From Octopus sinensis (Eukaryota), in NCBI RefSeq assembly GCF_006345805.1, contig NC_043020.1:19840001-19904000 (forward strand): DNA of 64,000 bases, written 5' to 3'. The translations under genes and the position numbers were made by a program. A model generated the notes under the pieces. The model was given only the letters and a program-made list of their open reading frames with translations. It was not told the DNA's origin and did no database searches. How positions within the stretch are numbered: position 1 is the first letter of the stretch; each line of letters opens with the position of its first letter. Below, piece after piece: positions 1 through 64,000 of this stretch.

Positions 1-146
1 ACGCAAACAATGAGAGAACCAAATGGCAAACAAGACAAGTGACATAAAGAAGGACCCTTCATCAGTTGTCAGCTGTCCATCTACTCCTCATTTCGAGCAT
101 TTAATGACAATATGAGGCTTTGAAAGGCAGTTGCTCCCACGAACCA

Positions 147-177
<31 letters not shown>

Positions 178-233
178 TATTTATATTATTATATGATTGA
201 ATGCCACACATCCATTTCCAAGTAAGTTTATCT

Positions 234-265
<32 letters not shown>

Positions 266-272
266 TATATTT

Positions 273-440
273 ATACACACATGAGGGGGTACCCAAAAGA
301 AACCGGAATTTTGCAATATCATTTTATTCACTTAGCTTTACATGTTTACACTTTTATTGCCTTCAAAGTATTCTTCATTTGAAGCAATGCATCATGTCCA
401 ACATAGTCTCTTGTCACCACAACATACAACAATAAGATAG

Positions 441-482
<42 letters not shown>

Positions 483-659
483 TATATACACACATGAGGG
501 GGTACCCAAAAGAAACCGGAATTTTGCAATATCATTTTATTCACTTAGCTTTACATGTTTACACTTTTATTGCCTTCAAAGTATTCTTCATTTGAAGCAA
601 TGCATCATGTCCAACATAGTCTCTTGTCACCACAACATACAACAATAAGATAGGTGTGT
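273..659. repeat. Exact tandem duplication, 213-bp period, (TA)n-bounded
   Basis: 273-446 and 486-659 are identical by eye. Confidence 0.9.
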
Positions 660-1010
660 ATATATATATATATATATATATGTATATAATTAAGTATCTA
701 AGTCTTCCCCAATGTATAACAGCAACAAAAATATAGAAACAATTACATTTTCAATACAAGAGGCTATCTTGGACATGAAATGGTTTCGACTGGTATGTGT
801 TTGAGATGTAATGAAGTGAATTTCGATGGTTGTGGATTGCACTTGCTTGGTTCTATCATCCGTTGGACTGTTTTTTGTTGTTTTTTTTAATTGTAATTGA
901 TGTATGATTGAATAGTTAACGTTCACGCTCGTAATACAGAGACATTTGAATTAATTTTTACAATCTAACCGTTCTTTCACACGGAATTTCATCTATCTTT
1001 AAATCATGAC

Positions 1011-1032
1011 CCGGAAGTGACGTTATATATAA
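1011..1032. promoter_or_regulatory. Overlapping ETS-CRE motif CCGGAAGTGACGT followed by TATATAAG
   Basis: Exact motif at 1011-1023 inside a locally CpG-retaining unique patch (about 780-1025). Confidence 0.4.
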
Positions 1033-4000
1033 GGGAACTGTTATTATGTATGTATATCAGAAAATGTACATAAGTTGAATAAATTTGTTGGCCTTTTATA
1101 GTTTTTTTTTTAATAACTGTTAATTTATATAATATTATGTTATATTATATTCATAGTATATTATGTAATATTATAATATAAATAAATTATTGGATTGTCA
1201 ATAGTATCTCTCTATTTAATTTATCTTTATATATATATATATATAGGTATTTAAATGTTTCTCAAAATATACATATACTTCATTTTAATGGTTGTGAAGA
1301 ATTGAAAGGATGTTGTACTTTAGGTGCAGGCATGTTGTGGTTAAGGAGATCGATTTGCATTCATGTGGTATCAGGTTCAGTACCACTGCATGGCACCTTG
1401 GGCAAGTGTCTTCTACTATGGCACCAGGTAGACCAATACTTTTGAAAGTGAATTTGAAGAATGGAAACTGTGCTAAAGCCTTATGTATGTATGTATGTTT
1501 GTATATGTGTGTGTATATATATATATACACACATGCACATATGTATGTGTGCTTGTGTGTCTGTCTTTGTGTTTGTGTTGACAACCAGTGTTGGTTTATG
1601 TCTCAGTAACTTCGTAGTTCAGCAAAATGACTGATAGAATAAATATCAGACTTAAAAAAATTAAGTGCTGGAGTAGAATTGTTCAACTAAACCCTGCAAG
1701 GTGGTGCCCCAGCATGGCTGCAGTCCAATGACTGAAACAAGTAAAAAAAACAATGGAAACAAGTAAGAAAACAAAAATATGAAGAAAAAAAGACCTTGAT
1801 AGCATTAGTGATTAAGTGTGGTCGAAGACAGGGGGAATAACTCCAAAATCGAAATCTATAAAAATTCAGAAGGGTTTTAGGGAATTTAAATTTATTTTTT
1901 ACCACTGGGTCAGCAAGGGCAGCACTCATTACCCTTAATTTTACAGAACTGCTGAGATAAGGTTTTGTGAGCACCAACTAGTAAAAATCAGAAGGAACAT
2001 TGTTTATCTTGCTTCATTGCACGCGGACACGTTTAATTTGATCTACAGCATTCCAATATAACTTAAATTTCTTTCCAGAACAGCTATGCCTGAAATGTCA
2101 ACACTCATCTCCACTGCACCCGCTTCTATGCAGGGTGCATCTGCATGCTAACACATGTTTTACAACTAGTGCACAATAGAAACTAAAGTATACATAAAAG
2201 GTTTTTTTTTTTTATAATTGCTAAGTTAATAATATTTATTACACTGAATTAATTAATAATTATATATTATTAATTAATAATTATACATTCAGTATAAAGC
2301 ATCCTTGGCACAGATATGGATGTGTGGTTGAGAAGTTTGCTTGGGTTCAGTTCCACTGCATGGCACCCTGAGCAAGTGTCTTCTATTGTAACCTTGAGTT
2401 GACCAAAGACTTGTGAGTGGCTTTGGTTGATGGAAAATGAAAGAAGTTGCTGCTGCCACCACCACCACCACCATCATCATTCTCTTTCTCCTCTTCATCT
2501 CCATTCAATGTCCATTTTCAATGCTGGCATGGATTGGACTGTCTTTTTCAATTAATTTGGGGAATGAATTTGGATTAGTTTAGTAAAATTAACTTCTATG
2601 TTTGGAACCAAGTAAAAAATTCTTAGATAAAACTATATGAAGATTTAATTTGAATACAAATATTTTTAAATAAGGACCAGAGGCAGTCGCAAGTGAGATG
2701 GTATCAAAAGAGTTACCAATTTCAGTAAAACTGAAAGAAAAAAAAGTCCCAGGAAAATAGCAATGGCCTGCGTAGACATGAAATGAAAACATAAAAGTAA
2801 AAAACATTATTAAAAAAAATAATAATTGCATATTTATTCTTAATATGTCCAAGCAGATTCAAGTGCAAAATATACAACTAATTGTTGTGTATGTCAGAGG
2901 AGATAAAGTTCTCCTTCTTAAGATGACAGTGTGTTTGTAACAAGCTCCGTTTCTTGGTGCAAAGGATTCTGGAACACAGTTGTTTCAGCATATCATGTCT
3001 CACCAGACAGACACACCCAGGCCTTTGAGCCTAAACAAGCCATTGGCCTTTGCTTATAATTTTAACAAATAAACAGTTTGCTGAATGGTGCTTATATCTG
3101 CCAACTGATAAAATAAATCATTATTTTCACTGTGTTGATAAAAGCTGATAAAATTTGAAAAATAAGCTGGGCTTTTATGCCATGAAGAATACGGAGTTAT
3201 AATGTCTGAAGAATGACCTTTCTTCGAAGAAATGAGAATTCTCTTGAAACAATTACATTGAGGGTTTACATGCATTTGCATATTTGTCAGAGGCCACATA
3301 TGATTTTGTGTGCATCAACTACATTGCTCATCAGGTTTTTATTTGATTTAGTCTTTCAATAAAATTCTCCTTTCTTCACAGAACATCTTCACTGTTCCCT
3401 CTTATATATATATATATATATACACACACACATACATTGTGCATGTGTTTCTATTTGTGTGTACCCATGTCATGACATCATGTGATAGTTATAAATGATC
3501 AGTCACTGTCACACAATTGACATTGTTCATTTCTAATCTGCCATAGAAAACATGTTTGGCCAAAGGGAAATATTACCTTACTTGGAAACAGGTGAAGGTT
3601 AGCAACAAGAAGGGCATCTGGTTGTAGAAAATCTGCCTCAACAAATTCTGTCTTACTCCCATGCAAGAATGGAAAAGCAGACATTAAATGATGATGATGT
3701 TTCAGTGCCCGTCAACATTCATCGAATAATTTACATGTGGCTGTGTGGTAAGAAGTTTGTTTCTCAAGCACATGGTTCCAGGTTCAGTTTCCATGCATGG
3801 TACCTTGGGAAAGTGTCTTCTCTATAGCTTGGGCCAACCAAAGACCTGTGAGTGGATTTGATAGACAGAAACAGAAAGAAGCCTATTGTGTGTATGTATG
3901 TGTGTGTGTGTGTCTTTGTGTTTTTGTTTATCCCCAATCACTGCTAGACAATCAGTGTTGGTTTGTTTATGCCCCTGTAACTTAAAGAGTGATAGGATAA

Positions 4001-4278
4001 GTACGAGGCTTATAAAAATACATACTAAGATCAATTTGTACAACTAAAATTCTCCATGGTGGTGTTCCAGCATGGCTACAGTCTAATGACTGAAACAAGT
4101 AAAAGATAAAACACAAGCTTTTGTTTGCAGCAACTTCTAAAAATATGAAGAAACTTTGCTCATTGTGCTTCATGGCACACAAACACGTCTTTGTTTTACA
4201 AATACAGCTGTACCAATTCTTTAGACTTGAAACTGACTTTGGCCAAATTAATAAATGAAAGGTAACAGAAATATTTAC

Positions 4279-4507
4279 CTGAATGTAATGGAGGGTTTTA
4301 TTACGGGTTCTAGAAAGGTTCTGTGATTTCTCTATCTCATCTTTCACAATGTCAACCAGTTGAAGATTAGCATCGGATTTGACTTGAGCCTTCTTTATCT
4401 GCCAGGGACTAATTACTGGAGGAGGAGGAGGGCTGGTGGGAGATGTAGCTTCCATTGAGCTAGATCCCTCTGAAAGTTTCTGTTTTCTACAACTTGTTAA
4501 GCCCCAA
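4279..4507 (-). CDS. IBTK: IBTK coding exon 23 (probably penultimate)
   Basis: ttattgtag|T...CAG|GTAAAT; WGLTSC...SPW...LQLVDIVKDEIEKSQNLSRTRNKTLHYIQ (compare IBTK FASIVEEE...LIRSREKPLALIQ); 229 nt, phase 2 to 0. Confidence 0.88.
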
Positions 4508-5493
4508 CTACAATAAAGATATAAATATACATAAGTAAATGTGTGGTGTGTGTGTGTGTGTGGATGACTGGTGACTTCAATGGACGTGTTGGGTAGCACT
4601 TGCGCGCCTTCGACAGTGTGCATGGTGGCCATGCAGTTAGTTCCAGCAATGAGGAGGGAACGAGGCTACTGCAGCTCTGTGATGCAAAATAAAACCTTAT
4701 GATCTGCAACAGCAGCTTCGGAAAGCCTGCCAGTCACCTGATAACCTATCAATCTGGTGTCCATATTAGCCAGATTGACCACATTCTCACCAGAAAGTGA
4801 GATGCATGGTTGCTCATAAATGCGCAGACCTTCCCTAGTGAAGGTTAGTCAATAGTGACTTCAGACTGAAGGCTAAAAGGATTCCAAGTAGAGCAGTCTG
4901 GAAAAGAAGGATCTAGAAGCTTAAGGATCCTTTGAATAGTCAGAGATTTGGAGATGTCCTAATATACAGTAGTGGATTGGAATCAATAGAAACTTTATTT
5001 TTAAACTTAATCCTTCTGTTGAAATATACTGCCTTTGTAAAATACTTTTTAAAATATTGAATAATTAACTAAAATAACTGATATTATTAATCAGGTGTTT
5101 GCAACATAAATTAACATGAAATTTCGATGGAAGTTTGTGTCATGGAACAGATTTGTTCTATGATACAGACTTTCTTTAAAACAGGAAGTTAAGAAGCAAA
5201 CACTTTAGACAGTATTCCATTACTTTTGTGTCTGGTGACATAAACACTGTTCTGTAAATCAGCCAACATGCTTATATGTCAGTTCACATGTTTTTGTGAT
5301 ATATGCTACACAACACTGCATTACCACACATGCTTATATGATATATCAGAAATGCAACATGTTTATATGAGCTGTCATACATTAATGTATTAGTCCACAT
5401 GTTTATATCAAACATCATAGACAGTTTGGAGTCAGTTCACATATTTATATGATTTATATACATAATTCCAGCACTAAAATCCGAAATTCTTAC

Positions 5494-5568
5494 CTGAAAG
5501 TATTTTTATTATTTTCATGGCTCCCAGACTTTGCTGCTTTTAGATTCTGGCACCGACTCTTTACCTCC
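5494..5568 (-). CDS. IBTK: IBTK coding exon 22
   Basis: tttttag|G...AG|GTAAGA; EVKSRCQNLKAAKSGSHENNKNTF; 75 nt, phase 2 to 2. It fits the flanking phases but I recognise no homology. Confidence 0.65.
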
Positions 5569-6492
5569 CTAAAAATAATGAAGCAATATCAAACATTATC
5601 AACATGCACAGACGAGAGAAAAATGAAGCTAGTATATGCAAACAATACTCAAATCAATACCAAGACTTGCCAAAGTATTATTGTATCTAAGTTTTTATTT
5701 CTTTTTCATCATTTATGCCTTTAATAGCAACATCAGCATCAGGACTTCCTATTTCATTTTGTAAAAAATATATATGGACATGGCTGTGTGGTAAGAAGCT
5801 TGCTTCCCAACCGTGTGGTTCCGGTTTCGCCTTAGGCAAGTGTCTTCTATTATAGTCTCAGGCTGACTAAAGCCTTCTGAGTGGATCTGTTAGACGAAAA
5901 CTGAAAGAAACCCATCGCATATATATATCATAATCATCATCATCGTTTAACGTCTGCTTTCCATGCTAGCATGGGTTGGACGATTTTGACTGAGGGCTGG
6001 CGAACCAAATGGCTGCACCAGGCTCCAATCTTGATTTGGCAGAGTTTCTACAGCTGGATGCCCTTCTAAACGCCAACCACTCTGAGAGTGTAGTGGGTGC
6101 TTTATATATATATATATATATATATACTCTTTTACTTGTTTCAGTCATTTGACTGTGGCCATGCTGGAGCACCACCTTTAGTCGAGCAAATCGACCCCAG
6201 GACTTATTCTTTGGAAGCTTAGTACTTATTCCATCAGTCTCTTTTGCCAAACCACTAAGTTACGGGATGTAAACACACTACCATCAGTTGTCAAGCGATG
6301 TTGGGGGACAAACAAAGACACACAAACATTTACACACACATACATATATACGATGGGCTTCTTTCAGTTTCCGTCTACCAAATCCACTCACAAGGCTTTG
6401 GTCAGCCCAAGGGTATAGTAGAAGACACTTGCCCAAGGTGCCATGCAGTGGAAATGAACCCGGAACCATGTGGTTGGTAAGCAAGCTACTTA

Positions 6493-6524
<32 letters not shown>

Positions 6525-6528
<4 letters not shown>

Positions 6529-6753
6529 TAATCAATGAAATTCTAACTTAGTCTGATTTTCATGTTTTATTATTTTGCAATTTTTACAATTTTACAATAT
6601 TGAAATAAACTAGTACTTTCATGCATTACACAATCATCAGGTTTATATAGTGACGGTAGTGTTCCACAATTGACAACTGTTGTGTAAAATTGTAAAAATA
6701 AAAAATAATAAAACATGAAAATCAGACTAAGTTAGAATTTCATTGATTAATAT
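6525..6753. mobile_element. MITE-like hairpin element
   Basis: Perfect inverted arms of about 52 bp (ATATTAATCAATGAAATTCTAACTTAGTCTGATTTTCATGTTTTATTATTTT), extending imperfectly to about 70 bp. Confidence 0.65.
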
Positions 6754-7185
6754 ATTATTCTATACACAATCATACAAACATGGAGATATATATATATATA
6801 TATATATAATTATTATTTGAGGGAATAAAATCCAAACTTACAAGGAAAAAAATTCAATTTAGAAATACTAAATCAAATTTCACACAATATAATATATATA
6901 TAAAAAATTAGGAAAAAAACACCTTTTATCAATTCAAAATGAACAATTAAATTACACCATCTGGAAAATTACATATAATAGAAAAGTTAAAATTAAAATA
7001 ACAATAAAATATAAAGATTAAGTAAATTGCAAAAACAATAATATAAACGTATATAATAGGTAGAAAAACGACACGTGTTTCGCGGCTATATTTAAGAAAT
7101 GATTATAGGAGTAGAGAAATCACTTTGGTTTCTAGATGGTGTAATTCAATTGTTCATTTTGAATTGATAAAAGGTGGTTTTTTTC

Positions 7186-7252
<67 letters not shown>

Positions 7253-7916
7253 GTATATGTGTTTTTATGCCTGTGTTTCTCCCTCATCACCACTTGACAA
7301 TCAGTGTGGGTGTGTTTACATCCCTGTAACTTAGCATATCAGCAAAGGAGACCGATAGAATAAGTACTAGGCTTAAGAAATAAATCTTGGAGTTGATTTG
7401 TTAAACTAAAACCCTTCAAGGCAGTGCTCTAGCATGGCCACAGTCAAATGATTGAAATAAGTAATAGAATAAAAGAATACATCTCCAAGCTTTGTGTACC
7501 TTGAGAAGAGGTTATTCTGGAATCTTATTATTATCTAAAGAGGGGCTCTTCATCCACAGATACTCCCACTCTAATATAGCAAATATTCAAAATGTGAAAT
7601 TGAAATCTCTGACTGATTAGTAAGTTATAGATGTTCTCATTTTATTAATATTCCAAGTGTACTATTGTCACGAAGAAACCATAATTAGTCAGTCATTTGT
7701 CAAACATTCCAAGTGATATTCTAATTGACTAATTGCACCATAGATGCTCCTGCTTATTGAATATGCCTGATGTAATAAACCAAAAGCACTAATTCTTCCT
7801 ATTAAACCAATATTCTAGAAGTGATACCTTGACCAATATATCAGAGATATTCATCACACCCATTTGTTTACTCTATCCAAATGTGATTCTTTAGCCAATA
7901 ATGCAAAGATACTCAC

Positions 7917-7928
7917 TTAGACTTCAGA
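7917..7928 (-). CDS. IBTK: Candidate 12-nt IBTK microexon (exon 21)
   Basis: ttgtttgttttgcttttttcgtttag|TCTGAAGTCTAA|GTGAGT; frame-preserving phase 2 to 2, adding 4 codons (QQ-NLKS-KEVK). No homology support. Confidence 0.55.
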   Translation of the reverse strand, partial: SEV

Positions 7929-8020
7929 CTAAACGAAAAAAGCAAAACAAACAACCCCACCTCACAAACAAACAAACACTCATCATTAAAAAATAATGTG
8001 ATGTAAAAGATTGTAATTAC

Positions 8021-8268
8021 TTTTGCTGTGGCAATTGACTTTGTTGTTCTGCCATGATGTTGGTCAGACTTATCACAGTTTGTGGTGGTGGATGTGGTAG
8101 AGGTTGTGGAGGAGTTCGAGTAGAGCCCGTTCGAGTAGAGCCTGTTTGACTTTTGTCAGGAACTTTCACAGGTGACAAAATTAGGCTCCAAGGATTGTCT
8201 TTGTCACGAGCAGCTGCTGGCTTCTGACAGCTTGTAGATTCTGTAAAACTGTGATTTAAAGCACCAGC
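8021..8268 (-). CDS. IBTK: IBTK coding exon 20
   Basis: ttcacag|GCT...AA|GTAATT; open frame AGALNHSF...NPWSL...PPQTVISLTNIMAEQQ (compare IBTK VDLRTIMEIE); 248 nt, phase 0 to 2. Confidence 0.85.
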
Positions 8269-8915
8269 CTGTGAATTTAGAAAAAATACATAAGAATCAT
8301 AATGAATTCTTTAGAAGCAGTCTTATTCAGGAAACCCTTTATTACACAGGAACAAGATAAAATGTTCCAACATGAGGACTGACATACTTCTAAAATAATA
8401 AAATAATAATTTTTCTGATTATTAACCTCACTTTTAGCAATAGAAAATGTTTGAATATTTATACTAATATTATGCTTTAGCTGGTCTGTTCTGATTGTCT
8501 TCTACAGACATGCATCAGTAAAAGACAAACACAAACACACACACACACACACACACACGCATACATACATCATTTGTTGAGGATATGGGACTTGGAAATC
8601 ATCTTTTATTCTCTCCTGTCAACTGGTATGCTGACATTAAGACTGATCTGCTGAAAACATTTGGCTACTTGCTTAAAGGAGTTCCTAAGCCGGTCGTTAA
8701 TTGTGTCAGAGAGGTTGAAGCTGAACTCAAAACACACAGGGCTGAAACACATACCCCAAGACACTCTAAGAATTCTACAAATCTACTGCTTTCCATTAGA
8801 ATTATTTATAAACTCCAAAAGGATGGAAGGCAAAGTTAAGCTTAGTGGAACTGAATGCAGAGCACAGAAACAGAACTATAAACAGAACTGGATAATTCAG
8901 TCAGTTTGACACATT

Positions 8916-9755
8916 TGAGGGTGGGCTGAGAATTTCATAGGCTGGCTATGAAGGAGTGATGCTAGAGCTGTGAAATCTTGCTTGCATTAATTTCAACCCT
9001 TTTTATTAACGACTGTCTTGTTTCTTTCCAAGTAAAATGATATCTGATAGTTCAAAGAAGACTTCAAAAGAAACTGGTAACAACTTCAAAATGAACAAAA
9101 TCTGGCATCATGGTGTTATTGAGTGCCAGCAGAAAAAGGGTTTAGCCCCCAAGGACCATCATGCTGACATGGTTGCTATATTAGGGGATGACACCCTAGC
9201 TTTATCAACGGTGCAAAAGTGGGCAACTGAATTTAGGAGGAGAAGAGAGAGTCTTAAAGATGACCCAATGTCTGAACATCTTGCAACTGCCACCACTGCG
9301 GAAAACATTGTTTTCATCACATGGTGATGGATGACAGGTGACTAACTATAAATCAAATGCCCAATGCTAGTAGCATATCTCATGAGAGAGTTGAGAATAT
9401 TTTGCACAATGAACTTGGTATGATGAAGGTTTCTGCTTAGTGGGTGCCACAACTTCTGACACCTGATCAAAAGCGCACCAGGCTGATCATGTCACAAGAA
9501 AATTTGACATTGTTTGAGGCAGATCTTAGCTGATATCCTTGAACATTTGCTAGCTCAGGATGAGTCTTGGCTTCATCACTTTGAGCCAGAGATAAAGAGA
9601 CAATCCATGCAGTGAAAACATCCCTCTTCACTTGCTCCAAAGAAGGTCAAGTTCGTTTCATTTGCAGGGGAGATGATGGCCCACATTTCTGGAATGCAAA
9701 TGGCATTGTTTATTGACTATCATCAAAAGGGCCACACAATCAATGGAGAGTACTA
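8916..9755 (+). mobile_element. Mariner transposase relic (3'-truncated)
   Basis: HTH region DTLALSTVQKWATEFRRRRESLKDDP; further degenerate mariner-like residues downstream. Confidence 0.8.
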
Positions 9756-9764
9756 TTAATCTTT

Positions 9765-10082
9765 CTGATTCTGATATTAATGTTCCTTAGCATTTTCTTA
9801 GCTATTAACTCAATTTCAGTCCTCACTGAGTTTAAGAATCTACAAGCGGGCTTTATTACTGAAGTTAGGTTTGTGATCTTTTAGAGTAATAAAAGCTTCC
9901 CTCTTTGCTAAGCATTCGAATCTATCATCAATTTTACTACATTTAGAGAGGAATTTAACTTCATTGTTAACATCATTGTGTCTGTCTATGTTAGTTTTCT
10001 TATATTTAGTGGAAATAGAATCATTCAACAACTTAATCATATACATCATTAGTGATTTCATACACACAATCGTTATCATCAA
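9765..10082 (-). mobile_element. PLE RT N-terminal fragment
   Basis: IDDRFECLAKREAFITLKDHKPNFSNK carries the AFITLKDHK motif typical of invertebrate PLEs. Confidence 0.8.
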
Positions 10083-10760
10083 TATTTATCTCCATGTTCC
10101 ATGCTAGCATGGATATACATGCATTACATACATACACACATACATACATATACATGCATGCATATATATATAATATATACATATAAATGCATACATATAT
10201 ATAAATACATATATAAATTCATATTTATAAATACATATACATATATTCATACATACATATAAAAATACACACACAAACGTACACACACACACATACATAG
10301 AGCTTTGACCAGGAGGAACTGATATCATCAGACAGTCTCCAATGAACATTGAGAGTTTCACCCCCAAATTGTAACATGTTATGGTTCAAGGTCGAAACAC
10401 CCAATGATTGTTGGATACTGTCTGCTGACATCAGTTACTCCTGGCAAAAGTGCCATTCATTTTGGTGAGTGGAAAAGAAGCACTTTTTTCTCGGTGTCAT
10501 CAATAACATAATATATACATAACAAGATTCTTTCAGTTTCTATCAACCAAATACAATTACAAGGTTTTGGTTGACCCAGAGCTATAGTAGAAGACACTTG
10601 CTCAAGGTGCCACACTGGAAGTGAACCCAAGACACAAGGTAGAGAAGCAAGCTTCTTAACCACACAGCCATGCCTGTGCCTGATATGGACAGATATATCT
10701 TTAAAATAACCATCCTATCTTTCTTAATAAATTTAGATAAAGATAATTTTGAAAAAATAC

Positions 10761-11111
10761 CTCATTTTGCATATGTTCAACATTATTGTTATCATATTTA
10801 CTGTTGTTGTTGTTGTTATTATTAGCATTATTGTTGTCATCATCACCATTCTCATCATTATTATTATTCACAAGACTGTCTTTTAGTGGAGATCCATTGT
10901 TATGTACAGCTTCAGGAGTCTTTAATTCACTGAAGGAAAAACTTTTATGACGACTACGGCGCCTTCCAATTTTGTTCTTGATCACAGGTGTGGCTTGAGG
11001 TTTTGGGGTGACTTGTTTACTGCTGCTAAAGTCTTTAGCAAGTTGTTCTAGGTATTGTCTGTCAGGGCCTTCACTAAATGGTGTGATCACTCGATGTTTC
11101 ACAGATTTTAA
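10761..11111 (-). CDS. IBTK: IBTK coding exon 19
   Basis: ttttgtag|TTA...GAG|GTATTT; LKSVKHRVITPFSEGPDRQYLEQ (compare IBTK RVITPYQDGPDISYL), then basic and Asn-rich sequence; 351 nt, phase 0 to 0. Confidence 0.92.
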
Positions 11112-12212
11112 CTACAAAAGAAATAAATAGTAAAAAATTTGGTGACAAGGAAAAAAGAAAAAAATGTATAATGGTCAAGTAGTGAGGTTGATATACTTAG
11201 TTGTGTTGCATTCGCAAGGCAAAGGTGACTCCACATGATCATAAAGTTATGAAACCAAATGGTCAGTTATGCTCTGAGCCAGGCATTTCATCTCACATTA
11301 CTGTAATGTGTACTAAATACTGAGGCAACCTTCTCTCCCCATTGTAGGGTGCTCAGCTGGGTCAGTGGTAGGGACTGAGAGAGTATCTATGTATGCTTGT
11401 GACTACATAAGCACCGAAAACAATTAGTGATAGCACGGTATGTGTTACCAGTCATAGTCACTTGCAAGTGATGACTGTATTTACATTTCTCTAAATGTTT
11501 GGGGCTCCTGTGAATTTTAAAAATCTGGACTGCACAAATTGATGGAATCATGGTCAAAATACCTTGTGGTATTGTTTATGTCCACCAGCATTTTGTATTC
11601 AGATCACACCAAAGATAAGTTTACCTTTCTTCCAGTCACCTACAGGGGTCAATGCAATCAATTGTTTCTCCTCTCCAAAATTTAAAGCCTTGATGTCTAG
11701 GGAGAAACCTGGGATCAGACAAAATCATTAGAATGTCAGGAAAAAATGCTCCCCCACCCCCAAGGGTTGATAGAATGAAGCATCAGCCAAGTCCTGGGAT
11801 CAATGGAATCTATTAGTCTCCTTCCCAAAGAAATTGCTGGCCTTGTGCCTAAATCAGATGTCAGAATCCTTAGCATGTTGGACAAAATGCTTAGTGGCAT
11901 TTCTTCAAGTTCTTTACTTTTTGAATTCAAATACTACCAATGTCAACTTTACCGTTCATCTTCTTTTGAGGTCAATAAAGTGCCAATCAAATATCAGTGG
12001 AGAGTCAATCTAATCAACTAACTCCTTTACCAAACTAAGCCTCAAATTGCTGGCCTTGTGCCAAAATTAGAACGAAAAACAAATCGTTGTCATCGTCTGT
12101 TTGGCTTTGAGCTGGAAATTGAACGGAATACTTGATGTGTGTCTTGTTGTGGCTACCCACTCCTAAAAAATAAAATGGGGAATAGGCCTGAGTATATATA
12201 TATATATACATA

Positions 12213-13471
12213 CAGGGGCTGGACAAAATAATAGAAACACCTAGCATCATAGCATTGTAATTCTGAAATGTTTATAAAACCGTCAAAAGCTTCTTTATTT
12301 TTATGTTTTTGATTTATTTTTAGTGTTGCTTAATATGTTTTGCTAAAATTGCTGTTTCTTTTCAGATATCATCAGAAATAGGTAATTAAAATTCATTAAA
12401 ATGACAGATCTGTCGGACTTTCAAAGAGGTTAAATTGTTGGTTCTCATATGGCAGGAACTAGCATAATGAAAACGACTGAAATGTTTGGTGTATCAAGAA
12501 GTATTGTCTCGAAAGTAATGACAGCTTTTGAGAAAGAGGGAAAAACCTCCTCGTCGAAACAAAACTCCAGAAGAAAGCCAAAACTTTCAGACAGGGACCA
12601 TCGGACTCTTACGCGAATTGTTAGAAAACATCACGAAAGTATAGCTCCCAAAATTACTGCAGAGCTTAATGAGCACCTCCAGAACCCAGTTTCCACAAAA
12701 TCTGTTCACCAGAATCTGACAAAGCCAGATTTCATGGGAGGGCTGCAATCAGAAAACCACTACTTTCAAAAACAAATGTTGCAAAGCATTTAGAGTGGAG
12801 TAAAAAAACCTACAGAATTGGTTCCTAGAGCAGTGGAAGAATGTTATTTTCTCTGGCGAGTCAGCCTTTACCTAATTTCTGACCACCAGCTGAGTATACG
12901 TGTGGAAACAGCCAAAAGAAGCATTTGACCCAGACTGCCTACTTCCAACTGTTAAACATGGAGGATCTGTGATGATCTGTGGGGGCTATATCTTGGAAAT
13001 CTGCTGGCCCAATGGTTCCCTTTCATGGCAGAATAAATAGACAAGACTGTTTAAGCATTTTATCTGATCAAATTCATCCTATGGTTGCAGAACTGTTTCC
13101 GGAGAGAAACGCAATCTTTCAGGATAATAATGCACCAATTCACACAGCTAAAGTTGTTACTGAATTGCACAAGTGAAGTTGGACATCTTTTCTGGCCACC
13201 TCAGTCCCCAGATCTGAATATTATAGAACATTTATGGTGCATTTTAGAAAAACAATAAGGAGTTGATATCCTCCACCATCATCACTACAAGAACTGGAGA
13301 CTGTTTTAGCTGAAGAATGGACAAAAATTCCTTTGGAAACAATTCAAACTTTGTATGAGTCCATACCTCGTAGAATTCAAGTTGTAATTATTGCCAAAGG
13401 TGATCCTACCCCATATTAAAATAAGTTTGTTTGAAATTTTAAGGTGTTTCCATTATTTTGTCCAACCCCTC
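12213..13471 (+). mobile_element. Full-length degenerate Tc1-like DNA transposon
   Basis: TIRs CAGGGGCTGGACAAAATAATAGAAACACCT / AGGTGTTTCCATTATTTTGTCCAACCCCTC; TA at left; transposase remnants MTDLSDFQRG, TVKHGG, FQDNNAPIH, WPPQSPDLNIIEHLW with stops and frameshifts. Confidence 0.92.
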
Positions 13472-13861
13472 TTTATGTTTGGCTTTTGCTTTGTATTTGT
13501 ACAAGTTGTACATCAAGAGACAAGTTAGAAGTACAAGTTAGTATTACAACTAGGGTGCCACATTTTTGGTTTTGCACAGAGTATTGTTCTAGAAAGTGTC
13601 TGTCAAAACATAAGAAAACTAGAAGTTTGTTTTAAAAGTAATTTGGTGATAAGATGATGGTGAGTGTTGCTTTCTTTTATGTGAACTCTTCCTAGTTGCA
13701 TCCAGAAACCTTAAATAACAGTAAATTGGCTGTTTTACTATGGATGTTATTTATGATTATCAATGATGTGTTGTAGGGGAAGGAGACCTGAATCTGAGAA
13801 CTAAGATTCTGTTAAATTTGTAATATTTCAATTCTAAGAGTTTTAAGTTGACAATGTTTAT

Positions 13862-13909
<48 letters not shown>

Positions 13910-13989
13910 TATTATTATTATTATTATTGTTTTTTTTTTGTAGCACAGGCACCTGAAAGGACAAGCCTCTATGTGTGGGGAAGACAATA

Positions 13990-15075
13990 ATTTTTCTTAG
14001 CTTGACGTGTCTTATCAAGTACAGCAAATTGCCACAACTCCCGGTCCCTTTTCATTTTCTCAGTGAAGCCCAGTGTCTGAAGATCCTTTTTCACCACTTT
14101 GTCCCATGTCTTCCTGGGTCTACCCCTTCTACAGGTATGTTCCACAATTACAGTTCAGCACTTCCTTACGCAGCTGTCCTCATTCATACGCATCACATAA
14201 CCAAACCAGTGCAGACTTCCCTGTTGCACACACCATCTGATGCCTCTTCTACCCAGTTTTCCTCTTAAATTATGTACACCCCATCGTGCATACACACTGA
14301 CATTAACTATCCAACCAAGTAAGCTGGCTTCATTTCTTTTTCAAGCCTTTGCAAGTCCTCTGTAGTCGAAGCCTATTTTTCACTGCCATGTAACATAGCT
14401 GTATATACGCAGGCATCGTAAATCTACCTTTCACTGAGGGAGAGGCCCTTAATTACCAATAAAGGTAGAAACTCTCTGAACTTTGCTCAGCCTGTTCTTA
14501 TTCTAACAACCGTACTATCAGAACTTCCTCTACCCCTGCTAACTTGGTCTCTTAGGTTAAAGAAGCTATCAACTGCTTCTGAAGATCCTTCCAAGCATTT
14601 GAGTGAATTTGAGTGAATCTATTGTCTGCACATTTTTAGTGGTTATTGTTCCTGCACGTTTTCCACACACAAAGACTATATTCTCTGCCGACCTTCTTGT
14701 GATAGTGCTACACCTCTTATGTGTCCAAAGGCCTTGTTTCCCCACCTGAAATTTATTCTCAAGGTTAGGCAGTGATTCAACTATAAGAACAAGGTCACCT
14801 GCGTAAAGAAGCTCCCAGGGGCAGCTGGTCTTGAATTCCTCTGTTAAGGCCTGGAGAACTAAGATAAACAAGAGAGGTCTGAGAACTGAGCCCTGGTGAT
14901 CTCCTACCTATAACACTGAATTCACTGCTATATTCATTGCCAACCATCACCTTACTGGCAGCGTCACTGTACATAGCTTGTACAGCCCTCACTCACCACT
15001 TGTCTATCCTTAGCTTCCACATTGACCACCAGATAAGGGAGCAGGGGACCCTGTCAAAGACTGTCTCCATGTTGA
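13990..15075 (-). mobile_element. RTE-clade LINE fragment
   Basis: VLQALTEEFKTSCPWELLYAGDLVLI; degenerate. Confidence 0.8.
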
Positions 15076-15532
15076 CAAAAGCCATATATGTGTGTGTGTG
15101 TATATATCTCATCATCATTATTTAACATCCATTTTCCATACTGGCTTGGGTTACATAGTTTGACCAGAGCTGGTAAAGCTAGGGGCCATACCAGACCCCA
15201 TTGTCTGTTTCAGCATGTTTTTCTACAGTTGGATGCCCTTCCTAATGCCAGCCACTCCATAGAATGCATATTGGGCGCTTTTAAAATGGCACCATCATGA
15301 CAAACACACACACACACACATATTTGATGGGTTTCTTTCAGTTTCTGTCAACTAAACACACTTCTGAGGCTTTGGTTGGCCCAGGACTATGGTGGAAGAC
15401 ACGTGCTGCAAAATGGAACTGAACTGGAGACTGCATGGTTGGGAAGCAAGCTTCTTACCACAGAGCCTTGCCTGAACCTAAATTCAATGAAATTCATGGT
15501 GGAGTTAAGAAGAAAATTTGATGAATTCTTAC

Positions 15533-15593
15533 ATTTTCCTTATAAAACTTGGAAATCTCATACATTACTTCTTCTTCAACTGGATCAAGCAAT
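15533..15593 (-). CDS. IBTK: IBTK coding exon 18
   Basis: tttacag|A...AAT|GTAAGA; LLDPVEEEVMYEISKFYKEN (compare IBTK LDVLSDGVLKDLSEFYRKM); 61 nt, phase 2 to 0. Confidence 0.9.
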
Positions 15594-15920
15594 CTGTAAA
15601 AGGATAAGAACATGTGATCAATGGAGAATTGTCATTCTGATAAGGGACACAACAATGAGAGCATTATAATTCTGTACAGGGATTTGATGAGTGTGATTCA
15701 ATTCTATAAAAAGATGTTATATAGGAGATATTTTCATGGTAGCTTGTTACTAAATTTTTACGATGAGTAAGAATGGCTATAATGGTGAGGAGTTTCGTTC
15801 TCAACCACATGGATTTGAATTCTCTCAAAGGGAAGATAATTTCAATACATTTATTAATATATATATATATATATATATATATAGATAGATAGATAGATAG
15901 ACAGATACACACACAGATAT

Positions 15921-16246
15921 GTGAAGGTGCATGGCTCAGTGGTTAGAGCACTGGGCTCATAATCATGATTCTAGGACCAGGCTGTGTGGTATGTTCTTGA
16001 GCAAGATACTTCAATTCACATTGCTCCAGTTCTTTCAGCTGTAGAAATGAGTTGCAATGTCACTGGTGCCAAGGTGCTTCAGCGTTTGCCTTTCTCTTGG
16101 ATAACATCAGAGGTGTAGAGAGGGGAGATCTGTATGCACGGGTGACTGCCGGTCTTTCATAAACAACTTTGCCTGGACTTGAGCCTCTGAGGGTAACTTT
16201 CTAGGTGCAACCCCATGGTCATTCATGACTGAAGGGGGTCTTTACC

Positions 16247-16250
<4 letters not shown>
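15921..16250 (+). mobile_element. Second tRNA-derived SINE family
   Basis: GTGAAGGTGCATGGCTCAGTGGTTAGAGC head, CTTGAGCAAGATACTT core, GGGGGTCTTTACCCTTT end. Copies at about 37640-37990(-), 39540-39790(-) and 45172-45300(+). Confidence 0.8.
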
Positions 16251-16280
<30 letters not shown>

Positions 16281-16451
16281 TTTTACTTTTTTATTCTTTT
16301 ATTTGTTTCAGTCATTTGACATGCTGGAGCAGTACCTTTAGTCAAAGAAATTGACCCCAGGACTTATTCTTTGTAAGCCTAGTACTTATTCTATCGGACC
16401 CTTTCGCCGAACCGCTAAATTACGAAGATGCCTATATATATCTATATATAC

Positions 16452-16501
<50 letters not shown>

Positions 16502-16589
16502 CACACACATATATATATACATATACATATATATATATATATATACATATATACATAGAGAGAGAGAGAGAGAGAATTCACACAAAAAA

Positions 16590-17440
16590 AAGACGAAGAC
16601 AGGTGATGTAGACAACAAACAGATGTATTAGTTTAATGCTCGGGAAGTGAGAAAGTCTTTGACATTTCGAGCCTACTCTCTTCCACAGAAAGGAACAAGG
16701 AGAGAAAATAAAAACTGTGTAGTGGCTAGCAATCTATCATGGCGAATGCCGGACAGAAGGGTCAGGCAGGAGAGCTAGGAAGAAGGAGAGATAATAAAGT
16801 AGTGGTGATCCCAAAATGGAGGTGTGCACGCATGTGTGTATAAGAGAGTATGTATGTGCACGTGGAAGATGGCTGGTGACCTTGATGTGTGCATGTGTAT
16901 GTGTAGGTGTGTGGATGTGAGGCTGGGAAATGGTCAGTGCTAGTGTGTGCGTGGTGGTGTTATGTGATGTGATGTGTGGTTTGGTGGTGTATGGAGTAGT
17001 GGTGTGATGGTGTTGGGAGGTGGGGGAGGTGAGAGTGGGGAAAGCTGGACTCCCATTTGCACCGTGAACAGGGATTAATCTTCTCTCTTCGCTCCTTTGT
17101 GCCACATGGGCTCAACTCTCCTTCCCTCTTCATCTAACCTCCTCCCCTCTCCCCTCACACCTACTTCCTCCCACCCACCTCGCCTCTCTTGCTCCAACTC
17201 CTACTTCTTCTCTTCACTCCTACTCTACTTCTCTCTTCTCTTTACTCCTACCCACCTTCTTCTCCCTTCATCGTCAACCCTCTCTCATAACCTCACCCCA
17301 CCCCTACATAATCCAACCCCACATTCCCTACCCATCCCACCCTATCCCATCCCTTACACTCACTCCCACATACCCCACCTCTACCTCCACCTTCACAACC
17401 TAACTGACACTTCATCCTTGCTTTCCTTACTCTTGCCTCT
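16590..17440 (-). mobile_element. PLE 3' terminal fragment (same family as 58115-60065) with 5' inversion
   Basis: 16590-17045 is the reverse complement of about 59604-60060; 17046-17440 matches about 59241-59625 in plus orientation. Confidence 0.8.
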
Positions 17441-17483
17441 TCTCTAATTCTGCTAAAGATTCGGCAAAATATTACTGACTTAA

Positions 17484-18640
17484 AGTATGTGTTTGGTTTC
17501 ATGCACTTATTGGCCGCAGGGTTCATCCAAGGAAATATCCCTTTAAAACATTGAGTGTTAGAAACAAACTGAATACCACAAACTAGATGAAGCAAATCAC
17601 CTTTAGGTGAACGAGGATAGTGGGGATGAATGTTTTTATTATTTCAACTTGTTGGCACCGTACACCTGATGAAGTGAAATAAAAGTGAAATATCAATATT
17701 CTCATTCACTTATGGGGTAATTCATTTCATCTGGTTCGAGGTATTCAGTGTTTTTTAACACTCAATGTCTGAAAAGAACTTTTCTCTGGACGAATCGAGT
17801 AACCAATAATCATATAAACCAAACACATGACATTAAGTATGTGACATCAGTAAAGTTTACGTTATCAGAGCTGCTTTTAATTCAATATATAAATACTGAC
17901 ATCTTATAATTAGTTCCTCATGCTGATTAATCGTAATTGATTTAGGTTTATTAATCTTATAAGTATGGAATGCCTCAGATACACAGAGCCCACATCATCT
18001 ATTCTACTATTATATGGTTGTGCATTACATACAATGGACCAAGTAATTTTATATTCAATATTTTTATCTATGAGAGAATGTATGAATTTAGCTTGAGATG
18101 AATTAATAGTCTTTTCTTTATACAAAAATGTAGATTCGTGATTTGAATGAGGAAGAGGATGCACCAATGCAGACATGCTCTTTACCAAGAGCAGTGATAG
18201 GGTACTTAAATATTATATTTTTCCTAATACATTGGTTATTAATTTGACACATAGATTTATTACGGCAGTTACAAAAAGTAGACTTATCTAGATTATTAGT
18301 AGGTATAATAAGTTTAGTTGCATTATCATTAATAATATTGTTACTGAAATTAAGAACATCGGTATGATGGTATATTGATTATTTGCAGCAGATGTTACAT
18401 TTGGATTGTTTATGTTGCTAGAGATTGCTATATTGGATGTATTATTATTTGTTGTATTATTATTAGCTATCCAGTTTAATTTACTGGAATGAAATCTAGT
18501 TATATATTCAGCAATATTGGGTATTGTAGAGTATGCTAGTTTAACTGTGTGCCAATTAAAAATGTTATGATATGGGCAAGATTTAGGGATATGTTTATCT
18601 AAAGCCTGAAAGAATTTATCAGCTAAATTAGAAGCAACAT
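17484..18640 (-). mobile_element. Degenerate PLE 3' part with inverted terminal duplication
   Basis: NLADKFFQALDKHIPK..PYHNIFN.HTVKLAYS.IPNI and EYKITWSIV..AQPY; 17484-17600 is an inverted, diverged copy of about 17715-17830. Confidence 0.75.
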
Positions 18641-18851
18641 TTAGCCTAAATGGGACTGAACCCAGAACCATGTGGTTGGGGAGCAAACTTCTTACCACAA
18701 AGACATGACTGTATCTACAGCCATGCCCGTAACCACACACACACACACACACACACAATACAAGAGTTGCAAAAATTATTTGACTTCTGAACCCAAAGCT
18801 GATCCACCCACAAAATAAATCCTATACAAATTTCTTAATGTAACAACTTAC

Positions 18852-18969
18852 CTTAATTCCAGAAAATGAGTAATATTATCACAGATCCCTTGAAGACAGG
18901 TCCTTTGAAGATTCTCAGCACTGTATATCATGGCAAATCGCAGAAGGTCAAAAATATTATTCATATTTA
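18852..18969 (-). CDS. IBTK: IBTK coding exon 17 (BACK-like helix region)
   Basis: tttgccag|TA...AG|GTAAGT; NMNNIFDLLRFAMIYSAENLQRTCLQGICDNITHFLEL; 118 nt, phase 1 to 2. Confidence 0.93.
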
Positions 18970-19277
18970 CTGGCAAAGGAGAAATAAAGATATTTTTGAG
19001 ATTCATTACCAACTGAGTAAACATAGAAGGGAGCAGGATGGGGAGGGAGTGTAAACCTGACCCTTGGATTAGTAATTAAGCATCAGTTTCTAATACTGGC
19101 ACCAAGCCAGAATTAGAATTGTCCAGGAATTGAAACCATGATCTTGGAATCATGGGTGCAACATTATATATATATATAATATATATATATATGTGTGTGT
19201 GTATATATATAATAAATAATAATGAAATTATTATATACAGTGCTCAGGTGCACCACATATTTATACACATACCAATA

Positions 19278-20165
19278 CAAGACTGTATCAAAAGGTTTTC
19301 AGACTAGCTTTGTTTAATAAAAAATAACTTATTTGCCACAGTTTTAACATCATCTCCTTCGAAATAGTTACCTCGCACAGCAATACACCAGTCCCAGTGT
19401 TCTTACCACTTATGGAATCCAACCTGGAACTCATTTTCCGCAAGCGAGTCAAGGATCTTCTTCAATTCCCTCTGGATCTTGACAATGATGTTAAAATGGA
19501 GACCTTTGAGCTGCATTCTCATCTTGGGTTAGAGGGTTAGAGATAGCAGTCTGCAGTTGCTAAATCTCGTGAATAGGGCAGGTGTGGAAGCAAATCCATG
19601 TTGTTTTTGGCAAGAAACTCACAAGTGAAGAGAGCTGGGTGACAGAGTGCATTGTTGTCGTGAAGAATCCAATTCTTTGTGTTCCACACATCTGGTCACT
19701 TTCACCGAATGACTTCCCTTTAATGCTTCAAAATGTTGCAGATGAATTCTCGATGTACAATACCACACTTCCAGGGGTGACACGTCTTCCAGATTGCTTG
19801 TTGTCTTCCAGGGATGTTCTGGTTTTAAAGCACCCATGTCACTCGAAGCACTGTGTTCGACCCATTGCCTTATTGCCATAAGATTGCCAAAGCATGCTTA
19901 ATCTCTCTGTAGCAGACATCTCAAGTAAAGTAAAATTTCATGTTGGTTCTTTGCTCTTTATTCCTGTCCATAACAAAATGACAGACTACAGCATACATGT
20001 GATCACACAAACACAAATTTCACAACTTGCGAAATAACCACAGTGATGTCACTCAGTACACTACCTCATGAAAGTCACTGCTAGCTCTCACTGTGCACAC
20101 AACCACATGCTGCCATCTGTTGGCATGCTACGGAACTAGCCTGGGAACTTTTTGATACCACCTTG
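19278..20165 (-). mobile_element. Internally deleted mariner with both TIRs and TA target sites
   Basis: ta-CAAGACTGTATCAAAAGGTTTTCAGACTAG ... CTAGCCTGGGAACTTTTTGATACCACCTTG-ta; degenerate transposase inside. Confidence 0.8.
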
Positions 20166-20175
20166 TATATTATAT

Positions 20176-20573
20176 ACTAGCGAAACACCCCCACCCTGTC
20201 CAATGGACAGTGCTGAGTTGTCAAACATTTAAACCAAATTTTATCAAAACAACTTGTCTGACCATCCCATAGGCCACCCCTTTGAGAAACACTGATTTAA
20301 CCTAAATTTGAGACACCAGCAAAAGTAGAGAATTTTTCTCGCTTACATGTAGTATTGATCGCAACAGCTGATGTACTTGTGCGTACAAATGCACATTCCC
20401 ACGGCTTTATTGAGCGCATTTTCACCTGGAATTGATTTTTGTAATTTTTTCAAGCCTTATACATGCCCTGATACCGTCGGTATCTACATATCAAATTTGA
20501 GCACAATCGGATGGAGGATGCCCGAGATCCTAGAAGACACACAGACAGACAGAACGGATTTTATATAATAGAT
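20176..20573 (+). mobile_element. Non-autonomous Helitron/HINE-like element
   Basis: 5' ACTAGC..., 3' (CAGA)n then TTTTATATAATAGAT, an end structure resembling Lep1/DINE-1-type elements. No TSD seen. Confidence 0.45.
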
Positions 20574-20892
20574 ATGGGAAAATATCTATTGTGTGTTTCT
20601 TAAATGGCTTACAAACACCTTCCACGCTGCAATTGTTTTCGTTCCAGCACACAATCTCAGATCAAATCACTTGCTATGCGAGTACATCTCTGTAATATGG
20701 GAAAATGTTATCTTCTATAATCTCTGATAAACCTATACCTTGTGAGTGAAACTGTGTGGATGGAAACTAATTCAAAAGGTTCAGCCTTGTCATCACATAG
20801 TGTTACATTGTACTTGACAATGGAATACTCAGCCACTTACACATTAATTTAACAAGGTAACTATTAAAAAAAAAGACAGAAAATTGACTTAC

Positions 20893-20985
20893 TTGCTCTG
20901 ATAAGTTGGATTTCACAGAGGTGTTTTAGATCAACAAGCAAAGTTTCTTCAGCTTTTGCCAGAATTTCTTGCAGTAAGATACAAT
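20893..20985 (-). CDS. IBTK: IBTK coding exon 16
   Basis: attctag|AT...A|GTAAGT; CILLQEILAKAEETLLVDLKHLCEIQLIRA; 93 nt, phase 1 to 1. Confidence 0.92.
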
Positions 20986-21198
20986 CTAGAATATAAAGCA
21001 AGAAATCAAAGATCAAGTACAATCTTTTATATCATACACACGTGTCTCAATGAATGAATGGATGCATGACTCCGTGAGTGTGTGTGTGTGTGTGTGTGTA
21101 GGTGAGCACGCATGCACTTGTCATAGACAAGTATGCTTGACTTGGACTGACTGAAGGCTAAACAACAACAACAACAACAACAACAACGATCAACTTAC

Positions 21199-21292
21199 CG
21201 TTTAAATTGGGTATATTATTACTGTAGAGGTACCAGAGGAAAATTTCCAGAACATCAGCAGGAAATGATAACGTTAAAGTACTTGTAGATGT
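21199..21292 (-). CDS. IBTK: IBTK coding exon 15 (BTB2)
   Basis: ctctatag|ACA...G|GTAAGT; TSTSTLTLSFPADVLEIFLWYLYSNNIPNLN; 94 nt, phase 0 to 1. Confidence 0.92.
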
Positions 21293-21405
21293 CTATAGAG
21301 AAAATAGAGAACAGAGATGAAGAGGCTGTCATTCATTGCACAGTGCTGTAAAAGTTGCTGCATACATGTCAACTGTATAAGCATGTGTGTATTGTGTGTG
21401 TGTGT

Positions 21406-21499
<94 letters not shown>

Positions 21500-21532
21500 A
21501 TGTGTGCAAGTAATAAATGATTAATGACTTAC

Positions 21533-21656
21533 CTCTCTCCAAACACAAGAGAACATACTTCTGAAATATTCTGATCGAGCTACAAGGATACACTTGTGAC
21601 ATTTGAACTGATCCTTACTGTCACTGCACTTGATTGTCACATCTGACAAAACTGAG
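21533..21656 (-). CDS. IBTK: IBTK coding exon 14 (BTB2)
   Basis: ggccag|C...GAG|GTAAGT; SVLSDVTIKCSDSKDQFKCHKCILVARSEYFRSMFSCVWRE; 124 nt, phase 2 to 0. Confidence 0.95.
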
Positions 21657-21898
21657 CTGGCCAGGGAGAGAGAGAGAGAGAAAGAATATGAGTGAGAGAC
21701 AGAGAATGCAAGAGAGAAAGATATGAGAATGGCATTTTATACTCTTTCCCTATGTTTTTCAGAGTAAAAATAGCAAATTGTTTTAATCAAATAGAAGCTA
21801 ACTATGCAAAGTAATTTATTATCAACATGTACATAAGTAGACACCTGTGTGTATGTCTATACATATTTAAGTATACAGATAAATAGATAGATAGACAA

Positions 21899-21957
<59 letters not shown>

Positions 21958-22079
21958 GATGGACAGAATAGCAATTCATATTTTTGTTCAGTCTTTAATG
22001 ATAGTGTTGAGAAATACATTTGTCTGTATGTACATTCATGATGATGGCCATCCTCATGAATGGACATATATCTTTAACC

Positions 22080-22560
22080 TGCTTCCTCCATCTGTGGCAA
22101 TGACAGGCATTGCTCTCCCAGTCAGTATCCTGCATATCACAGACCTTGAATGAGGACTTGACACAGTTCTTAATTCACAGCTTTGGTTTCTGCTGGGAAC
22201 TCTTCCCATTCACAAGTTCCCCATATAGCATCTCCTTAGGGATCCTGGTATCCTTCATTCTAATAAGGTATCTAGTTCAATGTAACCAGTGCTTGTGCAC
22301 CATCGCCTCAATACTCAAGATATCAGCTGTTCTCAGGACCTGTGTATCTGGAGTTTTTAAGGTCCAGCCAACATTCAGAATGTGTCTGAGACATCTCTGA
22401 TGAAAACATTCAAGGACCCTTACATGATATTTGTAAAGGGTCCTTGTTCCACATAAGTAAAGGAGCAATGTCAGTACACATGCATGGTACACAGCAATTT
22501 TTGTTTGCTTTGAGATGCCATGCTGAGACCAGGCACGAGACTGGAAGGAATCAGTTGTTC
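22080..22560 (-). mobile_element. RTE/BovB-like LINE fragment
   Basis: TKIAVYHACVLTLLLY...LECFHQRCLRHILNVGW. Confidence 0.8.
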
Positions 22561-23297
22561 TCTGCAGCCTGTCTGTATATACGTTCATACATACAGACAG
22601 ACAGACAGACAAAGAGACAAATGATTAGTAAAGAAAGCAGGAACTTATATAATGAAATTCTATAGGAGCTTGGCATATCATCAGCCATGTTTCTACTCAC
22701 TAATAATACAATGTCTGACTCATTTTAATCCTGTCAAAGATTTTTTCTGGAAATGTTTTTAACATATAAGTATTGTATCTGATTCAAATATTTTATTTCA
22801 AAGAAAAATCATGCCACCACCCATCATTACACACTCAGTACTCTCTATAGTGCCTCCTTACATTTGTTATCCTTCTGGGAGCTCACAATACTCCCAAGGG
22901 GCTGCTACTAGAGAGTGACATAATACAGTATTTGCATAAAAATGCACAATAAAAAATGCATGGGTCCAAAATAGCCATGCCTAGCTTTGCTGCTATGTAG
23001 CTTTTTGTAAATCTCTGATAAATCTCATCACATGGCATAAACATTTTCTCTGTATTATTTTGCTTTCACTTTACTGATTGAAAAGATGATAGTGTTATTA
23101 CAAAGGTGGAGAGCTGCTCTCTTACAGAAAAGTTGCATTCTAACTGTTTTGGAGCAGTACAGTATAAAGCAGTATCGGAGAGTACGGCAGAGAATTGTAA
23201 TGTATAATATAGCTTTTAAACTTAGAGGAAATTTGAAGTAGAAATTTATTATATGAGAGGTGAGCAGAGTCTGGGTATGTCAATATTAAATACTTAC

Positions 23298-23393
23298 AAA
23301 GCTGATCGATCAAATTTTGGTTCACTGAATGAAAGCTTTCTCACTTTCTTCTTGAAGTAAACTTTATTTTCATACAGACACACATTATCTAAC
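23298..23393 (-). CDS. IBTK: IBTK coding exon 13
   Basis: tttgaag|G...TT|GTAAGT; (R)LDNVCLYENKVYFKKKVRKLSFSEPKFDRSA (compare IBTK RLDGVRFEN); 96 nt, phase 2 to 2. Confidence 0.88.
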
Positions 23394-24136
23394 CTTCAAA
23401 AGACAGAAAAAAAAATCAAAACTGAACCATTGTTTCATACATTATTAATATTAGGAATGCAGTGAGCTGGCAGAAACATTAGCAAGTCAGGCGAAATACT
23501 TAGTGGTATTTTGTCTGTCTTTATGTTCTGGGTTGAAATTCCGTTGAGGTCAACTTTGCCTTTCATCCTTTTGGGGTCAATAAATTCAGTACCAGTTGCA
23601 TACTGAGATCTAATCGACTGGCCCCCTCCGCCAAATTTTGGGCCTTGTGCCTAGAGTAGAAAAGATTATTAATATTAGGGAACAAGAATTATTTATCTTG
23701 TATCATTCTTGTTGTTGATACTAGAGTTGTTGTTAATGTGAGAGTGAGAAAGGCATTGTTGAACTATCATCATCATCAAACATTATTCCAGAAGCCTGGT
23801 TCCATGCACACCATTGCCACCAATTCTAGTTGTGTTGGCTTACAAACAGAATATATAGAATATAAAAGCAACAAACAGAAAGGATCCTATACTATTTCAC
23901 ACATAATTAGGATGAGCCAACAAAAGAACCTTATGTGTCTGCTTCAGCTGCATGAAATAGTAAACAAATGCCCATAAAATCTTACCCTACTATCTTATAA
24001 AAGGAAGCACGTCTTGAATAATGATGTCCTTATTAAAATATACCTAAAGTAAAAAAAAATAAAAATCGCAATAGGATGGCTACCGTTGGGATGGCTTCAA
24101 TCTGGATCTGCTTGATCAGTTTGGATCGGGGACTAA

Positions 24137-24280
24137 ACAACAACAACAACAACAACAACAACGACAAGTACTACTACTACTACTACACTACTACTACTAC
24201 TACTACTACCACCACTAATACTACCACCATCACCACCACCACCACCACTACCACCACTACTACTACTACTACTACTACAG
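24137..24280. repeat. Compound trinucleotide microsatellite (AAC/TAC/ACC), representative of dozens of (TA)n, (CA)n, (GA)n and (AAT)n tracts
   Basis: Direct inspection; other long tracts at about 21400-21500 (TG)n, 13860-13925 (AAT/ATT)n and 46190-46430 (TA-rich). Confidence 0.95.
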
Positions 24281-24799
24281 TAAAAAGGCTTTGACAGAAT
24301 CAAGAGCATGGCAGTCAAGCTGTCTGGTGGAAATTAATTACTTTCATTTATACTCTGAGTTCAATTCCTGCCAAGATTAGATTTTCTTTTCATCCTTCCA
24401 GAGTCAATGACACAAAGTGCCAATCAAGTAATGTGGAGAATTAATGGTGAGGACTGATTTAATTGACTACATCTTGTCCACCCATTCAGAAATTCCTGGT
24501 GTTGGATCATCATCATCATCATCATCATTGCCACCACTGCTGCTGCTACCACTGCCACCACCATCATCAACATCTTCATTATTACCTTAATGTCCAATTT
24601 CCATGCTTGCATGAGTCAAAATTTATTTGAAGCAGATTTTCTGTGATTGGATGCCCTTCCTGTCACCAACCTTCATCTGTTTCCAAGCAATGTAATATTT
24701 CCCCATGGTCAGACATGGTCTCACAGAATACTGGAAATGACTGTCACTGCTTGTATGATAGTGATGATCATTTACAAGTCACAAGCAAACATACACACA

Positions 24800-26315
24800 C
24801 ACACAAACAAATCCCAGGTATGGAAGCAAGTCTTGGAATCAAAGGGCCTTAAAGTTAACATAGCAAAGATCAAAGTTGTAGTTATCAAGAAAACAGATAA
24901 GACTCTTTCCATCAATTAAATGGCCCTGCTCAATAGATATGAAAGGTGTTGGAAGAAATTCCATTCCATGCACCCAATGCAAGCAATGGACACAAAACTA
25001 GTCTTTGTATGTGGCAGATGTATAGGAATAATAAACACTATGGACACATGAGGATTAGATTTTCTACAATGCCCAGGAGGTTCACTAGAGGTTGAAGATA
25101 GTTTCTGTTACTAGGTGTGCAAATTAGCAGTGGAGGAGGATGTTTTGAAAGTATAGTTGCAAGAATAAGAATAGAATAGAGCAAGTCCAGAGAACCTCAG
25201 TTGGCAACAAAAGCAGATTGTATAATGCTTGTGTATGAATGTCTGTGCTGCATGGTAGTAAGGTGTGGGTCCTGAATGTGAAGACTGGCAAAGAATGAAG
25301 CTAGTATGCTCCAACAGATGTGTAACATCACTATGCTTGTACAACAAAGTGCAAATGTGCTGCAAGAAAAGTTAGGAATCAGGTGTAGTACACAAGAGAG
25401 AAGACTATGATGGTTTGGTCATGTGGATGAGGACAACTGTATAAAGAAGTGCTGATTGCTGAAAGTAGATGGAACCTGTGAAAGAGGGAGACCCAGGAAG
25501 ACAGGGGATGAAGGAGTGAAAGCTGATCAGAAGATGTTGAACCTCACAGAAGAGGAGACAAGAGATCGAGATTTCTGACAATATGAAATTCTTGAGAAGA
25601 CCCAACCACCACAATGAAATTGAGTTCTAGAAGTGTAGTATATTATGTCCTTCCCACCCACACATTACATTAATTCACCCCACCCAACGAACCAAACTAT
25701 ATCCCATGATGCTCTGTGCTTATCCCCACTGTTCTTGCAGCCCAATGCAGCTTTGTCATTTCTCTCTTTTTCCTCCCCAGTTGTATTATTGGGATCCTGC
25801 CACTCCCTGTACACCCATGTTCACTACTCATTGCATTCCCCTTCCTCTCCCCTCTATCTACTACTCTCTTTTCATGAACCCCCTGCTCATTCCCCCTGTC
25901 CAATCCTCTCTACCTCTACACTTATATTCACGTTCCTGTACCTTGAAGGCATGCCCTGGTACACTTTCACCTCTATCTTCTCCCTCTCTCTCACCCCTCT
26001 CACTGGGATAGCCATATATCTCCTCTACAGCAACACATTTGTTTCTGTCCTTGTATCAATTGTTCTCATCACCTCTTTCAATATTACTCCCCATCTCAGT
26101 TGATGGATCTTTGTCTTGTAAGTTATTAAGTGACCTCACCAGCATTGGTATCATATAAAATGCACCAACTACACTCTGTAAAAATGGTTGGCACTAGGAA
26201 GAGCATCCAGCCATAGAAACCATAGCAAAGCAGACAGTGGAGCTTCACAACTCCTGTCAAACTGTCCAACCAATGCCAGCTAGGAAGACAGATGTTAAAT
26301 AATAATGATGATGAT
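24800..26315 (+). mobile_element. RTE-clade LINE 3' part with 3' UTR and (GAT)n-like tail
   Basis: LESKGLKVNIAKIKVV, then degenerate WPCSI/NSI..TQCKQW; ends GGAAGACAGATGTTAAATAATAATGATGATG. Confidence 0.7.
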
Positions 26316-26610
26316 AATAATACAAGTTTCTTTCAGTTTCTGCTTTCCAAATCCACTTATATGGCTTTGGTTGGCTTGGGGCTATTGTAGAAGGTACTTT
26401 CCCAAGGTTCCATGCAGTGGAACTGAACCCAGAACCATGTTGTTGAGAAGTAAACTTTTTACCACACAGCTACGCCACCACCTAAAATATTAGTAATTAA
26501 CATTTAATTGTCTTTGCACATTGACTTTGAAGAGATAATTTTAAAATGACAGAAATTCAAAAATAAAAAGAAAACTGAAGTAAAATTAAAATATAAATTA
26601 CTTAACAAAC

Positions 26611-26960
26611 CTTTGAACGAGTTCATTAAGTTCAAGCTTTTTTGCCAGATGCACAAGGAGTTCAATAGGGTCAGTGGATTCAGTTTGTATCATTTGATTG
26701 TCTCTACAGAACCGACACTGGCTCACATGTATGTGAGGCTCCACACTCCAAATAAACTGCTTGCCAACGGTTAACAAATCACAGGTATTTGTATAAACGA
26801 ACTGCAAAATCTGGTTGATGAGATCAGGGTGAATGTAAGGAATCGATATCAGTTGAACATCATCTATTTGTTTTGGAGAATTGATCAGTATTAAGGCTTG
26901 GAAGTACTTTGAGTTGTGTGCTAAAATGTAACGGTGAGCAAACCACGATTTGCATCCTGA
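26611..26960 (-). CDS. IBTK: IBTK coding exon 12 (BTB1)
   Basis: Long pyrimidine tract then ttccag|TCA; SGCKSWFAHRYILAHNSKYFQAL...IHPDLINQILQFVYTNTCDLL...DPIELLVHLAKKLELNELVQ; donor AG|GTTTGT; 350 nt, phase 0 to 2. Confidence 0.93.
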
Positions 26961-27813
26961 CTGGAAAAGAAAAAGAAAGAGAAAGTAAATAAATGTGTCT
27001 GTAGATTACTAGCTGTTATTTTTTTGAGTCAAATTCATATACCTGCTTCATATCAGGTGCAAATAAGACCACCAAAAACTGCAAAATGAAAGGAGTTCAA
27101 AAGAATAATTGCACTGTATTCCAGTTTTAGGCAAAATGGTCTGTTTGAAAAATATATTTCAATGTCCACCCAAAGCCAAAACAAGTAGCAATAAGCCTGC
27201 AACTTCTTCTGGAGGGCATTGGGTGGAAGCACAAAGGATAGGTGTCCCACCCTGTAGTGGATCCAGGAGAAAACAACCATTAATGGTTGGGGATTGGGAA
27301 GTTACAACCCTTACAGATAAAGAGCAGGAGATAATGGAGGAGACCAAATAGCTAGAAATAGTCAGTGGCCCCTCTACCATAAACTTAGATGAAGGATGGA
27401 AACTTCACTATTCAGGTGTAATGCCAGCTATGCCTGCACAGGTGAGAATGTAGATATTCACAAGTCCCCACCTTGCTGGCTGTCAGGTTGTGTTATCTGT
27501 TTGAATCTTTAACTACAGTATAATGGTGAGTTGACCACACGTTCTGACTTATCACCACTATCATCATCATGAATGTCAGTTTTCCACGGTGGCACGTAAA
27601 AAGCACCATCCGATCGGGGCCGTTTGCCAGCCTCGTCTGGCACGTAAAAAGCACCTACTACACTCATGGAGTGGTTGGCGTTAGGAAGGGCATCCAGCTG
27701 TAGAAACACTGCCAGATCAGACTGGGCCTGGTGCAGCCTTCTGGCTTCCCAGACCCCAGTTGAACCGTCCAAGCCATGCTAGCATGGAAAGCAGACGTTA
27801 AACGATGATGATG

Positions 27814-27846
<33 letters not shown>

Positions 27847-27867
27847 TAATATAAACACACACACACA

Positions 27868-27938
<71 letters not shown>

Positions 27939-27983
27939 CTGTTTTGAAAAAAAAAAAAGAAAGAATTAAAAAAGGAGAGAAAC

Positions 27984-28089
27984 CTTGATTTGTACATCAT
28001 GTATTAGAGACATGTCATCACTATCATCCAGTAGTTCTCTGAAGGAGGAGATCATTCTAGAATTTCTCTGAGCTGTGTAATCTTTTAAA
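27984..28089 (-). CDS. IBTK: IBTK coding exon 11 (BTB1 start)
   Basis: atttcag|T...AAG|GTTTCT; LKDYTAQRNSRMISSFRELLDDSDDMSLIHDVQIK; 106 nt, phase 2 to 0. Confidence 0.9.
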
Positions 28090-29169
28090 CTGAAATAAAC
28101 CAAGAAAACATGAAAAAACTTTTTTTTTATATTTAATATGTAGGTGAATGAGCCTGACAACTAATAAAATCTGCCAGATGCAGTTACATCTTGTATCTGT
28201 CATCTAATAATGTCTGCCAGTTGCAGTTATACCTTGAAAGATAAGAACGATAAAAAGTGATAGGGCATACTTGAACAGTACTACAGTACAAAGGGATGAG
28301 AAATGGATTTTATTTTGTTGTTGACTTTCAGCATTCCAAGGAAAGATTTTTCGCCAAAATGATGTGGAGGCACAAACATAGCAGCGGGATTAAGATGTAA
28401 GCTTTGCAACCTTGAGGTTCCAGGTGTAATTCCAGTCAAGTTCCATGGATAATTGTCTTCTAAAGTAGCCGCAGAGTGGCCAAATGACTTGTTGAATGAT
28501 GAATGATATCACACAGCTGGATACTAAGTGGTAGTCCATCATGTGTGCATGCATGTGAGCACGTGTGCACATATACTTATGCCAATGTATATCAGGTTAA
28601 GAGGGTACTCAAAAAGACTACATACATAAATACTCCTAATCGATCAACCAGTTGATATAGCAGTCAGTGCATGCAATGTTAAACAATTGTATAGTAATCT
28701 AAATAACTAGGCGCAGGTGTGGCTATGTGGTAAGAAGCTTACTTCCCAACCACATAGTTCCGGGTTCAGTCCCACTGCATAGCACTCTGAGTAAGTGTTT
28801 TCTACTATAGCCTTGGGCCAACCAAGGCCTTGTGAGTGGATTTGGTTGATGAAAACTGAAAAAGCCCATCATATATATACATATAGATATATGTATGTAT
28901 GTGTGTGTGCATGTTTTTGCGCTTGTTTGTCCCCTCCCCCATTACTGCTTGACAACTAGTGTTGGTGTGTTTACATCCCTGTAACTTAGCATATCAGCAA
29001 AGGAGACTGAAAATAAGACCTGGGGTTGATTCATTCAACTAAAACCCTTCAAGGTGGTGCTCCAGCATGGCTGCAGTCAAACGTCTGAAATAAGTAAAAG
29101 AATAAAAGGATGCTAAGGAAACACATGTAGCAAAAATCTGTGCTGTCCATTCTAGTTCCCTTATGATGT

Positions 29170-29990
29170 GTGTATATATATATATATATACTTTAGATTC
29201 AAATGAATATGGTACTTAAGTTAGCTGCACCAGAATTTTGTATGGTGTTATCCATATAAACTCATGGGGTGATTATAATCAAAATAAGCAATAAGAATAT
29301 CTTCAGTAATTTGGTACGATCGTTTCACGCTACATCATTTTATTAAACATTTTAAGTATTACAGCAGTTTTAAAATGTTGAGCATTCATCAACCATTTAT
29401 AGAGGTTTTCCATTAATACATATTTTCATATTAATTGATAACATTATAGAGAGGGTAGGTATATAGACAGAGATGTCGATTTGAATTTTAAGAACATTAA
29501 GGTAGTAGAGTTTACCTTCTGACTGAAGAATATTCTTTAAGTTATTTTGAACTGCTAGAAGGTGGGGAGGTATATTCGGTTGAATGGAGATAAAAGAGAT
29601 TTTTTATTTATAGAAATAGGGGTGAAATAAATGTCAAAAGTTATTCCTAAAGAAATTAAAGTAGAGAGGGGGTTATAATGCCCTAGAAGCTGTTTACTGC
29701 TATTTGGCAAATAGATTTTGTATCAAGAAAACTAGATCAATGCTAGATGGTCACAATGACCACCTATATACCAAAAAGTTATAGAGAATACATAATAAAT
29801 GATAGATTTTTCTCAAAAATTAATAAATATTAATTTATAATTTCTCCTTTAATCCAATGTATCAAAATAATCAACACCTACTAGCTAAGTATAAAGCTAA
29901 TCTGTATAAGTATAAAAGAATCTCTGTATTCTCTATAACTTTTTGGTATATACTTAGTATATAACTTAGTGATTCAATAAATAGAGATTG
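29170..29990. mobile_element. AT-rich degenerate PLE-like fragment with short inverted repeat
   Basis: Inverted arms TATATACCAAAAAGTTATAGAGAATACA (about 29767-29794) and its reverse complement (about 29927-29953); no clean ORF. Confidence 0.35.
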
Positions 29991-30543
29991 ATGAAATAAC
30001 TACAAGAATGAGATACATGCAGGAATCAACACGAAAGACCAAAATTCTTGAAGATGGTACCCTGATAAACTGCATCCATTACAAATTGGAAGGTGATGAG
30101 AAGGCCACCCTACCATAGAAAACATGCCAAAAATGGAACATAGAAGTGAGATATATTCTCTGACCTATCTTGGAAGCCATTAACTTTAACTAAGAAGTGA
30201 CTTGGTTCATAACAACCAGTCCAATCCATGCCAGCATGGAAAAAAGATATAGATGATTATGGTGGTGGTGGCAGTGGTGGTTGTGATGGTGGTGCTGGTG
30301 ATTAGTGATTATCATTTATTGTTTACTTGTCTCAGTCATTGGAGTGTGGCCATGCTGGGGCACCACTTTAAAGAGTTTTAATGAAAAGAATCAACCCCAG
30401 GACTTATTTTTTTTCTTTTAAGCCTGGGACTTATTCCATCAGTCTCTCATGCTGAACTGCTAAGTTATGGGGACATAAACAAACCAACACTAGTTATAGT
30501 AGGGGACAACCACAAAGATATATACATTTATGTACATACATAC

Positions 30544-30588
<45 letters not shown>

Positions 30589-31581
30589 ACAAGCTTCTTT
30601 CAGTTTCCATCTTCTAAATCTACTCTCAAGGCATTGGTAGGTCTAGGACAATAGTAAAAGGCACTTGCCCATAGTGCCATGCAGTGGGATTGAACCTGAA
30701 ACCACATGGCTTGGAAAGTAAACTTTTTACTACACACCCATGGTTGTGCATATTAGAGACTATATTTTCTAAGTTAGAATATTTTCTTAAGCAAAAAACA
30801 TGAAATTTACTGGGGGAGAGTTGATAATGGGAAATGGGTAGTGTTCACACCTTTCCCAAGGATAAAGAAAATGATCCCAGCTATGAACTAATATTGATTT
30901 TTTTTTGTGATATTGCATCATGTGATATATAAAAAATATTATTAGCCTTTGGTTTCCTTAGTTGTATTACACATCAAAATTCACATTTATTCATAATGTT
31001 CAAGCCTATACTTGTTACCTGGTATTGAAGTCATGGCCATTACTCAGGAGTTAATTGGGAATGTTACAAGGCTTTCAAATATGATGTCTTCAATTCTCAG
31101 AGTAATCATCGATTAATTGTCTGCTGAATGCTATTGTTTTTGCAAGCTGAACATTCCTGAATTAATTCTGAGATTCTGGTTGTGCCAGTGGCCTTATGAA
31201 TCAAAAAGACTATTCAAAGTTGCCATACACACTACTCATGTTTTTTTTTTGTTTTTTTTGCCTAAAAATGGAATTTAGACAAAAATGGTGCTGAAAGACC
31301 TGGCTAAAAATGACCCCAAAATGCATTTAATTATAACCAGAGGATTGCAATCAAAGGCAAGGCATGTAACTGCTTGTTTTAGTCTGCCTGGCTTGAAACA
31401 AGTTTCACTTTTACTTAACAACACAGTAACTGGTGGTAGGAGTGGTGCCCAGCTGTAAAAACAAATTGCTCCCACAATGTGCAAATTTCTTAACTTAATA
31501 AATATGTACAAGTAATTCTTCTATCACCATCATGGCTGAAAGAAAAAATGCTAAGGCATAAAAAGAAGGGTTAATAGAAAC

Positions 31582-31747
31582 CTTGCAAAAGGATCAGCTT
31601 GGGTTACAACAAAGTTCTTCTCATCATGGCTTATGGCAAGATGTGTAGCTCGATGGACGTAAGGAAGGCGCTTCATGTGAAGGTGTTCAATCATGACTTT
31701 CTTCAGGGAACTGCCTTTGGATGGAACGCGAGTCTCCTTCAGAGGAG
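31582..31747 (-). CDS. IBTK: IBTK coding exon 10
   Basis: tttgcag|CT...AG|GTTTCT; ...LHMKRLPYVHRATHLAISHDEKNFVVTQADPFA (compare IBTK HRAVSV..D....NFA..Q.DP); 166 nt, phase 1 to 2. Confidence 0.9.
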
Positions 31748-32170
31748 CTGCAAAAATTATATGTAGAAGTATTGATAGAAATATTGTTAGATATGACAAA
31801 ACATTGGTAGATATCATAATAGCAATATAGATATAAGTATTGGTAGAGACTTGGTAGAATATTGGTAGAACACTGAATATTGGATGAAGTTATTTGAAAG
31901 ATGTTCTGGTAAAAATATTGGCATAAATCATGTGAGAAATGTTTGATAGACAATAGAGTAGAAATATTTTGCATATATAATAGAAATATTTTCTTCCACC
32001 TCCTCCACCAGTCCCACAAATGCTCCTCCTCATATCAATGCAGAAACACAAAATAGTGGTCAGGTGCATGAGCAGTGTTCAATGCCAACCTGCAAAAGAA
32101 TCACAAGATCAGGCAGAAGAGTGAAAACACTAGAGTGCTACAAAAACTTGCATCAAATAACAGTACTCAC

Positions 32171-32342
32171 ATTTTTCTTTGGAAGTCACTTGTGCTTTTT
32201 TCCACTTGCCAATATAAGTTTCTCCTTTAGTTGTGACAACACCAATATTGCACTTACTCAAACATATATCCATCACATTGAAATCACACAAACCAAACCG
32301 ACAGTATTTTATGATGGGACTATTAGACCACCAGATACAAAC
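32171..32342 (-). CDS. IBTK: IBTK coding exon 9
   Basis: ttttcag|GTT...T|GTGAGT; VCIWWSNSPIIKYCRF...VMDICLSKCNIGVVTTKGETYIGKW; 172 nt, phase 0 to 1. Confidence 0.9.
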
Positions 32343-33323
32343 CTGAAAAGCAGAGAAAAGGGGGAAAAAAATCATGTTGTTGTCATCATCAATGTTACAT
32401 AACAGTAGTTGCTTTATATAGAAATAGAAAACAAATCTCTCAGCTCACACCTAATTGTCTTCAATATAGGATGTATTCATCATATAATATAGTTATATAC
32501 ATGACCAAAAAGATGAGATGGGCATGACTGGAGCACATTAGTTCATATGTTTGCTCAGTCAGGGTGGACTCAGAAACAACACTGACAAAATAGAGGTGAT
32601 CTTCAAGGTTGCCTCAATTTGTTAGAAACAACAGCCAAGTCTACTTTCTGTCTCACTTTCAATTAGGTTGGATACTGTAGTCTATGATATCCTATTATCT
32701 GAAACAGATGGGATGATCATGGCGAGAACATCTTTTCATCATAATATATTTGATCATGGCTGACCCAGGGTTAAACAATAACAAGACATGCTCAAGTGTC
32801 ATGTTTGCCATATATCTAATTTTAGCAAAAGGTCTCAAATTTGAGGAGAGGGGCAGCTAATTTTATAAACTCTAGCACTTCACTGTCCCTTTCTGGGATA
32901 ATAAAAGATAAAATGAACCTCAGAGGGATATGAACTCAGAACATAAAGAGCTTTAACTAAAGGCTTTAAAGCATTTAAGTTTATTTCACAAGCATATAGT
33001 TTGCGGCTGAATCCTATAGCATGACACTTTGAGTATGTGTTTCTAGTCATAGTGTTGGACTGACCAATACCTTGTGGTTGTAGAAAAGAAGACATTAAAA
33101 GGATGATAGTGATGTTAATATGTGTGCATGTATTTGTTTTTATACAGCTTAATTAAGCAGTATTGTTTGTAACCTAGCAGTTTGACAAACAGATATTCAT
33201 AAAATAAGTACCTGATTTTAAATAATACTAGGGTTGATATGATCATGTAAACCCTTCAAAAGTGCAACGACTGAATTAGGTGAAAGAGTTGAAGAAGAAT
33301 AAAAAAGAAATAAAATGTTTTAC

Positions 33324-33465
33324 CCTTTTTTGACTTTTACAAAATATTAGAATAACAAGGTGAGAATTTGGAAACAAACTGGAATTGGATGAAGATGAGG
33401 ATATATTTAAATGTTCCAAGTTCAGGGTTCCTCCAGTCAAAGTGATTCTTGTGGCAAGGTTCAAA
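33324..33465 (-). CDS. IBTK: IBTK coding exon 8
   Basis: attatag|T...AGG|GTAAAA; LNLATRITLTGGTLNLEHL...LVILIFCKSQKR; 142 nt, phase 2 to 0. Confidence 0.85.
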
Positions 33466-33932
33466 CTATAATATAACAGAAGCACAGAATTACTGGTTGA
33501 TGTGAAAATGGTGATGAAACAAGTGGCAATAGTACAGTGACATGTGACAATAATGGCAATAGTAAAGGTGGTGAGCTTGCAGAATCATTAACATACAGGG
33601 TAAAATGCTTAGCGGCATTCCACCCATCTTTATGTTCTGAGTTCAAATTCTGCCAAAGCCAACTTTGCCTTTCAATCTTTTGGGGCCAATAATATAAGTA
33701 CCAGCTAAACACTGGGTTCAGCCTCTATGTGGTTGCTCAAATTGCTAGAAATAGCAGATAAATTCCTTTGAATCAGAGCACTACTGCCACTAAAAGAGAA
33801 CCCATTGAACAATGGAATCCAAGTTAAAATGGTCACAGCTGGAATGCTTTTGTAAGTAGGTATTCCATTCAGCATAGATGACCAATCATTAAGAAGATTC
33901 AGTACAACAACAACAGCAGCTGCAACAACGAC

Positions 33933-33963
<31 letters not shown>

Positions 33964-33981
33964 GCAGCAGCAGCAGCAGCA

Positions 33982-34021
<40 letters not shown>

Positions 34022-34045
34022 TCAAAGTGATGTATAATCACTTAC

Positions 34046-34217
34046 TCTGATGTGATTTTCCGAGACAGGAATTCATGGAAAACATAAACATGCCCATTTT
34101 TAGAGAGGCAGACAGTTGCAGCATCAGAACTTTCAACACACTTGACTGTTTGGTCAAGTTTTACTAGATCAAGTAGTAGATAGAGTTGCTTCTGATAATG
34201 TTCTCCTTTCATTGGAC
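34046..34217 (-). CDS. IBTK: IBTK coding exon 7
   Basis: atgacag|GT...GA|GTAAGT; PMKGEHYQKQ...VESSDAATVCLSKNGHVYVFHEFLSRKITS matches the IBTK ASDGATVC motif; 172 nt, phase 1 to 2. Confidence 0.93.
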
Positions 34218-36005
34218 CTGTCATGGAAAAAAATTGGAAAATGCAATTAGATTTGGTGTGTTTTGTCAGGCCTCAAAAATGAGAAGAGTAGACATAGAAC
34301 TGATGGAGAATGGGGTATTGGTATGTTGTACCAATAGTGCTTCCTGTTGACTCAATACGACAAAAGAAAAATATATATATATAGCACTCAGAGGAGACAC
34401 AATGAGATTTGCTATTTTGCTGGACCTCCAAGACAAGAGGACATAGAACTTAGAGGTGGTCAGTGGTCATAGGCTATGACTCATTACAAAAACAATGAAA
34501 ATTTTGCTGAGCCTCTTGGTCAAGAGGATGCAGAATCAATGTTTTTCCAGGCCAGACACAAAAACAGTAAACTAGGAAGACACAATGTGGTCTGAAGGTT
34601 TTAAAGACCTCAAAGATAAGACAACACAGAATTGAAGAAAGCAGAGTGATAACATACTACACCAAATAATGTTTTACCTGTTCACCTGACACTGAACAGA
34701 AATGGTTATTTACTGGACATAGTTGTGTGGTGATTGGCTCAACTTGATCCTCACATACTCACTAAGCAAGCACAGCTTGGTCTTCACTTATAAACTGGTC
34801 ACAACTTGGCACTCACTTATAAGATAGGAACAACCTGGTACTTAGTTTTGTGCTGAGCTCAACTCTGTACTTAAGTTTTACCTTTATATTTTTACTGGTG
34901 CATTTATACTCCTGCAACTGCTTTAGCGTCACTGTATCTACACCCTATCTATACCATTTTGTCTATGCCATTGCATGTATACAATGCACAGAGTGTCTCC
35001 AGTTAAAACAGAAAGCAAAACAAAAATAACAGAAAAGAAAACTTGCCTAAATGTCTTTTGATAAAATATACCCAACTGTACCCCATTAAGATTTACCCCA
35101 AATATTACTTTTTATTGAAACAAAGCCATTGTTTTCATAACAAAACTTATCCAGTTGTAATGTGTTAAAACATGGCAAATTGTATCTCATTAAAATCGAC
35201 ACAGCTATTTTAATTATTCACCACATCCATTAAAACTTACCAAATTGTCACCCCATCAATTGTTTATCATTAGAAATTAACTAATTGCCTCTCCCGCCAT
35301 TGAAAGTCACTCAGTTAATACCCATTAAAATAGTCAATTGTTCCCCATTAAAATCAAAATACAAGCATACCTCAACTTACATCAACATGTCAGTTTCAAA
35401 CACATGTTATTTTTTAAAGAAATTAATAGAAAAAAATAAACTTCCATTTCAGTCAATTTATTCGACCTTAAATCAATCTCTGCAAACATATTTAACCCTT
35501 TAGCATTCAAACTGGCCATATCCGGCCAAAATATTTAACCTGTTTTATGTTGAAGCTGACCAGATCCAGCTTCTCACCTCAATCCTACAATGACATTCTA
35601 AAACCAAACAATCACTTCATTGAAATCTCAAAGCTATGAGATAATGCATGATTAATTCAAAACAATATAAATAAACAAACACTATATTTAACAGAGTAAT
35701 CTGAATACTTAAAGCATATATACTTAAAAAAACACTCAGAATCCAAAACTGAGGTGGAAAATCAAGTAAAATACATATGAAAATATGTACAAATTATTCA
35801 TTCAAACAGATATAAGCTAATTCTTTTAAATGTACTTTTGTGTTACATTATTTTTTAAGGTTAGACACATGTCTTGGAACCAATTGCTGATTTAAGTTGA
35901 GGGATGCTTGTACTTACATCTGCCTTTTGCTCCACCATTATTAAAACAGTCAACTTCTCCATCAATCTATCAAAACTTAGTCAATTGTCCTCTTTTCAAA
36001 CTTAC

Positions 36006-36199
36006 CTAACTGTCCTCCATTGAAACCAACAGCATAGATAGCATCATGGGTGTAGACAACAGTGTGGTACTGGCCTGTACAGGCTCCTATCACACGAGAG
36101 GTTTTCAAACAAACAAGTGTAGGAATAAGGCAATTTGCTGGCACAGGTTTTTGCCCCAGCTGGAAATGTTCATTTGAACCACAAGTATGTACTTTGCCT
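36006..36199 (-). CDS. IBTK: IBTK coding exon 6 (RCC1 repeats)
   Basis: ttcacag|A...G|GTAAGT; GKVHTCGSNEHFQLGQKPVP...GQYHTVVYTHDAIYAVGFNGGQL; 194 nt, phase 2 to 1. Confidence 0.95.
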
Positions 36200-36399
36200 C
36201 TGTGAACAGAAACAAAAGTAAATATTGTAAGCATCTCAATGTCACTACCAATTCCAAATAAATCAATAACACAAATTTCCACATCATTTAGCGTACTGTA
36301 GTTCCATAATGATTCTCCCTCTTCAGTACAATGAAGTCTTTCTTTGAATGAAATCTTTTCAATGAAGTACATCCTATTAAGACTAAATCATGTTCACAG

Positions 36400-36777
36400 T
36401 TGTTCCCCATAGTAGCTGAAACATTCAAAATAATATCAGTTATTGACATTTTGGTCACTTCCTTGAAGTGAAATCCCAGGGTTGTACTTGTGGACCCAAC
36501 TTTTGTCTCTAGTGTTGATGCTTGACATAATGATGGGTCATTAGCAGTACACTGACAGACATCTTGACAGACTTTGACTCGATGTTTCAGACAAAATCGC
36601 AAACTACAGCACACATGTGATCATAAAAATACCAATTTCACAACTTGTGATGTAAACACAACGATGTTACTTGGTACACAGCCTCATGAAGGTCACTGCT
36701 AGCTCTCACTGCACATGCAACTGTGTGCTGCCATCTGTTCGCATCCTACAGAACTAGTCTGGGAACTTTTTGATATA
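36400..36777 (-). mobile_element. Mariner 5' fragment, same family as 19278-20165
   Basis: Shares GAAGGTCACTGCTAGCTCTCACTG...CTAGTCTGGGAACTTTTTGATA with about 20070-20160. Confidence 0.7.
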
Positions 36778-37172
36778 TATATTGCTGAGTCCCCCTTCTG
36801 CTACCACCATTCTTCCAGTCCTCAGAGAAGATGTTGATATACTCATCTCTTTTTCAAACAAATAGCATTGACAAATATATCAATTGAGCCATCTGCCATA
36901 CTAGTAGCTTAATTGCCTACTGCTATACATAGCAGTTATGCTATTGGTTGGTGAAGGAGATGAGCCTGTTTTCTCAGAGGAACAATCAACAAATAGTGAA
37001 ATGTCCATTAGGAAGTTCCCATGCTATTTTGACTGCACACTAAAAACAAAGAATAAATGTGTGTACATCATTATATAGCTGTTTAAACATAGACACCCAC
37101 AGGTACACGTGTTGGGGGGGGGGGAGGGTAGTGGTAAGTGAGAGTACTGAAATAAATGTGGAAAGAGCTAAC

Positions 37173-37258
37173 CTTTCAGTTATCATCACCGTATGATTGA
37201 CAGAAGCTGCAATGGCACTATATTTCTCTGCCTTTGAAGAATTCACCAGTTGAGGAGT
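37173..37258 (-). CDS. IBTK: IBTK coding exon 5 (RCC1 repeat)
   Basis: ttttcag|ACT...AG|GTTAGC; TPQLVNSSKAEKYSAIAASVNHTVMITE; 86 nt, phase 0 to 2. Confidence 0.9.
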
Positions 37259-38039
37259 CTGAAAACAAAGAATGTAATATTAATAAATATTTAGAGAATC
37301 TTACCAAAGCAGAAGCTGTAGTACAGCCTACCCTGTCCTCTTAGCCAAATGAGGTGGTTTGACAGGTTCAGACAAATTCCCCTCCACTTCAAAGCTCCAT
37401 GCAAATGTAATTATAATGAAGCATTTATTTTAATTTTATTGTTTTTTGAAAATTAGGTGACAAATGGTAGATCCGTTTTAAAAATTGAAAACTCCATCAA
37501 CTGAAACCCTGGCTACACCCATGCTGTTGTAGTAGAAGTGATGGTGATATTGTCAGCTGCTGTCTTCATAGAGTAGATATTTTCATCTTCCAAACAAAAT
37601 GTATGACCCGTCTGCCCATCTATGTCAGTTGTCACAAAAGAGGGTAAAGGGTAAAGACCTCCTTCAGTCATGAATGACCATGGGGTTGCACCTAGAAAAG
37701 TTACCCTCAGAGGCTCAAGTTCGGGCAAGGTTGTTTAAGGAAGACCAGCAGTCACCCATGCATACCGATCTCCCCTCTCTGCACCTCTGATGTTATCCAA
37801 AGGAAAGGCAAACGCTGAAACACTTAGGCACCAGTGATATTGCAACTCATTTCTACAGCTGAGAGAACTGGAGCAACATGAAATGAAGTATCTTGCTCAA
37901 GAACACACCACACAGCCAGGTCCAAGAATCAAACTCACAACCTCATGATTATGAGCCTAATGCTCTAACCACTGAGCCATGCTCCTTCATGTCAGAAAAG
38001 AACTATACTTACAACTTGTGCTGACTTCAACATACTTAA

Positions 38040-38260
38040 CCCTTTAGCATTTAAACTGGCCATGTCCGGCCAAAAATATTCTACCTGTTTTATGTTCAAA
38101 CTGGCCAGATCTGGTCTCTCACACCAACCTTACAATATCGTTTTAAAAATTAACAGCTACCTCATCAAAATCTTATAGCTACAAGATAATGCATGATTAG
38201 TTCAAAACAAAGTGGATGTAAAAGCATTAATTTTGGTAGAATAATGCGAACACTAAAGGG
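38040..38260. mobile_element. piggyBac-type MITE (TTAA TSD, CCCTTTAG/CTAAAGGG termini); second copy at 35496-35714
   Basis: ttaa|CCCTTTAGC...CTAAAGGG|ttaa; the internal sequence is shared with the 35496 copy, whose right end is degenerate. Confidence 0.75.
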
Positions 38261-38289
38261 TTAAATAATCTCTCTAAAATATATGCAAA

Positions 38290-38900
38290 CTATATAGATA
38301 TATTCCCAATTGATTGACATATTTTGTTCAGCAGCAGATTTTTTTTATTCTCCTTTGGTTTACAACATTATCAGACTGAACTTTAGTTCAATGACTACTC
38401 CAATTAACTGTGAATATTTACTGTTTTTGATGATATTTATAATGTCATTCATATATAGTATGAAAAGTAGTGGGCCCAACACAGTCCCTTAGGGGACACC
38501 ATTGTTGACTTCTGTTGAGTTTCAGTAGAATACAATCATAACATGTCAGGTTCTGGTTATCAGGAAATACTTAATTCATACTGGTTGGAATTTAGGGGAT
38601 TTTTGGTCTCCAGGAAGTCAGTTATTCCTAATGTAACCACCATCTCATTTACTTTAATTATGTGAGGGAGATCAGGTGACAGCTAACTGCAACTCTCTTA
38701 TTTTCCTTTTTGGAGACTGGAGCAACAAATTTGTAAGAAAATATTTGGGTTTATAGCCTGTATCTAGCAAATTTCCTCCAAAGATCAGCCAGGGAGATGC
38801 AGGTTGCTGTTGGCATTGTCAGGAGACTAGCAGAGAATTTATCAGGGCCCACTGCTGAGTAAAATTTATTTATTGCTGCTATAATGTCTGGGATGCTGAC
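38290..38900 (-). mobile_element. CR1/L2-type LINE RT fragment
   Basis: GVP*GTVLGPLLFILYMNDI on the minus strand at about 38440-38500. Confidence 0.7.
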
Positions 38901-39238
38901 ATTTATGTTGAAGATATCTTGAAGGTGGTAGGAAGGATATCTTAATGCTGTAGGAAGAGTACATTAATATATCACCACTACAAGTTATAATATCAAATTA
39001 CCAGTGACTAATATACACTTAAATTTCATTAAATAGGAACTAATACTTGTAATAAACTATCATTATAGACCTTGCTATGTTTAAAGCTAATTAAACTGTT
39101 CAAAAGACAATAAAATTACAAGTATTAACACTTACATGTTTAATCAGACATGCGGTTCCCTCATCAAGAATTTGAAGGGCAAACTAAATATTGATGACAT
39201 AGTGCGTAATTACCCCTTTCTCAATTGTCTCTCTCTCT

Positions 39239-39280
<42 letters not shown>

Positions 39281-40801
39281 AAACAGCCAAGCACAATGTG
39301 ATACTATAAAGGAAAAATTAAATTGTCACTAAGTGTGACTTAGGATGCCACAGCATCTACATTGCTAAAAATAAGAGTTAAAATACTCTTAATGCTGTAG
39401 GAAGAGCAAATAGTGTATACACACATACTACATACACAATATATATATATATATCTACATACAATATATGTATTAACATTCAATTATATACATATGTATA
39501 TACATGATAGATTCTCCCATCGAAGACAATGTATGAGCGTTCAGCTTGGTAAACGACCTGCACAAATGATTTGTTTATAGTGATCAAATGTTTGTGTCGC
39601 ACATGAGCTCACTCTCGCAATCAAATCAACATTGTCTGAATGGGTGCACAGTGCACCATGCGTCAGGCGTCAAAGTGATTGCAGAGCAACGTGGGATGAA
39701 GTGTTTTGTTCAAGAACACAACACACCACCCAGTCTAGGAATTGAAATCACGATCTTGTGATGGTGAGAGCAACACCCCAACCACTAAGCCATGAATCCT
39801 CACACACATACGCATACACACACATATAGGTAATTCCATGGTTCTGGGATCAGTCTCACAGTGAGGTATCTTAGGCGTCTTCTACTCTAGCCCCAGGCTG
39901 ATCAAATCCTCAAATGGATTTGGTAAACAGAAACTGAAAAACGCCCATCGTGTGTCTTTGTGTCTGTGTTTGTCTCCCACCACTGCTTGGCAACTGGTGT
40001 TGGTGTGTTTATGTCCCAGTAACTTAGTGGTTCGGGATAAAGAAATCAATAGGGTAAGTACCATGCTTAAAAAAAGTACTGGGGTTGATTATTTGACTAA
40101 AATTTCTTCAAAATAGTTCCCCAGCATGGCTTTAGTAGAAACAAGATAAAAGATTAAAAAATATATACATACATATATATGTGTATGTGTGTGTGTGTAA
40201 TTTAGATACAGGCGTGGATGTGTGGATATAGAGCTGAGTTTGTAATCATGGGTTCGATTTCTTAGCCACTGTATGATGCTCTCCTACCATAGCCTTTTGG
40301 TGACCAATAACCTGTGAGTGGAACTGGTAAACAGATATTGTATGTAAACCTGTCGTGTGTGAATGTATGCACGTGTACTTCTCACTGCCTGACAAAATGC
40401 TGACATGATGTTTACAATCCCTGTTGACAGTAAAATCAGTTGCTCAGTTCAGTGGAATAAAAAAAATCCTTTCCTGAAAAATGAGTAAGGGTTGGCAACA
40501 GGAAGGGCATCCAAGTGTTGCATAGTTGGTGGCTGTGTCCCATTGTGAAACATGGTGTCATTGATGGATCTGTATCTCCATTTAATTCTTTAGATTACTC
40601 TGACAAATATGATGATCATTTACTCACATTCTTTTGAATTAATCTTGCATTATCTCATAGCTTCAGGATTTCAATGAAGGGATTACTTATTTTTAGAGTA
40701 GGTGTGAGAGGCCACATTTGAACATAAAGCTGATAGATTACCTGGACCAGTCATGGCCAGTTTGAATGCTTGAGGGTTAGAAGAATGAAAGAGAGACTTA
40801 C

Positions 40802-40912
40802 GAGGTAGGTTTTCTCATTCCCAAGTCCAAGACGTCCACCTCCTCCATGGCCACAAGTGTAGACTCGCCCACAATGACTTAGAAATACAGTGTGGTATGT
40901 ACACAGAATCAC
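40802..40912 (-). CDS. IBTK: IBTK coding exon 4 (RCC1 repeat)
   Basis: gaacag|GTG...CTC|GTAAGT; VILCTYHTVFLSHCGRVYTCGHGGGGRLGLGNEKTYL; 111 nt, phase 0 to 0. Confidence 0.95.
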
Positions 40913-41068
40913 CTGTTCAGTAAGAAAAGATAAGGTTATGATAACATGATGTACATGTAGGTATATGTATGTATCTTCATTATCAGCATGAGCTGTATGT
41001 AAATATATATACATGCATATATACATACATATGCACATACACACATATACATACATATAGATACATAC

Positions 41069-41135
<67 letters not shown>

Positions 41136-41374
41136 GTATATAAATGAAAGAATGGAGTCGAACGACGATTTAACAAAATTCCTTTATTCTCGACATATGT
41201 TTCGAAGACTGCATATTCCTAATTTCGAAGGAATAAGGGGTGCATTATGCCGCCTTCTCATCAGCATATGATGAACAAAAACTTTTAGATGACTGCCCAC
41301 ATGGAGTCCATTATCACTATGGACTCCGTGTGGGCAGTCATCTAAAAGCTTTTGTTCATCATGATGCTGACATA

Positions 41375-41477
41375 AGTTCCTTGTCTTTCCTGATGAGAAG
41401 GCGGCATAATGCACCCCTTATTCCTTCGAAATTAGGAATATGCAGTCTTCGAAACATATGTCGAGAATAAAGGAATT
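41375..41477 (+). ncRNA. Type I hammerhead ribozyme motif
   Basis: CTGATGA at 41390-41396; stem II GAAGGC/GTCTTC; GAAAC-ATAT-GTC at 41451-41462. Stem I is 4 bp, a 3x3 internal loop, then 8 bp (AGTTCCTTGTCTTTC / GAGAATAAAGGAATT). Confidence 0.75.
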
Positions 41478-41674
41478 TTGTTAAATCGTCGTTCGACTCC
41501 ATTCTTTCATTTATTTATAGTTAAAAAAAACACACAAATTTCCACACGAAAGCACGTGATCTCTGCCCTTGGCATGTAGCTTCAACCATGTTTTCTGACG
41601 TGAATTGGCTACCTGGGTATCGGTTAACCGAATTATCCATACTAGGATAATTCATTCAACTACTTAAATATATA

Positions 41675-41721
<47 letters not shown>

Positions 41722-42034
41722 TTGAATAGTTTAGAAAGAGCATTTCGATAGAAGCACATGGATCTATTGATATGGTCTTTCCATCATTAACAGGAATCTT
41801 ACTGATGAGCCAGCCTGGGTAAATAAATACTATTTTTATTACTAAATTTGGCGAAACTGCAGTTTAAGAAAAGTTAAGTTTGTAAAAGTTTTTAAACCTC
41901 ATCTCACGAAATTTATCCAGCTATTGTGTATCTAGTACACTCTTCGCCTTGAATGTAATGATATATGTATAATATATGGCGTGTACTGGTACACCGGCGA
42001 TTATAATTAAATTTATTGTATCGCATTTATCTTT

Positions 42035-42076
<42 letters not shown>

Positions 42077-42907
42077 ATTTAGGAATGGTCATTCTTACAC
42101 ACTTCAAGTATATATATGTGTGTGTGAGGCAATTTGTAGTTGGCCATTAACACATAATGGCCTTATCCTCCAATGAAACCAATCCTTAGTGAACTTCCTT
42201 TATGTCATTCAAACCCAAACTTCTGACTCATAGACTGCCAGATCTACACATATAGAAAAAAAAACTGGGACCTAGTTCAATAATTCCAGGTTTTTGAAGA
42301 GAGTGGAATCACCTCTTAGCAACAGCTGTTCTAAGGCTAACTCTGACCTGGAGTAGTAGTGTCTGTCAGGGTCCCAGATGTGGATTAATTAGAGTGTTAT
42401 AGAAGGAAACCTTCAGTGCCTCGTGAGTGCCTTGGGAAAGGAAAAGGCTAGGGGAGTCAACTTTGAAAGCAAATCAAGGAGTGAAGTCCCCCAAGTGGCC
42501 CACTCCCCTCTTTGACACCATTTTGGCAACTCCGGAATAGGTGGAACTCTCCAACCCTGTAAGGCAATTCACTTAGAAGGCCACTCCAACGTAAAACCTA
42601 GTTTGCTGGTCACTGCAGTCACCTTTGCCCACTGAGCTACTGTGGTCTCAAATCTCCATGTTTAAAGAGAGGGATCAGATTGCACGGACTGATTCTCACT
42701 TTAAAACCACTAAAGCAGAGGAAGAGAAGAAAGCTCTGCAGCATCAAGGATCAGTTTGCATCTGCACTTTAAGGTATGCTGCTCTTCCTCTTTATCTTCT
42801 GTCATGAAGAAACTGTCGTCATATATATACATACATACAAAGAAAGAGGAAGAAAAAAGAGTACAAAAAAGGGAGAAAGATAAACAAATGCAGAAAAAAA
42901 AACTAAC

Positions 42908-43032
42908 CTGTTTGACGGTGATATGCTGCTGTTGGAATGTATCAAGAATTGTAGGTTTGGGACATTCCTTGTCTATAGGCAATCCCAGAGTACTGTTGTG
43001 GTTCTCTCCCCACACATATACATCATTTGGTG
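42908..43032 (-). CDS. IBTK: IBTK coding exon 3 (RCC1 region start)
   Basis: tttgcag|CA...CAG|GTTAGT; PNDVYVWGENHNSTLGLPIDKECPKPTILDTFQQQHITVKQ; 125 nt, phase 1 to 0. Confidence 0.93.
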
Positions 43033-43592
43033 CTGCAAATTGACCAAATCTATATAATATTCATACATATATATCTGAATGCATACATACATACATACAT
43101 TAATACATACATACGTCTGTCTATCTGTAAATATACATACATACATATATATATATACATACACACACACACATATAGATAGAAAGATACAGACACAGAC
43201 ACACACACATATATTGTTATTGTATGTGTGTGTGTATGTAGAGAAAGAGAGAGAGAGAGAGCGATAATGATGCAAATAAACAAATAAAACTGCTTGAGTT
43301 AGATATACAAAATATGTATACATGTAAATAGAGAGAAAGCAAAGACTGAAAATTCTGAGACGATGAATAAACAAGTATAAATATATAATTATATATTAAC
43401 AGAGCAAACTTACACAGGGTAGAAAGATACAGAAAATTATAGAGAAGGTAGGGTGTTGCAAGTTTGACAGAGATGAAAACCAAGGTTTTTGGTCTTTGCT
43501 TTGTGTGTGTATATGTGTGTGTGTACGCATGTACATACATATCAAATCGACTCGCATGCATACATACACACACACACACACACACACACACG

Positions 43593-43631
<39 letters not shown>

Positions 43632-43761
43632 CATATCCACTTGCAAGGCTTTGGTCTTCGATAGTGTGAAATGTTATATGATATCTTTATGATACTAAAC
43701 ATGCTACTATGGAAATGTCTATTACTAGGGTACATATTATGATAAAACAACTAATAAGTAC

Positions 43762-43858
43762 CTCCAGGAAATTTTAACTTTTTGGTCAATTCATCTTCTC
43801 TCTGTAAGTTGAAAGGTCTCAGTCCTTCACGATCTTGTATCTCGAGGCTTGCTTCATG
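43762..43858 (-). CDS. IBTK: IBTK coding exon 2
   Basis: ttag|CAT...GGA G|GTACTT; HEASLEIQDREGLRPFNLQREDELTKKLKFPG resembles IBTK H...IQD.EG; 97 nt, phase 0 to 1. Confidence 0.9.
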
Positions 43859-44659
43859 CTAATAATAATAATAATAATAATAACAATAATGGTTTCAAAT
43901 ATTTGGCCCAAGACCAGCAAGTTCAAAGGAGGGGATTAAGTCAGTTACCTCAGCCCCAGTATTCAACTCTGAAAAGATGAAAGGCAAAGTTGAACTCACA
44001 AATTAAAGACACCCAATTTTTTCCATTAAATATATATATATACACATACACACACACATATATGAAAATCATTGATTAGAGAACAAACCTCATACATAAC
44101 AAGAAGTGGTATGAGGGGAAAAAGAAAAGAGGAATGGAATGAGGAGGAGAAGCAGTCAAGGTCAAGAAACATGGGGAAGAGAAGAAAATGAGATGAGAGA
44201 GAAGCTGGAGGACAAGGAAGGGATTAACGAACTAAAAGGAAATGTAGGAGGTGAAGGAAACATGTTCGTTTAAATCTGTTCGTGACATGGTGTTAAGTTC
44301 AGATATGAAACACTTTTTTCTGTTTCCTTGAAAATGTGGATCCATGGGGTACAGAGATTCCACACACTGATAAGAAAATGATGGAATGGCCTGGGGTGTT
44401 GAAGTGGGTCGCAATATGTTGGCCTAGCATATGTAGTAGTATGCTAGTATGCTTTGAATGTGTTCCCGAAAGTGAATGGCAAATCTTTCTCCAATGATAT
44501 TTATTTGCCTACCCGGAAAATTTACAAATTTCCACACCAATAAACCACTACTGTTCCCAAAGTTGTTTTCTTATATTTCCAATGGATTGCTTGATGCTCA
44601 CTTTCTTCCTACACCATAATCCTTGGACCTTACACACATATGTATACATACATACATAC

Positions 44660-44699
<40 letters not shown>

Positions 44700-45424
44700 A
44701 CGAAAAATCCAGTGAAATCTGTAAAAGTAGAGTCAGTATATCCAGAGGTAATCCAGGTGTAGTGCTGGTATGCAGATGAGAAGAGGTGCAGAAAGTTCGA
44801 GAAGTGGTTAAGATATGCAAGTCCAAAGAGTGGGAAGTTAAGGCAAGATAAAACTGGGCTGACCACATGAGTGTATAATACAGAGTTGAAATTTATAGAA
44901 AAACAAAAGACAAAGGCAGGTGTCTGAACAACAAGCAGGTGAATAAGTTGGATATTCAGGAAAATGAAAAAGTATTTTTCATTTCAAGCCTATGCTCTTC
45001 AACAGAAAGGAATACGAGAAAATTTTCTTGTATTCCTTTCTGTTGAAGAGCATAGGCTGAAAATATAAAAGACATTTTTATTTTCCTGAGTGTCAAACTA
45101 ATATACCTACTTGTTGTTCAGACACCTGTCTTCATCTTTTGTTTTTCTATAAATTTCAACTGTGTGTGTGTGTGAAGGCACGTGGCCTAGTGTTTAGGCT
45201 GTTGCACTCACAATCACTAGATCATGGGTTCAATTCCCTGATTGGGCAATGCGTTGTATTCTTGAGCAAAATACTTCATTACACATTGCTACAAGTGGGG
45301 TAGCATCATTTAAAAGCTAAAACAATGCAAAAGTGCACTGTGGCAAGCGATGTGTAACAACATAGATAGCCTGATCTGTCACATGATCTCACACACACAC
45401 CCACAAATGTTTTGTTGCACTCAC

Positions 45425-45745
45425 CTGAATGAGAAGCCTTGCTACAGCCAAATGACCATAGAACAAAGCCTTGTGTAAAGCAGTCCATCCTGATTCTCTG
45501 TCCACGGCATTGACATCCACATGTTTCTCATCCAGAAGCCACTGGACAACATCCAACTTACCACAGCCAGCCGCCACATGGAGGGGGAAATTGCCGTCAA
45601 GATCACTTTGTTTGCCTGCGACATGGCATGTCTGGAAGTAAGCTTTGATTTCTTCAAAACTTCCTTTTGTTATTGCTGCATTTAACTGGGAAGCATGTTG
45701 TTTCGATTGACACTTCAAACCACACTCAGCTCTGATGAAAGACAT
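45425..45745 (-). CDS. IBTK: IBTK coding exon 1 (start codon, ankyrin repeats)
   Basis: ATG at 45745; MSFIRAECGLKCQSKQHASQL...TKGS...PLHVAAGCGK...DRESGWTALHKALFYGHLAVARLLIQ matches the IBTK N-terminus (ESGWTALH..FYGH). Donor CAG|GTGAGT; 321 nt, phase 0. An acceptor tttcag at 45770-45771 implies an upstream non-coding exon. Confidence 0.95.
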
Positions 45746-46057
45746 GGTAAAACCAAGTTACTCGCTTCTCTGAAATAAGCAGGAAAGTAAAAGGAAACCA
45801 CTCGGTTAAATATCTCAGGATATGATTCCTATATTATACAAGCAAAAGGCAAAGGCATTAGAGAATCAGACAAAATACCTGGAGACATTTATTTCAGTAT
45901 CTTATGTTCTTAATCCAAATTGCCCTGAGAATTCGAATTCAGGGGTTTGACAAATAATGTACCAGCCTCTATATAATCATTCAATTTGCAAGAAACAGTA
46001 ACTAAACTTCATACATGTGTGTATGTGTGTATGTATATATATATATGTACGTATATA

Positions 46058-46093
<36 letters not shown>

Positions 46094-46190
46094 TGTATGA
46101 ATGTATGTATGTGTATATATAAATGGCGGTGCCCCAGCATGGCCACAGCTCATGAGCTGAAACTAGAATCAATCAATCAATCAATCAATC

Positions 46191-46223
<33 letters not shown>

Positions 46224-46307
46224 TACATATATATACATATATATATATTATACATATATATACATATATATACATATATATATATACATATATATACATA
46301 TATATAC

Positions 46308-46353
<46 letters not shown>

Positions 46354-47098
46354 ATATACATATATATATATATATATATATTATATATACATATATATAT
46401 ATATAATACATATATATACATATATATAACGGGAAGCTTTATGAAAAAAACAAAAGACGAAGGCAGGTGGAAAACAAACGAACAATTGTATTAGTATGGT
46501 GCTCAGGAAATATAAATAAAACAAATATATATATATATATACCGTCCAACCCATGCTAGCACGGAAAACGGACGTTAAACGATGATGATATCAGTATTTA
46601 TGTATATATGTATGTATACATATATTTCATTTTGGGATTTGGTTTGCAAGATTCTTTATATGAGTACGTGTGTTGAAGCATAATCTGTTGTCTGGGGAGA
46701 GTCATTTTTTTTTTGTGCCTTATAATGTAACACACTCACCGGTAAAATTTCCACTTATTTATTTTTATTTTCCTAAAATTTTCATTGCATCTTGCAACCT
46801 TTTCAATAGTCTTGACTCTGTCCATTATTTACACTGCGTTCCTTTTTGTTTGTTTGTGCGCATGTGTGTGCCTATGCATGCATGTACGTATGTATGTGTG
46901 TATATATGTATGTATGGATGGATGTGCATCTCTATATGTGTGGATCTGTGGATCCATATATGTCCTTGTGTGAAGTAAAGTGTGTGTGTATATGATCATG
47001 TGTGTCAGTATCCATTTGCATATGTGTGCTTGTCTGTTCTTATAACCTATGTACTTATCCATCTGTATGTTGATCTGTTTATTTTTATATCCATATCC

Positions 47099-47142
<44 letters not shown>

Positions 47143-47159
47143 CATCATCGTCGTCGTCA

Positions 47160-48300
47160 TCATCATCATTTAACGTCTGATTTCCATGCTAGCATGGGTT
47201 GGACAGTTTGACTGAGGGCTGGCGAGCCAGACAGCTGCACCAGTCTCCAATCTGATCTGGCAAAGTTTCTACAGCAGCATGCCCTTCCTGATGTCAACCA
47301 CCCCAAGCATGTAGTGGGTGCCTTTACATGCCACTGGTACGAGGACCAGCCAGGCAGTACTGGCATCAGCCACACTCAAATGGTGCTTTTTACATGCCAC
47401 CTGCACAGGAGCCAGTCCGGTGGCACTAGCAATGACCATGCTCAAATGGTCCTTTTTTATGTGCCACCAGCACGGGAGCCAGGCAGCGGCCCTGGCTATG
47501 ATCACACTCAAATGGTGCTTTTAATGCTCCACTGGTACAGGTGCCAATCAGGCAGTACTCTCATCAGCCATGACAGCGATTTCGATTTCACTTGCCTCAA
47601 CAGGTCTTCGCAAGTATAGTTTATTGTCCAATGATTGAAGGGTGCTCTTAAATGGACTGGTTATACAGTACTGGCATAGGCCATGGTTATGGTCTCACTT
47701 GGCCTGCCAGGTCTTCTCAAGCACAGCATATCTCCAAAGGTCTTGGTCACTTGTCATTGCCTCAGTGAGGCCCAATGTTCAAAGGTTGTGCTTCACCACC
47801 TCATCTTCCTGGGTCTACCTCTTCCGCAGGTTCCCTAAAATGCTAGGGTGTGACACTCTTTCACACAGCTGTCCACATCTATTGGCAACACATGACCATA
47901 CCAGCACAGTCGTCTCTCTTGCACACCACATCTGATGCTTCTTAAGTCCAACTTTTCTCTCAGGGCGCTTACACTCTGTCAAGAATGTACACTGACATTA
48001 TACATCCAGCAGAGCATACTGGCTTCATTCCTTGCAAGCTTACTCATGTCCTCAGCAGTCACAGCCCATGTTTCACTGCCATGTAGCATAGCTGTTCACA
48101 CACATGTCATACAGTCCGCCTTTTACTCTGAACGAGAGGCCCTTTGTCACCAGCAGAGGCAGGAGCTCTCTGAACTTTGCCCAAGCTATTCTTACTCTAG
48201 CGGCTACACTTTCAGAGCATCCACCCCAGCTACTGACTTGGTCACCTAGGTAATGGAAGCTATCAGCTACTTGTAGTTTATCCCCCTGGAATGTGACGGA
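47160..48300 (-). mobile_element. RTE-clade LINE 3' end with four roughly 62-66 bp internal repeats (about 47317-47580)
   Basis: (CAT)n TTTAACGTC tail; repeat unit begins GTGC(C/T)TTTTA..GCCAC and ends CTCAAATG; degenerate RT C-terminus upstream. Short tail-only copies at about 5930-6105, 15110-15300 and 27590-27812. Confidence 0.7.
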
Positions 48301-48949
48301 AATGAACTAATAAGATTAATATGTGATTAATTAAGGTCATGTGACCCAGAGGACAGGATGATGACAGAGGAAGAGCCAGGATGTGTGGGTGAAGAGGAGG
48401 CTGAGTGTAAAGTGCACTGGGTACAACAGGCTTAATATAGCATGGTCTTTTATACATAGACCTCAAGATGGGCAGGAGAGGTTAGGGATGAGGATGATGG
48501 TAGGGGATAGAAAGTAGACTGGTCCCGTATTAATAGACAGCATGAATTTAGTAGGCTGAGATAAGGATGACATGAAAGTGAATATCGGGGAGATGAAAAG
48601 GCACCTCGGTGCAGAAGAGGCTGTAATAGTAGACTTAGTGGTAAATATAACTACACAAACACACTCCTAAGAATACATTTACACATAAATGTAATGTACT
48701 CTCATTGATCATGCTTGCACTGCTGGATAGGTCTTCTGTGGTTGGATCCTCTCCAAGAGAACAAATCACCTCTCAACACTCTCATTTTCTGCAAGACATG
48801 CAGCATCTTCAGGTCAGATGTTATCCCAAATCTTTCTTGGTCTCTTTCTTCCACAGCTTCCATATACACACTGAATTCTCTTTCTGATGGGCAGTAAATA
48901 CGTAGTACATTTTACTTAGTCATGTGTGTGTGTGTAATGTATACATATA

Positions 48950-49022
48950 CGTGCGTGTATGTACATGCGCCGTTATATAGCAAATAGTTTGGTGGTTGAC
49001 GTTTCTGTTTACATAAGTATTT

Positions 49023-49057
<35 letters not shown>

Positions 49058-49500
49058 CTTTAAAATTTGGACAAATTAGCACTTTTCATAACTCTATGCG
49101 CTGCTGCCTGATATCAGCTAAGATTACTGAACACTAACAGAAGTTTAATAATTCCTCACACGTCATCATTTTTTTTTTGATATTCATACGGGCTACACAG
49201 TCTTATTTTGAATTTCCTCAGAAATTAACAATTCCTCACAGTTCTATTGACACAGAGTCAGATATATAAAAAACAACTGAATAAAAACCTATTATATTCC
49301 GTTTGATTGCACATGGTTTTTGTAACAAGTAATCGTAAGTAGTTTAGCTCCAGGTCCATTCTGCGACAGACCGGTAGAGGCTCAATCGTCGCCTCACGCT
49401 AGTAGTTGTTGTTAAACACTATTTCGGTACTGATCGGACAGATCTATAGCTAAATACATTTTAGTTAGGACCAGTACTTTCTTTCTTTCAGTGTTAATCC
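48950..49500 (-). promoter_or_regulatory. Probable IBTK promoter and first non-coding exon region
   Basis: Non-repetitive, CpG-containing stretch where CpG density rises abruptly relative to the gene body; the first coding exon has an acceptor 5' of its ATG. No TSS or donor site could be fixed. Confidence 0.3.
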
Positions 49501-49936
49501 TTCTTTAAGACAATAAGATATAGTCTAAGGGAGATTTGGCAGTTATTTCAAGCAGGTTAAGAACTACGTTGAGGGTCAATCAACACAGGCACACAAACAT
49601 GTTTGTGTTCGTATGCTTATATTCATGTGTGCACGCATTAATACGCGCGCACACAATTACACAAGAGAAGAGAAAAGAACAGCGATTTTCACTGATAATG
49701 TCGTAATCCTCACCATTTGTCATATCATGTTTCATCTGTCAAAATGTTCTTAACCTGTAATATTGGAAAGGTAACTACCATAATTACTTATATGGGGATC
49801 ACCAAAAGAATCTACTTGAGGATAGCAACTTCGCAGAATAAAGAAAAACAAAACAAAAGAGCCGCCAGCGAGTCGTCTTAGCTGCGAGAAATAGTAGTCA
49901 AATCTCCCTCACATCACATTCCATCTTCGTGTGTGC

Positions 49937-49977
<41 letters not shown>

Positions 49978-50920
49978 TATAAAGACACACACACACCTGC
50001 GCTCAATAACTAGATAGTGTTATGGAGATGTTTCATTAAAATACTCACATGATATCAACGCCAGAAACATTCAGTGTGATTCATTCCATTTTATGGTAAC
50101 TTACGCTTTGTTGTGCAATATCCAGATTAAGTAAGCTTTTGTCTGAGTACGAAACCCGGATGAAAACTTTGGCCGAGTCTGCGGCGGATCTCGATTAGGA
50201 CTAAGTCAAGGGAGATAATTGAGAATTACTATCCTATCAAAAAAATATCCTCAAATCACAAAACTAAGCCAAGCAGTTATGGGACCTCTATGTGAGCGCA
50301 TCACATGCGAGAAACGGCAGCCAAATCTCTCTCGAATCGAGTCTGATCGTCCGAAAGGAAGAATGGATGATGTTGTCCAAAGCATACATTGCATAATTAA
50401 AAGAAGGGAAGATCACGGCTAATATGCCAGGCAGATCAGAGTTGACTTGGAGCTGAACAACAGCAAGTAGTAACTATCAACAGGAATCTATAAGCAATTA
50501 ATTGATGGTATATCCTTTTGTATAGTTGTATTATTGTATGTTTATGAAGTTTACTTTATGACACAGGGACTCTGAGTTCAAATGTACTGTACAGCACCTT
50601 GGCAAGTGTCCCCCACGAGAAGCTCAGGTTGAACAAGACAATATTGTAAGTGGAATTTGGGCGGCAGAAATACGGTAGTAAGAAGCGAAGATGACCAATT
50701 TGCTATTAATAATAAAACAATTATTAACTTTCTAATCTCCATTTTCTTTTCTTCATTTAAATGGATATAAACTATATGTTTTATACATTATTTAAATTAT
50801 TTACAGTTGACGGATATTTGTCCTCATCTTGTTTGTTGATAACAATGTTTCGGCCTTCATCAGCTGTCTTGGGGAAATTTCGAACCTGGGTTCTCATTCC
50901 AAAGGTATTTTTCGATGTTA

Positions 50921-50956
<36 letters not shown>

Positions 50957-51138
50957 TATTATTATTCAGGTCACAGCCTGGAATCGAACTCAGAATCCTG
51001 GGGTTAAGAGCGCGGGCTACTAACCCCAAGATTCTGAGTTCGATTCCAGGCAGTGACCTGAATAATTATAATAATGATGATGATGATAACATCGAAAAAT
51101 ACCTTAGGAATGAGAACCCAGGTTCGAAATTTCCCCAA

Positions 51139-51184
51139 GACACCTGATGAAAGCTGGAGGGTATATCAGCCGAAACGTTGTGTT
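51139..51184 (+). ncRNA. Minimal type I hammerhead ribozyme motif (dimer-type stem III)
   Basis: GACAC-CTGATGA-A-AGCTG..CAGCC-GAAAC-GTT-GTGTT; stem I GACAC/GTGTT; palindromic AACGTT stem III. Confidence 0.6.
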
Positions 51185-51402
51185 AACAACAAACAAGACG
51201 AGTACAAATATCCGTCAACTGTAAATAATGAACATAATTCCTCATCTCTTAAATATAGAACAGTATATGCTTTATATATACCTATTATGTTAAGGAAATT
51301 CATTCTCCCAAAATACTAGGTATTGAACCAACATTTCCTTGGATGATACCATCCCTTCATGAAGCTTACATATCCTCAAATTAAATATGTGTGTGTGTGT
51401 GT

Positions 51403-51460
<58 letters not shown>

Positions 51461-51558
51461 TTAATCCAAACAAGAAAACACAGAAAAAAAGAGAAAAAAC
51501 ACAGCAACGCAGGACGTGGAACAATTAAAGTATTATTGATGCTCAGGAAAGAAGGGAA

Positions 51559-51592
<34 letters not shown>

Positions 51593-52208
51593 CCAAGAGA
51601 GTTAAAGGTTGTGAATCCAACCCACTAAGGGATAATATCTATACTTAAATGTACATACATATTTACATTTATAAGCATACACAATAATCAATTATTTTTA
51701 TAATCATTAGATGCATTAAATTATTCATATTAGATAAAATATAAACAGAGGTATGAGAAAGTTATACGAAGAGTAATTTGTAATTTATAAAATCGATATA
51801 TCTTAAAGTTATTTCAGTTATGTAAGAACGAAACTGCATACACACGAGGAACATATATACACACACACACATGCACACACGCACAAATATATATACATAT
51901 ATATATATATATACATATATATTTTTCCGCATACTTATATATACGTACGGTATTATATATGTTTAGAAGGGAGGATCAGTGCATTAGTTTATTTCATTAT
52001 AATTATAACAATAATACGCAAACTTATTTATATTTACCTATAAAAATGATATAAGTTTTATATATTTTATATGTAAAGCATAATATGTTATACATGTATG
52101 TATATTCTTGTAATTGTCATTTTAGTGAATGAATAAATAAATAAGTTGACATAATATAATGTCTAAAAGTTGATGACCCACCTATTGATCCCCTCCATTT
52201 TCTTATTG

Positions 52209-52307
<99 letters not shown>

Positions 52308-52391
52308 ATCCAAACAAGAAAACACAACAACGCGAGGACGTGGAACAAATATACTATTATTGGACGCTCAGGAAGGAAGGGAAGAAGGAGG

Positions 52392-52426
52392 GTTTAACGT
52401 TTCGAGCGGAGCTCTTCGTCGGAAAC
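52392..52426 (-). ncRNA. Minimal hammerhead-like motif, variant core CCGACGA
   Basis: GTTT-CCGACGA-A-GAGC-TCC-GCTC-GAAAC-GTT-AAAC, with perfect stems I and II. Confidence 0.5.
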
Positions 52427-53039
52427 ATAGGAGAAGGAAAAATCCAGAGAAGGGAAGACAGAGGGAAAAAAATTGCCATCGGTACATGTGTTTGTGTGTG
52501 TGTGTATGTATGTATGTAACGGTTAGTTCTTCGTTGCAGTCGAGGGTCACCAATTTGTAACGGTTGTTGTTAGGTGTTGGTCGCCAGTATGCAGGATGGA
52601 AGAAGAACAGTGATTGAAGTTGTAAAGAGATTTTTATTTACCGTTACTTTGTATATATCCAAAACTATGATGGGTTGGTATGTATAATTAGTAAATGGAA
52701 AAGCATGCGAAGTAAAAAGAGCTAATTTCGGCCGGTATATGAGTACACGATCTCATAGTAGTATATAGAGAGATATGGTAATCTTACAGAGAAAAGAAAG
52801 TGAGTTAGTGAAAGTGAGAAAGTCGAGGGAAGTTGTCTCGCATAGTCGCTGATGGTAACTTTCTTTTTCGCTCTGGCCGTTTGGCCTCTAGTGGCTTCCT
52901 GCTTGTGGCCATGACTCTAGTTGTCCGTTCACACCAACTGTCGCTCTCACTAATTTCTTTATTGCCAATACATGGCTCACATAGTGGGGACAGCACAAAA
53001 CATTTAGGGACTGGGGTTATACATTAGTTAGTTCGTATA

Positions 53040-54955
53040 AAAATTGGATATAATGAAATCGAATGAATATGAAGAATACAATGATATCGAAATGAATTTA
53101 AAATTAAGTGATAATATATTTTCCGGGTTTGTGTTCGACCCACCGGTTTTTTTCTTCCTTTTTTACTCTTATATTAATTATTTTGTTGTTTTTTCTTTTG
53201 TTTTTTTTCCTTCTTTTCTGTTCACTAGCGCGGCCCCATTCACCCTCAACTTCCTTACGACATTTGTCCATCTTTTCTCAAACGTTCTTTGAGGCAGGCA
53301 CCTCTTCTCCAGACTGATCTTCCAGGACAGGTGGTAGTTAAAAAAACTAACCAACCCGTGTCCGGAGATAAAGTTGCCTGTCTCGATTCCTCTTCCACGC
53401 GTCACCCATACTGTCTCTTTCAATACGGCTACTACGCAGAAAAATGACGCTTCCTTGTCCTTGTCAAAGGAGGGAGGCGGCACAATCTTGAAAGACTCAG
53501 TCGATAACCGTACTCTTTCTGTATCTGACACAAGTTGTTCGACATAGGTTTTGAATCCCCTCAGTTCCTCACAATGTACGGAGGCGTGCGTGACAGTTTC
53601 ATGGACACGCCCGCATCTCGGGCATACGGGTGGGATACCTGCACTATGTCTTGACAACCTCTCTCAAACTGGCAAGGCCGATCGTTAGCACAACCAAGCC
53701 AAGGATTTCTGGAAGTTGTCCAGATACCTCAGCCCGAATGTTCTTCCGAACAAGTTGACAAGTTGTTCCTCATCGAAGCCTAGAGTCTCCCCCAGGACGT
53801 CGTCGGACATGTGCTCTACCAACCCGCTATAAAGATCCGCAGTGGCAGCCCTGCTGCGGGTATTGCTCGCTCGGGAGAACAGAGCGAGTGCATGTCTGCA
53901 CTCCCTCTGCCATTCGCTCATTTTTGGTCTCCGCGTGATCCATGCGCCCACGTCCCGCAAGAACGTCAATTGTGGCAAGAAGAACTTGACATGCGGTGAC
54001 CAGACCCGTTCACCATCAAGGTAGAGCCAGTGGTGTCTCAGCCTCAGCGCAAATCATGCGCATCATCAGCCAAGGCATCCCTAACCCGCCTTTTAACGGT
54101 TTCTGGTAGCAGATGGAGCGCTTCACAAGTGGTGGTTTCCCATTCCACAAAAAGTGGAAAAGGATCCGTTCCATCTTGGTCAGCCACACACCGGGGTAAG
54201 GCACAACGGTTAGGCGGTAGGTTATCACGTATGCTATAAACACCTGAGCAACCTCGGCCCTCCCTAGCAAGGATAGCGACCTCTCAGACCAAGTCTGGGT
54301 TATGGCTGTCACCTTGCCTGTGACGTCGCTCCAGTTTTTCTCCATCTGGAGATCTGGTCTAAACCAGACCCCAAGCAGTTTAACAGGGCCCTCCGTCCAA
54401 CGTCCTACGATGCTGTTGGGAAGCATCGACTTGCCCCTCCAGGTGCCGAGTTGCAAGCCGACTGATTTTTCCTGGTTAATTTTTGCTCCTTCCACCGCTT
54501 CGTATCTTTTGATGGCGTCTTCTACATGAGGTAGCTGCCCCCCATCATACACGATGATGGAGACATCATCTGCATATGCCATCGCTCCTCTACCATAACA
54601 TAGATCATGCGGGTCTTTCCCCGTGGCCTCCAACATCCGCAGCAGTGGCTCAAGAGCCAGCACATACATGAGCGGGGACAAGGGGCAGCCCTGGCGAACT
54701 GAACGCTCAGTCGCGAACGGCTCCGAGAAGAAACTGTTCACCCGGACGACTGAATCGATGTCGCTATAAATAGCATTGATCCATCCACGGAAAGTCGACC
54801 GCCCGGAGGACCGCCGCCAGATACCGACGGTCAACCCTATCAAATGCGTTAGACTGGTCTAAATTCACCAGCGCCCCACATTTGCCAACCCGCCAAGTGG
54901 CGAAGACATGATTCCGGCTTAGCGAAGGCATCTGGTAAACGCACCTGCTATCACT
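53040..54955 (-). mobile_element. Tx1/L1-type non-LTR retrotransposon, 5'-truncated
   Basis: AFDRVD, SVRQGCPLSPLMYVLALEPLL, YADDVS, GAKINQEKS, GGLGMP; C-terminal CPRCG..HET..H...HC zinc knuckle; frameshifts. Confidence 0.9.
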
Positions 54956-55310
54956 CACACAAAAACTCTTGTTTTACCGTGAGAAAAGTGCTGTTGAAGT
55001 GTTAAGTGAAATTTGACTATCTCCTTTGTAAATTGGAGAGTTGGGTGCAGATTGTTCAGGAGGACATTGAATTCTTCCAGAGTATCCAGAGATTTTGTCC
55101 AGATCATGAAGCTATCGTCAAGATATCTCTTCCATGTATCTTCAATATACCTTCTAAATTCAGTGCCGTAGTTTTCCTCTCTCCTTGATAGAATTGTTTT
55201 TCTAAGTATCTCATTATGGAGTTTGCAGAATCGTGAGAAAATCTTGTTCCCATCCCTGTGCTCTAACTTGGATGTAATTCTTTCTATTGGAAAATGTGTT
55301 ATTTTCAAGG
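54955..55310 (-). mobile_element. PLE RT fragment
   Basis: WKRYLDDSFMIWTKS...FNVLLNNLHPTLQFTKE. Confidence 0.8.
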
Positions 55311-55659
55311 ATAAGTTCGACTGCGATTTACATTTTTAAACTTACCTAAACTCAGTAATTTTGACCATTCCAAAGCTTTAACTTGTCTTTACATGCAGCT
55401 TCTGATTACTGTCTTCTATACCTAAAGCAAAAATTATGTCATCCAGCTTAACATTCCATCACCATGAACTTCCTAAGCTCCTCATTACAAAATCCACGAC
55501 TCCAGATACTATTACTTCGACGAAGATGTCCTATCATAGTCATGGATATGAAAGCTCTTAAGTTCTTTTTTCCGTGCTGCACACCTCCTTCATATCTAGC
55601 ATTCCTGCACTTTTCGTTCAACTCGTCCTCACTTTAAACTGCTTCTTCTTCTGAGATGA

Positions 55660-55960
55660 TTACCATCATGGGAGCAGAATATCCTTGAGTAACTTGTTTG
55701 TGGATCACATCGAGGTACATGTTTCTACGCAGTTCACTGGACCGAACCCGGAGATATGTGGCTGTTACATCGATGCTTGTAATGAGGCCGCTTCTCTCAC
55801 AAAGGAACAATTCAGTCTTTTCGTCTCTTCCACCGCCACACTGGAATTCACTACTATCAGATCCAACACCATCTCTGCAATCATCGACTTCATTGACATT
55901 TCGGTCTCTATCGATAGCACTCTTCCCCCATTTCTGGTCACTATAGACTAATAGTTCCCT
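55660..55960 (+). mobile_element. Degenerate PLE RT fragment
   Basis: NLFVDHIE...FTGPNPEICGCYID...DFIDISVSI is homologous to the RT at 58200-58450. Confidence 0.7.
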
Positions 55961-58114
55961 ACTTATTTACACGCCTTTCTCGACGTTTCCTTCTTAACCT
56001 CCACACAGACCAAATCTGTCGGTTCCATTTCAATAAAGATCTCTAGCTTTGATATCAAACCTCATACACATGTATGTATGTGTGTGTGCGTGCGTGCGTG
56101 TGTGTGCGTGCGTGCATGTGTGTGTGTGTGTGTGTGTGTGCGCGTGTGTTTGTGTGTGTGTGTGCGCGCGCGCATACATACATTTACTCAAGTTTAGAGG
56201 CACATGAATTCAGACAATACAGGTTTAGCTCATCTAAACGGGATGTTTAATTACAGAGTGCACAACGACTCAACGGTCAGTCGGTGTTATGGCTTACATC
56301 TTATGCAAATTAGACAAATAAGTAGCAGGAGCTTTAAATATATCACAAAAAGAAAATATGTAGTACAGTTACGTGTACATCTTTTGAAGAATACGTGAAC
56401 TTGAATGTATAAAGCAAGAGTTATTTCCCTTCTACGTTTATTAAAGAGTTATTCCCCTTCCTGTGTTGACGCTGATGGATTTGCAGATCAATTAGAGTAT
56501 GGCGTTATTTTTTTACAGCACTAATGTAAGAGAGCAATATTACTCAATTTCGTCATAAGACTCACTGGTTAAGAAGTATGTGTATACATTCGTGTTTGCG
56601 GTTGTTTATGTGTGTATGTATGTAAGTGTGTCCGTGTCCTTGTCTATCTTTAAGTTAATATCGGTGTTCGTCTATGTTCCGTAACTTCATGGTCTGACAA
56701 ATAAATTAACTACCAAAGTTCTGGGGTCGATGTGAACGGCTTAAACCATTGACGGAGGCGCCCCAGCATGGCTGCAGTCCAATGACTGAAACAGATAAAG
56801 GAATATTTGTATATACAAGCCATTTCCAAAATCTAAATATTTGCACAGTATGTTATTTTTACGGTTCTAGCATAGTGAAATAGTTGTTAACACATGTGTA
56901 GTCCTTTATTATAGCGTACCGCTTCGTTGTTAGATTGTGACTTCTGGGCGTAAAAGAATAATCGGATGAACTGTACATCAGTTCAATAGTTTAATTGTTA
57001 CTGAATCGAATTTGACTGGGGACAGTGCAATGGGATTGCTTGTGTTCTCAGGTCAATCCTTCATCAACTTCTCTTAGTACTACTTGAGCTGGAAGGTTAA
57101 GGTAGCAAGGGAGGTGATGTCCACTCCCACCGTTCAATTTATGAAACATGGGTGAGGCTGAGGAAACTGGGAAAACAGGCAAGCCTAAATGGACCTAAAT
57201 TATCTGGCTGTAGGTTAGCGGAAATAATAGGGAAAAGGCATATACCTTTAGTGAGTCAGGGTAATCCAGTGCTGTGTCTGTTGTTGCTTCCATTATGTCG
57301 GAGAACTTTTGTTCTGTACTGTGAGTTCTTTTTTAATTATTTAATGTTGTGTCTTTATTGGTCTTCTTGTAAATCCCTTATTTTAATTCTATGTATTTTG
57401 CCACTCTATTGTCCCCTATGGTCATGGTTGTTGGACAATGACTGAAAGAGTACAATCGCGAATACAAGCGATGTCTTTCCCCGGAAAGACATCTGAGGTA
57501 ACGTTACATGACTAGGTACCGTAGCTTGGAGATCAGGAAGTCTCTGCGGCGAACTGTCACTTCTCTGCATTGAGAAGTCACAACTCCGTCCTACAGACAT
57601 GATTAGAATGTTACCTAAAAGGTTCAAGCAGGAGACTTAGTGGTAGATGGTATGATGGTTGGAAAATAGCCATAGTTTCAGTTGGTCATGCCTGAGAATC
57701 CAACCAGAAAATCTAATTACAGTTGCTCCTAATAGGACTCTATGGAGAAGGTAGCTGAGGACCCTATCCCCACGATCCTTCGAGGAATAGGGGGCGGATA
57801 AGATGGATGGATGGATGGATACTGTTCCCAACAGTATCCATGACAATATTCTGTGATATTTGTTCTGACTTACTGCATTCTGAATTCAAATCCCACCGAA
57901 GTCAACTTCGTCTTTCATCATTTCAAGTATTGGAGTGATTATGATCGACATAGACCACTACACTGAAAGTTCTTGCTTTGTGTTTATGTTAGGAACACAT
58001 TATATAAGCGATTTTTGTTTATTTTGTTCTATTCCTTATTACATGAGCATTCATGGAAAACTAAATTTAACAACGAACAATAGCTTATGGTTTAATTCAT
58101 TCTCTTATGGACTA

Positions 58115-60065
58115 AAGAGAACAGGAGGAGACACGTGGGATGGAGAGTCGCCGAAGAGGTCACAAGATGTACAGAAGTGGCCATGGGAACGAGAATGGGC
58201 CCCAACTATGCGAACCTGTTCTTTGGCTACGTTGAGGCCCAAATATTCTCAAGTTTCACTGGTCCCACTCCCGAACTATACGGCCGTTATATTGACGACT
58301 GTATCAGTGCGACCTCATTCTCCCGCGAACATCTAGACTCCTTCCTCTCTTTTGTCAAATCCTTCCATCCTTCCCTCCACTTCTCCATTATCTCTGACAC
58401 CTCTGTCTCCTTTCTTGACATTTCAGTCAGCATTCATCACTCCACTCTCACCACCTCCATCCACTACAAACACACAGACTCACACTCAAACTTCAACTTC
58501 TCCTCCTCCCACACAAAACACACCACGCTTTCCATTCCCTATTCCAAATTCCTCCGTCTGCGCAGGCTCTGTAGTGACGACTATGACTTTGAGACTCATG
58601 GCTCGCCGCTTCATCCTATGTGAATATCCCCTCACCACTATCCACACCGCCCTTGCCAGAGCACGTTCCATGGACCGTGCATCTGCTCTCTCCCACCGAA
58701 CCCACCCCGCCGTCTCCCGCCTCCCATTTCTCCACACCTACCACCCCACAACCCTACCTCTCCAACGCACCATTCTCCGAGCCTTCCGGCGACTCCAGTC
58801 CGACCCCTCCACTTCGCCCATCTTCCTTAACCGATTCCTCCCCGCCTTCAAACGTGTCCTTAACCTACGAGACCTCTTGGTCCATAGTTTCTTCCCTAAC
58901 CCAACCTCCCAAGCCGGCTCGTTTCCCTGCTCCTGCATACACTGCCGCACTTGCCCTTACCTCTCCAACACCACCCTCCTCACCGGCACCCATCATCGAC
59001 CCCATCACATCACCGACTCTTTCACCTGCACTTCTACCAATGTCATCTGCTGCATCTGCTGCTCTCTCTGCCATTCTCTATTCATCGGGAAAACGGGACG
59101 CTGCTTGGCTGACCGATTCGCGGAACACCTTCGAGACATCCTACTCGGCAATGATACACCGGTCTCGCGCCATTTCCGCTCTACCGGTCACTGTTTGCAA
59201 CACCTGTCCGTGTTCGGATTGTCCTTGCACAGGGGCCATCCGGACTCCCGTTTGCGCCGTGAACAGGGTTTAATCTTCTCTTCCTCTCTTCATTCAACCT
59301 CCTTCCCTCTCTCACCCTCATACCTACTTCCTCCCACTCACCTCTCCTCTCTTGCTCCGACTCCTACTCTCCTTCTCTCTTCTCTTCACTCCTTCCCACC
59401 TTCTCCTTCACCCTTCATCGTCACCCCTCCCTCGTAGCCCCACCCCACCCCTACACATTCGAACCCCACCTTCCCTATCCTTCCCATCCTACCCCACCCA
59501 TCTCTTACATCCCCTCCTACATACGCCGCCTTTATTCTCACCCTCTTCCTACCCACATACACCCCCTCTAACCCCACCCCATCCTAACCCACACCCCACC
59601 CTTGCTTTCCCCACTCTCGCCTCTCTCATCTCCCAGCACCATCACACCACACCACTACACCATACACCACCATACCACACAACACATCACATCACATCAC
59701 ACCACCATGCGCACAATAGCACTGACCACTTCCCAGCCCTACATCTTCACACCTACACATACACACACGCACACGTCAAGGTCACCAGCCCTCTTCCACA
59801 CGCACATACATACTCTCTTATACACATGCACGCGCACCTTTGTTTTGGGATCACCACTACTTTATTATCTCCCCTTCTTCCTAGCTCTCCTGTCTGGCAT
59901 GATAGATCGTTAGCCACTACACATTCCTTATTTTCTTGCCTTGTTTCTTTCTGTGTTCCTTTCTGTGGAAGGGCTCGAAACGTTAAAGACTTTTTCACTT
60001 CCCGAGCGTTAAACTAATACATATGTTTTTTTCTACATCACCTGCCTTCGTCTTTTGTTTAGTCT
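58115..60065 (+). mobile_element. Penelope-like retroelement, 5'-truncated (RT C-terminus, GIY-YIG, 3' terminal region)
   Basis: GVAMGTRMGPNYANLF and YGRYIDDC (RT); C..C.TCPY, FTCTSTNVICCICCSLC..LFIGKTGRCLADRFAEHLRDI..VSRHF (PLE GIY-YIG); frameshifted; C/T-rich 3' region ending in an HHR-like motif. Confidence 0.9.
59959..59988 (+). ncRNA. Minimal hammerhead-like motif, variant core CTGTGGA, at a PLE 3' terminus
   Basis: CTTT-CTGTGGA-AGGGCTC-GAAAC-GTT-AAAG. Stem II is shortened relative to the sister copies at 16657-16692 and 45036-45070. Confidence 0.4.
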
Positions 60066-60085
60066 TTTTTGTTTTTGTGAAGTCT

Positions 60086-60150
<65 letters not shown>

Positions 60151-60940
60151 TTATTTATATTATATATGTAAAGTTTTATTCTATATTTCGCAGCGTACGT
60201 GCACAATCTCTTTATGTTTGTCATATCTCCACCCTTGCACGATGTCTTTACACTTTCTCTTTCCTTCCGCCATTGCTTCTTTGCCAAGTTGTTTTGGCGC
60301 CTTTTTCTCCCAGCCTTTCTGATTCCTTCTCTCTCTCTCTCTCTCTCTCTCTTGGTCACTGCTTCTGTCCTCAGCCTTCCACCCTCCTTGGTCCCCTCTC
60401 TCTCTGTCCCTCTTTCCCTCTCTCTTACTCCCTTCTCTCTCTTACCCTCTTGCGACTTGCTGCCTCAGCCATTCCGTTGCCAATGGCCGCTTGTTCAACA
60501 TGTGTCCCCTCACCGAAAAGGTAATTGTTTTTCCACGCTTGCTGATAAATTGTTTTTGTGTCTCATTTTGTCTCAAAGCCGTAGGGCGCCTGTCTCATCC
60601 TTTTTTTTAACCGTTACTGTCTTCAAAAAAGATTTTTTCGTTTCATGTTCGTCTCTGTTGCGTTGAATTCTTTCCTTCTGGGACTGGCCAATTCAGAGCA
60701 GATCTCAGAATTAAACAGCCGAAATTTGCAATGATGAATCGGTTTCTGACTGAAGAATGAAGGCTTTGAATGACCCGTCTGTTTTCTATGTTCGTCCCTT
60801 CGTGTATCTCACGTTATTTATATTTATATATGTAAAGTTTTATTCTCTATATATATATGTATGTATTTTCACTTAGAGATAGTAGACCCCTTCTTCTCAC
60901 CATATAAAAAAGAATTTTTATTTTAAATACCTATTGTTTT

Positions 60941-61047
60941 ATAACTTGGCAACACGTGTTTCATGAGATACATTACCCGGTTCTTAAACCACTCCGTGTT
61001 TTGCTGGAACCTTTCTTAAAATGTAACCCCAATCATCAGGCCCTTAT
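60941..61047 (-). ncRNA. Hammerhead-like motif with long stem II
   Basis: Minus strand: GGC-CTGATGA-T-TGGGGTTACATT...AATGTATCTCA-T-GAAAC-ACGT-GTT-GCC; U-U mismatch at the position closing stem II. Confidence 0.45.
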
Positions 61048-61421
61048 ATCACTTTATCATCGTTCAATACGATAAACTATATTTTAATTTTTTTTAAATC
61101 CATAAGTATGTGTAAAATAGGTACGTGTAAATTAGGTTCGCTGGACCCTACAGTACAAGCCATAATTCAAATAAAAAATTACAAAAATAAAAAATAAAAA
61201 TTAGAAAAATAGAATAAGAAATAAAAATGCGAAAAAAAATACGAAAAATTTACAAAATCTATGTTAGTAATATATAGGGTTAAAAATAAAATATATACTT
61301 GTGATAATATAAAATGATATAAAAAGAAAGGAATGGCAAAAAAATATATACGAATAAAAATAGAAATAAAAGGGATGGCAAGAAAAATATATAGAAATAA
61401 AAATAAATATTATAAATTATA

Positions 61422-61823
61422 GGCGCAGGAGTGGCTGTGTGGTAAGTAACTTGCTAACCAACCACATGGTTCCGGGTTCAGTCCCACTGCGTGGCACCTT
61501 GGGCAAGTGTCTTCTGCTATAGCCCCGGGCCGACCAATGCCTTGTGAGTGGATTTGGTAGACGGAAACTGAAAGAAGCCTGTCGTATATATGTATATATA
61601 TATGTATGTGTGTGTGTTTGTGTGTCAGTGTGTTTGTCCCCCTAGCATTGCTTGACAACCGATGCTGGTGAGTTTACGTCCCCGTCACTTAGCGGTTCGG
61701 CAAAAGAAACCGATAGAATAAGTACTGGGTTTACAAAAGAATAAGTCCCGGGGTCGAGTTGCTCGACTAAAGGCGGTGCTCCAGCATGGCCACAGTCAAA
61801 TGACTGAAACAAGTCAAAGAGTA
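61422..61823 (+). mobile_element. tRNA-derived CORE-like SINE, most intact copy
   Basis: A/B boxes (TGGCTGTGTGGTAAG ... GGGTTCAGTCCC), GGCACCTTGGGCAAGTGTC core, internal microsatellite, tail GACTGAAACAAGT. Other copies at about 1323-1745(+), 2310-2450(+), 3736-4105(+), 5775-5920(+), 6128-6497(-), 7245-7480(+), 10510-10685(-), 15310-15475(-), 16280-16430(-), 18640-18740(-), 26320-26480(-), 28710-29107(+), 30322-30750(-), 39880-40135 and 56600-56800(+). Confidence 0.9.
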
Positions 61824-62295
61824 AATACTAATAAACATGGAGGCAATGACGAATAAAGATTTTCGAATAAAAGCTATACTACTAATTACGAACTGCAAAA
61901 TTTACAAGTGAAACGAATGATAATTTTTAAAAATTTACAAAATAAAATAAAAATAACTCGATGGTAACGTAAATGAAAATATACAATTCACTGATGGCTC
62001 CATTATCCTACAACGTCTTAATTATGGCTTGACATTGCAAAGTCCTGCGAAGTACTCACACCCCTCCTACCTGCTTCTTTTAAACTATTATTTAAATAAC
62101 ATATTATCTAAATAGTAAACATGGTCCACGAAACTACAAAAATGCATCATGGGAACATTACTTTTTGTATTCCGTATTATTTCGTATTATTCCGCCCTTT
62201 AATCACTCACTACTATTCATCCCCACATCTAATGGTAAGTTTTTATTCATATTAAATAATAATAGTATTAATAATACTTTCGCTAAAATTTAGGG

Positions 62296-63303
62296 TTAGG
62301 CGTTATTAATTAGGTATTTCAGTCTATGTTTACATTTAATTTTTCGTTCCTCCTCAGCATTAAGAAGAAGCTCCGTTTTAGCCCATGATATCTCCATGAA
62401 TTCATGGGTACATAACAGACATGACCTATTTCCAATTCTATAAGATTTAGCTTTACATATTATCTCCCACTTTAATTCATAATTAATTTCTTTCGTTTTT
62501 AAACTCCAAACATATTTACTTAGTCCTGTAGAATTCCTAAGTTTCTTATTTTTACATGAATTCAAGTGCTGTGCTATTCTCTGTTTAATTTTATTCGATG
62601 TCGAACCTATATACGTTCTATCTGGGTATATTTCAATATCCGTATTATTTATTCCACTATTTCCATTCCCATCTACTTTTACCGAAGCCGCACATTTATA
62701 TACTACATCCCTAACATTACATCTTCCATTAAAATTGCATTGGTTTTTATCTCTACAGTTACGACTATTACGGTCTCTATCACTCCTATTCATATGCTTA
62801 TTTAATTTATCATAGTAATATTTATTCAGCCTATACTTATATATTGATGAAATAATATTCCCTACATTATTAGTCGTTGAATACCCCACTCCTATAATAT
62901 TTCTAGAGAGTATTTCGATATATTTCTTATTTTCCATAATAAATGATTCAATTGTATTAGTGATATCTTTAATAATATTACTTTTAACTTGAGTACCATA
63001 TGGGACAATCAACCATATTATTTTATTATTATTTTTCTTTATGTTTATATTATTATTAATCCCCTTATCTTTATTAACCCCAGTCTCGTTATTATCTTCT
63101 ATATTATTTACTGTATTGTCTCCTATATGATTTTCTTTTAATTTTAAATCCTTTGCCTTTAATCTCAACCTATCTATATACTTTATATCATTTATATTTT
63201 TCCTGTTTTTTATCATCTTGAATTCCATATTTTTACGGTGTGTTCTTCTATTATTACTTTTATATATATTATTTTTATTTTTTATTTTTATTATAATATA
63301 CAT
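62296..63303 (-). mobile_element. PLE-derived ORF with GIY-YIG endonuclease and no RT (335 aa)
   Basis: WLIVPY..V.SNI, VGYSTTNNV, CNFNGRC..VVYKC, YIGSTSNKIKQRIAQH..S, STGLSKYVWSLK..Y.LKWEII, CLLC..E, C.H..KYL. No RT motifs in the ORF. Confidence 0.85.
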
Positions 63304-64000
63304 TTCTATTCTCGTTTATATTTACGTTTATATTACTCCCTATATTAACTCTATTTAGGTTACTTACGTTATTCTGTTTTATATAATAATTATTCCTATT
63401 CATATTCTTATTATAGAATTTAATTTCTTCGTTATAACCAGCCTACCTTAATGAGGTCCTGGACCTAGGATATTTATATGTGCAGAAATAGCACGGTCCC
63501 TATTACGGAAGCAATTTTGCATTGTTTGTTTCTCTTGAGCTGTGTAGAAGTTCAAGAAGTAATAGAAGCTGAAGAATATTCCGTCCATAAGGTCCAGTTT
63601 AGTGGGGATGCAGTTATTGTTACGTTGAATGTGTGAGATGGTCTGGAGACATCCTCAGTGAGTTTACAGTCAAGGTTTTTTTGGTGACTTTGAGTGGTTT
63701 TGCTACGTGTTGTATGGGGCTAAACAGGTTTAACTAGGTAACTGTATCCTTGGTTAAATCTTAGTTTAGGATATGAAAGAGTGACCGTAAATCTGAAAGA
63801 TTGTAGAAATGACGAGAGCAAAATAGAAAGGAAAGAAAAGGAAAACGAGGCAAACCTTATTTCATTAACTTACTGAATATGATACTCTGTATACCGACAC
63901 CCATATTTATTGTGTTTGCAAGTAATGTATTAAGTGTTGCAGAGTATCATATTCGAAATACGCCGCTTCAAAATAGTATTCCCTGTATCAAACACTAGAT

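What the first reader, a model, noticed from the sequence alone, without database searches (positions are those of the whole stretch)
7917..7960. 12-nt frame-preserving microexon with an SRRM3/4-type UGC motif
Seen: strong U-rich acceptor, donor AA|GTGAGT, 12 nt in phase 2 to 2, a 92-nt upstream intron, and TGC at positions -16 to -14 from the exon start. Established: neural microexons of 3-27 nt in bilaterians are promoted by eMIC-domain SRRM2/3/4 proteins through a UGC just upstream of the 3' splice site. Inference: a neuron-specific 4-residue insertion (NLKS) in the IBTK C-terminal region that automated annotation would probably miss.
Basis: partly seen in the sequence, partly recalled or inferred. 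Interest (0 to 1): 0.72.

Follow-up and report, generated by a model that had tools for sequence, protein, structure and literature searches.

The report
Unverified 12-nt microexon candidate in octopus IBTK
A 12-base stretch inside an intron of an octopus IBTK gene looks like a tiny in-frame exon, but the only transcript-based protein models I could reach (from a sister octopus species) skip it, and similar look-alikes occur by chance in the same gene, so it is a testable candidate and not a demonstrated exon.

Summary
On the minus strand there is a U-rich 3' splice site ending in UAG (7930-7929), a 12-nt segment TCTGAAGTCTAA (7928-7917), a GTGAGT donor (7916-7911), a 92-nt upstream intron, phase 2 to 2, UGC at -16..-14, and a predicted NLKS insertion. 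The host gene is IBTK: ANK, RCC1 and BTB domains, about 94% identical to Octopus bimaculoides XP_052832485.1.

No available evidence shows that the segment is spliced. Both O. bimaculoides IBTK models in the protein collection read ...LPQQKEVKSR..., the skipped form. No NLKS isoform is in their cluster.

I scored splice sites with matrices trained on the gene's 21 real acceptors and 22 real donors. The candidate's acceptor is good and its donor is mediocre. Three other non-exon pairs in the same gene score as well or better. Only the in-frame length and the UGC set the candidate apart. That leaves about 0.02-0.1 chance candidates of this kind per gene, similar to my prior for a real microexon.

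My estimates are about 0.6 for a silent pseudoexon and about 0.3 for a real microexon, of which about 0.2 is neural and eMIC-dependent. RNA-seq junction counts and orthologous introns would decide it; I could reach neither.

The parts
8021..8268 (-). Upstream coding exon of IBTK (exon 20 of the 22 in the window). It encodes AGALNHSF...ISLTNIMAEQQSQLPQQ plus two bases (AA) of the next codon. Its donor AAA|GTAATT is weak.
   Evidence: The junction to 5568 reproduces O. bimaculoides XP_052832485.1 exactly (EQQSQLPQQKEVKSRCQNLKAAK).
7929..8020 (-). Putative 92-nt upstream intron, which exists only if the microexon is used. Branch-point-like UUUAC has its A at 8004, and UUAAU has its A at 7986. Two weak GAG sites lie at 7980-7979 and 7962-7961, and a GGGG run at 7958-7955.
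   Evidence: Read directly. No special RNA structure was found (z = 0.47). It would be the shortest intron of the gene; the real introns are 213-4421 nt.
7931..7952 (-). U-rich (U/G) polypyrimidine tract of the candidate 3' splice site. Positions -22..-3 hold 17 pyrimidines of 20. There is no UCUC element.
   Evidence: The acceptor scores 11.2 bits, better than 16 of the 21 real acceptors of this gene.
7942..7944 (-). UGC at -16..-14 from the exon start.
   Evidence: Among strong acceptor-like sites in the window, a TGC occurs at -22..-8 in about 5% and at -32..-5 in about 17%.
7917..7928 (-). Candidate 12-nt microexon TCTGAAGTCTAA, phase 2 to 2. It would insert N-L-K-S before a retained K.
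   Evidence: It is absent from both O. bimaculoides IBTK protein models.
7911..7916 (-). Candidate 5' splice site GTGAGT, preceded by exonic TAA.
   Evidence: The donor scores 6.2 bits, and 13 of the gene's 22 real donors score higher.
5569..7916 (-). Downstream intron if the microexon is used. The annotated-type intron is 5569-8020 (2452 nt). It is rich in (TA)n and (GT)n repeats and SINE-like copies.
5494..5568 (-). Downstream 75-nt coding exon, phase 2 to 2, encoding (K)EVKSRCQNLKAAKSGSHENNKNTF. Its acceptor also has a UGC, at -17..-15 (5585-5583).
   Evidence: The exon is present in the O. bimaculoides models.
4279..4507 (-). Next coding exon (SWGLTSCRKQKLSEG...TLHYIQ). It also starts with one codon-completing base, so the 12-mer would stay in frame even if the 75-nt exon were skipped.

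Best explanation
The 12-mer and its flanking signals are most likely an intronic pseudoexon. By this I mean a chance pairing of a good acceptor-like site, created by a U/G-rich low-complexity stretch that ends in UAG, with a GTGAGT 12 nt downstream. It happens to be in frame and is not spliced into IBTK mRNA at an appreciable level.

On this reading the normal transcript joins 8021 directly to 5568, as in the annotated O. bimaculoides protein. The 92-nt 'intron' never exists. What is shown: the anatomy, the gene model, the skipped form in the sister species, and the background rate of look-alikes. What is inferred: that the site is silent in this species.
For: 1. Both NCBI models of O. bimaculoides IBTK read ...QSQLPQQKEVKSRCQNLK... 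without NLKS. These are XP_014784055.1 and XP_052832485.1, about 94% identical to the window's protein. Their 90%-identity cluster in a collection of about 15 billion proteins has only three members, and none carries the insertion.

2. I scored sites with matrices trained on the gene's own 21 acceptors and 22 donors. The candidate's sum is 17.4 bits. Three other pairs on the same strand of the same gene match or beat it. They start at 20860 (20 nt, only 33 nt after a real donor), 43968 (20 nt, would shift the frame) and 27938 (22 nt of TA repeat). None of the three can be a coding exon.

3. Locally composition-matched shuffles give about 2.1 such pairs per 64-kb strand. I multiply by the gene's intron fraction (about 38 kb of introns), the share of lengths that are multiples of three (0.36), the chance of being open in the required phase (about 0.7) and the chance of a TGC (0.05-0.17). 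This leaves about 0.02-0.1 chance candidates of this exact kind per gene. My prior for a real microexon that passes the same filters is about the same size. That prior rests on my own recollection that animal genomes hold a few hundred neural microexons.

4. The donor is only mid-to-low quality because the exonic part is TAA.

5. The pyrimidine tract lacks the UCUC element described for eMIC targets.

6. A 92-nt intron would be less than half the length of the shortest real intron of the gene, 213 nt.
Against: 1. In its own 2.45-kb intron the candidate stands far above the other 48 in-frame possibilities: 18.8 bits against 10.1 for the next best, on the first version of the matrices.

2. Its acceptor is better than 16 of 21 real acceptors.

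3. A UGC at -16..-14 is rare among strong acceptor-like sites here (about 5%). In human SRRM3/4-dependent microexons a UGC occurs in 74-79% (bioRxiv 10.1101/2024.09.17.613571).

4. The only open frame of the 12-mer is the one the intron phase requires.

5. The insertion would fall in an indel-rich linker 8-10 residues after the conserved SLxxIMxEE motif, a typical setting for microexons.

6. Annotation pipelines often miss 12-nt exons. The O. bimaculoides model is also visibly imperfect elsewhere, since it lacks the first half of BTB1. Its silence is therefore weak evidence.
Confidence: 0.6

Rival explanations
1. It is a genuine neuron-enriched cassette microexon.

In most cells a 12-nt exon is too short for exon definition and is skipped. 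In neurons the eMIC-domain isoform of the single octopus Srrm234 gene would bind near the UGC at -16..-14. It would help recruit U2AF and SF1 to the distal branch point and U-tract. The short 92-nt upstream intron would then be removed by intron definition, fusing the 12-mer to the upstream exon. The strong GTGAGT would be used for the long downstream intron.

The product would be IBTK with NLKS inserted just after the conserved SLxxIMxEE motif.
For: - The length, phase and open frame fit.
- The UGC is in the expected position, and this is rare by chance (about 5-17%).
- The U-rich tract contains no A for 30 nt, so the branch point must lie at least 33 nt upstream. This agrees qualitatively with the long AG-exclusion zones and distal branch points described for eMIC targets (PMC8797185).
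- The acceptor is in the top quarter of the gene's real acceptors.
- Short surrounding introns are described for Drosophila eMIC exons.
- The insertion site is an indel-tolerant linker next to a conserved short motif.
- The next exon (75 nt, symmetric) also has a UGC, at -17.
Against: - No transcript evidence exists, and two O. bimaculoides models skip it.
- There is no UCUC element and no CUAAY branch point.
- Comparable decoys exist in the same gene.
- No IBTK microexon is reported in the searchable literature.
- Neural exons of the outgroup species (amphioxus, sea urchin, centipede, octopus) are rarely conserved (3%). Only two neural microexons are bilaterian-ancestral (in APBB and MADD), so homology adds no prior support (bioRxiv 10.64898/2026.09.05.749416).
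Confidence: 0.2
2. It is a real microexon but not a neural, eMIC-type one. It would be included at a low level everywhere, or in another tissue or stage, or constitutively in this species only. Inclusion would be driven by the good acceptor, the GAAG purine element in the exon and intron definition of the 92-nt intron.
For: - The splice-site quality is comparable to that of the gene's real exons.
- The length is frame-preserving.
- The upstream donor is weak (AAA|GTAATT) and is followed 104 nt later by a consensus GTGAGT.
Against: - Constitutive or high inclusion would very probably have appeared in the O. bimaculoides models, and it does not.
- Otherwise the decoy arguments above apply.
Confidence: 0.1
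3. Only the acceptor is used. Splicing from 8021 to 7928 without use of the 7916 donor would read NLKSK and then a stop (TGA within GTGAGT). This would give a truncated IBTK or an NMD target. An AATAAA lies about 270 nt downstream, near 7645.
For: - The acceptor is strong.
- An in-frame stop follows immediately after the donor position.
- An AATAAA is visible near 7645.
Against: This is pure speculation. No transcript or protein model ends there. The donor directly after the 12-mer has a consensus intronic part, so it would normally be used.
Confidence: 0.03

Closest known systems
eMIC-domain (Srrm234 / SRRM3 / SRRM4)-dependent neural microexons of bilaterians
   Same: It is 3-27 nt long and in frame, and lies in a disordered linker next to a conserved short motif. 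A UGC lies close upstream of the 3' splice site. The U-rich tract is long, and the branch point is forced to be distal because there is no A in the last 30 nt. The intronic part of the 5' splice site matches the consensus.
   Different: Inclusion in any RNA, neural specificity and factor dependence are all unshown. The tract is U/G-rich without UCUC, and there is no CUAAY branch point. The AG-exclusion zone is only 30 nt. The exonic half of the donor is poor (TAA). No orthologous microexon is known in IBTK of any animal.
Intronic pseudoexons (decoy splice-site pairs that are not spliced)
   Same: It lies inside an intron that the sister species' models remove in one piece. It arises in a low-complexity U/G-rich stretch. 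Three equally scoring pairs in the same gene are clearly non-exons.
   Different: Unlike those three, it has a length that is a multiple of three, is open in the required phase and has a well-placed UGC. It also outscores everything else in its own intron by a wide margin.
Mini-exons recognised together with a short upstream intron as an exon-intron-exon unit (vertebrate troponin-type mini-exons; recalled from my own knowledge, not checked here)
   Same: A very short exon is preceded by a very short intron (92 nt) and followed by a long one. This is the arrangement said to let a mini-exon escape steric exclusion.
   Different: It was not tested here. The other introns of this gene are all 213 nt or longer.

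Membership tests
IBTK (inhibitor of Bruton tyrosine kinase) gene | Ankyrin repeats, RCC1 repeats and BTB domains in that order in one protein | tested here: met
   Pfam hits to ANK, RCC1 and BTB on successive minus-strand exons. The gene model has 22 exons and encodes 1177 aa.
IBTK (inhibitor of Bruton tyrosine kinase) gene | Close sequence identity to a protein named IBTK | tested here: met
   About 94% identity along the whole length to XP_052832485.1, 'inhibitor of Bruton tyrosine kinase [Octopus bimaculoides]'.
eMIC-dependent neural microexon | Exon of 3-27 nt, frame-preserving and without a stop codon | tested here: met
   12 nt, phase 2 to 2, reads N L K S (K).
eMIC-dependent neural microexon | UGC motif close upstream of the 3' splice site | tested here: met
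   UGC at -16..-14. The chance rate is about 5% for -22..-8 and about 17% for -32..-5 among strong acceptor-like sites.
eMIC-dependent neural microexon | Long polypyrimidine tract enriched in UCUC, strong CUAAY-type branch point, long AG-exclusion zone | tested here: inconclusive
   The tract has 17 pyrimidines of 20 but is U/G-rich with no UCUC. The best branch-point-like sites are UUAAU (57 nt upstream) and UUUAC (75 nt upstream). The AG-exclusion zone is 30 nt, with two GAG sites further upstream. The features are described in PMC8797185 and.
eMIC-dependent neural microexon | The exon is actually included in mRNA | tested here: not met
   Only indirect data were available. Both O. bimaculoides protein models, and their whole 90% cluster, are the skipped form. 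RNA reads and transcripts of the window's own species could not be reached.
eMIC-dependent neural microexon | Higher inclusion in neural than in non-neural tissue | not testable with these tools
   No RNA-seq access.
eMIC-dependent neural microexon | Inclusion depends on the eMIC domain protein and on the UGC | not testable with these tools
   This needs a minigene or knock-down experiment.
eMIC-dependent neural microexon | Conservation of the exon and flanking intron in related species | not testable with these tools
   No cephalopod genomic DNA was reachable. Protein searches with C-terminal exons found nothing. The metagenome and prokaryote genome scans found nothing relevant.
Intronic pseudoexon | Splice-site-like pair of a quality that occurs by chance at a comparable rate in the same sequence context | tested here: met
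   Three non-exon pairs on the gene strand score at least 17.4 bits, and shuffles give about 2.1 per 64-kb strand.
Intronic pseudoexon | No usage in transcripts and neutral evolution | not testable with these tools
   The data limits are the same as above.

The most novel reading that the evidence does not exclude
The 12-mer is a cephalopod- or octopod-specific neural microexon of IBTK, included through the Srrm234 eMIC isoform acting on the UGC at -16. It adds NLKS directly after the conserved SLxxIMxEE motif of a cullin-3 adaptor-type protein. The neighbouring 75-nt exon, which has a UGC at -17, might be co-regulated. If so, it would be a case in which the eMIC cis-code was read correctly from raw lophotrochozoan sequence, and a new neural isoform of a broadly expressed gene.
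Probability: 0.2. Interest if true: 0.4.

Novelty: not a real feature. Interest (0 to 1): 0.2.

Why it matters
If the exon is real, it would add one lineage-specific entry to the neural microexon repertoire of an animal with a large, independently evolved brain. It would also show that the eMIC sequence code (short in-frame exon, U-tract, UGC near the 3' splice site) predicts exons outside vertebrates and insects.

A single 4-residue insertion in a disordered linker of IBTK has no known functional consequence. Hundreds of such exons are known in other animals, so the value for a specialist is modest.

If it is a pseudoexon, the case mainly illustrates something else. Splice-site quality, frame and a 3-nt motif together are not enough to call a microexon. 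The same gene holds three equally good decoys.

Tried and rejected
1. Word-indexed protein searches. I queried the two flanking exons, the ANK exon and a 374-aa composite of BTB and C-terminal exons. They returned no cephalopod IBTK. The only hits were exon-level ANK ORFs from an ENA metagenome contig (67% identity, L001) and from Logan contigs. Those loci stop about 10 kb from the ANK exon and do not reach the C-terminal introns.

2. Collection scans. The JGI metagenome scan with the upstream exon gave one spurious GC-rich bacterial contig. The prokaryote genome scan gave nothing.

The exhaustive search with a single in-window exon was accepted, and it produced the O. bimaculoides proteins.

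4. Exact look-up of the reconstructed full-length protein, with and without NLKS. The last 43 residues were borrowed from O. bimaculoides because the terminal exons lie outside the window. Neither version was in the collection. This is uninformative.

5. Literature. No paper links IBTK with microexons. No cephalopod microexon catalogue was readable. No supplement is held for the one 20-species study that includes octopus. The 2019 eMIC paper is not held.

6. Ideas rejected:
- Rfam scan of 5000-9000 gave only sub-threshold SCARNA7 hits, the stronger one (6448-6630) on a GT repeat.
- RNA structure around the candidate is not unusual (z = 0.47).
- The 12-mer is not a duplicate of part of the 75-nt exon, and the region is not a repeat copy.
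- It is not a recursive splice site, because the AG is not followed by GT.

Full report
**What is there.** The window is AT-rich and repeat-rich animal DNA. On the minus strand the upstream exon (8268-8021) ends ...CAG CAA AA|GTAATT. Ninety-two bases further on lies ...GUUGUUUGUUUUGCUUUUUUCGUUUAG|UCUGAAGUCUAA|GUGAGU.

- acceptor AG at 7930-7929;
- 12-nt segment at 7928-7917;
- donor GTGAGT at 7916-7911;
- TGC at 7944-7942, which is -16..-14;
- the next exon starts at 5568.

The upstream exon leaves two bases of a codon. The 12-mer therefore reads AA|T CTG AAG TCT AA|G, giving N-L-K-S-K, against K when it is skipped. Only this one of its three frames is open. Reading through the 8021 donor gives a stop after one codon. 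The 18-mer of exon plus donor is unique in the window. The surrounding 220 nt are not a repeat copy and not a duplicate of the next exon.

**The gene.** Successive minus-strand exons carry ankyrin, RCC1 and BTB domains, which is the IBTK architecture. An exhaustive profile search with one in-window BTB exon returned P0004 at 93% identity. P0004 and its cluster mates are NCBI proteins of Octopus bimaculoides: XP_014784055.1 (695 aa), XP_052832485.1 (1195 aa, 'inhibitor of Bruton tyrosine kinase') and XP_014784058.1 (545 aa).

I used the 1195-aa protein as a guide to place 22 coding exons from the ATG at 45745 to 4279. They encode 1177 aa at about 94% identity. The window therefore comes from a different but closely related Octopus species. 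All junctions have GT-AG, and the introns are 213-4421 nt. The last 43 or so residues are encoded beyond the window's start.

**Direct evidence on use.** Both O. bimaculoides models that cover the site read ...NIMAEQQSQLPQQKEVKSRCQNLKAAK..., the skipped form. An isoform with four extra residues would fall in the same 90% cluster. That cluster has only these three members.

This argues strongly against a constitutive or highly included exon, at least in the sister species. It argues more weakly against a minor or neural isoform, for two reasons:
- Twelve-base exons are easily lost by read aligners. This is my own knowledge, not a tool result.
- The model is imperfect elsewhere. It lacks the exon at 28089-27984 that supplies the first half of BTB1, and instead reads through a donor.

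I could not reach RNA reads, transcripts of the window's own species or any cephalopod genomic DNA.

**Is the signal more than chance?** With thresholds set at the candidate's own values it looks rare. There are 118 AG-N(3-27)-GTRAGT pairs on both strands. Only two have at least 85% pyrimidines at -22..-3. Only the candidate also has a length that is a multiple of three and a TGC. Shuffles give 0.02-0.035 such pairs per window.

Thresholds chosen after the fact flatter a candidate, so I used a single score. I trained a pyrimidine-tract and acceptor matrix and a donor matrix on the gene's own 21 acceptors and 22 donors, with leave-one-out scores for the real sites.
- The candidate's acceptor scores 11.2 bits, better than 16 of the 21 real ones.
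- Its donor scores 6.2 bits, and 13 of the 22 real ones are better. The exonic half, TAA, is poor.
- The sum is 17.4 bits. Among roughly 11,000 AG-N(3-27)-GT pairs in the window, three others that touch no real splice site reach this score, all on the gene strand.
- Those three start at 20860 (20 nt, only 33 nt after a real donor), 43968 (20 nt, would shift the frame) and 27938 (22 nt of TA repeat). None can be a coding exon.
- Shuffles that keep composition in 100-nt blocks give 2.1 such pairs per 64-kb strand.

Microexon-like pairs of this splice-site quality therefore occur one to three times per gene here. What distinguishes the candidate is:
- a length that is a multiple of three (9 of 25 lengths);
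- an open frame in the required phase (about 0.7);
- a UGC, which among strong acceptor-like sites occurs at -32..-5 in 17% and at -22..-8 in 5%.

Multiplying these leaves roughly 0.02-0.1 chance candidates of this exact kind per gene. In its own intron it is the clear outlier: 18.8 bits against 10.1 for the next of 49 in-frame possibilities, on the first version of the matrices.

**Fit to the known cis-code.** The literature describes eMIC-dependent exons as:
- very short;
- having a long AG-exclusion zone, a UGC close to the 3' splice site, a long pyrimidine tract rich in UCUC and a strong CUAAY branch point;
- in Drosophila, having short flanking introns (PMC8797185).

In human, a UGC between branch point and AG is present in 74-79% of SRRM3/4-dependent microexons but is not strictly required (bioRxiv 10.1101/2024.09.17.613571).

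The candidate has the length, the frame, the UGC and a U-rich tract. It has no A in the last 30 nt, so any branch point lies at least 33 nt upstream; the candidates are UUAAU at 57 nt and UUUAC at 75 nt. It lacks UCUC and CUAAY. Its AG-exclusion zone is an ordinary 30 nt, bounded by two weak GAG sites. RNA folding shows nothing unusual.

At the protein level the junction lies 8-10 residues after the conserved SLxxIMxEE motif. At this point IBTK homologues from other animals differ by indels, so a 4-residue insertion would be tolerated. That is typical of microexons, but it does not discriminate between the explanations.

**Weighing.** From my own recollection, animal genomes hold a few hundred neural microexons. 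That gives a prior of a few per cent for a gene of this size, of which perhaps a third would pass these filters. Expected true positives are about 0.01-0.03, and expected false positives about 0.02-0.1. The skipped form in the sister species lowers the odds further.

My estimates are:
- about 0.3 that the 12-mer is a real exon, split as about 0.2 neural and eMIC-type and about 0.1 otherwise regulated;
- about 0.6 that it is a silent pseudoexon;
- a few per cent for other uses of the acceptor, for example a truncating read into the stop that follows the 12-mer.

These numbers are soft. The priors are from memory, and the likelihoods come from a single 64-kb window.

**Comparison with the known, and novelty.** The candidate would work like an eMIC-type neural microexon. 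It meets the structural membership criteria that can be read from DNA, apart from the UCUC and branch-point details. The defining criteria are inclusion, neural bias and factor dependence. All three are either untestable here or, on the indirect evidence, not met.

No IBTK microexon is reported in the searchable literature. Across 20 bilaterians only two neural microexons (in APBB and MADD) are ancestral, and only 3% of neural exons of the outgroup species (amphioxus, sea urchin, centipede, octopus) are conserved. If real, this one would be lineage-specific.

If real, it is a new member of a well-known kind. As the evidence stands I file it as probably not a real exon, with a one-in-three chance of being wrong. 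The tests that would settle it are cheap and are listed under next steps.

Noticed in passing
window 27984-28089 (-) and 31582 (-): The O. bimaculoides RefSeq protein XP_052832485.1 lacks the 35-residue exon SLKDYTAQRNSRMISSFRELLDDSDDMSLIHDVQIK, which forms the first half of BTB1. It reads through the donor equivalent to 31582 instead (FARFLITLLFMPQHFFFQKKQ). In this window that read-through hits a stop, and the spliced exon completes the Pfam BTB match. The sister species' model is probably wrong at this point.
   Followed up: partly
window 5583-5585 (-): The acceptor of the neighbouring 75-nt symmetric exon (5568-5494) also carries a UGC, at -17..-15. It is the only one of the 11 real acceptors examined with a UGC in the -22..-8 zone. 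This could be coincidence or a hint of shared regulation.
   Followed up: partly
window 20860, 43968, 27938 (-): Three other microexon-like AG...GT pairs (20, 20 and 22 nt) on the gene strand have splice-site scores equal to or above the candidate's. None is compatible with a coding exon: one is too close to a real donor, one would shift the frame, and one is a TA repeat.
   Followed up: yes
window 29084, 4089, 1731 (-); 6145, 16312, 30336 (+): Copies of a SINE-like repeat (...cttttacttgtttcag|TCATT[T/G/A]GAC...GCCATGCTGGAGCAC...) mimic very strong 3' splice sites, scoring 11-16 bits, on both strands. They are a built-in source of decoy acceptors in this genome.
   Followed up: partly
window 1-4278 (-): The last 43 or so residues of IBTK (IEEKAITDLMAYY...NVNRKL in O. 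bimaculoides) have no match in the window. The terminal coding exon or exons lie beyond coordinate 1.
   Followed up: yes
window 15533|11111 junction (-): The tetrapeptide NLKS also occurs in the normal protein at the junction of exons 18 and 19 (...YKENLKSVKHR...). It is encoded by different codons there (AAT|TTA AAA TCT), so this is apparently a coincidence in a K/S/N-rich sequence.
   Followed up: partly
window 4486 vs 4507 (-): An in-frame alternative acceptor lies 21 nt inside the exon that starts at 4507. Using it would remove SWGLTSC. It scores very weakly (-1.6 bits against 11.3), and the sister species uses 4507.
   Followed up: yes
window 54019-54858 (-); 12434-12790 (+): Transposon remnants are present. 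There is a reverse-transcriptase ORF (Pfam RVT_1, E = 2.7e-11) upstream of the gene. Inside an IBTK intron there is an ORF with a weak homeodomain-like HTH match (HTH_32, E = 7.7e-4, below the Pfam cut-off), possibly a DNA-transposase remnant. An N/K-rich 339-aa ORF at 62299-63315 (-) has no Pfam match.
   Followed up: partly
L001 (ENA ERZ21867824 ctg113795l, 127.5 kb), 10001-10339 and 19127-19249: A metagenome-assembly contig carries an IBTK-like ANK exon (67% aa identity, 77% nt identity) and the third coding exon 8.8 kb downstream, against 2.4 kb in the window. It is presumably host DNA of another mollusc or cephalopod with longer introns. The region homologous to the candidate could not be reached.
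   Followed up: partly
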